In this document: positions 1-55,881 of the stretch, in pieces | Layout of the letters: each line of letters starts with the position of its first letter | Numbering within the stretch: position 1 is the first letter of the stretch | Origin: Erysipelotrichaceae bacterium | Lineage (GTDB): Bacteria; Bacillota_I; Bacilli_A; RFN20; CAG-826 | Direction: 5' to 3' | DNA length: 55,881 bases | Assembly: GCA_012837435.1 (NCBI GenBank) | Contig: DURD01000029.1 | Span: 1 to 55,881, forward strand | Made by a program: the position numbers and the translations under genes | The notes under the pieces: generated by a model | Told to the model about the DNA's origin: nothing | Seen by the model: only the letters and a program-made list of their open reading frames with translations | Database searches by the model: none

Positions 1-75
1 ATCGATAGATAAAAGATAGCCCTTGAACTCTTCTTGGTTAAGAGGTTCAGATAAATGGAAGAGATAGTATTTCAC
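1..75 (-). CDS. Possible 5' end of a gene running off the window edge (GTG start, MKYYLFHLSEPLNQEEFKGYLLSID...)
   Basis: Open frame from GTG at 75 to the window edge; no recognisable motif. Confidence 0.3.
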   Translation of the reverse strand, partial: MKYYLFHLSEPLNQEEFKGYLLSID

Positions 76-223
76 AATACGTTAAAAATAACATATTTAT
101 CATATAAAAAACACAATTTTCACAGAAAAATTAGCATCTTTATAAGAAATAAAAATAATGAACATGAAAATAAGAAAAGGAAGAAATCGGCTTTTTCCCC
201 ACTTTTACAATCTAGTAAAGATT

Positions 224-2284
224 CTAGCTATTGAACTCTAATCTTTTGATGATATGGTTTTGGTAGACTAAATCTAATTCATTAAAATAGCCACTCCAGC
301 CCCATACTCTAACGATTAAGTTTTTATGATCTTCTGGATGTTTTTGAGCATCTAATAAAACATCGCGATTGATAGCGTTTAATTGCAATTGATGGCCCCC
401 GAGAGCAATGTATGTTTTGACGAGCATCGCTACTTTCTTTTCACCATCTTCGTTTCTAAATACAGTGTCATGAAATTCTAGAGTTAATGGACCACCATTG
501 CAAACATTTTGTAAATTTGGTTTGGTAAAAGAAGAAATAACTGAGAGAACACCATTAAAGTTGACGTTTAAACTCGGAGAATAATTTGCTGCGAAAGGCT
601 CGCCATTTTTTCTCCCATCAGCAGTAGCGCCAAGTTTCTCGGAATACCAAATGTAGTACATCGCTGTGCCTGTTCCTGCCCTATAACATCCACCTTTTGC
701 ATTTTTATATTTTGAGCATTCTAAAGAGAATTTATCTAATAATCTAACGGCAATATCATCAACATAGGCTTCATTATTACCCATTTTTGGAGAAGAAATT
801 AATTTCTTTTGTAAGGAAAGGTATCCTTCAAAATTATTGTCGATTGCCGTGAGCAATTCTTCTTTGGCAATATCCTTTTTCTCAAAGATGTGTTCTTTGA
901 TAGCCGCTAATGAATCCGAAGCGTTAGCAATACCGGCACCGTGAAATCCATAGTTATTATATTTTCCACCATCGGCAATATCTTTTTTATTATTAACGCA
1001 ATCTTTCATCAAAATAGATTGAAAAGGAGAAGGAATTAAGAAACAAGAGTGGTAAACGTTTGTCAAACGGAGTACTTCTTTTTCCATCTCTTTATTTACA
1101 ATTTCTTCAACTTCTTCATATGTCTGTGCATCCATAAAGGATTCGCTATGAATTGCTCTGTCTACTAATTCTGGAAAACTGAGAGCATCGACATTAGGAA
1201 TATCCATTCCCACTTTTGGAATGATGAATTCCCAGCAAGCCGCCATCACATAATCTCTAGCGTCTTCTAGTGAATATCCCAGTTTTAAAAGTGCTGGAAT
1301 AACGACATCGTCATTACTATATTGAGGAAAACCTAAACCTTTTTTTGTAAGTTTTGTGCCGAGTTCATACCACTTCATGTCAGTATTCTTATTAACCCGC
1401 ATATTGATTTTTGGATCTATTAAGTTCACTGTCAACGAGGCTTCTAAACATAATTTACTCAATTCGTTATAAGCATCGCTACCATCATTAGGCTTTACAC
1501 CCCCCAGGACCAACGATTGGCCATTATCGCCCTGTTGAACACCAGGATATAAATCGGCATCAAAGTTTAAAGAAATAAATAGTTCTTCTGTTAAATCAAG
1601 AGCTTCTTCATAGTTAAGAACACCTTCATCGATGTCTTTTTTGAAGAATGGATACATGTATTGATCAAATCTACCGATCGTATTGTGCTTGTTAGCGTTA
1701 ATCCAGAGCATGTAATTCATTATTCTGAAAAAGACTAGCGCTTCATGATAACTATTAGGTCTATTGTAAGGAACGTTCTCCAAAATTCTAGCCAATTTAA
1801 CATTGCCGACATTTAACGCTTCATCGTGATATTTTTGCACAATCTTGTAGGTAGCATAGATTGATTCTTGCATAGCCAACAATTCATCATTTTCTTTCGC
1901 AGTATTGTTCTCTTCTAGCTTTTCTTTAATTTCTTCAAGTCGCTTGTTGAAACCGACATTCAAAGTATATTCATAATCGCTAGAAATGTTACACACCAAA
2001 GCATTGTCAAAAATGCATTGGGTTTTTTCAATCTCTTTAATTTCTTCATCCGACAAAATGGATGGAATATGACGAATTGTGCGGTAAAAACCTATTCTTT
2101 CGTTTTCATAAACGATAGCCTTCTCATGCTCAACCATTTTCATTAAGCGACGAGAGACACGTAAAGGAAGAGAAATGTCTCTGTTTCCCACTATTGAAGA
2201 CACATCGATTTTTATGTCTCTTCTTAGTTTTCTATAATCTCTTTTTAACAATCTATCGTAACTTTCTTTAGTGATATAATTCAT
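224..2284 (-). CDS. Glycyl radical enzyme (PFL-like family), substrate unknown
   Basis: C-terminal glycyl loop RVWGWSGYF, Cys loop MAACWE, GRFDQY and GATADGR motifs; adjacent activase. Confidence 0.9.
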   Translation of the reverse strand: MNYITKESYDRLLKRDYRKLRRDIKIDVSSIVGNRDISLPLRVSRRLMKMVEHEKAIVYENERIGFYRTIRHIPSILSDEEIKEIEKTQCIFDNALVCNISSDYEYTLNVGFNKRLEEIKEKLEENNTAKENDELLAMQESIYATYKIVQKYHDEALNVGNVKLARILENVPYNRPNSYHEALVFFRIMNYMLWINANKHNTIGRFDQYMYPFFKKDIDEGVLNYEEALDLTEELFISLNFDADLYPGVQQGDNGQSLVLGGVKPNDGSDAYNELSKLCLEASLTVNLIDPKINMRVNKNTDMKWYELGTKLTKKGLGFPQYSNDDVVIPALLKLGYSLEDARDYVMAACWEFIIPKVGMDIPNVDALSFPELVDRAIHSESFMDAQTYEEVEEIVNKEMEKEVLRLTNVYHSCFLIPSPFQSILMKDCVNNKKDIADGGKYNNYGFHGAGIANASDSLAAIKEHIFEKKDIAKEELLTAIDNNFEGYLSLQKKLISSPKMGNNEAYVDDIAVRLLDKFSLECSKYKNAKGGCYRAGTGTAMYYIWYSEKLGATADGRKNGEPFAANYSPSLNVNFNGVLSVISSFTKPNLQNVCNGGPLTLEFHDTVFRNEDGEKKVAMLVKTYIALGGHQLQLNAINRDVLLDAQKHPEDHKNLIVRVWGWSGYFNELDLVYQNHIIKRLEFNS

Positions 2285-2295
2285 ATTCTTTTTCC

Positions 2296-3189
2296 CTATA
2301 AAACTCGAGCGCTGATGTTGGCTTCCTTAAATAAACCCAGTCTTGGATTTGACGGAACACTTTCATCAAATTTGGGTTTGTATTCTTTTCCGGCCATTTT
2401 ATATTTGGCTCCTGCATATTTATTGTATGGGAGAAGTTCAACCATACGCAAATTCGAATAATCTTTTATTTTGGAAATAATGGCATTGATATTCTCTTCT
2501 GTGTCAACAACGCCTGGAATAAGAGGAATGCGAACAATAAAAGGAATGTCGGTTGTGCCTAGGTATTTCAAATTCTCTAAAATGAGTTCATTATTAATCC
2601 CTTCGTATTCTTTGGCTTTTTCTTTATCCATAATCTTCATATCGAAGAGAACTAAATCCATTTGATTGACAATCTCCTTAAAATGTTCTCTTGGTGCATA
2701 GCCAGAAGTTTGAAGGGCTAAATGAATCTTATTCTTTAGAAGTGAGACGGTTTCTTTTAAACCTTCATATTGCGCTAAAGGCTCTCCACCAGAAAAAGTA
2801 ATACCGCCGTTATTGAAAGAAAGAATGTCTTTATTTTTCAACAAAATATCAACTAGTTGCTGTGGTTCATAATCAATGGCAGCAAATCTGATGAGGTTTC
2901 TCGGACAAACGTCAATGCATTTTCCACAAGCAACGCAATTTTCTCTACGAGTAGGACAAACGTCAAAACAAGCACCACATTCCAAGCAGCCATTAGGACT
3001 TCTCAATGTATAATTTTTAAAATCCTGCCCTTCTGGTGAATGACACCAATTACATCTTAACGGGCAACCCTTTAAAAAAACTGTTGTCCTAATCCCAGGA
3101 CCATCGTAGACCGAGAATTCTTCGATAGAAAACACACGAACTTTCATATTTTTCATCGGCATTTTAATATTAGACCTCTTTTTTTGCAA
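2296..3189 (-). CDS. Glycyl-radical activating enzyme (radical SAM) with ferredoxin-like insertion
   Basis: DGPGIRTTVFLKGCPLRCNWC (CxxxCxxC), two CxxCxxCxxxC motifs, GGITFSGGEPL; true start probably a later Met. Confidence 0.92.
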   Translation of the reverse strand: MQKKRSNIKMPMKNMKVRVFSIEEFSVYDGPGIRTTVFLKGCPLRCNWCHSPEGQDFKNYTLRSPNGCLECGACFDVCPTRRENCVACGKCIDVCPRNLIRFAAIDYEPQQLVDILLKNKDILSFNNGGITFSGGEPLAQYEGLKETVSLLKNKIHLALQTSGYAPREHFKEIVNQMDLVLFDMKIMDKEKAKEYEGINNELILENLKYLGTTDIPFIVRIPLIPGVVDTEENINAIISKIKDYSNLRMVELLPYNKYAGAKYKMAGKEYKPKFDESVPSNPRLGLFKEANISARVL

Positions 3190-3401
3190 CAGATATACTT
3201 TTTTTTACAAATCAGTAAAAAACTAAAATAGTATCCAAAAAATTTTTGGACTACCCTATCCAACAAATAAAGAGATCTTGCTTTTGATGAAGAGTTCGAC
3301 ACATCAAACACTACTTTTGTTTAGTATTTAATGTGCATTTTAATGTTTTGTTTAATCAATGAAACTTTTTAGTTTTTCATTTATACATGTTCAATCGGTG
3401 A

Positions 3402-3746
3402 TTATTTTTCCAAATTTTCAGCTTCAGAAATGATTTTGTTCAACCGATCAATTTTTGGGCTGGAATAGATACCTTTACTAGTTTCTGTGTCCTTGCAGTA
3501 TCTAATGCCGTCTTTGTCGAGAACTAAAATGTTACTGTTGTATCCAGGTAACGTTTTCAAAACGGCAGTAATTGAAACAGAACTTCTTTGAACTTCATAA
3601 CCGTACTTAGAAAGTATCTTTTCAATAGAATCGAGCGAAGCATGTGTGTAAGCTTCGATGATTTCTTGCCTGTCAGCATAACCCATATAGAACTCCTCCT
3701 TGTCTCCTTTTTCTATTCCATCACTATCAGTGGTGTTCATACACAT
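3402..3746 (-). CDS. Hypothetical protein
   Basis: 114-aa ORF with GAGGT upstream; no recognised motif. Confidence 0.5.
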   Translation of the reverse strand: MCMNTTDSDGIEKGDKEEFYMGYADRQEIIEAYTHASLDSIEKILSKYGYEVQRSSVSITAVLKTLPGYNSNILVLDKDGIRYCKDTETSKGIYSSPKIDRLNKIISEAENLEK

Positions 3747-3835
3747 TGTACCTTTTTACCTCTCTTTTAAATGATATAACAATCATTTTTATAACATTTT
3801 TACAACTTTTTTACTTGATGTTTTAACTTCAAATA

Positions 3836-3886
3836 AAAACTCGCCTTTGTCACTGAAATTTTAGCGATAATTGGCGAGTAATTTTT
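3836..3886 (-). terminator. Hairpin/terminator downstream of the tRNA-Asn/tRNA-Glu pair
   Basis: actcgcc...ggcgagt stem flanked by A/T runs. Confidence 0.55.
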
Positions 3887-3889
3887 ATA

Positions 3890-3966
3890 TGGCGACCTAT
3901 ACGGGATTCGAACCCATGAATGCATGCGTGAAAGGCATGTGAGTTAAACCACTTCTCCAATAGGCC
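3890..3966 (-). tRNA. tRNA-Glu(TTC)
   Basis: GGCCTAT/ATAGGTC acceptor stem, TTC anticodon, GTTCGAATC T-loop, CCA. Confidence 0.95.
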
Positions 3967-3972
3967 ACATCG

Positions 3973-4048
3973 TGGCGCCTACCGTAGGACTCGAACCTAC
4001 GACCGATCGGTTAACAGCCGATAGCTCTACCGACTGAGCTAGGTAGGC
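3973..4048 (-). tRNA. tRNA-Asn(GTT)
   Basis: GCCTACC/GGTAGGC stem, CTGTTAA anticodon loop, CCA. Confidence 0.95.
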
Positions 4049-4118
4049 AGTAGCAACCACGCTCCTCGAGCGCGGATTAAATATTATCATGCGCTTGCAC
4101 CAAAGACAAGACAATTTA

Positions 4119-4340
4119 TTATTTCTTCGACTCGATCAAATCAACGAGATCTTTGACAGTTTTTAGATTGACAATTTCATCGCTGGAGAATTCAACTTTT
4201 AGAACTTCTTCGATTTTTAACATCGCTTCCACTAGATCGAGAGAATCTAAACCAATATCCACAAGATTGTCCTCGTAACTTATCGAATTAACATCAACGC
4301 GATCCTTTATAGCTTCTTTAACAATTTCTACTGATTTCAT
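4119..4340 (-). CDS. acpP: Acyl carrier protein
   Basis: 73-aa acidic protein with GLDSLD phosphopantetheine site. Confidence 0.9.
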   Translation of the reverse strand: MKSVEIVKEAIKDRVDVNSISYEDNLVDIGLDSLDLVEAMLKIEEVLKVEFSSDEIVNLKTVKDLVDLIESKK

Positions 4341-4380
4341 AACTCCTTTATTCTATACAATAAATGTTTTTCATTCAACA

Positions 4381-4405
4381 GAAAACGGCCCTTTTTGGAG
4401 CCGTT
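4381..4405 (-). terminator. Rho-independent terminator ending the Tad-like operon
   Basis: Minus strand AACGGCTC-CAAAAA-GGGCCGTT followed by TTCT. Confidence 0.55.
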
Positions 4406-4425
4406 AACCTTTTTGAAAACCATAG

Positions 4426-4569
4426 TTATATGCTACTAACTATTTTCGCGACTTCGCTCGAAACAGAATTTGTCAAGTTAGTAAACACTGTTGTCAAACT
4501 AGCGGCGACGATACCAAACACCATGATAACTAAGATGATACCTAATAACTGCCCTTTAATTTCAGACAT
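4426..4569 (-). CDS. Small Flp-like pilin candidate, 47 aa, not in the ORF track
   Basis: MSEIKGQLLGIILVIMVFGIVAASLTTVFTNLTNSVSSEVAKIVSSI*; strong RBS AAGGAGG; KG/Q then hydrophobic helix; last gene of the Tad-like operon. Confidence 0.7.
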   Translation of the reverse strand: MSEIKGQLLGIILVIMVFGIVAASLTTVFTNLTNSVSSEVAKIVSSI

Positions 4570-4583
4570 AACCTTCCTCCTTT

Positions 4584-4925
4584 CTATCCATAAAAACCGA
4601 TGATGGTCATTCTTTGCACCGCAATCGTCATTTCATTTTTATCGATAACCATGGGATGGAATTTGCTCGTGATAATGTAAGTAATCTTTTGGCCAAATGT
4701 CGGAGCGGGATATTCATCGCAAATAAATTCCACATGAAAAGTACTTTCAATTTCCTCGATAAATTCTTGATTAATAACTCCGTTTCTCGATATTAAATAG
4801 GAGATGTTATTAGCTTTAGCGTCTAAAGCGCTGTAGGCAGACTGCAAACACAAAAGGTCGACACCAAAAAGGAAAAATAAAGAAATAAAGATCATCGATA
4901 AAACAAGACTAATTTTATATGACAT
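4584..4925 (-). CDS. TadE-like/minor pilin-like membrane protein
   Basis: N-terminal hydrophobic helix, 113 aa, position in Tad-like operon. Confidence 0.5.
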   Translation of the reverse strand: MSYKISLVLSMIFISLFFLFGVDLLCLQSAYSALDAKANNISYLISRNGVINQEFIEEIESTFHVEFICDEYPAPTFGQKITYIITSKFHPMVIDKNEMTIAVQRMTIIGFYG

Positions 4926-5580
4926 TAACGAGCTCTCCTAAAACCGATAATATGGAAATCGTTAAAGAAATAGTAATGAGACCCGCTCCTACGAGAGGAA
5001 AGGTTGACATATTAGTTAACGATTTTTCTTTTTGTTCCATCATTTCTTTGTCGCGATTTTTAGCTAGTTCATCAAATGTCGCATTAAACTGATTTAATTG
5101 AGAACTATTTTCCCCTTGGTCGACCATTTGATAAATCGAAAGCATCAAGCTAGAAAAGGCTACTTGTTGAAAATTTTTGGCAAAATTGACGAAGGGTTGA
5201 ACTGATTTATCTTTATCTATTTCTTTGAGCATATTTTCAATTTTTTCTTTCATCCAGAGCGAACAATATGGTAAGAGCAAATTAAAAGATTGATAGACAT
5301 TATTTTTGTTTTCGATATAGACTTCGAAATAAGAAATAATTGTCACTAATTCGTTTTCTCTTTCTTTCAGAATGATGTTCTTTTTGTCTTGATAACTGGT
5401 CAGCAAATAATAATCTAATAGAAATAGCCCTAGAATAGCGATGATGGCCCACACAATTTGGTCTAGCAAAAAGAAGAGTACTGCCGCAAGAGCAAATCCA
5501 ATAATATTGATTATCGTGATTTTTATTATTTCCGTCTGATAAGACAAACCGACAAAATTAATAGTTTCCTTAATTTTCAT
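4915..5580 (-). CDS. TadC-like (T2SS F-family) membrane platform protein
   Basis: Two N-terminal TMs, helical domain, C-terminal TM; follows TadA/TadB-like genes. Confidence 0.55.
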   Translation of the reverse strand: MKIKETINFVGLSYQTEIIKITIINIIGFALAAVLFFLLDQIVWAIIAILGLFLLDYYLLTSYQDKKNIILKERENELVTIISYFEVYIENKNNVYQSFNLLLPYCSLWMKEKIENMLKEIDKDKSVQPFVNFAKNFQQVAFSSLMLSIYQMVDQGENSSQLNQFNATFDELAKNRDKEMMEQKEKSLTNMSTFPLVGAGLITISLTISILSVLGELVNVI

Positions 5581-6277
5581 GTTCTTTCCATCCTTCTAAA
5601 TTGATCTGAGTAATTCTTTTAACCATCACATAGATGGAAAAAATAACAAAAATAAAAATAATGACGATGGAGCTTTGAAAGACCACTGTTTTGCTAATAT
5701 AGTGATAAAACTGCGAAAGCGCAAAACGCAGAGAGGCTAAAATGCCTAGGGCAATACTCCACAAAACTACGAATTCGATGACTTTTGAACGAGAAACATT
5801 TTGACAATATAGGACATATTGTTCTTTTAGTCGCACTTGATTGACGAGATGTTTACTCATCACGAGAATATCCCCTCCTTGTTCGTTCCATAACGTCACG
5901 ATATCCAAAAACAAATGATATAAATCAAAGGTGAAATATTTCTTTAAGTAAGACAACTTTTCTTGTTCATTCATTTCTTTTATCGAGTCAATGACTTCTT
6001 TGGTTTCACTATCCGCGGTTTCGTAACCGCTTTGCATCGCTGCGTTTAAAGAACCTCTAACGCTTAAAGTAATTAAAAAGTTATTAATGAATTGATAACA
6101 CTGATGGTAGCGACGGATTTTATTTTGGTATTTGTTGATTTGCCTTCTCACGAAGAAAACAAAAAATGATATAGTCAACGTAAAAATCAATAAGGTGGAT
6201 ATTAAGTTTTCACTCGTGATATAAATAGCGCCGGCAAAGGCAAAAGCAACAATTAGACCAATTAACACTAAGTTCAT
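5570..6277 (-). CDS. TadB-like (T2SS F-family) membrane platform protein
   Basis: TM topology, GSL..AM and EQGGD segments; directly after CpaF-like ATPase. Confidence 0.6.
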   Translation of the reverse strand: MNLVLIGLIVAFAFAGAIYITSENLISTLLIFTLTISFFVFFVRRQINKYQNKIRRYHQCYQFINNFLITLSVRGSLNAAMQSGYETADSETKEVIDSIKEMNEQEKLSYLKKYFTFDLYHLFLDIVTLWNEQGGDILVMSKHLVNQVRLKEQYVLYCQNVSRSKVIEFVVLWSIALGILASLRFALSQFYHYISKTVVFQSSIVIIFIFVIFSIYVMVKRITQINLEGWKEHEN

Positions 6278-6279
6278 TT

Positions 6280-7332
6280 TTATCCTCCTATAAACGTTTT
6301 TTTGAAAAGTAGGCTCGCTTGAGATAAGTCTAATAATTGCAAGGCGGCCTTTGGTAACTTTCCATAACTCTTGGTAAGTCCATCGCTACCATATATTTCT
6401 TCCATGCCCTTCTGATCGAAATAGGCGATGGATGAAATGTATCTTTGAACCAATCCACTAGTGGTATATTTCCTCTTCAGGTAGATGTAAAAACGCAGGT
6501 TATGCGAAATATCTCGATAGACGTCATCGAAGCGTAATTTTTGAGGATTCATCATAATCATTCTCGCCATGCGGTTTGGCATGTTGTAGATATCAAGAGC
6601 GTGAATCGTAGTAATGATGGGATGACCAGTTAAAGAAGAATTCAAAACTTCGAGCATTTCTTCACCGCGTGCTTCCGCCACAATGAGCCAATCAGGATTA
6701 CTTCTCAAAGCAGTTTTAACCAACTTTCTGATAGAAACTTGCTCGCGATTTTCATCGGCTTGCCAGATATTTAAATCGAGTTGATTTTCTAAAGACAATT
6801 GATCTAACTCTAATATGTTATCGATGACGATAACGCGAGAATTTTCACTCATCCTCGTCAACAGATATTTTTGTAATTCCGTCTTTCCACTTCCCGTTAT
6901 TCCTCCGATAACTAAAGACACTTGAGAATAAATTAAAACATCTAATAAGTCCCTAATTTCTTGGCCTAGAAAACGATCGTCTTGTCCAATTTTTAAAGTG
7001 GTTGAAGACAAACGGATAGAAAAACAGACGCTTTCAATGTTGTTTTTGCGACAAACACTTTGGTGTAAAGCATTGATGCGATATCGCCCAAACGAAATAT
7101 CTAATTCGGGATTTTGATAAGAAAATTGTTTTTCCGCCAGATTAGCTATTTGCCGAATAAAATCTTTAGCGGTTTGATAATTGATCTTTATATCGCTCTT
7201 TAATCTTCCGTAGTTATTGTTCAAATAAAAAATATCTTCCCCATTATAAGAAATATCGGTGATATCACTATTTTTAACTAGGGGTGACAAGAAGGAATTT
7301 TCCAGATAATCAATTAACCTATTTACTTCCAT
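6280..7332 (-). CDS. CpaF/TadA/VirB11-family secretion ATPase
   Basis: Walker A GITGSGKT, ALRSNPDWLIVAEARG, TGHPIITTIHA, DITDISYNG. Confidence 0.9.
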   Translation of the reverse strand: MEVNRLIDYLENSFLSPLVKNSDITDISYNGEDIFYLNNNYGRLKSDIKINYQTAKDFIRQIANLAEKQFSYQNPELDISFGRYRINALHQSVCRKNNIESVCFSIRLSSTTLKIGQDDRFLGQEIRDLLDVLIYSQVSLVIGGITGSGKTELQKYLLTRMSENSRVIVIDNILELDQLSLENQLDLNIWQADENREQVSIRKLVKTALRSNPDWLIVAEARGEEMLEVLNSSLTGHPIITTIHALDIYNMPNRMARMIMMNPQKLRFDDVYRDISHNLRFYIYLKRKYTTSGLVQRYISSIAYFDQKGMEEIYGSDGLTKSYGKLPKAALQLLDLSQASLLFKKTFIGG

Positions 7333-7718
7333 TATTGACTCCTGATTTCGTAGTACATTGATCTTTGATAATGAAAAGAAAAAGTTAACGTTGCTTCGAC
7401 TAGTATTTCCGTGGCTTCTGGCTTATCAGAAAGGCAAATGGAATAATCTTCTTGATTGTAATAGGAAATGGTAACCGAATAATCTTTGCTATAACGAGGT
7501 AGGGAGTAGTCAAAATATGAATGAATATTGTCCTCTAATATTTCTTTATCGAAATAAGGATTTTCTCCTGTGGAAAGGTTATAAAGAACTACCGCAGTTT
7601 CAAAAAGCGCTAAAGGTGTAGATAAAACTAAGCGATTGATACCATTTAGTTGATAAGAAATCGTACAAAAGTTACATGACATCACGACAACAAATAAGGA
7701 AATAAACATTAAAAACAT
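7332..7718 (-). CDS. Membrane-anchored minor pilin-like protein
   Basis: Start moved to ATG 7718 (AGGAGG RBS, TAATG overlap with upstream stop); N-terminal hydrophobic segment. Confidence 0.5.
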   Translation of the reverse strand: MFLMFISLFVVVMSCNFCTISYQLNGINRLVLSTPLALFETAVVLYNLSTGENPYFDKEILEDNIHSYFDYSLPRYSKDYSVTISYYNQEDYSICLSDKPEATEILVEATLTFSFHYQRSMYYEIRSQ

Positions 7719-8839
7719 TACTTCGTTCCTCCTACTAGGCAATGTTCTGCGTCATGACATAAACCCATCAATGATTTGCTGACATCATATTTAACTGCGA
7801 TGGTCGTCGACATTTTATCTGCACCTAAATCTTCAATATCGATAAATAAGTTTTTATCGTTAAAAATCTTCTTGCCATTTATCGGCAGATAAAAATCAGA
7901 AGTTAAGGCATAGCCTACTTGATAGGTTTCACTAATTTGTAGCGTTCTTTTGTTGACATAAAACTTGTCTTTAAATGCGAAGGAAACTGCTCCTTGTTTA
8001 TTCTCTAAAACTAAAGGAAGATTTATATCATTATGTAAATCATGATTGACATACGGAAATAGATTTTCTTTATCGTTAAAACGCAAATTAATATTTTTGT
8101 ACTCTAAAGGAAATAAACTTTCATAACGAAATTTAACGTTTTTTAAACTGAGTCTATAGTAATAATCGACATCTAAATAATCACCAATCTCACGAAAATC
8201 GATGGTTTCATAAATGCCCTTTAATGAAGTCCCATCGGCATAAAAACCTAAGTTTTGACTGACGTACGGATTTTGTTTTAATGTTTGATAATTAACGTAC
8301 TGATGTTTAGGCGGATAAAATTTCGCTTCGTGACCTTTTAAAATATAATTGCCGCTACTTTTCAATATTTCAAATTTTATTGTTAAACCTTTTTCTGTGA
8401 AAAAACTGCTGATAGGGACATTAAAAGAAACGTTATTTAAACTGTTGTTAGCGTATTCTTTGATGGCTTTAGTTTCAGCGTGCACCACTTCGTTATTACC
8501 ATCTAATAAACGCAACCTTTCTTTTATAGACTGATTGGAAATGTTCAATCGATAGTTGAAAGATACCGAAAAATCCTCATCGCCGACATGGTAAGGACCA
8601 TAGATTCCAGCTGTAGAAATGTAATCTGAATAAGTGTTGTTTGAGGAAGAGGAAGAAATCGAGGAAGATGGTTGCTTAGAAGAACTTGAAGCAGATGATG
8701 AACTAAAAGAAATTGGAGGAAAGGAAAGAGAGCCGCTGGGATTATTGGGATCGACAATAATTATCGGTGAACCAATTTTATTGACTGAATAAACACTAGG
8801 CAGTATAAACGCCAAAATTATTAAAGGTAATTTAGCCAT
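7718..8839 (-). CDS. Secreted/surface hypothetical protein with Ser-rich linker
   Basis: Signal-peptide-like N-terminus, poly-Ser tract. Confidence 0.6.
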   Translation of the reverse strand: MAKLPLIILAFILPSVYSVNKIGSPIIIVDPNNPSGSLSFPPISFSSSSASSSSKQPSSSISSSSSNNTYSDYISTAGIYGPYHVGDEDFSVSFNYRLNISNQSIKERLRLLDGNNEVVHAETKAIKEYANNSLNNVSFNVPISSFFTEKGLTIKFEILKSSGNYILKGHEAKFYPPKHQYVNYQTLKQNPYVSQNLGFYADGTSLKGIYETIDFREIGDYLDVDYYYRLSLKNVKFRYESLFPLEYKNINLRFNDKENLFPYVNHDLHNDINLPLVLENKQGAVSFAFKDKFYVNKRTLQISETYQVGYALTSDFYLPINGKKIFNDKNLFIDIEDLGADKMSTTIAVKYDVSKSLMGLCHDAEHCLVGGTK

Positions 8840-9164
8840 TATAAAACGCTCCTAAAAAGCTTAGCATCGCTTGCTTTTTATACCGATAGAAACTCGCTTT
8901 TGTGTAAATAGGTTTCCACCAATCTTCATAGTTTTGAAAGAAAAACTCGCTATTAATGAGAATTTTTTCTTTGTCGTTGAGAGATTCGAAAGCATTTAAA
9001 ACTTTGAAGAGATAAATGCGATAAGAACCTTCGCCGCAATATTCATTCTCTCCTAGAGATTGTTCACTTTTTAATTGATGGAGTCTCCGCGCTAAAAAGT
9101 AGCGCTGTGCTATCATTTCCGTCATGGCGTTTAAATCTTTGAAACTCTTCTTATCAAATGTCAC
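8832..9164 (-). CDS. Small sigma-region-4/ArpU-like protein (resembles Mollicutes MG284/MPN403-type)
   Basis: LNDKEKILI...WW..YTKASFYRYKKQA C-terminal HTH-like pattern; GTG start. Confidence 0.5.
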   Translation of the reverse strand: MTFDKKSFKDLNAMTEMIAQRYFLARRLHQLKSEQSLGENEYCGEGSYRIYLFKVLNAFESLNDKEKILINSEFFFQNYEDWWKPIYTKASFYRYKKQAMLSFLGAFYNG

Positions 9165-9336
9165 TACAAACCCTCTAATAAAGAAGTAGGGATTATTTTT
9201 GTGTTTTGTCCAAAAAACAAGTTAAATGCTAGGCAAAAAACCTGGGTTTACACAATAAGAGCGAATTATGAAGAAAACTCTTATAATAAATATCGTTTTT
9301 ATATACAATAGATTAAAATCAAGAATTGGAAGAAGT

Positions 9337-9873
9337 ATGATCGTCTTAAGCGGAGCGAGCGCCTCGGGAAAAACAGAAGCTGCCAAAATGTTAATGGCAA
9401 AATACGGAATTGCTAGAGCCATCACCACCACAACACGCCAAAAAAGAAATAGAGAGGTGGATGGCCGAGATTACTTTTTTGTGAGCAAAGAAAAATTTGA
9501 ACAAATGATTAAAGAAGGGGCTTTTATCGAGCACACCATCTATAACGGAAATTATTATGGTTCCACAAAAAATCAAATCGCCGATAATCGTTCACTGGTC
9601 ATTGATTTAGAAGGTTTAAAAACGTATTCTCAATCGAAAGACAAAAGAATTGTAACGTTTTTTTTATCTAGTTCTGAAGAGTTGTGTTTCAAAAGAATGA
9701 TTGATAGAGGTGATGACGAAGAAGAAGCCAAAAGAAGAATTGACAACGATCGAAAAATCTTTGCCACAAACTGCATTCCAAAAGTTGATTACATTATCGA
9801 TTCAGAACATAAAACTATCGAAGAGGTAGCGGACGAAGTTTACGCTCTTTACATGGAACATATAAAACATTAG
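9337..9873 (+). CDS. gmk: Guanylate kinase
   Basis: IVLSGASASGKT, TTR..R..EVDGRDYFF, YNGNYYGS; start moved to ATG 9337. Confidence 0.92.
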   Translation: MIVLSGASASGKTEAAKMLMAKYGIARAITTTTRQKRNREVDGRDYFFVSKEKFEQMIKEGAFIEHTIYNGNYYGSTKNQIADNRSLVIDLEGLKTYSQSKDKRIVTFFLSSSEELCFKRMIDRGDDEEEAKRRIDNDRKIFATNCIPKVDYIIDSEHKTIEEVADEVYALYMEHIKH

Positions 9874-11135
9874 TTTTTATTTAGATATTTATAGGAAAAA
9901 GAAGGGTTAAGGTAGGCATTATAAAGGATGCCGTTTTCTTTTTCTACATAATTAATAACGTAATTTTCTTTACTAAAAGAGGCGAAATCAACGCTATAAG
10001 GCAACAACAATTGTGTCTTTTCCCAGTTTTTAGTAATATTCGAAATGATAAATTTTAAAGATTCTATGACATCCTCTTCATCAAGAAGAGATACCAGCAT
10101 TTCATTTTCTTTTGGCAAGAAATTCACCGGTCCCCCCATTAAATCATATTTATTATATAGATTGATCATTGGGATTTGATCCGCTTCTAAATCTTTGATA
10201 ATTTCAAGAGTAGTCTCAATTTCTTTTTCCATAAAAGGATCAGATAAATCGATGACTTGCACTAATAAATCTGCTTCTTTAATTTCTTCTAACGTCGAAC
10301 GGAAAGCATCGATTAAATAAATAGGTAGTTCAGAGATAAAACCGACGGTATCCGTTAAAAAGAAAGTGGGATAGCCGTAAACAGAAATCGCTCTTGTTGA
10401 AGTTTCGAGCGTAGCAAAAAGTGAATCTTTCTCTACAACCGTTTTTTCTTCTTTGCTCAGTTTTACCAAGCGATTTAAAAGGGTGGATTTCCCAGCGTTT
10501 GTATAACCTACTATACATACTTTAGGTATCGGATTATTGATTCTTCGACGGCGAGAATTTCTCCTCGATAATTTTATCGAAGATAATTCCTTTTTCTTTT
10601 TGAGAATCGCCTTAGAAATTTGTCTTCTGGAGAGTTCAATTTGCTTTTCACCTTTACCTCTATTTTGACCAGTACCACTGGTAACTTGAGAATAATAAGC
10701 TTTTTCATCGACGAGATGATTTTGTAGATAAGATAAACGAGCGATTTCCACTTGGGCTTTCGCTTCTCTCGTCCGAGCGTTCTGTTCAAAAATATCGAGG
10801 ATAACAAAGGTTCGGTCGATGACTTCCGCCCCCACCACTTCTTCGATGTTTTTCTTTTGTAAACCTGATAACTCGAAATTGCACGCCACAAAATCAATTC
10901 TCTCTAAAGGGTGATTCCGATTGTGCGTTAAACAAAAGAAAGCGATTTCTTTCAGCTTTCCTTTGCCGATATATGTACTTTTTTCGATACTGTCGAGGTC
11001 TTGAGAAAAATAAGCCACGACTTGTAGATTGATTTCCTTTAAGAGCATTGAAAATTCGTTTTGTGAGTGATTTAAAGAAAGAGAATTAGTCTTACCAACG
11101 GAAACGACTAATACCCTTTTAAAAACACCATTCAT
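9870..11135 (-). CDS. hflX: GTPase HflX
   Basis: GYTNAGKST, LFATL, DTVGFI, NKYD, IGKGK, ILDIF..NARTREAK. Confidence 0.93.
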   Translation of the reverse strand: MNGVFKRVLVVSVGKTNSLSLNHSQNEFSMLLKEINLQVVAYFSQDLDSIEKSTYIGKGKLKEIAFFCLTHNRNHPLERIDFVACNFELSGLQKKNIEEVVGAEVIDRTFVILDIFEQNARTREAKAQVEIARLSYLQNHLVDEKAYYSQVTSGTGQNRGKGEKQIELSRRQISKAILKKKKELSSIKLSRRNSRRRRINNPIPKVCIVGYTNAGKSTLLNRLVKLSKEEKTVVEKDSLFATLETSTRAISVYGYPTFFLTDTVGFISELPIYLIDAFRSTLEEIKEADLLVQVIDLSDPFMEKEIETTLEIIKDLEADQIPMINLYNKYDLMGGPVNFLPKENEMLVSLLDEEDVIESLKFIISNITKNWEKTQLLLPYSVDFASFSKENYVINYVEKENGILYNAYLNPSFSYKYLNKN

Positions 11136-11144
11136 TCATAGGCC

Positions 11145-12419
11145 CTACCCTTCTTTTTCATACGTTAAGTCGGTTACTTTTAATTTATTCACAGTAAATT
11201 CATCAGCTTCTAGAACCTTGAAACGGAAATGAGAAAAATCAAATTCATCTCCTTTTTTAGCAAATCTATCAAGGATATCTTGGCAGAAGCCACCGACTGT
11301 GTTGTAATCCGTCTCTACTTCATTATCATACTCAATTAATTCAAAGAAATCATCGAGATTCATCGTTCCATCGACAATATAAATGCCATTTCCTTGCGTG
11401 ATGTATTCTTCTTCGATTTCATCATCTTCATCAAAAATATCGCCGACAATTTCTTCTAAGATGTCTTCCATGGTGACAATACCTTCTGTCCCTCCGTACT
11501 CATCTTTGACCACGGCAATATGCACTTTGCTCTGTTTAAATTCGTTAAGCAAATCCAAAATTTGGTGATTTCTGGGGACCATTAATGGTTTATAGGTCAA
11601 AGAAGCAATATCAATATTAGTATCGTTAACTAAAAGTTTTTTTGCTAGAGCCTTAACTGGCAAAATACCGATGATATTATCGATAGTATCCTTGTAGACT
11701 GGAATGCGCGAATAGATGAGAAAATCTTCGTCCTTAATTAATTCGTTGATATCATCTTCCACATCAATTGCATAAACATCGACGCGTGGTGTCATGATTT
11801 CAAAAGCTTCAATATCACTCAAATCAATAGCGCCTCTCAGTAATTCCGCGTGTTCCTCTTCTAAAATGCCTTCTTCTTCGATGACGTTGACCATCTCATC
11901 GAGCTCATCCACTCCGATTTTCTCTTCTTCTTCGGCCTTTTTGGCAAATAGTTTAACAATCGCTTTAAATATTCTCGAAATGGGCCAAACCACGATAAAG
12001 AACAGATATTTAATAAAGGTAACAGGATAAGCAAAAGCAATGGCGAGAGAATAGGTAAATCTCTTAGCCAAAGCTTTGGGTAAAAATTCACACATGATAA
12101 TGAGAAATACCGTAAAGCATCCAGAAGCAATAGCCGTTCCTAAACCTGGATTATCAGGATTTAAAGATATGCCGATAAAGGTGACAATCGAGCTAGCGAA
12201 AATATTGACGATGTTATTGCCTAATAAAATCGCTGATATCGGTAATTCGTAATCGTCGACAATTTTAAGCGCGGCTTTAGCGCGTTTTTCTTTTTTGCCA
12301 GTCTCGCGAACCAGTCGAGCTCTATCGACGCTTGAATAAACCATATCGGCGGCGGAGAAAAACATCGAAAGTAGAGAGCATATAGCGACGATCAACCAAT
12401 AATACCACTTCATAATCAT
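11145..12419 (-). CDS. Hemolysin-family/CNNM (DUF21-CBS-CorC) Mg2+/Co2+ transporter
   Basis: FFSAAD, GNNIVN, MTPR, SRIPVY, DEYGGTEGIVTMEDILEEIVG, C-terminal CorC-like domain. Confidence 0.9.
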   Translation of the reverse strand: MIMKWYYWLIVAICSLLSMFFSAADMVYSSVDRARLVRETGKKEKRAKAALKIVDDYELPISAILLGNNIVNIFASSIVTFIGISLNPDNPGLGTAIASGCFTVFLIIMCEFLPKALAKRFTYSLAIAFAYPVTFIKYLFFIVVWPISRIFKAIVKLFAKKAEEEEKIGVDELDEMVNVIEEEGILEEEHAELLRGAIDLSDIEAFEIMTPRVDVYAIDVEDDINELIKDEDFLIYSRIPVYKDTIDNIIGILPVKALAKKLLVNDTNIDIASLTYKPLMVPRNHQILDLLNEFKQSKVHIAVVKDEYGGTEGIVTMEDILEEIVGDIFDEDDEIEEEYITQGNGIYIVDGTMNLDDFFELIEYDNEVETDYNTVGGFCQDILDRFAKKGDEFDFSHFRFKVLEADEFTVNKLKVTDLTYEKEG

Positions 12420-13432
12420 TTCAGACCTTTCTCATGGTTGGGCTCAGAAATATCGCTGACTAATTCTTCTAAAACGTCGTCCATGGTAACCATACCAATA
12501 ATTTTATTTTTTTCATTTCTCACTAGAGCAATATGGGTGTGGTTTTTCTTAAAACCAGTGAATAAATCGTCAATCATAATATCAGAAGAAACAAAATAAG
12601 GTTTTTGAAGTTCTTTTTTAATAGAAACATTGGGATTTTTTAAATAAGCGCTCAAATATGTTTTGATATGCAAAACACCGATGATATTATCAAATTCACC
12701 TTCGTAGACTGGAATTCTAGAGTAATTTGTTTCTACGATAATTTCGTGGAGTTGTTCTTTAGTTAATCCGCGAATATTTAAAGCGAATATTTTATTGCGG
12801 GGCGTTAACACTTCCTTAACATTAGTGTCTGTAAATTCTAGAGCCGATTGAATAATATCCCCCTGTTCTTCTTCGATAACCCCTTCTTCTGACACCTTTT
12901 CGATGACACTTTCGAAATCTTCTTCGTCGAACTTCACTTCTTCTTTGACTTTAAAAGCGGTCTCGATTAGTTTGGTTAATTTGTCAAAAGTATAAGTAAT
13001 GGGAAAAAGAATAAGCATGAAAAAATATATAGGATATACTAATATTTTTGATAATGTATCGGGAATAGTGCGAGCAATGGTTTTAGGTAAAGTATCGCCG
13101 ATAACGTAAAATAATAGGGTAATAAAAATCGACGATATAATGGATATCGTTTCGTTTTCTAACCCCATAGAAATTAACAAATTATAAAATAAGACTGTCG
13201 AAACAGTACTAGCTATGATGGTAACTATATTTATACCGATTAAAACAGTGATTAAGGCTCGGTCATAATTTTTAGCCACGTGAAGCACTAGTTTAGCGGT
13301 TTTACTGCCTTCATCCGCTTCAACCTGCATTTTGAAGCGATTAACGTTAACAAGAGCGGTTTCCCCAGCAGAAAAGAAAAAGTTCGCGAGTAGACAAACA
13401 ATGATGATGATCCACGACAGCGGCACATCCAT
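12416..13432 (-). CDS. Hemolysin-family/CNNM (DUF21-CBS) protein lacking the CorC domain
   Basis: FFSAGETA, LPK, SRIPVY, VTMDDVLEELV. Confidence 0.88.
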   Translation of the reverse strand: MDVPLSWIIIIVCLLANFFFSAGETALVNVNRFKMQVEADEGSKTAKLVLHVAKNYDRALITVLIGINIVTIIASTVSTVLFYNLLISMGLENETISIISSIFITLLFYVIGDTLPKTIARTIPDTLSKILVYPIYFFMLILFPITYTFDKLTKLIETAFKVKEEVKFDEEDFESVIEKVSEEGVIEEEQGDIIQSALEFTDTNVKEVLTPRNKIFALNIRGLTKEQLHEIIVETNYSRIPVYEGEFDNIIGVLHIKTYLSAYLKNPNVSIKKELQKPYFVSSDIMIDDLFTGFKKNHTHIALVRNEKNKIIGMVTMDDVLEELVSDISEPNHEKGLK

Positions 13433-13532
13433 TAACTAACCACTTCCTTTCTTTCTTGGGTTAACGCTAAATAAAATAACACATCGCGTAAGCATTTCCA
13501 ATAAAAATGCGTAGTTTTCGGAAAACTGGTCA

Positions 13533-15137
13533 TTAGAGTTGAGCGAATCTTTCGCTCCCCCGATGATTTAAATAATGAATAATCAATATGGTTAATGCCG
13601 CGAATATCACGATAAAAATAATGAGATAAATGGCTATATTTAAGCCTAAAAAGTATGAGAAAAGAAAGTATAGACCTAAGAAAACAATCGCTAACCCCCA
13701 ACCCCCAAAAATAGAAATCGTCACCGCCGCTCCTTGTTTGATAGGCATCATTTCATTAGTCCAACTTAAATTGGCAAATCTCAAACCTAAAAATAAGGAG
13801 GAATAGCTGCTAAATACCACATAGATCAAAGCGATAACACCAATTAAAATTTTGTTTAAAATTGACGTATTGATAACAACGACAATGGGAATGATTGCGA
13901 CTAGCATAGGGATAGTTGTTAGGATGATTTGTACCATCGCTTTGGCGTGCAAAATTATCTTGGGTTTAATTGGTAGAGATTGATAGATCCAAATGGTTTT
14001 CCCCTCAAGAGAGATTGAAGGAGCAGCAATGTCATTCATCGATGCTAGCGAAAATAAGAAAGCACAAATAATGGCGACAAATAAACCAGGAAATTCTAAG
14101 AGGTGTGGCTCAATTGACGCGACAACATCTTTACCAAAAAAGATAACGACGACTCCTAGTATAATGGTAAAAAGTATACCCATTCCACAATTTAGCATGT
14201 ATAAAGCACTGGAGAAAAATCTCTTGAATTCCTTATTCAAAACGGTGATGAAAACTGGTTTTTGTTTGTTTAATTTCTCTTTATAAACAACTTTTTTACT
14301 CGCTCCCACCGTAGTAGCGATTTTAATGAAATTAAAAGACAAAATCATAAAAACGAGAGCGGTAACCGCAAGAACACCAACTAGATAAATTAATAGAGAC
14401 AACCAATCGCCTTCGCCAATTCTTCCAAACATGTATAAGAAATAGGCTGATCCCTTGATGTTCTGACCATATGTCGCAGCGTTTTCTAGTAAATCTTCCA
14501 CCACCTCGTTAGCTTGAAAATACAAAAAATAGTAGAAAGCAAAACCTAACAAAGAGATGATAACAACGAAGAAACTCTTGTTTTTAAGGTGCAAGCTAAT
14601 CCTCGCTACTACCCAACCTAACGAACAAGATAAAATTAAAACAATTAAAGAAATGATAAAGATTAGGGCGAGGCCTCCGATAAAATTAGCAAAAGTAATT
14701 TTTGCAAAAACCCAATAAATAACAATCGCGGGAAAAATAATTAATCCCGAATACATCAGTCCCAATAAATACACATTCAACAAACGAGAAATAATGATGT
14801 ATTTAACGGGGATGGGCATCGATAGCAATAAGTCATTGTCTTTAGATAGATATAGTCCAGAATAAGTATTGAAAACACTGCCAAAAGCTCCAAAAACGAT
14901 GGCGAACAAAGAAAATACGATGAAATAAAGCCAACCGACATCAGCTTCGATTAAAGGGGGGCACATATAATACGCCATTACTCCAAATGCCCCACCTAAA
15001 AAACCAAACATGAGAAGAGCAAATAGAGTAAAAAGTAAAATTATTTGAATTTTTGGACGGTTACGATTCTTTTTTGCATCGTAAAAAAATGATCTAAAGG
15101 CTTCTGTCACTTGCTTTTTTAAGAGGATTCCTAGCAT
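13533..15137 (-). CDS. ABC-2 type exporter permease
   Basis: Many TMs, DLLLSMPI and ISLEGK..WI..SLP motifs; adjacent ATPase. Confidence 0.85.
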   Translation of the reverse strand: MLGILLKKQVTEAFRSFFYDAKKNRNRPKIQIILLFTLFALLMFGFLGGAFGVMAYYMCPPLIEADVGWLYFIVFSLFAIVFGAFGSVFNTYSGLYLSKDNDLLLSMPIPVKYIIISRLLNVYLLGLMYSGLIIFPAIVIYWVFAKITFANFIGGLALIFIISLIVLILSCSLGWVVARISLHLKNKSFFVVIISLLGFAFYYFLYFQANEVVEDLLENAATYGQNIKGSAYFLYMFGRIGEGDWLSLLIYLVGVLAVTALVFMILSFNFIKIATTVGASKKVVYKEKLNKQKPVFITVLNKEFKRFFSSALYMLNCGMGILFTIILGVVVIFFGKDVVASIEPHLLEFPGLFVAIICAFLFSLASMNDIAAPSISLEGKTIWIYQSLPIKPKIILHAKAMVQIILTTIPMLVAIIPIVVVINTSILNKILIGVIALIYVVFSSYSSLFLGLRFANLSWTNEMMPIKQGAAVTISIFGGWGLAIVFLGLYFLFSYFLGLNIAIYLIIFIVIFAALTILIIHYLNHRGSERFAQL

Positions 15138-15138
15138 G

Positions 15139-15843
15139 TTAATCCTCCAATTCCAAGAAAACGGATTCTAAACTTTCATCGCCTTTAACTTCTTCCATGG
15201 TCCCAGCTTTAACGAGCTTACCATTCTTGATAATGGCTATTTTGTCACATAGCTTTTCTGCCACCTCTAAAACGTGAGTGGAAAAGAAGATGGCTCCCCC
15301 ATTATCACAATGTTCTCTCATGAGTTTTTTCATGGTGTGGGAAACCTTCGGATCCAAACCGACAAAAGGTTCGTCCATGATAATCAGTTTTGGTTTATGA
15401 ATCAGCGCAGAGATAATCGCTAATTTTTGTTTCATACCATGAGAATAAGTAGCGACTGGTTGCGCTAAATCTTTTGTCAATTCGAATAGATCGCCGTATT
15501 TCTTAATGAGTTCTTTTCTTTCAAGAGCAGGGATTTTAAAAATATCCGCGATGAAATTGAGGTATTTGATACCTGTCATAAAATCATATAAGTCGGGATT
15601 ATCTGGAATATAAGCGAGTTTTCTTTTGCACTCTAAAGGATTATTCACTATCGAGTGACCATCGATTAAAATGGATCCTTCTTCAAATCTTAAAATACCC
15701 GCGATGCATTTAAGAGTGGTAGTTTTGCCCGCGCCATTATGGCCGATAAAACCATAGATTTCACCAGGTAAAATATGAAGACTTAAATCATCAACGGCTT
15801 TTTTGTCTCCGTATTTTTTTGTTAAATGCTCTATTACTAACAT
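15139..15843 (-). CDS. ABC exporter ATP-binding protein
   Basis: GHNGAGKTT, YSHGMKQK, MDEP, FSTH; start moved to ATG 15843 (GAGGAG RBS). Confidence 0.92.
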   Translation of the reverse strand: MLVIEHLTKKYGDKKAVDDLSLHILPGEIYGFIGHNGAGKTTTLKCIAGILRFEEGSILIDGHSIVNNPLECKRKLAYIPDNPDLYDFMTGIKYLNFIADIFKIPALERKELIKKYGDLFELTKDLAQPVATYSHGMKQKLAIISALIHKPKLIIMDEPFVGLDPKVSHTMKKLMREHCDNGGAIFFSTHVLEVAEKLCDKIAIIKNGKLVKAGTMEEVKGDESLESVFLELED

Positions 15844-16107
15844 AAACTGTTCTCCTCGTTTATTCTTGTCCCCTATTGGCAATGAAGCTTCACACCTTTG
15901 TACGCAATGGTATTTCTTTTATAGAAAAATCCTTCCACGTTATTTGTAATGCATTCTCTAGCGGTGTTTTTAATAAAAACAACCTGTTACTGCACGTTTA
16001 TATCTAAACAAAACAGATTTTTATTTGCAATATTTAATGGTTCCCTATACAAGATATTTACAATTGATAATTAATCCTAAAGAAAGACAAATTGTTATTC
16101 CGTTGTG

Positions 16108-16165
16108 AATTATTTATTTTATTAAGGATTTTATAGTAAAAGAAACCTTCAAAATGGTTCCTCAT
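16108..16165. repeat. 58-bp imperfect direct repeat, copy A (partner 19514-19571)
   Basis: aattatttattttatta...ccttcaaaatggttcctcat; 51/58 identical by manual alignment. Confidence 0.85.
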
Positions 16166-16184
16166 AACGTTTATTATGGGCAAC
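16157..16184. other. dif/Xer-like tyrosine-recombinase site candidate (11-6-11)
   Basis: GTTCCTCATAA-CGTTTA-TTATGGGCAAC; arms 9/11 inverted-symmetric; CATAA-N6-TTATG core as in E. coli dif. Confidence 0.5.
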
Positions 16185-16204
16185 ATATATAAATTTAACC
16201 AAAT

Positions 16205-16236
16205 AAATCCCCACCGATTGCTTCAGGTGAGGATTT
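16205..16236 (-). terminator. Terminator after the ECF cassette
   Basis: aaatcc-ccacc...ggtga-ggattt hairpin. Confidence 0.55.
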
Positions 16237-16261
16237 TAAATAGTGATATTCCTTATCGATA

Positions 16262-17659
16262 TTAATCTATATCTAGATAATTAAAAACTAGCGTTCCATT
16301 CAAATATGCATCAATGTCTTCATCAACCAACACAATAACTCCATTTGGTAAAATAAAACTACCATTCAAACTTGTTGGATAATTATTTAATGATGCTGGT
16401 TGCATTCCAATTGAAGCAAGACCGCCACATAAAATACATGTAGCGGTTTGATCACCAGGGTTGAAAGAACCTGGAGATACAACATGTGGTTCTAAATGAG
16501 TCGAACCACATTCACAAGTTGATCGATGTTGAGTGAGACTCCACCATAAGTAAGGAGAACCATATGAATGCGAATGTTCGTTTACTATCTTGGTATTAAT
16601 TGTCCCATAATCTGAATTGTCATCATAAGCAACTCGTAAATAGTAGTATCCGACATTAAGGTATCTTCTAAACGATATTCTATATACTCCATTCTCGTAA
16701 TTGCTTGTCATATTAAAAGTAACTAGATGCATATGTTCATCATAAAATCTGACATTTAACTCGCAACCCGAAGATATTTCGAAGTTGTATGTCTTCCTAT
16801 AGACAACATCTAAACCATACAATGCATAATTGTTTTGTATGTTGCTGTTAGTTGGCACGGTGTAAAATTTTTGAATTATTTCAGTATTATTTGAGCTTGG
16901 ATTTGATAATGTAATTGCATCATTAATTCGTGGTTTATAGTAGCATACATAAGTCGCATCTCCATAGTATGTAGATGTATAAGGACATTGATCTCCGCGG
17001 TGCTCATACAATCCACATGCTCCCCATTTTGATTTAACTGTAACCAAATTTGAATCTCCACAAACACCATTCGAAGTTCCTGTTGATCTTGCAATAACAA
17101 TTCCTGAATGCAGGTTCTCCCCATACTCATCAAAATAACAAATAATATCACCAGCATCGCCAGTGCTTTCTTCATAACTTCCATCAGTGTAATATTCATA
17201 CGGATAATTCATCCAGTAAGTATTGAGTGTTGACTGCATATACCAAGCGTAAGAGTGACAATTGTATTTACTGGTGCTTGGGCCAACACGTGTTGCATCT
17301 GGCACTAATGTGTCTCCATACTCATTTAAATCATCTATGTATTCCGGCGGTAATTCGTCAAAAGTGTACACTTGAACAGGCGTTCCATTAGGAGTATAAA
17401 CATAGTTCGAAGTGGTGCTCCTCGTTGGAATCATATGTGAACTAAAAACATCATGATTAACAAGTTGGATACCATTCCCATCATCACACGGGACCTTATT
17501 TGGACTTTTGTGAACTAAAAAGGGTTCATCCAATTCTGAAAATTTTTTTCGAATTTCTTGTTTGAAATAGTTTGAGTAAAAAGACCTAGAGATAGGGTCA
17601 TAATTAAATTGAGTATAATTGTCTTCTTCATCTTCAATCACCATCCATTTCTTTGACAA
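16262..17659 (-). CDS. Hypothetical protein with Cys-His (papain-like?) motif and C-terminal His/Cys-rich segment
   Basis: YNCHSYAW...HSGIV...KSKWG; C-terminal HRSTCECG..H..H and CILCG; start uncertain. Confidence 0.65.
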   Translation of the reverse strand: MSKKWMVIEDEEDNYTQFNYDPISRSFYSNYFKQEIRKKFSELDEPFLVHKSPNKVPCDDGNGIQLVNHDVFSSHMIPTRSTTSNYVYTPNGTPVQVYTFDELPPEYIDDLNEYGDTLVPDATRVGPSTSKYNCHSYAWYMQSTLNTYWMNYPYEYYTDGSYEESTGDAGDIICYFDEYGENLHSGIVIARSTGTSNGVCGDSNLVTVKSKWGACGLYEHRGDQCPYTSTYYGDATYVCYYKPRINDAITLSNPSSNNTEIIQKFYTVPTNSNIQNNYALYGLDVVYRKTYNFEISSGCELNVRFYDEHMHLVTFNMTSNYENGVYRISFRRYLNVGYYYLRVAYDDNSDYGTINTKIVNEHSHSYGSPYLWWSLTQHRSTCECGSTHLEPHVVSPGSFNPGDQTATCILCGGLASIGMQPASLNNYPTSLNGSFILPNGVIVLVDEDIDAYLNGTLVFNYLDID

Positions 17660-18848
17660 TACCTACAATATAACTATAATCAACAGCATTAGATTCTGAA
17701 TAAAATAAGAAAATATCCCTATTGTCTGTTAATGCTAAGGTTCCATCTTGGCAAACAATAAAAGATATAACTGCATCCTCACTATTATCAGCCTTCCCAC
17801 TATATCTGTAAGAAGTTACAATTCGCATGCCATTATGCACCATGTTCTTCCGTAATTCTTCTTTGTGAGAAGGAGAACTCACAATATTGTGCAAGGGCAC
17901 ACTATTAAAATTTGAAATAATTTCATAAACTTGCCGAGGGTTATCAAAAACATAAATTCGGCTATCCCAAGCATGAATTTGAATATATGCATAATTTGGA
18001 TTTTCATAATCAAAAGATTGGCCTGATAAAGCATCGATAACATCCATATAATAGACATCTCCTTCTAAAAGTTGATTATTTTCAATGTCTTCAGTTTCAA
18101 AATTGTCTAGAGAAATCGAGTCGTGATTTTTATTAAGATGCAACGAAAAGCTTTTTCCAAAAATATGAACATTGCCTCCATTTTCTCTTTCTATGTAGTT
18201 AATTTCAAATTGTATATTCCCATTGTAAGCTTCATCAAATAGTTCAATCAAATTGAAGGAATAGACTAACTTAAAGTCATCTCTGCTAATATCAGATTTA
18301 TCTTTCCTTATTCCGTTTTCTTGCTTGGAATATTCGGACATATCTACATGATATTGTTTTATTAATTCTTTTTTAGCATTATTTAAAGAAATGTTGATTG
18401 CATCGAAACTATATCCAGGACGTTCCTCTGTTCCAACAAAAAGGCCAACAGACCCATCATTTCTTTTTCCGTAATACAGATTTGCAACCATTACATCTAC
18501 ATTAAAAGAATCTAAATCTTTGTAGTTTGAATTGACTTTTGGATAATAAATTGCCTCACAAATTGCAAGACTTTGATTGCTATTTTTAGTTGTAAAGAAT
18601 GAATTCTCTAACGAAATCGATTGTCCTGCTGCCTTTTTCAATAAAGTTGGAATAATCACCGCGGAAGCGATACACGCGACTGTTAAAACTGAAACTGGAA
18701 TGATTATGCCCAAACCTTTTTTCTTATTCTTTTTTGGCATTGAGTCAGTTTGAAAACCATCAAAATCTAATTTGCTTTTTATTTTGCCATATCCATTAGA
18801 CGAAGGCATAAATTCATTGATGTTGTTAAGGATTATTTTTTTAACCAT
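17634..18848 (-). CDS. Single-pass membrane protein, putative anti-sigma factor
   Basis: Short cytoplasmic N-terminus, KKNKKK, one TM, large external domain; overlaps the ECF gene end. Confidence 0.6.
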   Translation of the reverse strand: MVKKIILNNINEFMPSSNGYGKIKSKLDFDGFQTDSMPKKNKKKGLGIIIPVSVLTVACIASAVIIPTLLKKAAGQSISLENSFFTTKNSNQSLAICEAIYYPKVNSNYKDLDSFNVDVMVANLYYGKRNDGSVGLFVGTEERPGYSFDAINISLNNAKKELIKQYHVDMSEYSKQENGIRKDKSDISRDDFKLVYSFNLIELFDEAYNGNIQFEINYIERENGGNVHIFGKSFSLHLNKNHDSISLDNFETEDIENNQLLEGDVYYMDVIDALSGQSFDYENPNYAYIQIHAWDSRIYVFDNPRQVYEIISNFNSVPLHNIVSSPSHKEELRKNMVHNGMRIVTSYRYSGKADNSEDAVISFIVCQDGTLALTDNRDIFLFYSESNAVDYSYIVGIVKEMDGD

Positions 18849-19357
18849 AATTCTTTTCTCCTCGCTTTTAAAATTGCACGACGATAAGTTGATTTAACAG
18901 AATTTAAAGGTTTCTTTAATTCGTCTGAAATCTCATTGAATGTCTTATCTAAAATAATGTGTTCTGTAATGATATGTTGTTCTTCATTACTTAGTTCTGC
19001 AAATAATTTTTCAATTAGGTAGATATCATTACAATCGTTTTGATGGTAATCGATATCTTCATTGAACGACACTAAGTTTTTCAATTCTTTTAGTTTTTTT
19101 ATTGAGGCATTTTTAATTGAAGCACATAAATATTGTTTAATGTTTTTGATGTCGCATCTTTTGTTTTTCAAAACTATTTCAAAGAAAGAAACGAAAGCAT
19201 CATCCACGATTTCTATTGAATTATGCTCATCAAGGTACTGTAAAGCTATGAACATACCAAGTTTAAAATAGCTATTGTATATTTTTTCAAAAACACAATT
19301 AACCTTGTCTTTAGAATTTAGCCTGAGAGCGTTTTGAAGTTCAGCTTCTATCTTCAT
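18833..19357 (-). CDS. ECF-type RNA polymerase sigma-70 factor
   Basis: Region 2 (EIVDDAFV, KQYL..SIKN) and region 4 (LSNEEQ..I, TFNEIS..L..PLNSVKS..RRA); 174 aa. Confidence 0.85.
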   Translation of the reverse strand: MKIEAELQNALRLNSKDKVNCVFEKIYNSYFKLGMFIALQYLDEHNSIEIVDDAFVSFFEIVLKNKRCDIKNIKQYLCASIKNASIKKLKELKNLVSFNEDIDYHQNDCNDIYLIEKLFAELSNEEQHIITEHIILDKTFNEISDELKKPLNSVKSTYRRAILKARRKELWLKK

Positions 19358-19513
19358 TTTTGAGATCTCATATATTAAGAGTAAAAAAAAGAAGCATTTT
19401 GGTGCAATTATTTTTATTTATCTGAAAAAAATGCCTAACCAATAGAAAGCTAGGTTTTTAGAAATATATAAAAACTAAAAGAAACTTTTCGCGATAATCG
19501 CGTTTTCATGAAA

Positions 19514-19571
19514 AATTATTTATTTTATTAGGGACTTTATAACAAGAGAGGCCTTCAAAATGGTTCCTCAT
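19514..19571. repeat. 58-bp imperfect direct repeat, copy B
   Basis: Matches 16108-16165 with 7 substitutions, all transitions. Confidence 0.85.
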
Positions 19572-19588
19572 TGTTTTGAACTATAGTG

Positions 19589-19606
19589 GATGGTATTTAT
19601 CCATCC
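19589..19606 (-). terminator. Hairpin downstream of tRNA-Glu(CTC)
   Basis: ggatgg...ccatcc inverted repeat. Confidence 0.4.
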
Positions 19607-19632
19607 TAACAATGTTCATTACAGATAACATT

Positions 19633-19707
19633 TGGCGATCCCATCGGGAATCGAACCCGAGATTAGACCTTGAGAGGGTCTCGTCTTGACCTCTTGACCA
19701 TGGGACC
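19633..19707 (-). tRNA. tRNA-Glu(CTC)
   Basis: GGTCCCA/TGGGATC stem, AGACC-CTCTCAA-GGTCT anticodon arm, CCA. Confidence 0.93.
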
Positions 19708-19730
19708 AGCGAGAGTCATTGTACTCTCAT

Positions 19731-21404
19731 TTATTTTTTTAATAAAGAACAAATGTAATCGATACGTCTTATACTTTCTTCTTTGCCCAAAACTTGCATA
19801 ACAGAATATAAGTTAGGAGCATTTTTTCTCGAAGTTAAAGCAATGCGGAGGATTTCCGCTAGATCGCTCATGTTGCCTTTATATAAGGTTGGATTAGCCT
19901 TATAATCTTTATTGCTCGTAGCGTAACCTAACTCAGCGCCGATTTCTTTGAGATTATTGAACCACGATTGTTCATCTTCATGATCAAAAGATAATTGCTC
20001 TTTTATTGTAATTAGGGCATTTATCAAATCTTCATTAGAAAATTTTGGATTGAATTCTAAACCTTCCGCTACTTCTTTTTCATAGAGGTCTTGATAAAAG
20101 AAACCAATAATATCCAGCATATTGCCAAATCTTTCAAAATCTTTTCTCGGGTTAGCTTTTTCTCTATCGATATTCATGATATTCGTAAAGTAAGAAGGGT
20201 TGTCGTTGATGACTTTTGCTAAATCTGGATTATATTTATCCGCGTACTTTTTCGCTAGGGCGGTAATCTCATCTTTGTTGAGTTTTGCTAATAATTCGCG
20301 AGCAAAGAAATTGACTTTACCCATATCGAATAACGCTCCATCAAGCGACATCTTTTTAAATGAAAAAACAAAATCTTCCATCTTTTCAAAGCGATGGCTT
20401 AAAATCCATTCTTCAAAGTTAGAATTGACAATAGTCATCAAATACATCGTCAAAGCTTCTGGTGGATAACCATTTTCAATGAAATATGAAACCGCGGCTT
20501 CGCTGTCTAAACGCTTAGATAGTTTTCTTTTATTGCCATTTTCATCTAATTTCATAATAAGAGGCAAATGGGCGTAATTTGGTTTTTTCCAACCGATAGC
20601 GTCGAATATCTGCACGTGAATCGGTAAAGAGGCAATCCATTCCTCACCGCGAATGACCGTCGTAGTGCGCATGAAATGATCATCGACCACATGAGCAAAG
20701 TGATAAGTGGGTAGTCCATCGCTTTTATAAATGACGATGTCTTGATCGTTTTCAGCAATTTCGAATTCCCCGCGAATCAAATCTATGACTTTTATTTTTT
20801 TTTCATGGTTACCACCACTTCTAAAACGAACGATAAATTTTTCACCATTTTTAATTTTTTGATATTTTTCCTCATTACTTAAATTGCGGCATTTAGCAAA
20901 TTCCCCATAGTAACCAGGATTGCATTTGAGTTTTTCTTGTTCCAGCCGAAGATTTTCAACATCTTCTTCCGAACAAAAACACGGATAGGCTAAGCCAATT
21001 TCTAGTAGATGTTTGACTGCAATCGAATATATTTCAGCGCGTTCCGATTGAATATAAGGACCATAACTGCCTTTTTCTTTTTCCCCTAAATAGCCTTCAT
21101 CAGGAACGACATTAAAAACCCTCAATTGTTCAAGCAATTGTTGTCCCGCTCCCGCGACTTCTCTTTTGACATCGGTATCTTCCAGTCTCACATAAAAAAT
21201 ACCCTGTGTTTGACTGGCCACCTTGCGGCACACCATCGAAGTAAATAAAGATCCCGTATGTAAAAAACCTGTGGGTGAAGGGGCAAATCTAGTGACTTCT
21301 GCACCCTTTGGCAAATTTCTCAAAGGATATTTTTTTTCTAAATCCTCGATTGTTAAAGTAATATTTGGAAAAATTGCCTCGGCTATTTGTTTGTTGGTTA
21401 TCAT
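19731..21404 (-). CDS. gltX: Glutamate--tRNA ligase
   Basis: TRFAPSPTGFLHTGS, RLEDTD, PTYHFA.VVDD, RGEEW, KLSKR. Confidence 0.95.
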   Translation of the reverse strand: MITNKQIAEAIFPNITLTIEDLEKKYPLRNLPKGAEVTRFAPSPTGFLHTGSLFTSMVCRKVASQTQGIFYVRLEDTDVKREVAGAGQQLLEQLRVFNVVPDEGYLGEKEKGSYGPYIQSERAEIYSIAVKHLLEIGLAYPCFCSEEDVENLRLEQEKLKCNPGYYGEFAKCRNLSNEEKYQKIKNGEKFIVRFRSGGNHEKKIKVIDLIRGEFEIAENDQDIVIYKSDGLPTYHFAHVVDDHFMRTTTVIRGEEWIASLPIHVQIFDAIGWKKPNYAHLPLIMKLDENGNKRKLSKRLDSEAAVSYFIENGYPPEALTMYLMTIVNSNFEEWILSHRFEKMEDFVFSFKKMSLDGALFDMGKVNFFARELLAKLNKDEITALAKKYADKYNPDLAKVINDNPSYFTNIMNIDREKANPRKDFERFGNMLDIIGFFYQDLYEKEVAEGLEFNPKFSNEDLINALITIKEQLSFDHEDEQSWFNNLKEIGAELGYATSNKDYKANPTLYKGNMSDLAEILRIALTSRKNAPNLYSVMQVLGKEESIRRIDYICSLLKK

Positions 21405-21492
21405 AATTTTACCCCTTCAAATTCTTCATAATTTACTATTGCAACACCCCAGTGTTTTGTTATAATAATTAGGCGATTTGGAAATCTCCATT

Positions 21493-21566
21493 GCAGGTGT
21501 AGTTCAGTGGCAGAACGTAACCTTGCCAAGGTTAATATGCGGGTTCGATTCCCGTCACCTGCTCCA
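21493..21566 (+). tRNA. tRNA-Gly(GCC)
   Basis: GCAGGTG/CACCTGC stem, TTGCCAA loop, CCA. Confidence 0.95.
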
Positions 21567-21581
21567 GTTTAAGTAATATTT

Positions 21582-21606
21582 ACCTAGATTTAGTCTAGGT
21601 TTTTTT
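21582..21606 (+). terminator. Terminator between tRNA-Gly and the convergent gene
   Basis: acctaga...tctaggt followed by T run. Confidence 0.6.
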
Positions 21607-22610
21607 TATTCAATTTCATCGTCATTTTGCTCTTTTTTTAAGGACTCTTCGATACTTTTCTTTTCCTCCACATTCATGTCAATGCTCGATTGAATTCTTT
21701 GTAAAATAAATTTGATTGCTTCTTCGTTGCCTTTTTTAAAATCGTTCTCATACTTTTTATAGATAACTTCCATGTTGGAAAAATATAAAGGCAAAAAGAA
21801 AATTAATAAAATAACACTACCCACTACGACAAAAGCTGGTAACAACGTCACCTCTTTAACCGCGAATATTCCAATCAATAAACCCACGATTATTCCTAAT
21901 AGTGAAAGGACAATCATCGGCCAATTGAGCAACCACCAATCTCTACTCATTTTCTTGCGTAACTTGCGAAAAGTATTGGCGATACATAAGCGAACCACCG
22001 ACATCGCTCCCGCCACAATATTAGCGCGATAGTAAATGGAAATTGAAGAATAAGAAGTAAAGTAAATAAAAGAGAGCATAAAGGGGATAATGGCAAATGT
22101 TTCTATATAGACAAAGAAGGTTAATAACAAGCTGTTGTTATCGAGCAATAAATTTAGAATATCTTCATAACCAATTTCTGCAGATGAAAATCTTGTGACT
22201 AAATTAGTGAAGGCCTCAACAAAGGGATCGCCATAATAATTTTTAAAAATAAGATAGAACACCACATAAGAAATAAAAAGAGAAATAAAATATATTGCGA
22301 GAGATTTAAGAAGAGATTTTAAACCGCGAAACGATCCGATAAATTGCGGTTTAAAAAAGCCGATAAAATAATTAAAGAAAACCGTGATATTTACTGGTTG
22401 GTTAATCAATAAATAATAGCTAGAAATATAAGAAGCAAAAAGAAAAGGAAATAGAAAAATAGGTAATGCGAGAAATACGTAAGATAAATCAATAAAGCTT
22501 AGCATCGCCACTAGAATTAGAGCTAGACCACAAAAAATACCGATTGAAATTTTGGCATAGATATTATTTTTGGTATTGGCAAAAGCCTCTTTTCTCAGAG
22601 ATTGTTTCAT
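21606..22610 (-). CDS. Hypothetical multi-pass membrane protein
   Basis: About 6 hydrophobic segments; ATGA overlap with upstream gene. Confidence 0.7.
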   Translation of the reverse strand: MKQSLRKEAFANTKNNIYAKISIGIFCGLALILVAMLSFIDLSYVFLALPIFLFPFLFASYISSYYLLINQPVNITVFFNYFIGFFKPQFIGSFRGLKSLLKSLAIYFISLFISYVVFYLIFKNYYGDPFVEAFTNLVTRFSSAEIGYEDILNLLLDNNSLLLTFFVYIETFAIIPFMLSFIYFTSYSSISIYYRANIVAGAMSVVRLCIANTFRKLRKKMSRDWWLLNWPMIVLSLLGIIVGLLIGIFAVKEVTLLPAFVVVGSVILLIFFLPLYFSNMEVIYKKYENDFKKGNEEAIKFILQRIQSSIDMNVEEKKSIEESLKKEQNDDEIE

Positions 22611-23251
22611 TGTTTTTTCCTTTTATTTGCCTTAGCAATTGATTGAACGGCTTTGGCTAGTTGCGGTTCGTTTATCGTCCCTATCTTTCGAGATTCGATG
22701 GCCTTAATCAAACTGGCAAAACGTTTTCTTTGGATAATATAAAATTGCTTTGATTCGCTTTGAACTTGTACTTTGCAATCATCATTTATCAAGACAATAC
22801 CGATTAATAATGAGGCATTAAGCCCGGTCGAAGAAGACAGTTTGTTCGTCAGTACTTTGGATTGATTGATAGGGTTATCAGTGTAACTTTTTTTGCCGCG
22901 ATGCGACACAAATACCAAGGAAGCATCGGTGGCTTTGCCAATTAAATCCCCCTCGTAGTATTGAGAAATAATGACATAAATAAATTTATCGCCAAATAAA
23001 ATGTGATCCACCATCGCAGTTTTGTTGCTATCGACTTTGAAAACGAATTGATTGATTAGATAGTAATCTCTGTCAAAAGCGGTTTTATAGACCTTTTTGT
23101 AAAAATGTATTTGGAAATTTTTTCTTTTGTAGTAATGAGATATGGGAAAATATAGACCGATACCAATAAACAACAATATAACAATTGGCACGATGATAAT
23201 AAAAGCCAATTGAATATCTGTAAACGTTTCAATAAAAAGTGGATATTGCAT
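22607..23251 (-). CDS. Membrane-anchored NERD (nuclease-related domain)-like protein
   Basis: N-terminal TM, VDHILF..K.IYVI and NPINQ motifs; catalytic ExK appears degenerate. Confidence 0.7.
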   Translation of the reverse strand: MQYPLFIETFTDIQLAFIIIVPIVILLFIGIGLYFPISHYYKRKNFQIHFYKKVYKTAFDRDYYLINQFVFKVDSNKTAMVDHILFGDKFIYVIISQYYEGDLIGKATDASLVFVSHRGKKSYTDNPINQSKVLTNKLSSSTGLNASLLIGIVLINDDCKVQVQSESKQFYIIQRKRFASLIKAIESRKIGTINEPQLAKAVQSIAKANKRKKQ

Positions 23252-23303
23252 ATAATTAATATAGCAAAAATGACCTTAATGATTAAGGACATTTATGCTT
23301 TTT

Positions 23304-23912
23304 TTAATCAAAGATAGTTTTTCCGTTTTTTATAGCTTCGATAATGCGATCAATTTCTTCTCTGCACACTTTTCGAGATAAGGGTGGCAGTTGTTCTAGA
23401 GAAAACCATCTTACCTCGTCTGTTTCGTATTCGTGTTCATGCAAATCTCCGACCAGCCTAGCTTCAAAAATTATGAGATATTCAGGGATGTAAACACTGG
23501 TCTTAAAGGGGGTACGATTTAAAATTCCCACTAGACGGATAATATCGATATCTGCGCCTGCTTCTTGACTTGCTTCATTTTTAGCGGTTTGTGAAGCGGA
23601 ATCATATAAATCCGCCCACCCTCCAGGAAACGAATAAGTTTGAGTATTAGCCTCTCTAACAAATAGAGCTTTTTGACGATCTTCACTCAATATAACCGTT
23701 CTAACAGTAACGCTTGGGGTAGGATAAATATCTCTAGAGAAATAATTGGGGCGATTAAATTTAATCTCCATGAATTTTTCTAGCATTTCCCTCGTCAAAT
23801 CATTGATTTGTTGGTAGTTAGTAATCGCATAAGGGTCTTTAGAAAAAACCAATCCAATTTTAGCAATGGATTGGATTTTAATGAGATAATCATATAGCTC
23901 TTTATTTTCCAT
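23304..23912 (-). CDS. NUDIX hydrolase (YjhB/ADP-ribose pyrophosphatase-like)
   Basis: QSIAK.GL.FSKDPY N-domain, YPTP, PGGWAD....A..E..QEAG Nudix box. Confidence 0.85.
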   Translation of the reverse strand: MENKELYDYLIKIQSIAKIGLVFSKDPYAITNYQQINDLTREMLEKFMEIKFNRPNYFSRDIYPTPSVTVRTVILSEDRQKALFVREANTQTYSFPGGWADLYDSASQTAKNEASQEAGADIDIIRLVGILNRTPFKTSVYIPEYLIIFEARLVGDLHEHEYETDEVRWFSLEQLPPLSRKVCREEIDRIIEAIKNGKTIFD

Positions 23913-23918
23913 ACATTA

Positions 23919-24695
23919 TTAAGAAGAGGTGTGGTCAGACATATAGTTTTCAAAGGCGCGTAGAAAGTTAGTTTGATTAAAGGATTCTAAATCACCATTG
24001 ACCGCGATGGAAATCCGTCCTGTTTCTTCAGAGACCACGACTGTGACGGCGTCGGATATTTCTGAAATTCCAATGGCCGCTCGATGACGCGAACCATATT
24101 TTCCGGCAAATGGTTTAGTGGTTGGAGTATAAAAAACACTAGCGGCAATAATTTCATTCCCATGAATGACCACCGCACCATCGTGTAGCCGTGTCCCAGG
24201 ATAGAAAATAGTTAGTAAAAGTTCCGGACTTACTGGAGCGCGAATGGGAACACCATTTTTAATAATGTCTTTTAACGAAGTATTTTTCTCAAAAGTCATA
24301 ATTGCTCCAATGCGAGAGTTGGACAAAGAAATAACCGTAGTTTCAATATTTTTGTAAAGGAGTTGTGTATCGTAAATTTTTTCGATGCCAAACTTAACCG
24401 GTTTAGCGGTTCTACGAAAAAAAGGATTAGCAATAAATTTTCTTAAGTCACCAAGATTAGCGAAGAAACTAGCTGCTAGACCTGCTGAAGTGACAAAAGA
24501 AACCAATTGGCAAACCACATCGAGACCAAAGATATATGAAATGATGAAAAAGACGAAGGAAAAAGAAATAAAAACGAAACTGGCACGACGTTTTGCTACT
24601 TTCGAAAGAACAAAAAACAAAAGACCATACACCAATACTATGATAATGATTGAGGCGATAAAATTACCGACACCGTTTTCCCAAGCGAATTTCAT
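23919..24695 (-). CDS. cdaA: Membrane diadenylate cyclase (DAC domain)
   Basis: N-terminal TMs, LHDGAV and GSRHRAA catalytic motifs, VVSEETG. Confidence 0.9.
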   Translation of the reverse strand: MKFAWENGVGNFIASIIIIVLVYGLLFFVLSKVAKRRASFVFISFSFVFFIISYIFGLDVVCQLVSFVTSAGLAASFFANLGDLRKFIANPFFRRTAKPVKFGIEKIYDTQLLYKNIETTVISLSNSRIGAIMTFEKNTSLKDIIKNGVPIRAPVSPELLLTIFYPGTRLHDGAVVIHGNEIIAASVFYTPTTKPFAGKYGSRHRAAIGISEISDAVTVVVSEETGRISIAVNGDLESFNQTNFLRAFENYMSDHTSS

Positions 24696-24777
24696 AATTC
24701 TTTTTAACCCTCCTCAGTATTCTAATGATATATATTTAGTAATTTGTTTTCAACAATTGAAAATGAATTATTGACAA

Positions 24778-25161
24778 TTAATCATCAATTTTCACAATTG
24801 TCTCTTCAAAGCGTGTTTTCCTATGACTAAATCTTAGTTTGTGTTTTTTTCCATAGGTATCAAGAGACTGTTCGCCAAATTCGGTAATTCTAAAATAAAG
24901 TTTATTTCTTTTTGAATCGAAAATTTTATTGATGTAACCATGTCTAAAAAGCATCAATGTTAAATGAGATATTTTTTTATTGGTGAAAGATGACAAAGTT
25001 CCAAAGGTTGGAAAAGCAGAAAACCGCTCGGTTTCATCATCAATTTTGCCGCTTAATATTTTGAAAACCCCTTCATTTAGTGGGTAATAATTTAAATCAT
25101 TTAAAAGTTTGATAGTGAGCAGAACTTTGTAATAAGTTTGATTGAACTTTAATTGTCTCAT
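24778..25161 (-). CDS. Stand-alone RQC-like winged-helix protein
   Basis: IL.G...TFG.L.....I..L...GYI...ITE.G pattern. Confidence 0.55.
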   Translation of the reverse strand: MRQLKFNQTYYKVLLTIKLLNDLNYYPLNEGVFKILSGKIDDETERFSAFPTFGTLSSFTNKKISHLTLMLFRHGYINKIFDSKRNKLYFRITEFGEQSLDTYGKKHKLRFSHRKTRFEETIVKIDD

Positions 25162-25263
25162 AAAAATAGTTTACATTTTTATAGATTGAAGGTCAAAGAC
25201 AATCTATCATTGAGAATAAATACCAACAAATGTAAAATAAAGTGGAAAGTAGAGGTGTAAAAT

Positions 25264-25983
25264 ATGTCAACTCCTCATATCAATGCGAATAAAGGCGACT
25301 TTGCAAAGGTCGTACTAATGCCAGGCGATCCCATACGCGCTAAATGGATTGCTGATACTTATTTACACGATGTAAAAATGGTGTCAAATGTCAGAAATAT
25401 TTGTGGTTATACTGGTTACACAAAAAATAATAAGAAAATCAGTGTCATGGCCTCAGGTATGGGCCATCCTTCTATCGGAATCTATTCTTATGAACTATTT
25501 TCTAAATTTGAAGTAGAAACGATTATTCGCGTGGGGACTTGTGGAGCTTACCAACCCCACATCAACCTATTTGACATCTTAATCGCCAGTACCTCTTCCA
25601 CTGATAGCAATTGGGCTTTTCAATACCAACTAAACGGCACCTTTTCCGCGGGAGCGGATTTTGATTTAATCACTAGAGCTGTTAACGTGGCAAAAAATAA
25701 AAATGTCCCCGTTCATGTTGGTAACATTTTATCTACGGACGTATTTTATAATGCTGATCAAAATAATTGGAAAAAATGGGCGGAATTAGGAATTTTAGGT
25801 GTCGAAATGGAGTCTTACGCTTTATATTGCAGTGCCGCGAAACTAAAGAAAAAAGCTCTATGTATTCTCACAGTAAGCGATTCCTTTTTGCTAGAAGAAG
25901 AACTGACATCAGACGAAAGAGCACACGGCCTAGCGAGAATGATTGAAATCGCTATTGAAACCGCTGAAGCAGTCGCAGACTAA
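25264..25983 (+). CDS. deoD: Purine nucleoside phosphorylase, DeoD type
   Basis: TPHI, VLMPGDP.RA, GMGHPS, RVGTCG, VEMES, TVSD. Confidence 0.95.
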   Translation: MSTPHINANKGDFAKVVLMPGDPIRAKWIADTYLHDVKMVSNVRNICGYTGYTKNNKKISVMASGMGHPSIGIYSYELFSKFEVETIIRVGTCGAYQPHINLFDILIASTSSTDSNWAFQYQLNGTFSAGADFDLITRAVNVAKNKNVPVHVGNILSTDVFYNADQNNWKKWAELGILGVEMESYALYCSAAKLKKKALCILTVSDSFLLEEELTSDERAHGLARMIEIAIETAEAVAD

Positions 25984-26034
25984 CGAAAATTAAAATTACA
26001 TCATCTATCTAGATCAATGCTTTTTAGCATATAA

Positions 26035-28212
26035 CTATTTTTTCTTTAAGTTGATAGGTCGATAAAGTACTAACAAAGAGTTTATTACCAAAACGACCGT
26101 TAATCCAGTATCGGCAATAATTGGCACTTTCATCGGAATATTTATTGTCGGAATGATGACAAGAATTGCCACTATAATTTTTATAAGTAGGGCAAAAACA
26201 ATGTTGAAAATAGCAGTGTTTTTCGCTATTCGAGCAATCCTAATCGATTCATAAACTTTTATCGGATTGTCATTCATGATTACCACATCCGCATTTTGAA
26301 CGGCGATATCGCTTCCAATGGCGCCCATCGCAAATCCCACATCGCTTCTTTTGATGCTCGGGGCGTCATTGATGCCATCTCCTACGAAAGCAACATTTTT
26401 ATTAGTGCCAAGCATTTCTTTTTCGAGTAATTCGACTTTTTCACTTGGAGTCAATTCGCTATAGATGTAATCAATTCCTAGTTCTTTTTGCAATATCGAA
26501 GCGTTTTCTTTCTTATCGCCAGTCAATAAAATTACTTCAATCTTTTCTTTATGGAAGAGTTTTATCATATCGTGAACTTCTTCTTTAATTTCGTCATTTA
26601 AAACGATATAGCCCAAATATTTTCCTTCTTTTTGGCAGTAGATGACGATGCCTTTTTCTTTAACTTCTTTGATTGCTATTCCCGTTTGTTGTATATAAGA
26701 AATATTACCAGCATAAATCCTTTTTCCTTCATAGACTGTCGTCACACCTAAACCCGTCGTTTCTTTAAAATCTACTTGTTTTGCGGCGAGAGATTTAACA
26801 TCTATGTCGTGACAAATAGTTCTAGCAATTGGATGAGTCGATAAGCATTCTGCAGCATATAAAGACTCGAGTAATTCTTCTTTTTTGACTCCTTTAACTG
26901 GAGAAATTTTTTGAATGGAAAAGATACCTTTTGTCAAAGTGCCAGTTTTATCACTAATCACTTTACCTATCCGATTAATTTCGTCCAAATAGCTAGTGCC
27001 TTTGATTACTATGCCTCTCTTACTCGCTAATCCAATGGCCGCGAAAAAGGCGAGAGGGACAGAAATGACAATAGCGCACGGGCAACCGGTGACGAGTATT
27101 TCTAACCCCGAAAGAAAATAATTTCTCCAATCACTAGTAATCAACCCACCAATTAAAAATACTGCGATTGATAAAAGGACGATGATGGGTGTATAGATAC
27201 GAGCGAAACGGGCAATAAATCCATCGGCTTTGCTCTTTTTTCCCCCACTACTAGCTATTAATTCGACAATTTTTGAAACTGCACTATCCTCATATTTTTT
27301 TAAAACTTTTACTTTGATGAATCCGCTTTCTACTAAAAAACCGGCAAAAACTTCTTTGTTTTTAACGTCTACAAGCACTGGGGTTGATTCGCCAGTCAAA
27401 GATGATTTATTTATGTAGGCATTACCTTCCATTACTTCGCCATCGATAGGAATCATTTCTCCCGCGCTGATAACAACAACATCTCCGACAACTAGTTGCT
27501 CCGGATTAACTTTGACAATTGCATCATTTTTTATTAAATTTGCATATTCCACTCTTAATTGAATGGCGTTTGTCACAGCTAATTTACTTTTATTCGTCGC
27601 AAATTTTTCAACAATTTGTCCAATTTGAAATAGACCAGTAACCATCGTTCCTTCCATGATGAAGTCGAGACCTTTATCAATATCATTTTCACTCATGTAG
27701 ATGATGGAAAGGACTGTCGCTCCTAATACCGCGACGACAATTAGTAAATTGTGGTCGATAATGTTTTGTCTATTTTTTAAATGTAGGATAACTTTCCATG
27801 CCACATCATAAATTAATATAGTCGTAGTCAATAGATATGCAGTAAATCTAATCCATCCACTATCATCAAAACGATTGAGAATAAACATATTGGCTATCAC
27901 TACTACTAAAGCAAATACTATTCTCACTAACAAAAACCGCATTTCTTTTGTGAATAATTTTGGAATTTCTATACTAATTTTTCTACTTGATTCCTTTAAA
28001 AATATAGGATCACTTTCAACTTTAGAAATCAACACTAGCAATTCCTCAATACTTAAAATATTTTTCTTAAAAGTGATGAACATTTTATTAGTAGAAAAAT
28101 CAATGTGACATTTTTCAATATCTTCTTGCTTGCTCAAAAACATTTCTACCTTATTCGCGCAACTCGGACAATCAAAACCGGAAATATGATAAATTTTATC
28201 AGTCATGCTCAT
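26035..28212 (-). CDS. cadA: Heavy-metal (Zn/Cd) P1B-type ATPase
   Basis: HMA domain GFDCPSC, TGES, CPC, DKTGT, HP, GDGINDAP. Confidence 0.9.
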   Translation of the reverse strand: MSMTDKIYHISGFDCPSCANKVEMFLSKQEDIEKCHIDFSTNKMFITFKKNILSIEELLVLISKVESDPIFLKESSRKISIEIPKLFTKEMRFLLVRIVFALVVVIANMFILNRFDDSGWIRFTAYLLTTTILIYDVAWKVILHLKNRQNIIDHNLLIVVAVLGATVLSIIYMSENDIDKGLDFIMEGTMVTGLFQIGQIVEKFATNKSKLAVTNAIQLRVEYANLIKNDAIVKVNPEQLVVGDVVVISAGEMIPIDGEVMEGNAYINKSSLTGESTPVLVDVKNKEVFAGFLVESGFIKVKVLKKYEDSAVSKIVELIASSGGKKSKADGFIARFARIYTPIIVLLSIAVFLIGGLITSDWRNYFLSGLEILVTGCPCAIVISVPLAFFAAIGLASKRGIVIKGTSYLDEINRIGKVISDKTGTLTKGIFSIQKISPVKGVKKEELLESLYAAECLSTHPIARTICHDIDVKSLAAKQVDFKETTGLGVTTVYEGKRIYAGNISYIQQTGIAIKEVKEKGIVIYCQKEGKYLGYIVLNDEIKEEVHDMIKLFHKEKIEVILLTGDKKENASILQKELGIDYIYSELTPSEKVELLEKEMLGTNKNVAFVGDGINDAPSIKRSDVGFAMGAIGSDIAVQNADVVIMNDNPIKVYESIRIARIAKNTAIFNIVFALLIKIIVAILVIIPTINIPMKVPIIADTGLTVVLVINSLLVLYRPINLKKK

Positions 28213-28573
28213 CTTCCTCCGTCACGTGATCATAAGCCACACTGAGCAATAGGCGGATATGTTTATCTTTTAAAGAATAGTAAACTCTGGTTCCTTCTTT
28301 TCTCGCTTCCACTAGTTGGATATCTTTCATCACTCTTAATTGATGAGATACTAAGGATTGAGAAGCGTTGATATCAAAAGCAATATCGTTGACGCACTTT
28401 TCAATCATGCAGCTTAGTTTTTCACATGTTTGGCAGTTACGGTCATCACTTCTTTCAAAATGACACTCTGCATCATCCAACAAAGATAGCATAATCTTCA
28501 TCCTCGTTTTATCAGAGGCTGTCGATAAAAGCTTTTCCATTTTTTCAATAGTGGTATTTTCTATATTTTTCAT
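28199..28573 (-). CDS. ArsR/SmtB metalloregulator with Cys-rich insertion
   Basis: D.TR.KI, SQSLVSHQL, YYSL.D.H; start moved to ATG 28573 downstream of the promoter. Confidence 0.88.
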   Translation of the reverse strand: MKNIENTTIEKMEKLLSTASDKTRMKIMLSLLDDAECHFERSDDRNCQTCEKLSCMIEKCVNDIAFDINASQSLVSHQLRVMKDIQLVEARKEGTRVYYSLKDKHIRLLLSVAYDHVTEEDEHD

Positions 28574-28588
28574 AATTTTATCTAAAAA

Positions 28589-28618
28589 GATTATATGAAC
28601 GTTCATTCATATTTGCAA
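28589..28618 (-). promoter_or_regulatory. Sigma70 promoter with overlapping SmtB/CzrA-type operator
   Basis: TTGCAA-N17-TATAAT; ATATGAA-N6-TTCATAT inverted repeat at 28593-28612. Confidence 0.8.
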
Positions 28619-28708
28619 TTACAAAGTATTTTATTTACTTTAATCCAATCAAAGTAAAAACTGCTCAGCCTAGTGCTGACCAGTTCGTTTATGTTGTTAG
28701 AAGAAAAA

Positions 28709-29338
28709 TTAGTAATTTTTCATCACAGCTTCATCGATTACTTGAGCAATTTCTTCAATAATGTCGCAACAAGCTTCAAATGATCTTATGATGCTTTCTG
28801 CTACGTGAATTTCTCTAGTTCTTAGGGAACTTTCATATAATTCTTTAAGCGAAGAAATGAATAGTCTATCTCCTTCTTCTTCGATTGATAAGACTTCCAT
28901 AATTTTATCTTTTAATACCTCGGATCTTTTAAAATTAGGAAATTCCTCTAACACAACCGCTAGGGCTTGACTCTCTCTTTTGATGATATCGATAAATTGA
29001 AGAGACACTTCAGGAAATTTTTTAGCGCCAAAAACATAGGCATTCAATAGTACATCTTCAATCGCGTCAGTAGCAGAATCAATTTTTTTAATGATGGCGA
29101 GTATGTCTTCACTTTCAATCGGCGTAATGAATTCTCTAGAAAGTTTTTTCAAAACACTATTTAGATATAAATCGGCTTCGTGTTCGATAACATGTATCTC
29201 GTCTTTGTGTTTTTCAGTTATTCCACCATTAAAGTTATTTACCACCTTTTCGAGATATTCCAAAGCTTTGATGGAATAGTTAAATGATTCCATAAACGCT
29301 TTAAAATAGTAATTAACTTCTTTCTTCTTTTTACACAT
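28709..29338 (-). CDS. DUF47/PhoU-like Pit accessory protein
   Basis: IEHEAD, FITPIE.EDI, EEEGD; downstream of Pit. Confidence 0.88.
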   Translation of the reverse strand: MCKKKKEVNYYFKAFMESFNYSIKALEYLEKVVNNFNGGITEKHKDEIHVIEHEADLYLNSVLKKLSREFITPIESEDILAIIKKIDSATDAIEDVLLNAYVFGAKKFPEVSLQFIDIIKRESQALAVVLEEFPNFKRSEVLKDKIMEVLSIEEEGDRLFISSLKELYESSLRTREIHVAESIIRSFEACCDIIEEIAQVIDEAVMKNY

Positions 29339-29350
29339 CTTCGTTTCCTC

Positions 29351-30406
29351 CTAGAATATAAACAAGAATAATCTAGCAATTAAAAACCCACAGAGCCCAC
29401 AACCAGGGAACGTTAAGACCCATGTCAAGACCATATCTTTCACGACATTCCAGTCCACTGATCTAAATCTCTTTGCTGATCCTACCCCCATAATCGATGT
29501 TGATTTCATATGGGTGGTGGATATGGGAATTCCCACTAATGAAGCAAAAAACAAACAGGTTGAGGCAGTGATATCAGAAATAAATCCTTGGCACTGATTT
29601 AATCTTACCATGTCTAAACCGACTGTTTTAATTATTTTATATCCCCCTATTGATGTTCCTAATCCCATGACTATCGAACAATAAATCATCAACCAAACGG
29701 GTATGACAAATGTACCATCAGCGCCAATAACGCTCGGTTCAATAAAACTGGTGGCTAATAAAAACACCCCCATGAACTTCAAGCCATCTTGAGCGCCATG
29801 CATAAACGCCATCGATGCGCCCCCTACAATTTGAGCTTTTGCAAAAAACTTATTGGCTTTTCTTCTATTGGCTTTTCGAAAGACATAATTAATAACTTTG
29901 GTCGCGAAAAAAGAAAAACCAAAACCGATGACTGTTGAAATAATAATTCCATATAAAACATTGAGCCAAGCTTGCCCTGTCCCACTAAAACCATCCAGTC
30001 CATTTAAAGCTACCGCCGCCCCCGCAATCCCAGCGATTAAAGCATGACTTTCGCTCGTTGGAATACCGAAAAACCATGCGGCAGTTGCCCAAATGACAAT
30101 TCCGACCATTCCCGCACAGATAGCAATCAGCTGTTGGTGCGTGTCACCATGAAAATTACCCATGTTAGAAATTGTCGCAGTAACACTGCTACTAATCAGA
30201 GACATTATTAAAACTCCGAGAAAATTAAAAATGACCGCCATAATAACAGCAGCCCTCGGCGACATAGCTCTCGTCGATACGCATGTAGCAATAGCGTTTG
30301 GTGCATCAGTCCAGCCATTTATTAAAATGACGAGAGAGACTAACAACACTACTACCAGTAAGACTGGTCTATCAGCTAAAAGCCCTAAAAAATACAATAA
30401 ATCCAT
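29351..30406 (-). CDS. pit: Inorganic phosphate transporter, PiT family
   Basis: NGWTDAPNAIAT, GIPTSESH, HGAQDG, GIPISTTH. Confidence 0.9.
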   Translation of the reverse strand: MDLLYFLGLLADRPVLLVVVLLVSLVILINGWTDAPNAIATCVSTRAMSPRAAVIMAVIFNFLGVLIMSLISSSVTATISNMGNFHGDTHQQLIAICAGMVGIVIWATAAWFFGIPTSESHALIAGIAGAAVALNGLDGFSGTGQAWLNVLYGIIISTVIGFGFSFFATKVINYVFRKANRRKANKFFAKAQIVGGASMAFMHGAQDGLKFMGVFLLATSFIEPSVIGADGTFVIPVWLMIYCSIVMGLGTSIGGYKIIKTVGLDMVRLNQCQGFISDITASTCLFFASLVGIPISTTHMKSTSIMGVGSAKRFRSVDWNVVKDMVLTWVLTFPGCGLCGFLIARLFLFIF

Positions 30407-30771
30407 TTTCTAAAAGATTGTGAATTTCACTGTTGGGTGAAATGGTTTTCATTTTTCTTTACAATAACTAATCCAAATTAATTATCGTAAGTTTAACATT
30501 AAATGTGCTATTTTTGTCATTCTTCAACGCTAGAATAAGCACACATAGACCAGTTAACCACATTTTCTCTTTCGATACAAATATTTTTTAGTCTAACCAT
30601 CAGCGATCCTTTTTTAAATCTAAAGAACGAAATTGGACTCATGCCTTGTTTTAGTACAAAACAAAAAAATATCAAATTTTGTTGTAGTTTAGACAATTTT
30701 GTATTACAATTTTTAAGATTATTTATCCAAAATTGATAAATAATTTAACAATTGATAAGGTGGTTGAGGAA

Positions 30772-31914
30772 ATGATTATTATAGAAGAGATTCTAGTTGC
30801 TAATTCAGTTGGTTTGCTCATATTAATCCTTTCTATGTTGTCCCGAGTTGAAATAAGAAAAGAAAAGCATCTGAGTGGGAAAATATTCGATGGGATGATT
30901 TGGGTTACCTTTTTTGCATTGATTCTAGAAACAGCAACTTTCTTCTTGGATGAAAAACCAGGAATAGTGGTTCACATTCTACAGTATGCAATCAATTCCT
31001 ATCTTTTCCTCGCTTCTAGTTGTGTGGGTTTACTCTGGGTGCTATTCGTTGATGTCCGCATTTTCCGTAACACAACCCGAGTCAAAAAGTGGTTCAAGAT
31101 TCTCATCATTCCGTATGCTGTTTTAGTTGCGTTGATTATATGCGACTGGTTCGGGACAGGCATCATCTTTTCAATTAACGAACAAAATGTATACGTACGC
31201 GGCAAAATTGTAATTCTTTCTTATGTTTTTGTGTGTTGTTGTTATTTGATAACCCTGATTCTTGCAGTTCTCGCCGTAAAACGGAATGGTCATATCCGCT
31301 TTTTTCCCGTTCATTACTTCGTGATACCTTCTTTTATAGGAACGCTGGTTCAAGGTTTATTTTACGGTATAGCTACTGGATGGATGTGTTTAAGTATCGC
31401 CCTACTATTTGTCCAATTGCATCTCGCAAACCAAAATGCCTACGAAGACGAGCTTTCGGGATTGTATAATCGTAAATATTTTGTTTGGATGGTCGAAAAA
31501 TTGACACGTAGCAAAAGGAATCGTTCCATCGGTGCTATTATGATGGATATCGACCAGTTCAAATTTATTAACGATAAATTCGGTCATTCAGTCGGCGATG
31601 ATGCTATTCGTAATCTCGGTCGAATCTTAACAAACGTTAACTCGGACAGCACAACGGCCTTCCGCGTCGGTGGTGACGAATTTGTTGTTCTTTGCATAGA
31701 CGGAACAAAAGTAGATATCGAACAGTTGCTTTCGACAATTAATAAGCAATTAATAGAGTTTAATGAGACAGCAGGAAAACCCTATACATTATCCCTTTCT
31801 ATAGGATATTCGACTTGCCACACGACTGGTACCAGCTTGGATTATTTCTTCCATCAACTAGATATGCTAATGTATGAGCAGAAGGCACTAAGAGATAAAA
31901 AGGTGCTCCATTAG
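30772..31914 (+). CDS. Membrane-bound GGDEF diguanylate cyclase
   Basis: Several TMs, then DELSGLYN, DIDQFK.IND.FGH..GD, RVGGDEF; start probably ATG 30772 (GAGG RBS). Confidence 0.9.
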   Translation: MIIIEEILVANSVGLLILILSMLSRVEIRKEKHLSGKIFDGMIWVTFFALILETATFFLDEKPGIVVHILQYAINSYLFLASSCVGLLWVLFVDVRIFRNTTRVKKWFKILIIPYAVLVALIICDWFGTGIIFSINEQNVYVRGKIVILSYVFVCCCYLITLILAVLAVKRNGHIRFFPVHYFVIPSFIGTLVQGLFYGIATGWMCLSIALLFVQLHLANQNAYEDELSGLYNRKYFVWMVEKLTRSKRNRSIGAIMMDIDQFKFINDKFGHSVGDDAIRNLGRILTNVNSDSTTAFRVGGDEFVVLCIDGTKVDIEQLLSTINKQLIEFNETAGKPYTLSLSIGYSTCHTTGTSLDYFFHQLDMLMYEQKALRDKKVLH

Positions 31915-32272
31915 GGAAAAGTGCATTATCAAATAGCGCGTTAATGCCTTGAATCGTTAATTTAATAACTTCTAAATAAAATTTAATTTGGCAAATATTA
32001 CTTTGATGAAACTATTTATTTTCTAATTAAAGCTTTTTCTAATGATAATGTTTTCCTTTGTAAATCTTAAAGCAACGTACATTTTATTTGATAATCATTA
32101 AATTTTTGGGAACATATTTTTTGGAAGAGAAAAAATTACTAACTAGTTAAAGGATTTTTATTAGTGTTGAATCGTCCAAATTGATTTTTAGTATAGTACA
32201 AGAGTGTTCATCTTTATTTTTCTGGTTATTTAGGAATTAAAAAGTCAGATCTCTATATCTAACTTATAATTT

Positions 32273-32346
32273 TGGAGCACGCGACGGGAATCGAACCCGC
32301 ACGGTTAGCTTGGGAAGCTAAAGTTCTACCACTAAACTACGCGTGC
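32273..32346 (-). tRNA. tRNA-Gly(CCC)
   Basis: GCACGCG/CGCGTGC stem, TTCCCAA loop, CCA. Confidence 0.93.
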
Positions 32347-32353
32347 ATTTTCT

Positions 32354-32386
32354 ACCAAAAAAGCCCCACTGGGCTATTTTTTTGGT
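32354..32386 (-). terminator. Terminator-like hairpin between tRNA-Val and tRNA-Gly
   Basis: Minus strand AGCCCAGTGGGGCT followed by TTTTT. Confidence 0.55.
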
Positions 32387-32458
32387 GGGTACTGACGGGA
32401 TCGAACCGCCGACCTTCTGTACGTCAAACAGATGCTCTCCCAGCTGAGCTAAATACCC
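32383..32458 (-). tRNA. tRNA-Val(GAC)
   Basis: GGGTATT/AGTACCC stem, TCTGT-TTGACGT-ACAGA arm, CCA. Confidence 0.93.
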
Positions 32459-32461
32459 TTC

Positions 32462-32538
32462 TGGTGCCGACTACAGGAATTGAACCTGCAACCTACTGAT
32501 TACGATTCAGTTGCTCTACCAGATTGCGCTAAGTCGGC
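32462..32538 (-). tRNA. tRNA-Thr(CGT)
   Basis: GCCGACT/AGTCGGC stem, ACTGA-ATCGTAA-TCAGT arm, CCA. Confidence 0.92.
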
Positions 32539-32655
32539 AACTGCAGTCGCTCTAATATGATAGTAAAATTGTTAATTAGTTGCAACAACTAATTTTATGT
32601 TCCTTTGGGAAATAAATCTAGAACTTTTCTTTAGGAGTAAAGAATAGAAAATTAG

Positions 32656-35391
32656 TTACTGTTTACGCACTTTCTTTTTGATGAAAAGAATGAGAACAAT
32701 GATTTCGTGCATTACTAAGGGAGCAATAGAAAGAGCTAATACGTATAACCAATGAATCAAATCAAGAGAAGCGCAAGAAAAGAAATCATTTAGTCCAGGA
32801 ATTTCTACGACCGCAAATTGAAGGGCAAAACCGAGAATGAAGGCGACCCAAATTAGTTTGTTTTTAGTTTTGAAATTATGGACAAATGTTTTTTTAATAG
32901 AAGTCATACCTAACATATGGAACAGCTCACTCAATCCTAAAACCGAAAATGCCGCGGTTTGGCTCATCGCTAGAGCACCGGGATTTTCCGCAAAACATCT
33001 CGCAATGTCTTGCAAAGTATAGCAATGATAATCCACCATCGGAACCATCAAATAAGCAAACACCGTGCAGACCGTGATTAGAGCACCATAACCAAATGTC
33101 AATAGATATCCGCCATTAGAAAATAGAGATTCTTTTGGATCTCGAGGCTTTTCTTCCATGATGCCTTCTTCTTTTTCATCAGCACCGAGAGCAACGGCCG
33201 GTAAAGAGTCAGTGATTAAATTGACCCATAAAATATGGATAGCAATTAAGGGGGTAGGTAAGCTATAGTCCGTTACAAACAAAGACATAATTACCACCAC
33301 AAACATCGTTAATACTTCAGCGATGTTAGAAGAGAGCAAAAACAAAACGGTTTTTCTGATATTAGCGTAAATGCCTCTTCCTTCTTCCACGGCTTTTTCA
33401 ATCGAAGCAAAATTATCATCGGTTAGCACCATGTCCGCCGCACCTTTAGCGACATCGGTACCCGCAATACCCATGGCTATACCAATATCAGCATTTTTCA
33501 AAGAAGGAGCATCATTAACCCCATCTCCTGTCATCGCCACAATCGCGCCGTTGGCTTTAATAGCATTGACAATCTGCACTTTATTTTGCGGAGAAACGCG
33601 AGCAAAAACATGCACGGTTTTGACTTTTTCTTGTAGTTCTTCTGGACTCAAAGCATCGATTTCTTCCCCCGACAAAGCTTCTTCGCCTTCCTCGGCAATG
33701 CCTAAATCTTTAGCAATAGCAACCGCAGTAGTCTTATGATCTCCAGTAATCATAATCGTATTGATATTTGCTCTTTTAAATATCGAAACGGCATTGGGAA
33801 CTTCTGGTCTCGGTGGATCGATCATACCCACTAAACCGACAAACACTAATTGTTCTTCTTTTAATTCATCGGCATACTTATAAGCTAAGCCTAGGACGCG
33901 CAATGCATCGAGTGCCATTGAGTCGCTGGCCGCCATGATGTTCTTTTTATCTTTGTTAGTGAGTTCTCTAACTTCGCCGTTAATTTCAATGCGATTAGCC
34001 ACTTTGAGAATTGAATCGATGGCCCCTTTGGTAAATATTATTTTTTTGCCTTTATATTTATGTTGAGTGGACATCATTTTTCTCACCGAATCAAAGGGAT
34101 ATTCATCGATACGGGGTGCCTCTTTTTCTAAATCGGCTTTGTGTTGATCCATCTTGTTAGCGTAGTCCACTAGAGCGATTTCTGTCGGATCACCATATAC
34201 CCCTTCATCAACCGTGGCGTTGCTGCATAAAGATAAGCCCCTCGATAAGAATTTACATTCATCGCTCAGCGCTTCATCATTTTCTAGTATCTTTTCATTG
34301 ACGTAGGCTCTGACCACCGTCATTTTGTTTTGGGTTAATGTTCCTGTTTTATCTGAACAGACGACCGAGACCGCCCCTAAGGTTTCGACCGAAGGGAGTT
34401 TTCTGACAATCGTATTAGCGCGCACCATTCTTTGTACACCTAAAGCTAAAACAATGGTCACCACAGCGGGTAAACCCTCAGGAACAGCGGCGACCGCTAA
34501 AGAAATAGCGAACATAAAGTTTTTAACAATGCCGCTTATCCATCCTTGAGAATCAGGGTTACCTCTAGCGAGATCGATTAACTGGATGCCGAACAAAACT
34601 AAAACAATAACAATCGTTAGAATACCTAAAAACTTTGATAATTTAGCTAATTGTTTTTGTAGAGGGGTGGTATCATCATCGCTTTCGGAAAGCATTTTGG
34701 CAATTTTGCCAGTTTCCGTTTGCATACCCGTTAAAACCACGACACCTTCACCTCGTCCATAGACTACGGGTGTGGACATATAAGCCATATTTAATCTATC
34801 GCCGACGCTGACTTCATCTGAAAAAACAATATCAGCATTTTTTTCCACTGGTAGAGATTCTCCAGTCAAAGAGGATTCGTCAGTTTTTAAATTTATCGCT
34901 TCGATAATTCTTAAGTCAGCGGGGATGGTTCGACCTTCTTCTAAAATAACGATGTCGCCCGGTACTAATTGCTCCGCTTTTAATTCCACTAAAACACCAT
35001 CTCTTCTCACGACGCACGTGGGAGAAGACATTTTCTTTAAAGCTTCCAAGGACTTTTCCGCTTTGCTCTCTTGAACAGTAGAGATAATAGCGTTCAGCAC
35101 GCAGACGCTCATGATAATAACCGGATCAGCAAAATCGAATGATTCGCCATATTGAACCATATTAAAAATACTGACGGCGATACTTAATAAAGCCGCGGCA
35201 ATAAGAATAAAGATCATCGGATCATTGAAGTTAGATAGAAAGATTAAGATTAAGGGGACTTTTTTCTTTTCCGCTAATTTATTTAAACCATATTTTGCCA
35301 AACGTTCATCAACTTCGCTTTGAGATAAACCTTTTTTAGGATCGACATTAAGCTCAGACAGAACTTCTTTTGCACTTTTTGTTTCAAACAT
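32656..35391 (-). CDS. P2A-type (Ca2+/Mn2+) cation-transporting P-type ATPase
   Basis: TGES, PEGL, DKTGT, GDGVNDAP, SSN..E, WVNL.TD. Confidence 0.92.
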   Translation of the reverse strand: MFETKSAKEVLSELNVDPKKGLSQSEVDERLAKYGLNKLAEKKKVPLILIFLSNFNDPMIFILIAAALLSIAVSIFNMVQYGESFDFADPVIIMSVCVLNAIISTVQESKAEKSLEALKKMSSPTCVVRRDGVLVELKAEQLVPGDIVILEEGRTIPADLRIIEAINLKTDESSLTGESLPVEKNADIVFSDEVSVGDRLNMAYMSTPVVYGRGEGVVVLTGMQTETGKIAKMLSESDDDTTPLQKQLAKLSKFLGILTIVIVLVLFGIQLIDLARGNPDSQGWISGIVKNFMFAISLAVAAVPEGLPAVVTIVLALGVQRMVRANTIVRKLPSVETLGAVSVVCSDKTGTLTQNKMTVVRAYVNEKILENDEALSDECKFLSRGLSLCSNATVDEGVYGDPTEIALVDYANKMDQHKADLEKEAPRIDEYPFDSVRKMMSTQHKYKGKKIIFTKGAIDSILKVANRIEINGEVRELTNKDKKNIMAASDSMALDALRVLGLAYKYADELKEEQLVFVGLVGMIDPPRPEVPNAVSIFKRANINTIMITGDHKTTAVAIAKDLGIAEEGEEALSGEEIDALSPEELQEKVKTVHVFARVSPQNKVQIVNAIKANGAIVAMTGDGVNDAPSLKNADIGIAMGIAGTDVAKGAADMVLTDDNFASIEKAVEEGRGIYANIRKTVLFLLSSNIAEVLTMFVVVIMSLFVTDYSLPTPLIAIHILWVNLITDSLPAVALGADEKEEGIMEEKPRDPKESLFSNGGYLLTFGYGALITVCTVFAYLMVPMVDYHCYTLQDIARCFAENPGALAMSQTAAFSVLGLSELFHMLGMTSIKKTFVHNFKTKNKLIWVAFILGFALQFAVVEIPGLNDFFSCASLDLIHWLYVLALSIAPLVMHEIIVLILFIKKKVRKQ

Positions 35392-35412
35392 AAGAATTAC
35401 TCCTTTATTTTG

Positions 35413-35500
35413 AAGTAATCGTCTCGCGCATTTTTCATGGTTATAGTCCGGATGGTGAATCGTGTTGACGAATCTATAACTTAGCTACTCCCGCTTACTT
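35413..35500 (-). ncRNA. yybP-ykoY (Mn2+-sensing) riboswitch
   Basis: Minus strand AAGTAA-gc-GGGAGTAGC...CGTCAACAC...CCGG...GCGAGAC-ga-TTACTT; conserved blocks and P1 pairing, upstream of a P-type ATPase. Confidence 0.85.
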
Positions 35501-35727
35501 ATATCATTTATTATAAATAAAAGATGAAGATTGACAACACAATTAATAACATTTCTCTTGGTTTTTTATAGAAACTAGTTGAATTTTTTATCGGAGATAT
35601 CAAAAGCTTTTTCATAAATATTGAAATCGTTATTAATGGTATTCGTAACGACAAATAAATACCCCCTCAACCACGAAGGAGAAGGGGCATTCTATGTTTT
35701 TTGTTACTATACGGTAGAAACATCAAC

Positions 35728-35814
35728 TGGTGCCCGAGGCCGGAATCGAACCGGCACGGTATCGCTACCGCTGGATTTTGAGTCCAGTGCGTCTACCTAT
35801 TTCACCACTCGGGC
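35728..35814 (-). tRNA. tRNA-Leu(CAA)
   Basis: GCCCGAG/CTCGGGC stem, CTCAAAA loop, long variable arm, CCA. Confidence 0.95.
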
Positions 35815-35868
35815 AGCGAGATAATTATATACTAGTGGTGAAATAAATTTAAATGAAAAATGGTATTT

Positions 35869-36750
35869 TTAGTTTCGGTTTTCTCCGACATAGAATAAAG
35901 CCAAAGAATCCGGACCGATATGTGAACCTGTAATTAAATCATAATAATATATTTCTACATTCTTGATTCCGTTTTCCACTAATTGGTTTTTAATTGCTAG
36001 AGCGTCATCATACACATCGCAATGCGTGATATAGACAGTCTGTTTTTCAGGATTTTTAATTTTAGCGATACAGGTTTCAACGAGTTTGCGCAAAGCCATT
36101 TTTCTACCAAAAACTTTTCCTGAGACTTCGATTTTAGATTTGTTGCCGCCTTTTAATAAAAATTTAACTTTGATGAAGTTAATGAATTTCGCTACTAAAG
36201 CGGAAACTCTGCCCTTTTTAATCAAATATTTGATATCGCCGACTGTGAATTCACTTCTCACTTTAAATTTGAACTTTTCACATTTTTCACAGATGGTTTT
36301 AAAATCTAAACCTTTTTTAACTAATTCACAAGCGTGAATAGCTTGCAAGCCTTCGCCAAACCCCGCAGTAGCGGAATCGACGATATAGACCATTTCCTTA
36401 CCTTGTTCTTCGTTGATGATGTCGCGAGCGAGACAAGCGGAATTATAGGTACCAGAGATCCCTTTTGCTAACACGAAGCAGATGATTTGATTACCCGCGT
36501 CGATGTCATCTTTAAAAGCCTCTAAAAAATCATGAGGATTAACTTGACTCGTATAAATTTTTTTACCTTCTCTCATTTGTTGATAAAAACTTTGAGAAAA
36601 ACTATCAACATCGATATTGTCTGCGTAACAACGATAAACAATGTCCTCAATTGTCAAGTTCATACTGACAACTTTTATATCTTTTTTTACTTTCTCTAAG
36701 ACGCTGGGAAATAAATTGCTGCCTGCGTCAGTGTATACTTTAATAGCCAT
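35869..36750 (-). CDS. DegV family fatty-acid binding protein (FakB-like)
   Basis: TDAG, TSQ, ISGTYNSA, DS, YL.KKGR, SHIGP. Confidence 0.92.
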   Translation of the reverse strand: MAIKVYTDAGSNLFPSVLEKVKKDIKVVSMNLTIEDIVYRCYADNIDVDSFSQSFYQQMREGKKIYTSQVNPHDFLEAFKDDIDAGNQIICFVLAKGISGTYNSACLARDIINEEQGKEMVYIVDSATAGFGEGLQAIHACELVKKGLDFKTICEKCEKFKFKVRSEFTVGDIKYLIKKGRVSALVAKFINFIKVKFLLKGGNKSKIEVSGKVFGRKMALRKLVETCIAKIKNPEKQTVYITHCDVYDDALAIKNQLVENGIKNVEIYYYDLITGSHIGPDSLALFYVGENRN

Positions 36751-36845
36751 AATGCCCCTCCTATTCGTAAGTCACTATAAAAAAGTAAAGATTAACAGTA
36801 AATCTATTAATCTAATGTTTTTCTCTACTAAAATAAAATCAATGA

Positions 36846-36873
36846 GTAGATTACTTAGTAATCTATATTTTTT
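36846..36873. terminator. Hairpin downstream of tRNA-Arg(CCG)
   Basis: tagattac-tta-gtaatcta. Confidence 0.4.
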
Positions 36874-36914
36874 CTAATATTTTTTCTAAAATGAATAATC
36901 ATTAATAAATAATT

Positions 36915-36991
36915 TGGCGCGCTTGATGCGAGTCGAACGCATGACCTCAACCTTCGGAGGGTTGCACTCTATCCACCTGAGCTACAAGCGC
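36915..36991 (-). tRNA. tRNA-Arg(CCG)
   Basis: GCGCTTG/CAAGCGC stem, CTCCGAA loop, CCA. Confidence 0.93.
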
Positions 36992-37013
36992 AGTTACGCT
37001 TTATATAATAATG

Positions 37014-37673
37014 CTATTTATCTGGCCACACAAACGTTGAATTTAAACCATATTCTCCATTATCAATCAAAATATCAATTCCCGAGGCTGATTTATTGAT
37101 AGTTAATAAGAATATAACCCAATCGCAAACTTCATTTAATGTCATCCATTTTTTTAATGGAGTAGCTTCCATGATTAGGTTCCAGTATTCGGCGTTTTCT
37201 ATCACGGGAGCATTAGAAGCCGTGAGTACCCCTCCTAAAGAAATCGAATTACATGTAGCTCCTAGTTCTGCGAGCCGGACAGCACAATTTTTCATATAAC
37301 CGATGACCCCCGCTTTTGAGGCGACGTATTCGGGAAATTCAAAGCCGCTTCTCGCCGAAGCAGAAGCATTAAATAAAACTGATTTAATCACAGGCTGAAA
37401 AGCATATTTTTCCGTGACATTCATCGAGCCGATGAGGTTATTAGAAATATCGCGATTATTTTGTGTTCCCGCATTGTTAAAAATTAGTTCGACGCCTTCG
37501 ATTTTAGGTAACTTACTCTTTTTGGAAATATCGACAACATAATGGGTATAAGAAGGATGATTAATTGAGGAAGGTAAAAGATCTAGACCAATAACTTCAT
37601 GACCTAAAAGTAAAAATCTTTCCGCGACCGCTTTACCAATTCCATTTGTGCTTCCCGTAATTAAAACTCTCAT
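37014..37673 (-). CDS. SDR family NAD(P)-dependent oxidoreductase
   Basis: TGSTNGIG, NNAG, YVASK; ATGA overlap with the transporter gene. Confidence 0.9.
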   Translation of the reverse strand: MRVLITGSTNGIGKAVAERFLLLGHEVIGLDLLPSSINHPSYTHYVVDISKKSKLPKIEGVELIFNNAGTQNNRDISNNLIGSMNVTEKYAFQPVIKSVLFNASASARSGFEFPEYVASKAGVIGYMKNCAVRLAELGATCNSISLGGVLTASNAPVIENAEYWNLIMEATPLKKWMTLNEVCDWVIFLLTINKSASGIDILIDNGEYGLNSTFVWPDK

Positions 37674-38440
37674 TTTTGTTCTTCCCTATTTATGTAAGCG
37701 AAATATTGTTCCCCGACGCGATTTTTCTGCCAATTTCTACAAATCAAAAAACCGATAGGAGAAAATATTATCTCCATAATTAACTCTAGCAAAGCCCCGA
37801 GAAGTGAGCAAGTGAGACATTGAATAAATGTCCAATGAAAACCCTCTCTAAATATCGGCATGAATACCATGAATGTCAGCATCGAAAATATTAGATTATC
37901 GCAAAACTGACCGATAAAAGTTGAGACGTAACTTCTAGTAAAAAAAGCCACTCCACTATCGGGGTTCTTTTTAAACATTTTACCGACGATATAATTTAGA
38001 TAATTATTAATAAAAGCGGAGCAGATAAAAGCCACGGTGCTACTTAAAAGGATGAACCACGTCCCCCCAATTATCGTGTTAAAAGCCGTGTAATCGGCGT
38101 GGGGTGTAGGGATAACACTTGCCAAAAAAAAGATGAGACAAGTAACTAGATTAATAACGGTGGCAAAAATCGACATTTTATTCGATTCTTTGGGACCAAA
38201 ATGTTTCGCTACGAGATCCATTGATAAAAAAGAAACCCACGAAATTAAAAAGCCTCCATCGATGGCTAAATACTGGGTTTGAACTAGAGTCTTATTCGCC
38301 AGTAAATTCATGGCGACCACTGAAACCGCAAAGACGGTCAATAGAGTCGCAGGTATCGACCTTAATAGCAATATCGTTTCCTTATATTCATCGACAATCC
38401 ATTCTTTAAAAGAACGACGTCTCTTATTTTTTGATTTCAT
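37670..38440 (-). CDS. yhhQ: Queuosine precursor transporter (VUT/YhhQ family)
   Basis: NLLANK, D.....FG, RSY.ST..GQ..DN..F motifs; preQ1 riboswitch upstream. Confidence 0.82.
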   Translation of the reverse strand: MKSKNKRRRSFKEWIVDEYKETILLLRSIPATLLTVFAVSVVAMNLLANKTLVQTQYLAIDGGFLISWVSFLSMDLVAKHFGPKESNKMSIFATVINLVTCLIFFLASVIPTPHADYTAFNTIIGGTWFILLSSTVAFICSAFINNYLNYIVGKMFKKNPDSGVAFFTRSYVSTFIGQFCDNLIFSMLTFMVFMPIFREGFHWTFIQCLTCSLLGALLELIMEIIFSPIGFLICRNWQKNRVGEQYFAYINREEQK

Positions 38441-38446
38441 TTTTTT

Positions 38447-38497
38447 CTCCTTAGTTTTATTATTTTAAGCGAAGGATTTAGAGGCCGAACTTCGCTA
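38447..38497 (-). ncRNA. preQ1 class I riboswitch
   Basis: AGCGAAG-UUCG...AUC-CUUCGCU stem-loop followed by A-rich tail ending AAAACUAAGGAG over the SD. Confidence 0.8.
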
Positions 38498-38544
38498 GGC
38501 TTGGTTTTTTCACAATATTACTTGTAAGCTCTATTTCATGTTAT

Positions 38545-38856
38545 TTATTTTATTATCTCCCAATAGCCGTTTTTATTGGCTCCCACTCTTTTAATATATC
38601 CCATTTCTTTTAATTTCGATATACTCCTATCTATGGTTGTTCGCCCTAGATTACATACAACTGCCAATTGAGATATCGTTATATTGGGATTATTTCGTAT
38701 TTCTGCTAATACTTTTATTTGGGATTTGCTTAAAATTTTATCACCCCATTTATCACCCCATTTATTCTTGGTGTTAATGTCAATTTAATTTTTATCAACG
38801 GGAGGAAGCGCAGACATTTTATTGGACTCGTTTTTGATAAGATAACACATAATCAT
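38545..38856 (-). pseudogene. Winged-HTH remnant (C-terminus typical of AlbA/Fic-type regulators) with in-frame stop
   Basis: ...PPVDKN*IDINTKNKWGDKWGDK...PNITISQLA...LKEMGYIKRVGANKNGYWEIIK*; TAA at 38785-38787. Confidence 0.65.
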
Positions 38857-38860
38857 AGTT

Positions 38861-39379
38861 TTATCTTGCTGTATATTTTGTTCCTCTTCCACTCCCAATC
38901 TTCTTTACATATCCTAATTCAATTAAAGTTTCGATAAGCTCTAACACTTTATTTTTCCCAAAACCAGTTATTTTCGATAAGGTAGAGCTTGGCAGTTCCT
39001 TATTTTCTAAGGCATTATATATGATATTTTGATTATCCGATAATTCTTCTATCCCAGAAATAACTGGCAAGGTAATTTCTATTGAATTCTCAAATATCTT
39101 AAATAAAGTTTTTTGCTTTCTTGGATAAACTGTTAATTCTATAGTCTTTGTCTCCTCGTCCAGTTTAATTGAATAATATACTTTTGGCACAATAGAATTA
39201 TTAATTTTATTTTCAATGATTAAGGCTGTTTCAGCAATATTGGCTAATCCTTTTATTTTTCCATCATCTGAAACTCCAAAAATTATTCTTGCACCATGAT
39301 AATTTGCAAAGGCAGTAACTATCTTTAAGAATTTGTTTGAAACATTTTCTTTAAATTCTAAATTATGTGTTTCGCGCAT
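38861..39379 (-). pseudogene. AlbA_2/Schlafen-domain protein joined directly to a wHTH (probable internal deletion)
   Basis: LEFKE, AFAN..G..IIFGV.D.G.I.G, then wHTH ending GSGRGTKY; middle domain absent. Confidence 0.6.
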
Positions 39380-39804
39380 GGGTTTTTCCTCCTAAACGAA
39401 TTACAACAAAAACAAATGGTAGAGCCAACGTAAAATTTATCGTTTGTTTTATCGTTTGAGACCAAACGAAACGAGACGTGAATGATATACTTATGCCCTT
39501 CATCTATGGGGTGTTTTGCGTAGCAATACATTCCTAGCATTTTTGAGATGTAGAGTAAGGCTCACTAATAATTTACCTGTCAGTAATTTTTAAACTGACG
39601 ATATCATAAAACAGATATTTGTCATGAATATATTTTTGAGCTATTTTTGCGCTTTAAACTCGTTTTGCGAAACCTTAAACTCTAAACTTTTCAACGCAAC
39701 TAGAATACATAAAATCTCAACTTTTTTAAGTTAGAATTCAATTCTTTCTGCTTCAAATCATGGCATATTAATCTCGTTTTACAATAATGCACCACTAGTT
39801 ACGA

Positions 39805-40656
39805 CTAATTTCGATTGTAACCATTTTCTTTTGTTTTAAATACATCTTTCCAATAATTTTCTCTTTCAATGATTTTATGAGTGTCTGTATTTTTTGGAAA
39901 CGTTTCAATGATTGTATATTCAAAATAATCTTGAAAATATTTATCACCTTTTAAATTATATAGTTCAATCAATGCTTGGTTGCCACCAGTTTTATTATCT
40001 AAGTAATTATTCCACCTTTGTAGAATTCCATCTTTTCCAGAGGCAGATCCAATATAAAATTTTCCTTCTTTAGAGTCGGTTAGACAATAAATACCTTTCA
40101 CACCTTTTAATGCAGCTTTATAGTCTTGATATCTTTCAGTCTCCAAAATCATTTTAAGCGTTGAAAAACTTAAGTGAACATTCTCAAACCCATTAAATTT
40201 AATAGGTTCATATATATTAGGAAGTATTTCTGAAACCTTAACATCGTTAATAATATTTTCCATTTTGAAAATATAACGACCAAAAGTATGTCCCTTGTGG
40301 TAACAAATGATTAGTCTGCCTATTAATCCTTGAAATTGAGGCAATTCGTTGTGCCTACATGGTCCTGGCTTTTCTTTAGGAGGAACATCAATTATTTCTC
40401 CCACAGAAATAAGCAGCCATTTATCTGGATTTCCGTCCAATCTGACAAAGCCGAAGCACCACTCACCCCTGTAAAAATTTTTTCTTCCTGCTTGATGTGA
40501 ATAATAGGTAAAATCAGTGTGACGTTTATTTTCATCACTCTCGTACCATCTTGTGAAATGGGAGATTCCATCCCATGACATATTAAGCCCAATTTTCGAA
40601 TTAGAAATTTGTTCATCGCTTAAATGCAAAATGTCATTTAAAAATAAATCTTTCAT
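39805..40656 (-). CDS. GIY-YIG nuclease family protein
   Basis: GIYCLTD...KFYIGSA, RW..Y, RE..W....T...GYN. Confidence 0.88.
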   Translation of the reverse strand: MKDLFLNDILHLSDEQISNSKIGLNMSWDGISHFTRWYESDENKRHTDFTYYSHQAGRKNFYRGEWCFGFVRLDGNPDKWLLISVGEIIDVPPKEKPGPCRHNELPQFQGLIGRLIICYHKGHTFGRYIFKMENIINDVKVSEILPNIYEPIKFNGFENVHLSFSTLKMILETERYQDYKAALKGVKGIYCLTDSKEGKFYIGSASGKDGILQRWNNYLDNKTGGNQALIELYNLKGDKYFQDYFEYTIIETFPKNTDTHKIIERENYWKDVFKTKENGYNRN

Positions 40657-40874
40657 GAAAGTAGTATAACAAATATATCTTAATTTTAAAGAACTTTTCA
40701 GAAAAAAATGGAAATGTTGCTTGACAGATTAATTGCTACAAATGTCTTTGTTAATCGAATTAATCACAGTTTTGTGACTAATCTTCTTTCTTTATAAGCT
40801 TTCTATCTCGCTAGGCGAAGAAAGAAAGCGAATGATGATATAATTTATTTCCTGCTGCTTAGAAAGGAGTAAAA

Positions 40875-41300
40875 ATGTTAAAGAAAAGATTAGATTATGA
40901 TAATCGAATCAATTTACAAGCAGGAATTGCTAAAGGATATTCGTTAAGAAGAATTGCTGAAACACAATTCGTTAAACCATGTATCGAGAAATCATTAATA
41001 ATTGCTATTACAAGGATCGTCGTCATACATTCGCTCACTGCCAATTAACTTAATCCACATTTAGAAGAACAGGGTTGTTCTTTGAAAACTCACTTCAACA
41101 CGGTTGTTGTAGTGGGTTAGTCACTATTCATTCACAACTCTTTTGTTATAGAAACAATGTATGCAATAACTAATAAAAATGTAAACTTGGTCAAACTGAA
41201 TGCAACAATTTTATAAAACAAATTGCGCAAGAACGAAAACTGTTTTTTGTTGCTTTCACCCTGTCACGCTACAAGTTGCAAATACAACTACATTAGAGCC
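40875..41300 (+). mobile_element. Degraded IS30-family transposase fragment
   Basis: AAAGGAG RBS, MLKKRLDYDNRINLQAGIAKGYSLRRIAE HTH-like start, YREI in a shifted frame, many stops. Confidence 0.5.
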
Positions 41301-41335
41301 ACCAATTACGCTCTTAAAATGATTAATGACAGTTA

Positions 41336-42613
41336 TTAATTTTTAAGTGCGGTAATCGGAACAACATAAACTCCATCGGAGCGCTTATATCCGGCATTTG
41401 ACATGCCGCAAATAACACACATAACGCTAGGAGGAATGCCGCCGGCTTTCGATATAGAGTTATGAATAGAAAGAAGAGAAGAAGCCGCTTCGTCTATTTT
41501 ATTTGCACCTAGTTTGATTTCAAATGCACACCAGTTGCCGTTTTGTAATTCTATCACCGCATCAATTTCTTTGTTATCGTAGCCTTGATAATGATAAAGA
41601 GTTGCACCAAAAGACTCCGAATAAATTTTTAAATCTCGTATGCATAAGGATTCAAATAGAAATCCTAAGGTATTTAAGTCATTGATTAATTTTTCTGGTG
41701 TTAGCTTAAGTAACGCACAAACTAGCGAAGTATCGCAGAAATGTCTCTTTTCGGATTGTTTAACTCGTACAGATGATCTAATGTTGGTTGAAAAAGGTAG
41801 TTGATTATCCAATAAAAACATCCTATCAAAAACATCTAAATATGTAGCGATAGTATCGGTGTCAATAGTTTCGTCATCCACTTCTTTTATGTCTTTTGCC
41901 AAAGTCCTGTTAGTGACAGTTGTACTTTCATTTCTAGCGAGAGAACGTAATAAAAGCAACATTTTATGTTTATCGTACTTCTTACCTTCAACTCTCTGCG
42001 CATCATCTAGTATGGCGTCAATATACGATTCTGCTAATAAATATGAATTTTCGATTGGTGTGTTAATGCTGCTTGGAAATCCACCTCTCAAAATATATTC
42101 CACTAAGTTTTTAAGATCTACATCTCCAGTGATAGACGGAGTTATATTATCATTACACAAGTCTTCAAGAGAAAACTGTCCTAAAGAATCTCCTGATTCA
42201 TATAAAGACATCGTGCGCATCCTAAGTTTAGAAATGCGCCCAGCGCCACTATGTAAGATTCCTTTGGTTATAGGAGTTGACGAACCGGTTAGTATAAACT
42301 GACCTTTTAATGCTCTTTTATCTACTTCATATCGAATGGCATCCCAAATGGCAGGTACTTCTTGCCATTCATCAATTAAGCGAGGAGTTTCTCCTTCTAA
42401 AACCATATCTGGCGAAATATTAGCTAGCTCTCTATTTTGGAAATTATTGGTTGGATCAGCAACAAAAAATTCACTGTTTGAATGATATGATGATGTCCAA
42501 GTTTTTCCACACCATTTAGGTCCCTCAATGCAAACAGCACCAAAAATTTGTAAATGTTTTTTTACAGCCTTATCTATGACTCTAGGCATGTATTTAGTTT
42601 TATCTAAAATCAT
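41336..42613 (-). CDS. AAA ATPase with DUF4143-type/PD-(D/E)xK C-terminus, paralog 1
   Basis: GPKWCGKT, LIDEWQ, ILTGS, RGG.P, FE, EIDAVIE...AFEIK. Confidence 0.9.
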   Translation of the reverse strand: MILDKTKYMPRVIDKAVKKHLQIFGAVCIEGPKWCGKTWTSSYHSNSEFFVADPTNNFQNRELANISPDMVLEGETPRLIDEWQEVPAIWDAIRYEVDKRALKGQFILTGSSTPITKGILHSGAGRISKLRMRTMSLYESGDSLGQFSLEDLCNDNITPSITGDVDLKNLVEYILRGGFPSSINTPIENSYLLAESYIDAILDDAQRVEGKKYDKHKMLLLLRSLARNESTTVTNRTLAKDIKEVDDETIDTDTIATYLDVFDRMFLLDNQLPFSTNIRSSVRVKQSEKRHFCDTSLVCALLKLTPEKLINDLNTLGFLFESLCIRDLKIYSESFGATLYHYQGYDNKEIDAVIELQNGNWCAFEIKLGANKIDEAASSLLSIHNSISKAGGIPPSVMCVICGMSNAGYKRSDGVYVVPITALKN

Positions 42614-42647
42614 TTGAATCTCTCTTTGTCGTTGTGTTTATAGCAAT

Positions 42648-42676
42648 ATGATACATGCATCACGCATGAATTTCAA
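42648..42676 (-). promoter_or_regulatory. Sigma70 promoter of paralog 1
   Basis: TTGAAA-N17-TATCAT. Confidence 0.65.
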
Positions 42677-42681
42677 GCTCG

Positions 42682-42777
42682 TTCGGTCACATTTGTATTT
42701 TTCATTCGGTCATATTTGTATTTTTCATTCGGTCATATTTGTATTTTTCATTCGGTCATATTTGTATATTTCATTCG
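42682..42777. repeat. 23-bp tandem array, 4 copies plus partial (ttcggtcatatttgtatttttca)
   Basis: Units start at 42682, 42705, 42728, 42751; at most one mismatch each. Confidence 0.95.
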
Positions 42778-42944
42778 ATTTATGTAGCAGTCAAGCGAAA
42801 TGGACACAAAAAAGTATTTGTGTATTTAAATTATTTTTGAAAATGGAAAAAACTATTTTGTTAGATACACATTAAAAGAAACATATGATAACAACATCTG
42901 TCCCTATTAAAAACCTAAAACATTTATTTTTATGCAACGAAATT

Positions 42945-44240
42945 TTAGTCCTTTAAAGAAGTGATAGGAATAATGTAAACTCCATCAGTGTTTTTGTATG
43001 CCATGTTTCCAACACCATATATCACGCATTTCAACAACGGCTCTTTACCCCCATTATTAACTACATCTTGACAAACTTTAATCAAATTACTAGCGCCTTC
43101 TTCTGCTTTGTTAAGTCCTAGTTTTATTTCAAAAGCACACCAGTTTCCATCATCCAATTCAATGACAGCATCAATTTCGTTTCCTTTATAATCTTGATAA
43201 TGAAACAATTTTGCATTCATAGCCTGCGCATATATCGATAAATCTCTTTCAACTAGTGCTTCAAACATAAAACTGAAAGTTTTTAAATCATTCATCATTT
43301 TTTTAGGAGTTAGCTTCAGCAGTGCACACGCCATTGCAGGATCGGAAAAATGTCTTTTTTCCATTTGCTTTACTCTCAGCGATGACCTTATACTTGGCGA
43401 AAAGGGTTCTTGATTATTGAATAAAAACATCCTGTCAAACGCATTCAAGTATTTGGTTAGTGTATTTTTGCTAATAGACTCGACATCATTTTCAATAATA
43501 TCTCTTAAAATACTTTGGTTGGAGACCGTTGTTGCTTCATTTCTAGCTAATGATTTTAAAATTAACTTTGCTTTATGTTCGTTATAATCGATATCTTTAT
43601 CAAGCTCACCTAAGTCTAATTTTGCTACGTTTTCCATATAACTAATGGCAAGATTGCCACCGTCTAATTCAGAGGTTTCAATATTACCGGGCCAACCACC
43701 TCGCACTATCAGATATGCTAATCTACTAAGGCTTGTTTCTTCTAAAAGTTTTGATTCAAATTTGTTTTCACACAAGTCTTTTAAAGATATCAGACCACTA
43801 GAATCCCCTGATTCATACAAGGACATGGTATTCATTCTAATACTTTTAATTCTACCTGTGCCACTGTGTAAAACACCTTTCTTTATAGGAGTTGATGAGC
43901 CAGTCAAAATAATCTGTCCTTTTTTGCCACTTTCATCCACAAAAAAGCGTACCGCATCCCATAGTGATGGAACTTCTTGCCACTCATCAATTAATCGAGG
44001 AGTGTCTCCCTGTAACACCGTATAAGGTTCTGTTTCCGCTAACATCCTGTTGGAAAAATTACCTTCGGGATTCCCAACAAAAAACGCACTTCTCGCATGG
44101 TATAAAGATGTCCATGTTTTACCACACCATTTGGGTCCTTCAATACATAACGCACCAAATATTCTTAAATTTTTTTCAATCAAAGAATCAACTATTCTCG
44201 GCTTATAATTGGATTTATTCAAAACTCTATCCATATACAT
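42945..44240 (-). CDS. AAA ATPase with DUF4143-type/PD-(D/E)xK C-terminus, paralog 2
   Basis: Same motifs as paralog 1; start probably ATG 44240 (GAGG RBS). Confidence 0.9.
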   Translation of the reverse strand: MYMDRVLNKSNYKPRIVDSLIEKNLRIFGALCIEGPKWCGKTWTSLYHARSAFFVGNPEGNFSNRMLAETEPYTVLQGDTPRLIDEWQEVPSLWDAVRFFVDESGKKGQIILTGSSTPIKKGVLHSGTGRIKSIRMNTMSLYESGDSSGLISLKDLCENKFESKLLEETSLSRLAYLIVRGGWPGNIETSELDGGNLAISYMENVAKLDLGELDKDIDYNEHKAKLILKSLARNEATTVSNQSILRDIIENDVESISKNTLTKYLNAFDRMFLFNNQEPFSPSIRSSLRVKQMEKRHFSDPAMACALLKLTPKKMMNDLKTFSFMFEALVERDLSIYAQAMNAKLFHYQDYKGNEIDAVIELDDGNWCAFEIKLGLNKAEEGASNLIKVCQDVVNNGGKEPLLKCVIYGVGNMAYKNTDGVYIIPITSLKD

Positions 44241-44264
44241 AGAACCTCTCAAAAATACAAGCGT

Positions 44265-44293
44265 ATAATATCATAAAGATAAATGCCTTTCAA
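44265..44293 (-). promoter_or_regulatory. Sigma70 promoter of paralog 2
   Basis: TTGAAA-N17-TATTAT with TGn extension. Confidence 0.65.
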
Positions 44294-44296
44294 TGC

Positions 44297-44358
44297 AACT
44301 GACCAACATTTTGTGTTTTAACTGACCAACATTTTGTGTTTTAACTGACCAACATTTT
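44297..44358. repeat. 23-bp tandem array, about 2.7 copies (aactgaccaacattttgtgtttt)
   Basis: Units start at 44297, 44320, 44343 (last partial). Confidence 0.93.
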
Positions 44359-44987
44359 TGATTATGCGCCTGTCAACTTGTACTCATCAATAAAAATGGA
44401 TGTAACAGTTAAGCAAAGTGAAAACAAAAATTTTTTATTTGTAGACATATTACGTCATTTTCCTACAAAACTATTCTGTCAAATGCGTTTGATAAATTTA
44501 AAAGTCAATTTTACGGTAACATCATTTAAGTAACACAAACCCAATTAACTATAAATCCAAACTATTTTCATCAAGTAAAAAGATTAATCTTCTCATGGTT
44601 GTCATCCTAAGTCGTTGCGACGAGGTTTTATGTTTTCTTTCACAACTATTATTTTTTTGAATGAATCATTTATACTCAAAAACGGTCTTCGTTCTTGCAT
44701 AATTTTCTCTTTAGTCGGCATTGCAAATACTAATTGAATATAATATTTTTTACTACCCAAGGTAGCAACAAAAACAACTTCTGGTTATAACCTTAAGTAA
44801 GCCGTTGCCCTGTTTGTTTATTAATTTTTTTGTAAATAAGTATTTATTTTGATTTCCATCAGCTTGCTCTATTACGAATTTAGATGTATTGCCATCTTTT
44901 TTCGCAATAAGTCTACTATTTTATAACTTGAACATCGTTAAGATGGAAAAGAATCACAAAATTTGTATCAAAAGTCTAGTTATGATA

Positions 44988-45064
44988 TGGTCGGGACGAC
45001 AGGATTTGAACCTGCGACCTTCAGTTCCCAAAACTGACGCGATACCAAGCTACGCTACGTCCCG
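44988..45064 (-). tRNA. tRNA-Pro(TGG)
   Basis: CGGGACG/CGTCCCG stem, TTTGGGA loop, CCA. Confidence 0.95.
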
Positions 45065-45065
45065 A

Positions 45066-45142
45066 TGGCGCGCCTCACAAGAATCGAACTCGTAACCTCC
45101 AGATTCGTAGTCTGACACTCTATCCAGTTGAGCTAGAGGCGC
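45066..45142 (-). tRNA. tRNA-Arg(ACG)
   Basis: GCGCCTC/GAGGCGC stem, CTACGAA loop, CCA. Confidence 0.95.
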
Positions 45143-45190
45143 ATAGATGCTGATTTAGGTCCAAGTTTAATTTAACTAGGACCAGAAAGA

Positions 45191-45265
45191 TGGAGGTTCC
45201 TAACGGATTCGAACCGATGATCATTGAGTTGCAGTCAATTGCCTTACCAACTTGGCTAAGGAACC
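45191..45265 (-). tRNA. tRNA-Cys(GCA)
   Basis: GGTTCCT/AGGAACC stem, CTGCAAC loop, CCA. Confidence 0.95.
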
Positions 45266-45356
45266 CATTCTTGCAGCGCTAAAAATTATAGCACTTCAAT
45301 CACCTGTCTATCAAGCATCAAAATCTATTATTGTTATATTACAATGCGATGAGAAA

Positions 45357-46697
45357 TTAGGCCCCTTTGACTCGAGTCCACATCGCTTCCACTTTACCCG
45401 TTTGTGTACCGAAGTCTTTCATCAAACAACAGCGGTTGAGAACTTCTTCAGTTGGGTATTGCGCATCGAATTGGCGACCTTTGTTTTCTAAGGGAATATC
45501 GATTAATGCTTCTCCCTCGATTGAATCACCAAAATAGAAACTTAAATCGACTTCGTAAGTGTCCGCTTCATCTTCGGCAGCACACCATTCATTGACTAAC
45601 TCCCACATTTCGTCTCCAACAATTGGGGAAGTATAACCGACAGCATCCATACATAAAGCAGCATTTTCGGGCTTGCAAATGAAATTGATGAATTCTTGCG
45701 CCAGTTCAACATTAGCGCCTTTTGGCATGCACCAGCCATCGAACCAAACATTGCTGCCTTCACTAGGCAAAGAGTAATTTAAGATTTTGCCTTCTGTAGC
45801 GCTTTCGGCGCTATCCATAGAGTAGACAGAATCTCCAGACCAAGCTAAATTTGCATGATATATACCTCTAACGATATCATCTTTGCCTTCATCGACTTCA
45901 AAGCCATAAACCGTTCTACTTTTTGCTTGTATTAAAGCGGTCTCAACTAGGGCAATTGTGGCATCGTCACATCTATTAAAAATATCGCTTAATTGTTCGT
46001 TAAAGTATTCAGCGCTTTCATCTAAAGCTCCAATTTCATCGCTATATACGTAAAAGATAGCAGTGACATAGGTGTCACGCATCGAATCCTTCAAGGAAAA
46101 TTGTTTTTTGAAATAATCATCGGTACTCCATAAGCAACTCCAAGAAGAGACTTGTTCTGGAGTAAAGTATTCAGGATCATAGGTAAAACCCATCGTGCCC
46201 CAGAAATAAGGAACGGCGTATTTTAAGAAAGAACTTCCGTCTTTGAGTTTTTGAGAAGAAAATCTATCGTTGATAAAAGGAGACCCATAATTATTCCAAT
46301 TATCTAATTTCTCATCGTATTTTTCCGTCGTTACATCGTAGTTAAACGATTCCAGTTTGCCTTCGTTAGCCATTCTCTGAATCATATAATCAGAAGGGCA
46401 AATAAGGTCTGGTTTGATAGCTCCGAGAGAGATTTGCTGATACATTTCTTCATTAGTGGAAAAACATTCATAATTCACTTTGACAGTTTTGTCAGTTTTT
46501 TCTTCGTAATACTGTTCAAACATTTCCACGAGACTATCACCGATGATGTTTCCATCTTCGTCTGTTCCCTCGTAAATGTAGTCTTCCCAGTTGTAAATAG
46601 TCAAGGTGTAGTCGTACTTTTTTGTACATCCGACTAAAAAAGAAACACTACTGATAGCTAGTAAGGCACTAGCAAATAAAACGCTTTTTGTTTTCAT
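45357..46697 (-). CDS. potD: Spermidine/putrescine ABC substrate-binding lipoprotein
   Basis: Lipobox LVGC, YNWEDYI, PSDYMI, PYFWGT, WSGD, EGSNVWFD. Confidence 0.9.
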   Translation of the reverse strand: MKTKSVLFASALLAISSVSFLVGCTKKYDYTLTIYNWEDYIYEGTDEDGNIIGDSLVEMFEQYYEEKTDKTVKVNYECFSTNEEMYQQISLGAIKPDLICPSDYMIQRMANEGKLESFNYDVTTEKYDEKLDNWNNYGSPFINDRFSSQKLKDGSSFLKYAVPYFWGTMGFTYDPEYFTPEQVSSWSCLWSTDDYFKKQFSLKDSMRDTYVTAIFYVYSDEIGALDESAEYFNEQLSDIFNRCDDATIALVETALIQAKSRTVYGFEVDEGKDDIVRGIYHANLAWSGDSVYSMDSAESATEGKILNYSLPSEGSNVWFDGWCMPKGANVELAQEFINFICKPENAALCMDAVGYTSPIVGDEMWELVNEWCAAEDEADTYEVDLSFYFGDSIEGEALIDIPLENKGRQFDAQYPTEEVLNRCCLMKDFGTQTGKVEAMWTRVKGA

Positions 46698-46699
46698 AG

Positions 46700-47599
46700 T
46701 TAATCTCCTTTTCTATAAATCTTTTTCGCATTTCTACTGCTTCTTACGTTCATTAATACCATAACAATTAGAATAACGGCAAATAAGATAGCCGTAAATG
46801 CCCTGATTTGTGCGGGTAATCCGCTTCTTTTAGTAACCGCATCAACATAAGTTGAAATTGTTTCAAAATTACCGGTAGTGGGTTTAGTAAAAACGGTAAT
46901 GACATAATCGTCTAAAGACAACGTAATAGATAGTAAGAAACCTGATAAAATTCCTGGAATAATATCAGGAATCGTCACCTTCCACAAGGCTTGAACATGG
47001 GTGGCTCCTAAATCCATCGCCGCTTCGTATAAAGAAGGATCCATCTGTTCGAGTTTTGGTTTTACCGACATTACAACATAGGGAACTGATAAGACGACAT
47101 GACCGATAACCAGAGTGATGAAACTGCGCGGTAAGAATGATTGACAAATAACAAACAAGATACACAGTGAAACCGCGGTGACAATTTCTGCATTAACTAC
47201 GGGAATTTGAGTGACAAAATCTAGAGTATTTTTTATTTGCTTTTTTCGTGTATAAAAAATACCAATTGCTCCTAGTGTTCCTAAAATAGTCGACACAAAA
47301 GCGGAGGTCACTGCCACTAGGGCCGTATTGCCGACAGCGTTCCAAATGTTTTGAGAAATTCTGTTGCCACTATAATTAAATAAATTAATGTAGTTACCGA
47401 AACTAAATCCATCCCAAATACCTGTCGTCGTGTGTTCGGTGAATGAGAAGATGGTGATATAGATAATCGGAGCGTACATCAATAACAAAACAAAATACAC
47501 AAAGGCCATCGCCAATATTTTAATAAGACGTTCTTTTCTCCTTTTTTTAATTAGGCCGCGATTAGTAGAGTTTAAAGCAATATTATTTTCCATTACCAT
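46700..47599 (-). CDS. potC: Polyamine ABC permease
   Basis: EAAMDLGA, SLDDY. Confidence 0.9.
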   Translation of the reverse strand: MVMENNIALNSTNRGLIKKRRKERLIKILAMAFVYFVLLLMYAPIIYITIFSFTEHTTTGIWDGFSFGNYINLFNYSGNRISQNIWNAVGNTALVAVTSAFVSTILGTLGAIGIFYTRKKQIKNTLDFVTQIPVVNAEIVTAVSLCILFVICQSFLPRSFITLVIGHVVLSVPYVVMSVKPKLEQMDPSLYEAAMDLGATHVQALWKVTIPDIIPGILSGFLLSITLSLDDYVITVFTKPTTGNFETISTYVDAVTKRSGLPAQIRAFTAILFAVILIVMVLMNVRSSRNAKKIYRKGD

Positions 47600-48450
47600 A
47601 TCCCTACCTTTCTCAAAGAATCTTCTTCACTTTTTCGCGTGATTGTTTTTTCTGCGACCAAAGATAAACCGATAATTATTAGCATCACGAGAGACAACAC
47701 TGAACCCACGTGTTTAGAAGCTTCGCTCGCACCTTCTGCGAACCAAAATTGGATACGAGTACTGATGATTTGTGTAGTTCTTTCTGACATTTTATCAGCA
47801 ATGACATACGCAGACATGGTCGGCATAAAAGTCATCATAATAGCGGAAACAATACCCGGAACAGTCATCGGAATAATTGTTTTTACAAATACCTGAAAGG
47901 GGTTAGCACCTAAATCCGCCGCCGCTTCAATTTGGTTTTTATCTAATTTAAGCATTTGATTGTACAAGGGTAAAAGTGCGAAAGGTAGATAATCGTACAC
48001 CATACCGATGATAATAGCCACTATTGGATGAGTTGCAGTAATATCGTAACCGAAAAATGTATTAGTAAAACCATTGACGAGAGCTTTTAAACCAATCGTG
48101 CGAATCACGAAGTTAATCCACATCGGCAAAAGGAAAATATAAACAAGGATTTTGTTCTTATTGTATTTCTTGTTGGCTAACAAATAAGCAATGGGATAAG
48201 CGATTAATACACAAATTATTGTGGTGACCGCGGCGATGAGAAAAGTAGTACCGATAATCCTCCAATTTTGAATGTCGGAAAACACTATACTCCAATTATT
48301 TAATGTAAAGGCTCCGTTAGCGTCAGTAAAAGCAAAATATAAAACAAGAAACAATGGAAAAACCACAAAAAGGGCCATAAACACCCCATAAGGCATGCAT
48401 AGACTTCCTCTAAAATTAAATCTTCTCAATTTAAAAGAATGGTTTTTCAT
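47593..48450 (-). CDS. potB: Polyamine ABC permease
   Basis: LPMWIN, YDYLPF, EAAADLGA. Confidence 0.9.
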   Translation of the reverse strand: MKNHSFKLRRFNFRGSLCMPYGVFMALFVVFPLFLVLYFAFTDANGAFTLNNWSIVFSDIQNWRIIGTTFLIAAVTTIICVLIAYPIAYLLANKKYNKNKILVYIFLLPMWINFVIRTIGLKALVNGFTNTFFGYDITATHPIVAIIIGMVYDYLPFALLPLYNQMLKLDKNQIEAAADLGANPFQVFVKTIIPMTVPGIVSAIMMTFMPTMSAYVIADKMSERTTQIISTRIQFWFAEGASEASKHVGSVLSLVMLIIIGLSLVAEKTITRKSEEDSLRKVGIW

Positions 48451-49979
48451 TATGGTTTTTTTCCTCCTCTAATACGGGAAAGATTGATTTTGCTTTCATC
48501 AATGATGACCGAAACAAAATCGTTTTCATTCCATAAATCTGGGGTATTTAAAATAAAATCTTCCTCTTCTTCAGTACGAACCATGACTTCATAGTGATCG
48601 CCTAGATAAATTAAGGAAATAATTCTCCCCTGAATATCACTAGCATCTAAATCATCAGAAATTGAAATAGCATCAAACGGCACTTCGACATCAACATCCA
48701 TATCGGTCGGATCGATTTCATTACCTTTGGCGTCTATAATTAAACCATCTTCATTCATTTTAGCTTCTGGGAAGAGACTCAAAATATCGACATCAAAGAC
48801 AGAATTAGCGAATTCGACTTTGTGATCTTTGGTAATATAACCATCGTAAAAATTGGAGATAAATGGTTTTTTCATGATCTGAATATTGTTCGATTCAACA
48901 GACAAGGAAACTTTTAAACCTTCCTCAAATTCAATGGTCGAATGAGCGATTAACTCTGCCTTACCGATGTTGATAATGTATTCATAATGCGTGCCTTTAA
49001 ATATTTTGGAGGCGATTACGCCATTGACAACACCTTTATCGATAGTTTTTATAACAACATCTTCTGGCCTAATCACCACATCAACTTTTTCATTGACCTG
49101 AAATTTATCAAAATCAGCGGGATCAGCGTTCCAGTATTTATTTAGAAAGCGCACTCTATTATCTTTTGCAATCGTACCATTGTAGATACTAGATTCACCA
49201 ATAAAGTCTGCGACAAAAGCATTGACTGGTTCATCGTATATTTCTTTTGGTTTTCCTACTTGTTGAATTTTTCCATCGTTCATAACCACGATGGTATCTG
49301 ACATCGTCAAAGCCTCTTCCTGGTCATGAGTAACATAGATAAAAGTAATGCCGAGTTTTTTATGCATATCTTTTAATTCGAATTGCATCTCTTTGCGCAT
49401 CTTTAAATCAAGGGCGCCTAGAGGTTCATCTAACAAAAGTATTTGGGGTTTGTTGACGATAGCTCGTGCAATAGCGATTCTCTGTTGTTGACCCCCACTT
49501 AAGGTGGCAATATCTCTTTTTTCAAAGCCCTCGAGATCGACAATATTTAGAGCAATTTTAACCTGCTCTTGTATTTCTTTTTTAGTATAGCGGCGATACT
49601 TTATTACCGTATTACCTTTTTTGTCTTTGGTTTCGTACGGGATTTTTTTAAGTTTTAAACCAAAGGAAACATTATTGTAAATATTTAGATGAGAAAATAA
49701 AGCGTATCTTTGAAAGATAGTATTAATTGGTCTTTTGTAAGGTGGAAGCAAAGAGATATCTTGTCCATTCAATAAAATCGTTCCAGTTGTTGGAAGTTCA
49801 AAGCCCGCGATCATCCTGAGGGTGGTGGTTTTTCCACAACCAGAAGGTCCTAAGAAAGTTACAAATTCACCTTTGGTAATGTCGAGAGTGAAATCCTCAA
49901 CAACGGTTGTGCCATCAAATTCTTTGCTGACATTTTGTAGGGAAATTATTATATCTTTTTTTTCCATGATTTCGTCCAC
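48450..49979 (-). CDS. potA: Polyamine ABC ATPase with extended C-terminus
   Basis: GPSGCGKTT, LSGGQQQR, LDEPL, VTHDQEEAL. Confidence 0.92.
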   Translation of the reverse strand: MDEIMEKKDIIISLQNVSKEFDGTTVVEDFTLDITKGEFVTFLGPSGCGKTTTLRMIAGFELPTTGTILLNGQDISLLPPYKRPINTIFQRYALFSHLNIYNNVSFGLKLKKIPYETKDKKGNTVIKYRRYTKKEIQEQVKIALNIVDLEGFEKRDIATLSGGQQQRIAIARAIVNKPQILLLDEPLGALDLKMRKEMQFELKDMHKKLGITFIYVTHDQEEALTMSDTIVVMNDGKIQQVGKPKEIYDEPVNAFVADFIGESSIYNGTIAKDNRVRFLNKYWNADPADFDKFQVNEKVDVVIRPEDVVIKTIDKGVVNGVIASKIFKGTHYEYIINIGKAELIAHSTIEFEEGLKVSLSVESNNIQIMKKPFISNFYDGYITKDHKVEFANSVFDVDILSLFPEAKMNEDGLIIDAKGNEIDPTDMDVDVEVPFDAISISDDLDASDIQGRIISLIYLGDHYEVMVRTEEEEDFILNTPDLWNENDFVSVIIDESKINLSRIRGGKKP

Positions 49980-50301
49980 CTTTCTCAGTCTTTTTTGTTG
50001 TAGGATTTACAACTAAAAAATATATATAAAAATTGATGAAAAAACAAACAATTTTTTTTGATTTTTTTTGAACTGAAATTTTTCGAAAAAATTAAAAATA
50101 AAAATATCTAGCTGTAATCACACTTTTTATTGCAATTTTGTTTAAAATTAACGCGTAAATTTTTTAGGTTTTTTTTACCATTTTTTTCTCGATTTTTTTC
50201 GACCGTTTTTTTGAGTTATTTTTTTGTTAATTTTCTCTAGATTAATTTTTCACTTTTTGTCTCTCTTGTTCACACGAATAACTTTCTCTATAATTGAAAT
50301 T

Positions 50302-51384
50302 ATGAAAAACAAATACTTACTGCCAATAGTTGCTTTTCTTTCTTCTTGTTGTTTAGCCGGCTGCACAGAAGTAAGAATATGCCTGACTTATGGGACTTAC
50401 ATCAATCATACCCCTTCAACTTTGAAGGAATTAGATAACGATGAACTCTATAATCGTTTATTCGAAAAAGAAGAAAATCTTCTTCTCGCGGTTTATCAAG
50501 GAGCATACAGCGAAGATTGTTTGTGTTGGTCAACATTTGAAAACGTCATTTCAAATTACATAAACAAATATCACGAAATGATTTACGTGTATAACGCCCA
50601 AAACATCGAAGATTCTTTGAAACAACTGGATATTCTAAAGTTAGAGAAGAGCACTCCAGCTTTGTATGTCTTCAAAGGCAGAAGACAAATCATTTCTTTT
50701 TCCTACGATAAAAACCGAGATCGAACTATTTTCGAAGATTTAGATGGTGAATTATTAAATAAGAGAATTCATCAATATGTAGAAGCCCCGAAAATCTATT
50801 ATGTCAATCGCGATTATTTAGACAAGAATATAAAAGAAAACAATGAATTTATCGTTAGCTTTTTTAGAGAAGCATGTGGAGATTGTAGTTACATAATGCC
50901 TAATGTAATTTTACCCTACATAGAAAGTAGAAAGCTCAGGATTAATTTTTGGATTTTCGACATGCAAAAAGATTACGAATTAAGCAAAAATTCCACGGAT
51001 GAAGAAGAAAAAGAACATTATAATGTGTTAAAAAATCATTTTCATCTTTCCGCAAGTAGCGATCCAAATCTTGGCTATCTAGGAGGAGTAGTTCCAACCA
51101 TACAATATTATAAAAATGGACAACTAGTCGATGCTTGTGTTTATTTTAATGATACTATTGATAAAAGAGATGGCGTTTACTATATTTCCGATTCTTTTTA
51201 TACAGAAGAGAGGTTGCCTCATTTACATTACACAGATATGGTATTAAAAGGCTTGGAATTAAATGAAGACGAAGTAATCCAAACAAAAAGTGGCTTTTAC
51301 TATTGGAGTCAAGACAAAGCGGCTTTAAAACATAACGCTATTGCGACTTCTTTTTTAGATATGTATCTTTCCTATCTTTATTGA
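50302..51384 (+). CDS. Lipoprotein with thioredoxin-like folds
   Basis: Lipobox LAGC, CLCW and CGDC motifs, VPT cis-Pro-like motif; start moved to ATG 50302. Confidence 0.65.
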   Translation: MKNKYLLPIVAFLSSCCLAGCTEVRICLTYGTYINHTPSTLKELDNDELYNRLFEKEENLLLAVYQGAYSEDCLCWSTFENVISNYINKYHEMIYVYNAQNIEDSLKQLDILKLEKSTPALYVFKGRRQIISFSYDKNRDRTIFEDLDGELLNKRIHQYVEAPKIYYVNRDYLDKNIKENNEFIVSFFREACGDCSYIMPNVILPYIESRKLRINFWIFDMQKDYELSKNSTDEEEKEHYNVLKNHFHLSASSDPNLGYLGGVVPTIQYYKNGQLVDACVYFNDTIDKRDGVYYISDSFYTEERLPHLHYTDMVLKGLELNEDEVIQTKSGFYYWSQDKAALKHNAIATSFLDMYLSYLY

Positions 51385-52007
51385 CGATACTTTCTATAGA
51401 CTAGCGCGCCACTATAATCTTTGTACTCTTCTAAATCTAAAGTGTCGCCTTCAATGTACTGATAATTAGGAAATTCTTTTTCAAAGGCTTCGAACATTCC
51501 ATTATCTGGATAACCGCTGTCATATTCTTTCATATAGTAATGCACAGGAATAACGATTCGGGGTTTGACGATGTTAGCAATTTGTCTTAGTTCGCGAGGA
51601 CCAATTGTATAAAAACCATTTATCGGAGCAATCAATACATCGCAACCTTTAATGCTGAGAATATTTTTTTCTTCTGGAACACAGCCCGTATCTCCTAAAT
51701 GAACAACTTGATAGCCATCAACATCGAATACATTAATGTTGTTTAAACCTCGACGTTGACCTTTATGGTGATCGTGAGGAACAGTGATGAAAAAATGATT
51801 TATTAGAGGTTTTTTATTAGTTAATTTGATTAAATTTTTAGCATTGTGATCGAAATGATCGTGCGAACAATAAACTTTATCCGCTCTTATGTTCGTTGGA
51901 ATTTTTAGGTTTGGTACACTTCCGTGAGAATAAGGATCGATAACAATCGCAAAATCATTGCTCTCGATTAAAAAACAAGAATGACCAAAATAAATTAATT
52001 TTCCCAT
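51378..52007 (-). CDS. MBL-fold metallo-hydrolase
   Basis: GHSCF, IDPY, SHDHFDH, HLGD, IPVHY. Confidence 0.88.
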   Translation of the reverse strand: MGKLIYFGHSCFLIESNDFAIVIDPYSHGSVPNLKIPTNIRADKVYCSHDHFDHNAKNLIKLTNKKPLINHFFITVPHDHHKGQRRGLNNINVFDVDGYQVVHLGDTGCVPEEKNILSIKGCDVLIAPINGFYTIGPRELRQIANIVKPRIVIPVHYYMKEYDSGYPDNGMFEAFEKEFPNYQYIEGDTLDLEEYKDYSGALVYRKYRQ

Positions 52008-52100
52008 ATTCAACACCTCTAACAACATTATTATAGAACAAATGATTTAATTTTGCGATTATATCGCATAAAATCAATAGTTAGAAGGGAATTATTATTT

Positions 52101-52829
52101 ATGTCTAAAAAAGTTAAAGCTAAAAAAGTTAAAGCTAAAAAAGTTAAAAAAACTGAAAGATTTAAAAAAGTTAAAGCTCTGTGGAGCGAATTTAAAGAAT
52201 TTATTAATCGCGGTAACGCCTTTATGCTCGCCGTCGGTGTAGTAATTGGTGGAGCCTTCAACGCAATAGTTACATCATTTGTTAATATGTTGTTAAGCAT
52301 TGCCACTTGGCCAGTTCCCGGTGGTTTAAAAGGTTTTGTCACAGTTTTACCAGCGCTGACCAATGCTCAAAAAGGTGCGGCCTTTGAAATCGATGGAAGA
52401 ATCGTTAATCTACAGTCGTTTACTATGGCACAAGCCAATGAAAGAGTAATTCAATTTGCCAAAGCACAAAACAAGGTGTTGACCATTGATAGTCCAGATT
52501 TCATTCATTGGAAAAATTCATTGCTCAGTTTATACAATCAATATGGGACAACTTTTACTTCTAAAGCCTGCGCGGTTATCGATTGGGGAGCTTTATTAAC
52601 ATCTTTAATCAGTTTCTTGATTATTGCTATTGTTTTATTTATCATCGTTAAAGCCATCAATACCGCGGCCAGAAAAAAAGCTGAACTCGAAGCAAAAGCT
52701 CTAGAACAATATTACGAAAAACATCCAGAAAAAAGACCAGTGGTCCAAGATCCAAGTTTACCAGAACCCACAGAACTCGATTATTTAAAACGCATTACTG
52801 AACTTCTCGAGAAAAAAGAGTCAGAATAA
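52101..52829 (+). CDS. mscL: Large-conductance mechanosensitive channel, extended form
   Basis: EFKEF..RGNA..LAVGVVIGGAF..IV.S.V, G.....I.FLII, L..I.ELL; start ATG 52101. Confidence 0.85.
   Translation: MSKKVKAKKVKAKKVKKTERFKKVKALWSEFKEFINRGNAFMLAVGVVIGGAFNAIVTSFVNMLLSIATWPVPGGLKGFVTVLPALTNAQKGAAFEIDGRIVNLQSFTMAQANERVIQFAKAQNKVLTIDSPDFIHWKNSLLSLYNQYGTTFTSKACAVIDWGALLTSLISFLIIAIVLFIIVKAINTAARKKAELEAKALEQYYEKHPEKRPVVQDPSLPEPTELDYLKRITELLEKKESE
52105..52178 (+). repeat. 15-bp coding tandem repeat (KKVKA) at the mscL N-terminus
   Basis: ctaaaaaagttaaag about x3, plus a separated fourth copy. Confidence 0.85.
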
Positions 52830-52844
52830 GACAATCTAGAAATT

Positions 52845-52871
52845 AAAAGGAAGCCATATGGCTTCCTTTTT
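52845..52871. terminator. Bidirectional terminator between mscL and fba
   Basis: aaaaggaagccatatggcttcctttt perfect inverted repeat. Confidence 0.85.
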
Positions 52872-52891
52872 GTTATATTAATAACAAAATA

Positions 52892-53866
52892 TTAAATCTT
52901 GTCGTTTGAACCTAAAACATTAAGAATTTTATGTTTTACTACTTCTTTAACATAGTTTCTTCCATCCCCAATGTATTGACGGGGGTCGAAATGATCTGGG
53001 TGTTTATTTAAGTGTTCTCTAATACCCGCGGTCATAGCTAAACGTAAATCGCTATCGATGTTAATCTTGCAAACGGAAGAACGGGCTGCTTTTCTCAATT
53101 GCTCTTCAGGAACTCCCACTGCATCTTTCAATGAACCTCCATTGTTATTGATGATTTTTACATATTCTTGATTGACAGATGAGGAACCATGAAGAACGAT
53201 GGGGAAACCTGGTAATCGCTTGCTAATCTCCTCTAAGATATCAAATCTTAATGGAGGAGGTATCAAAACACCAGTTTTAGGATCAACTGTACATTGTTCG
53301 GGTTTAAATTTATAGGCGCCATGTGATGTACCAATAGCAATAGCCAAACTGTCGCAGCCCGTTCTACGAACGAATTCTTCAACGTCTTCTGGTCTTGTAT
53401 ATGATTCCGATCCATGCGCCACATTTACATCATCTTCAATGCCTGCTAGAGTGCCAAGCTCAGCTTCTACTGTGACGTAAGGAACATGAGCATGAGCATA
53501 TTCAACCACCTTACGAGTCAGAGCGATGTTTTCTTCAAACGATTTGCTGGAAGCATCGATCATCACCGAGGTAAAACCACTATCTATGCACTCTTTGCAT
53601 ATTTCAAAATCAGCACCGTGATCGAGATGTAAAGCGATAGGGATATTTGTATCTTTCACAGCGGCCTCTACAAGTTTCTTTAGATAAATTGGCTTAGCAT
53701 ATTTTCTTGCACCCGCTGAAACTTGGAGAATGACTGGAGAATTGCACTCTTTAGCGGCTTCAGTAATAGCTTGGACAATTTCCATATTGTTGCAATTAAA
53801 AGCGCCGATGGCATATCCTCCCTCATAGGCTTTTTCAAACATTTCTTTTGTGTTTACTAATGGCAT
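52892..53866 (-). CDS. fba: Class II fructose-1,6-bisphosphate aldolase
   Basis: GAFN, HLDHG, EAELG, GTSHG, VLHGSS, KINIDS. Confidence 0.95.
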   Translation of the reverse strand: MPLVNTKEMFEKAYEGGYAIGAFNCNNMEIVQAITEAAKECNSPVILQVSAGARKYAKPIYLKKLVEAAVKDTNIPIALHLDHGADFEICKECIDSGFTSVMIDASSKSFEENIALTRKVVEYAHAHVPYVTVEAELGTLAGIEDDVNVAHGSESYTRPEDVEEFVRRTGCDSLAIAIGTSHGAYKFKPEQCTVDPKTGVLIPPPLRFDILEEISKRLPGFPIVLHGSSSVNQEYVKIINNNGGSLKDAVGVPEEQLRKAARSSVCKINIDSDLRLAMTAGIREHLNKHPDHFDPRQYIGDGRNYVKEVVKHKILNVLGSNDKI

Positions 53867-53911
53867 AATATATTCCTTCTTTCAACTTTTATTATTATAT
53901 AATAGTTTCTC

Positions 53912-54979
53912 TTATTTTGTTAACATTGTTTTGAATAGCCCTTTAATATTTAAAAGCGCATCTAAATCATAAGTATTTTTCAAAACTAAGGGTTGAAGCG
54001 AGTGTTTAATTTGGCTTTTAATTTCGTCATAGTCATCTTCTATTTGATAAAATTCGTCGCTCATAACATCGATAACTAGCAATCTCAAACATGAAATTAT
54101 AGAGCTTTCTAACCAATAATATCGTTTAGTGTATGTAAAAAAATCAAACTTTCTTCTTAAAGAAAGATAAGCAGTCAAGCCCTCGCTCGGTTCATTCCAT
54201 AAATTTGAAAAAATAAAATCGTAATCGTGATCTTTTATCTTTTCCGCGAATAGAAAAGCATCCGCTTTATGGATATAAATCTTTTCTTTAAATGGAAAAA
54301 GAGGGAGAAAGTATTTGTAAAATAGGTTAATTAAATCAGAGTTGTTTTCTACGATATGAACTTCCTTAACATTTTCTTTTAAAGATGTCATATATGCAAA
54401 ATAACCCAATCCCATTCCGAGAATTAATACTTTTCCTTTGGCCACCATGATAGGTATTTGCATGGTTTTAATTTTTAGAGGAGTAAGTCTCATCAGTTTA
54501 TTATTTTCTAAAAAAATCGTAGGGCAAAAGAATGGTTCGTCAAAAAAACCAAAAGATGGTTTCAAAGTCATATTACTACCAGAAGCATATTTATCATCGT
54601 TAACAAAAAGATTATAGGATGGAATTTTTTCTTGTTTTAACGTCCATTCTTTTTCATTAAAAGATATGCTTTTTAAAACCTGTAAATAAGGATTGAATAA
54701 ATATTCGTCTATAGAAAGAAAATGACAATCCCATAAAATGTTATTAGTAATAAAATTACTGTCAGTGGGATATTTTTTTAATAAACTTTCTATTAATTTT
54801 TCTCTTTTTTTAAGCGGTTCTTCTTTTTTTAATTCTTCGATGAACAAGGGATTATCAAAAGATTGATTGTCGAGCAAGATGTTATGCATATAATGCAAAT
54901 AATCGATGTTAAGTTGATGTTGTTCTAACAAAGATACAAACTTCTTTTTTTCAAAATCATTTTCAAAAGAAAAATACAT
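53912..54979 (-). CDS. SAM-dependent methyltransferase-fold protein (spermidine synthase-like)
   Basis: VLILGMGLGY, IVE, ADAF, YDFIF. Confidence 0.65.
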   Translation of the reverse strand: MYFSFENDFEKKKFVSLLEQHQLNIDYLHYMHNILLDNQSFDNPLFIEELKKEEPLKKREKLIESLLKKYPTDSNFITNNILWDCHFLSIDEYLFNPYLQVLKSISFNEKEWTLKQEKIPSYNLFVNDDKYASGSNMTLKPSFGFFDEPFFCPTIFLENNKLMRLTPLKIKTMQIPIMVAKGKVLILGMGLGYFAYMTSLKENVKEVHIVENNSDLINLFYKYFLPLFPFKEKIYIHKADAFLFAEKIKDHDYDFIFSNLWNEPSEGLTAYLSLRRKFDFFTYTKRYYWLESSIISCLRLLVIDVMSDEFYQIEDDYDEIKSQIKHSLQPLVLKNTYDLDALLNIKGLFKTMLTK

Positions 54980-55690
54980 TTAACTGACCTTCAGTTTTAA
55001 TTTTTCTAAGAGGCGTTCGTCAAAAGGTTTATTAGAAACTGGAACAATTGATATGTATCCTTCATCGACGTGCCTAGCATCTGCGTCTTCGGGCATATCG
55101 AGATAGTTTTCAAGATCTCTCTGACCGTAATAACCCTGTTCATCTTTTTTGTAGTAATTATAATCACGACGGTAGTATAGCTTTCCTAATTTGATACCTT
55201 TTGGAGAACCATTTGGAAAATTAACGTTCAATACATAGTTTTCTGACAAAAGATCATACTTTAAAACATAATTCCAAACTTCTTCAAAATTATTAACTAA
55301 ACCATAAAAATCATCAAACGGGCAAGAAAAAGCTATTGCCTTATGTCCACTGATAGAGCCGATTAGTGCGGCACCGACAGTACCAGAAAAAAGGACATCA
55401 TACGAAAGGTTGTGCCCATCATTGCATCCTGTTACTACTAAATCAAACTTTTGATTCAGACCATTTAAAGCAAAAGATGTACAATCCGCGGGAGTGCCAT
55501 GAATGGCATAAAATTGTTCGTCAATTTTTTCTACTTTTAAACTTCCTCTAATAGTGAGGGAGACGCTCTTCCCCGACATGTTGCTGTATGGGACCACGAC
55601 AGTCACATCGCCAATTTTTTTTAATTTTTCATGAAGGAGTTTTAATCCTTGGGCTTGATAGCCATCATCGTTAACTAATAATATTTTCAT
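54980..55690 (-). CDS. surE: 5'/3'-nucleotidase SurE
   Basis: ILLVNDDG, SG.S, GTPADC, G.N.G.N, SGTVGAA. Confidence 0.93.
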   Translation of the reverse strand: MKILLVNDDGYQAQGLKLLHEKLKKIGDVTVVVPYSNMSGKSVSLTIRGSLKVEKIDEQFYAIHGTPADCTSFALNGLNQKFDLVVTGCNDGHNLSYDVLFSGTVGAALIGSISGHKAIAFSCPFDDFYGLVNNFEEVWNYVLKYDLLSENYVLNVNFPNGSPKGIKLGKLYYRRDYNYYKKDEQGYYGQRDLENYLDMPEDADARHVDEGYISIVPVSNKPFDERLLEKLKLKVS

Positions 55691-55721
55691 ACACTCTATT
55701 CTCTTATAAATAGGAAGAAAA

Positions 55722-55746
55722 TAAAAGAGGGAAAATTTTTCCCTCT
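55722..55746 (-). terminator. Terminator upstream of surE
   Basis: agagggaaaa-t-ttttccctct hairpin with T run on minus strand. Confidence 0.6.
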
Positions 55747-55881
55747 ATTATCTGCTGTTAACTTTCAATTGATGTGGGACTTTTTTGTCCTTGCTCACTT
55801 CTTATTCTAGTGAATTCCTCTTTTAGTTCAACTTCTATCTCATTTGGGGTCTTACATTTAAGAACGAATCTAGGCATATTG

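What the first reader, a model, noticed from the sequence alone, without database searches (positions are those of the whole stretch)
41336..44376. AAA-ATPase/nuclease (DUF4143-type) paralogs each paired with their own 23-bp tandem array
Seen: both paralogs share the upstream layout array, 3-5 bp, TTGAAA-N17-(-10), gene. The arrays share a 23-bp period but differ in sequence (ttcggtcatatttgtatttttca x4; aactgaccaacattttgtgtttt x2.7). Aligned from the -35 box, both have ACATTT at offsets 13-18 and TTTT at 23-26, while the GC core differs (GGTCA vs its reverse complement TGACC). Known: about two helical turns is iteron-like spacing; AAA+ DNA binders such as DnaA and Orc1/Cdc6 oligomerise on phased repeats; this family is functionally uncharacterised and ends in a PD-(D/E)xK-like motif. 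Inference: a protein-plus-cognate-array module with diversifying specificity (autoregulation, a DNA sink restraining a nuclease, or a defence/mobility system). Best candidate for an undescribed system here.
Basis: partly seen in the sequence, partly recalled or inferred. Interest (0 to 1): 0.85.

Follow-up and report, generated by a model that had tools for sequence, protein, structure and literature searches.

The report
Defence-candidate ATPase-nuclease genes with private operator arrays
Two neighbouring genes for an uncharacterised ATPase-nuclease, a very common candidate anti-phage protein, each sit behind their own row of 23-bp DNA repeats that the protein itself most likely binds to control its own promoter, and this layout recurs in relatives across many bacterial phyla.

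Summary
Both genes (41336-42613 and 42945-44240, minus strand) are AAA_14+DUF4143 proteins and match PADLOC's candidate defence family PDC-S01. Each has a 23-bp tandem array 3-5 bp upstream of a strong TTGAAA-N17 promoter. All 5 DUF4143 genes of this 1.1-Mb genome carry such arrays (periods 23, 23, 23, 32 and 34 bp), each with a different sequence.

Among close relatives, the best upstream self-match lag is 23 or 46 bp in 79 of 82 genes from genome contigs and in 66 of 72 from metagenomes. The downstream control gives 5 of 75. A second clade uses 32-34 bp, and two other clades mostly lack arrays.

In most clade-A loci the promoter sits on the last unit. The -35 box straddles one unit boundary, the conserved blocks fill the spacer, and the -10 box straddles the next boundary.

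Of 425 protein columns, residues 251-253, at the start of the predicted winged-helix recognition helix, co-vary most strongly with the array core, and only with the core. Array, promoter, gene and terminator travel together as a roughly 1.5-kb cassette.

Best reading: a self-binding, autoregulatory operator array. Binding, the sign of regulation and any defence role are inferred. I found no published description.

The parts
41336..42613 (-). Gene A: 425-aa AAA_14 + winged helix + DUF4143 (PD-(D/E)xK) protein, PADLOC PDC-S01
   Evidence: Pfam AAA_14 E 6e-13 and DUF4143 E 3e-31. PADLOC PDLC04790 E 3e-60. Walker A G36 K37, Walker B D81 E82 and nuclease D351 E365 are invariant; K367 is invariant among the 5 paralogs and >=90% conserved in the 50-row alignment. 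AlphaFold pLDDT 92, helix-turn-helix at 235-246 and 252-264.
42648..42676 (-). Promoter of gene A: TTGAAA-17-TATCAT
   Evidence: 10 of 12 consensus matches, joint best in 41200-44700. The -35 box starts 5 bp from the array.
42682..42777 (-). Array A: 4.2 head-to-tail 23-bp units (gene strand TGAAAAATACAAATATGACCGAA), core GACCGAATG
   Evidence: TRF score 178, 97% matches. The unit occurs nowhere else in the genome at up to 4 mismatches. In phase with the clade-A consensus unit.
42945..44240 (-). Gene B: paralog, 56% identical to gene A, same domains (start ATG 44240 or 44234; the ORF listing gives TTG 44252)
   Evidence: PDLC04790 E 4e-51. The start was judged from the GAGAGG ribosome-binding site in the sequence.
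44265..44293 (-). Promoter of gene B: TTGAAA-17-TATTAT with TG before the -10
   Evidence: 10 of 12 consensus matches. The -35 box starts 3 bp from the array.
44297..44358 (-). Array B: 2.7 units of 23 bp (gene strand AAAACACAAAATGTTGGTCAGTT), core TGGTCAGTT
   Evidence: TRF score 124, 100% matches. Unique in the genome. The same core class occurs in the nearest homologues L090, L097, L101 and L083.
38861..40656 (-). Context: SLFN_AlbA_2 gene (38861-39379) and GIY-YIG-domain gene (39805-40656) just downstream
   Evidence: Pfam. They are neighbours only; no link to the arrays was shown.
44991..45265 (-). Context: three tRNA genes just upstream of array B
   Evidence: Rfam tRNA, 59-68 bits.

Best explanation
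Each gene is part of a self-contained, insulated cassette: array, promoter, gene, and (where I looked, in the L042/L045 pair) a terminator. The array is a tandem operator of 3-7 head-to-tail sites, one per 23 bp in clade A. In clade B the site is followed by about 10 more base pairs, giving 32-34 bp. The array is read by the winged-helix domain of the cassette's own AAA+/STAND-like ATPase-nuclease. The start of the recognition helix (residues 251-253) reads the variable core (unit positions 10-16), and the wing probably reads the AAAAT block. Protomers bound side by side extend onto the core promoter, whose -35 and -10 boxes sit on the unit boundaries. The protein therefore shuts off, or at least sets, its own transcription in a cooperative, threshold-like way. 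Paralogs in one genome have different cores and so do not cross-talk.

Shown here: the arrays, their restriction to particular clades, the exact period, the promoter phasing, the co-variation, and inheritance as a cassette. Inferred: physical binding, cooperativity, repression rather than activation, and any link to phage defence.
For: 1. All 5 DUF4143 genes of the genome have an upstream direct-repeat array, and these arrays top the genome's non-coding tandem repeats.
2. A 23-bp period is found in 79 of 82 genome-contig homologues and 66 of 72 metagenome homologues. The downstream control gives 5 of 75.
3. In an unbiased sample of 101 full-length genes from 41 related genomes, 38 have arrays against 2 of 94 downstream. 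By clade: A 13 of 16 (23 bp), B 22 of 34 (32-34 bp). The same periods appear in Akkermansia, Fibrobacter, Desulfovibrionaceae, Spirochaetaceae and Bacteroides genomes.
4. The best sigma-70 -35 box starts at unit position 22 in 36 of 65 arrays, with 10 more at positions 23 or 1, so the conserved blocks lie in the promoter spacer. Clade B shows the same logic.
5. Of 425 protein columns, 252, 253 and 251 have the highest corrected mutual information with the core, in the first set (n=65) and the combined set (n=124). Residue 253 ranks 1, 2, 3, 1 and 4 for unit positions 12-16 and about 390-425 for non-core positions.
6. The AlphaFold model places these residues at the N-terminus of helix 252-264 of a three-helix winged helix. 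Fold neighbours include Orc1/Cdc6 bound to origin DNA and DnaA.
7. Nucleotide homology between related genes in unrelated contexts runs only from the array to the stop codon or terminator.
8. The units occur nowhere else in the genome.
Against: No binding or expression data exist. Tree-corrected sign tests are only suggestive: E253 versus T16 gave 4.9 the same way and 0.2 opposite of 9 pairs (median p 0.06); D253 gave 5.2 and 0.1 of 10 (p 0.06); N253 versus T13 gave 3.0 and 1.3 of 8 (not significant). The simple one-residue code has exceptions in the metagenome set. In the window's own two genes the array stops 3-5 bp before the -35 box, and the promoter spacer is at best a degenerate unit. 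That is where activators and UP elements also sit, so the sign of regulation here is open. Clades C (0 of 12) and D (3 of 37) mostly lack arrays, so arrays are not needed for the family's core activity. Unit phases were fitted to a common profile, which could inflate apparent core conservation.
Confidence: 0.6

Rival explanations
1. The array is mainly an assembly or parking platform rather than a transcriptional switch. The ATPase-nuclease is stored as an inactive DNA-bound oligomer on its private array, much as the datA locus titrates DnaA, and is released or activated by a trigger. Promoter control is a by-product. This can coexist with the best explanation.
For: The evidence for cognate binding is the same. 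There are more sites (median 4.1, up to 7.1) than simple repression needs. The catalytic nuclease and Walker motifs are intact. Fold neighbours are oligomerising AAA+/STAND proteins. An orphan array without a gene exists at L083:977-1038.
Against: An array of 3-7 sites could hold only a few protomers per cell. The strict phasing with the -35 and -10 boxes points to transcription. Clades without arrays keep the same domains.
Confidence: 0.2
2. The array is the cis site of a mobile or replicating element. It would be iteron-like origin repeats, or the recognition site that lets the roughly 1.5-kb cassette move, with the AAA+-nuclease acting as initiator or recombination enzyme.
For: The cassette, and nothing else, is shared between unrelated genomic contexts. 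Proteins 52-84% identical are spread over many phyla. Homologues occur on 211 of 72,556 plasmid records. The spacing is iteron-like and the fold resembles Orc1/Cdc6 and DnaA. The locus lies next to a tRNA cluster.
Against: A single 1.1-Mb chromosome carries five copies, and some small genomes give up to 26-36 DUF4143 matches. The repeats lie on one side of the gene only. In the one cassette pair whose ends I read (L042/L045) I saw no terminal inverted repeats or target duplications, though I did not search for them systematically. No Rep or transposase domain is present. Homology ending at gene borders is also expected from ordinary divergence of neutral flanks.
Confidence: 0.07
3. The repeats are protein-independent promoter architecture. 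They would be phased A-tracts acting as curved DNA or UP elements, or a slippage-prone contingency locus that varies expression by unit number.
For: The units are A-rich, with AAAAT and GAAAA blocks. Unit number differs (3 versus 4) between genes whose proteins are at least 99.1% identical. In the window, the arrays occupy the UP-element position.
Against: This does not explain why core bases co-vary specifically with residues 251-253. It does not explain why the period is exactly 23 in one protein clade and 32-34 in another. It does not explain why such arrays are essentially confined to these genes: 62 of 66 period-22-24/46/69 arrays in the 80 loci lie next to a DUF4143 start.
Confidence: 0.08
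4. The system works at the RNA level, like a type III toxin-antitoxin pair. The repeats would be transcribed and processed into small RNAs that inhibit the nuclease, as ToxI does for ToxN.
For: The layout is similar: tandem repeats directly upstream of a putative toxic nuclease in a candidate abortive-infection gene. A weak promoter-like site (9 of 12) lies upstream of array B at 44390-44361.
Against: The strongest promoters lie after or on the last unit. No terminator-like site lies between array and gene. As RNA the arrays are unstructured: minimum free energy 0 and -2.2 kcal/mol, no better than shuffles. The protein is a DNA-type PD-(D/E)xK with a winged helix, not a ToxN/AbiQ RNase. The co-variation maps to a DNA-reading helix.
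Confidence: 0.03

Closest known systems
PADLOC candidate defence family PDC-S01 (Pfam AAA_14 + DUF4143, COG1373)
   Same: Both window proteins match its models end to end (PDLC04790, E 3e-60 and 4e-51). They have the same ATPase plus PD-(D/E)xK make-up described for it in PMC12988326 (passages read).
   Different: The papers I could search describe only the protein and its abundance. None mentions an upstream repeat array, sequence-specific DNA binding or autoregulation. One representative tested in E. coli B was not among the four candidates that protected against T7, T5 or T4 (bioRxiv 10.1101/2024.09.26.614923, passage read).
Initiator-type AAA+ proteins with cognate repeat arrays next to their own gene (archaeal Orc1/Cdc6 with ORB boxes; DnaA with DnaA boxes and the datA sink; from general knowledge)
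   Same: An AAA+ module is followed by a DNA-reading (winged) helix-turn-helix. Several phased sites lie beside the protein's own gene, and autoregulation is plausible. Foldseek lists 2qby (Orc1/Cdc6 on origin DNA) and 3r8f (DnaA) among the hits.
   Different: The fold matches are weak (TM 0.22-0.28, E 3e-5 to 1e-4). This family has an added C-terminal nuclease domain, several paralogs per genome each with a private array, and strictly head-to-tail units of fixed period. No origin function is indicated.
Iteron plasmids (Rep with roughly 22-bp iterons) and ParR-parC type partition or omega-type repressors (from general knowledge)
   Same: Tandem direct repeats spaced about two helical turns apart sit beside or over the promoter of the gene whose product binds them. 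Binding is cooperative, expression is autorepressed, and specificities are private in the manner of plasmid incompatibility.
   Different: Those proteins are small winged-helix or ribbon-helix-helix DNA binders on replicons. Here the binder is a 425-aa ATPase-nuclease on chromosomal cassettes, and Pfam finds no Rep or Par domain.
Type III toxin-antitoxin systems (ToxIN; from general knowledge)
   Same: A short tandem repeat array lies immediately upstream of a putative toxic nuclease gene in a defence context.
   Different: There the repeats lie between promoter and toxin gene, are transcribed, fold, and are followed by a terminator. Here the promoter sits on or after the last unit, no terminator is present, and the RNA is unstructured.
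Archaeal ATPases PABY2304 (2qen) and SSO1545 (2fna), and STAND defence NTPases (Avs, NLR)
   Same: They are the best structural neighbours of the model (E 1e-5, TMq 0.44 and 0.40; Avs5 and NRC3 also listed).
   Different: No sequence-level hit to any PDB chain. No sensor repeat domain is present. I know of no cognate DNA array reported for them (recalled, not searched).

Membership tests
Pfam AAA_14 + DUF4143 (COG1373) | Both domains above the gathering score, in this order | tested here: met
   AAA_14 49.3 and 48.8 bits (cut-off 27); DUF4143 108.9 and 95.1 bits (cut-off 28.1).
Pfam AAA_14 + DUF4143 (COG1373) | Intact Walker A and B motifs and PD-(D/E)xK catalytic residues | tested here: met
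   G36 K37, D81 E82, D351 and E365 are invariant in the 5 own paralogs and in 50 sequences. K367 is invariant in the 5 paralogs and >=90% conserved in the 50. Both window proteins read EIDAVIEL...FEIKLG.
PADLOC PDC-S01 | Full-length match to a PDC-S01 model | tested here: met
   PDLC04790, residues 7-423 of 425 against 10-417 of 422, E 3e-60; paralog E 4e-51.
PADLOC PDC-S01 | Protects against phage | not testable with these tools
   The family is a candidate only. One published test of one member was negative for three coliphages (passage).
Iteron-type replicon (Rep + iterons) | A Rep-family initiator and one origin per replicon | tested here: not met
   No Rep domain. Five array-gene pairs on four contigs of one 1.1-Mb genome.
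Type III toxin-antitoxin (ToxIN-like) | Repeats lie between the promoter and the toxin gene and are followed by a terminator | tested here: not met
   The best promoters lie after or on the last unit, and no terminator-like site lies between array and gene.
Type III toxin-antitoxin (ToxIN-like) | Repeat RNA folds into a structured unit; the toxin is a ToxN/AbiQ-type RNase | tested here: not met
   Array RNA minimum free energy 0 and -2.2 kcal/mol, z +1.1 and +2.4 against shuffles. Pfam shows AAA_14 and DUF4143 only.
Orc1/Cdc6-DnaA type initiators | AAA+ module plus a C-terminal DNA-reading winged helix or helix-turn-helix | tested here: inconclusive
   The model has AAA+ (1-210) and a winged helix (215-290). 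Foldseek hits to 2qby and 3r8f have low TM (0.22-0.28).
Orc1/Cdc6-DnaA type initiators | Opens an origin or loads a helicase | not testable with these tools
   No data. Several copies per genome argue against an origin role.
Self-binding tandem operator (functional class, not a protein family) | The cis repeats co-vary with the DNA-reading residues of the adjacent gene's product | tested here: met
   Columns 252, 253 and 251 rank first of 425, and the signal is specific to core positions 10-16. Tree-corrected sign tests are only suggestive.
Self-binding tandem operator (functional class, not a protein family) | The sites overlap the core promoter | tested here: met
   The -35 box starts at unit position 22 in 36 of 65 arrays. 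In the window's two genes the arrays abut the -35 box rather than overlapping the spacer.

The most novel reading that the evidence does not exclude
PDC-S01 proteins of these clades are sequence-programmed AAA+ nucleases. They polymerise head to tail on a private DNA track, one protomer per 23 bp (or 33 bp, one helical turn more). This gives a DnaA/Orc-like nucleoprotein filament that serves both as the promoter switch and as the safe resting state of a defence nuclease. Its address is written in a readable code at residues 251-253, so specificity could be predicted and re-assigned. The array-gene cassette may also owe its spread across phyla to this self-recognition.
Probability: 0.25. Interest if true: 0.85.

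Novelty: new variant of a known kind. Interest (0 to 1): 0.72.

Why it matters
PDC-S01 is described as the fourth most common defence candidate across all prokaryotes, and as the most frequent single locus in one rumen survey (PMC12988326 and PMC13356809, passages read). Its mechanism is unknown.

This work supplies a first concrete, testable molecular property for a large part of the family. These proteins have a sequence-specific winged helix with a private tandem operator of fixed period laid over the promoter, and three adjacent residues track the operator core. That points directly to gel-shift, footprint, reporter and structural experiments.

It may also explain why heterologous tests can fail. 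A cassette cloned without its array, or placed under a foreign promoter, loses its own control.

Finally, it offers a natural set of mutually orthogonal protein-operator pairs.

Tried and rejected
**RNA evidence.** The look-up of sequencing runs found only two metatranscriptome runs, holding 0.05 and 0.00 of the sampled words. Read laying showed mostly diverged contigs of relatives. One identical 210-nt contig covers 44036-44245, inside gene B and short of the array. Contigs cannot show RNA starts, so I draw no conclusion about transcription of the arrays.

**Dimer prediction.** Complex prediction with two copies returned 'no answer' (score 0.00). It counts neither for nor against self-association.

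**Inverted repeats in clades without arrays.** Only 7 of 63 genes without arrays had an inverted repeat with z >= 3. I make no general claim. A shared GGAnTTGAACTCC-like palindrome in three clade-C loci was only noted.

**Other database searches.** NCBIfam gave no family. The PDB sequence search gave no hit. Rfam found nothing on the arrays, only tRNAs nearby.

**Literature.** I searched 'DUF4143' (4 papers), 'PDC-S01' (7), 'COG1373' (8) and 'guilt-by-embedding' (10), and read passages only. None mentions upstream repeats. 'AAA_14' returned 794 unrelated papers. The main text of the PADLOC candidate preprint has no occurrence of PDC-S01. Supplements were closed and may hold more.

**Not reached.** Archaea were not reached, because no archaeal handle or locus was obtained. 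Generality is therefore claimed only for the bacteria sampled.

**Rows dropped before counts.** I dropped genes with fewer than 150-200 bp of upstream sequence, those truncated at the N-terminus (profile start above 30-40), and those shorter than 330-380 aa. In the phase and co-variation analyses I dropped arrays with a self-match below 16-17 of 23: 66 of 82 were kept, then L069 was removed as a poly-A artefact, leaving 65. From the metagenome set, 59 of 72 were added, giving 124.

Full report
**1. Observation**

The window is contig C17 of a 1.125-Mb, 44-contig genome at about 34% GC. Tandem Repeats Finder reports two arrays. One lies at 42682-42777 (23 bp x 4.2, 97% matches, score 178). The other lies at 44297-44358 (23 bp x 2.7, 100%, score 124). 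They are the two best of 42 rows; the next scores 88.

Each array lies upstream of a minus-strand ORF (41336-42613; 42945-44252 by the ORF listing). Both ORFs carry Pfam AAA_14 and DUF4143 and are 56% identical over their whole length. From the ribosome-binding site visible in the sequence, gene B more likely starts at ATG 44240 or 44234.

The two best promoter-like sites of the region, each with 10 of 12 consensus matches, are TTGAAA-17-TATCAT (42676-42648) and TTGAAA-17-TATTAT with an upstream TG (44293-44265). They begin 5 and 3 bp from the arrays. No terminator-like site lies between array and gene. The overall number of promoter-like sites (10) was not above shuffles (mean 15.3).

**2. 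More than chance, within this genome**

The genome holds five DUF4143 genes. All five are preceded by direct repeats, with periods of 23, 23, 23, 34 and 32 bp and unrelated sequences.

A genome-wide TRF run gave 183 rows, of which 74 have period >=15 and at least 1.9 copies. The four highest-scoring repeats whose period is not a multiple of three are four of these arrays (scores 178, 146, 133, 124). The next scores 82.

None of the five units occurs elsewhere in the assembly at up to 3 mismatches. Only the short 20-nt unit of the C13 gene gains 12 hits at 4 mismatches, presumably by chance.

**3. Identity of the protein**

PADLOC models assign both proteins, end to end, to PDC-S01, a 'phage defence candidate' (PDLC04790, E 3e-60 and 4e-51). 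NCBIfam has no model and no PDB chain matches by sequence.

Walker A (G36 K37), Walker B (D81 E82) and the PD-(D/E)xK residues D351 and E365 are invariant in the five paralogs and in a 50-sequence alignment. K367 is invariant in the five and at least 90% conserved in the 50.

An AlphaFold model (pLDDT 92, pTM 0.91) shows four parts: an AAA+ core, a helical lid, a three-helix winged helix (helices 215-227, 235-246 and 252-264, then a beta wing), and a C-terminal nuclease domain. The nearest solved folds are the archaeal ATPases 2qen and 2fna (TMq 0.44 and 0.40). STAND NTPases (NRC3, Avs5, Apaf-1), Orc1/Cdc6 on origin DNA (2qby), DnaA and clamp loaders follow. Cdn1 and Card1, listed near the top, presumably match the nuclease part. 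All are distant, with E between 1e-5 and 1e-3.

In the passages I read, PDC-S01 is called the fourth most common defence candidate across prokaryotes, an ATPase fused to a PD-(D/E)xK domain, and not validated (PMC12988326). It was the most frequent single locus in a rumen survey (PMC13356809). One representative was not among the four of eight candidates that protected E. coli B against T7, T5 or T4 (bioRxiv 10.1101/2024.09.26.614923). Only four papers in the library mention DUF4143, and none mentions repeats.

**4.

A scan of species-representative genomes returned 80 loci encoding proteins 52-84% identical to gene A. They come from Clostridia, Bacilli, Spirochaetes, Fibrobacter, Kiritimatiellia, Desulfovibrionaceae, Akkermansia, Bacteroides and Comamonas.

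- By TRF, 62 of 85 DUF4143 genes with at least 150 bp of upstream sequence have a repeat in the 310 bp before the start. In 60 of them the period is 23, 46 or 69. The remaining 396 kb of those loci hold 3 period-23 repeats.
- With a broader gene model, 62 of the 66 arrays of period 22-24, 46 or 69 lie next to a DUF4143 start. Of the four others, one follows the stop codon near a contig end (L066), one is an orphan array (L083) and two were not examined (L093, L114).
- By self-match, the best lag among 8-60 bp is 23 or 46 in 79 of 82 upstream regions. In the 300 bp downstream of the same genes it is 23 or 46 in 5 of 75.
- An independent metagenome scan gave 80 loci at 40-71% identity. The best lag is 23 or 46 in 66 of the 72 genes analysed.

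**5. Across the family**

DUF4143 is found in 29 of 41 genomes of the window's order, with up to 26 matches in a 1.8-Mb genome. I fetched every full-length match. Of 101 unique genes, 38 have a significant upstream direct repeat (z >= 5 against shuffles). The figure is 2 of 94 downstream, and those two have lags 23 and 33, so they are probably the arrays of a following gene, though I did not check them.

On a FastTree the arrays map to clades:

| Clade | Genes | With array | Lag |
|---|---|---|---|
| A | 16 | 13 | 23 or 46 bp |
| B | 34 | 22 | 32-34 or 63-66 bp |
| C (about 410 aa) | 12 | 0 | none |
| D | 37 | 3 | 33, 41, 64 bp |
| Long-branch rows | 2 | 0 | none |

Among the clade-A genes without an array, L021 has an N-terminus run into an upstream reading frame and L018 keeps two degenerate units 23 bp apart.

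In five genomes of other phyla, 13 of 26 analysed genes have arrays. A-like genes show 23 or 46 bp, B-like genes 32-33 bp, and a few C-like genes show 70, 32, 34 or 23 bp. Archaea were not reached.

**6. Anatomy of the arrays**

Phase-aligning 65 clade-A arrays gives the unit t-a-A-A-A-A-T-c-T-n-n-C-S-G-A-W-T-G-a-a-a-t-t. Two blocks are conserved, AAAAT (positions 3-7) and CSGAWTG (positions 12-18). The orientation relative to the gene is always the same. The median is 4.1 units, with a range of 2.8-7.1.

The best sigma-70 -35 box begins at unit position 22 in 36 of 65 arrays and at position 23 or 1 in 10 more; chance would give about 3 per position. In most loci the promoter is therefore the last unit. 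The -35 box straddles one unit boundary, the conserved blocks fill the 17-bp spacer, and the -10 box straddles the next boundary. This matches the arithmetic 23 = 6 + 17.

In the window's own two genes, and in their nearest relatives, the promoter occupies one further, degenerate unit, so the array abuts the -35 box.

Clade-B units have a conserved block of about 20 nt that begins with a -35-like TTGCRT, followed by about 10-12 variable bases. In the last unit the block is followed by a -10 box. One example is TTGCGT-N17-TAAAAT in this genome's C29 gene. The B period thus equals the A period plus about one helical turn. That last point is my inference.

**7. Who binds the array?**

I computed corrected mutual information between protein alignment columns and unit positions.

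- In the first set (n=65), residues 253, 252 and 251 rank first.
- In the combined set (n=124), 252, 253 and 251 are again the top three of 425 columns.
- The signal is position-specific. Residue 252 ranks first for unit positions 10, 11 and 13. Residue 253 ranks 1, 2, 3, 1 and 4 for positions 12-16, but about 390-425 for the non-core positions. General relatedness would not produce that pattern.
- The best partners of unit position 7 include residues 273 and 285, in the predicted wing, and 293, just after it.
- Residues 251-253 lie at the N-terminus of helix 252-264, the recognition helix of the winged helix.

Recurrent pairings in the first set:

| Residue 253 | Array core | Count |
|---|---|---|
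| D | aCC/CGGAAT | 20 of 26 |
| E | tCGGrTT | T at position 16 in 16 of 16 |
| N | T at position 13 (CTGAAT and GGTCAGTT) | 12 of 12 |
| K | not C at position 12 | 4 of 4 |

The three clade-A paralogs of this genome use D, N and K, with cores GACCGAATG, TGGTCAGTT and ATGGAATG.

Corrected for relatedness, the evidence is weaker.

- On a tree built without the helix-turn-helix columns, independent pairs in the first set gave about 5 the same way and 0 opposite of 6 pairs for E253 (median p 0.06), and 3 and 0 of 4 for N253.
- In the combined set the figures were 4.9 and 0.2 of 9 for E253 (p 0.06), 5.2 and 0.1 of 10 for D253 (p 0.06), and 3.0 and 1.3 of 8 for N253, which is not significant.
- A contrast test on 29 independent pairs ranks residue 252 first of 284 columns for change at positions 12-13 (Fisher p 1.3e-4, about 0.04 after correction).
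- The metagenome set contains exceptions to the one-residue rules.

I read this as good evidence that the product's own winged helix reads the core. It is not a proven code.

**8. The cassette**

Related genes sit in unrelated contexts. Between them, nucleotide homology runs only from about 76-169 bp upstream of the start (the array) to the stop codon, or up to 62 bp beyond it. This holds although 2 kb of flank was usually available on both sides. Ten of the 14 pairs compared show it cleanly. In one pair homology stays inside the gene, and three pairs involving the window's tandem genes also align through the neighbouring paralog.

In the closest pair (L042 and L045, 92% identical), the shared block is an upstream hairpin, the array, the promoter, the gene and a Rho-independent terminator.

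Unit number can change quickly. Three genes whose proteins are at least 99.1% identical have 3, 3 and 4 units. Homologues occur on 211 of 72,556 plasmid records and in 7 metagenomic 'Bacteriophage sp.' records out of 50,697 phage records.

In the window, the pair lies between three tRNA genes (44991-45265) on one side and GIY-YIG-domain and Schlafen/AlbA_2 genes on the other. This looks like a small variable island.

**9. Interpretation**

The simplest account is a self-binding tandem operator. Protomers bind head to tail, one per unit, onto the core promoter and set the gene's own expression. Paralogs carry different cores and are insulated from one another.

Repression is the likelier sign where the conserved blocks lie in the promoter spacer. 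For the window's two genes, whose arrays abut the -35 box, activation cannot be excluded.

Binding, cooperativity and any connection to the ATPase, the nuclease or phage defence are inferences.

**10. Rival explanations**

- Parking or assembly platform. This can coexist with the best explanation.
- Mobile or replicative cis site. Cassette-only inheritance and wide spread speak for it. Five to dozens of copies per chromosome, one-sided repeats and the lack of a Rep or transposase domain speak against it.
- Protein-independent promoter architecture or slippage. This does not explain the co-variation or the clade-specific periods.
- RNA-level, type III toxin-antitoxin-like system. Promoter position, the missing terminator and unstructured RNA speak against it.

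**11. Novelty**

The protein family and its candidate status are known. The array, its fixed clade-specific period, its superposition on the promoter and its co-variation with three recognition-helix residues appear in none of the papers found by my searches for 'DUF4143', 'PDC-S01', 'COG1373' and 'guilt-by-embedding'. I read passages only, and supplements were closed.

The working principle resembles iteron/Rep, ParR-parC and DnaA/Orc systems. I therefore rate it a new variant of a known kind. It matters because it gives a first testable handle on a very abundant, uncharacterised family.

Noticed in passing
L083:977-1038: An orphan 23-bp array of three good units plus degenerate ones. No DUF4143 gene follows it: a terminator-like hairpin and a convergent ORF come next. 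It may be a relic of a lost cassette or a free-standing binding site.
   Followed up: partly
L010, L012, L013 (about 30-60 bp upstream of the clade-C genes): Three array-less clade-C genes from different genomes share a palindrome-like motif (GGAGTTGAACTCC or TGGAATTGAACTCCA) near their promoters. L006 and L007 share a different motif. This hints that array-less clades may use another kind of operator.
   Followed up: partly
window 38861-40656 and 44991-45265: The gene pair sits between three tRNA genes and two genes typical of variable or defence islands (a GIY-YIG-domain protein and Schlafen/AlbA_2). Ordinary transporter and metabolic genes flank the whole stretch.
   Followed up: partly
L115, L116, L019: Genes whose proteins are at least 99.1% identical, from three genomes, differ by exactly one 23-bp unit (4, 3 and 3 units). 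Unit number is therefore labile.
   Followed up: yes
G024 (26 matches in 1.8 Mb), G041 Bacteroides uniformis MAG (36 matches in 2.0 Mb): DUF4143 genes are greatly expanded in some small genomes, while same-genus relatives have none (for example G003, 92% complete, 0 matches).
   Followed up: no
L021 (est. start 864): A clade-A gene whose reading frame continues upstream into unrelated sequence and which lacks the array. It is probably a rearranged or disrupted copy.
   Followed up: partly
L035, L047, L063, L076, L079 and others; own C15 gene: Some arrays have a 46-bp (or 69-bp) super-period, in which two or three unit variants alternate. This might mean that protomers bind in pairs.
   Followed up: no
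window 40657-41335 and 44359-44990: Two stretches of about 0.6-0.7 kb without ORFs of 60 aa or more flank the gene pair. Rfam found nothing there at E <= 1.
   Followed up: partly
window 52105-52148: A perfect 15-bp x 2.9 tandem repeat (score 88), third best in the window, lies where ORFs on both strands overlap. It was not examined.
   Followed up: no
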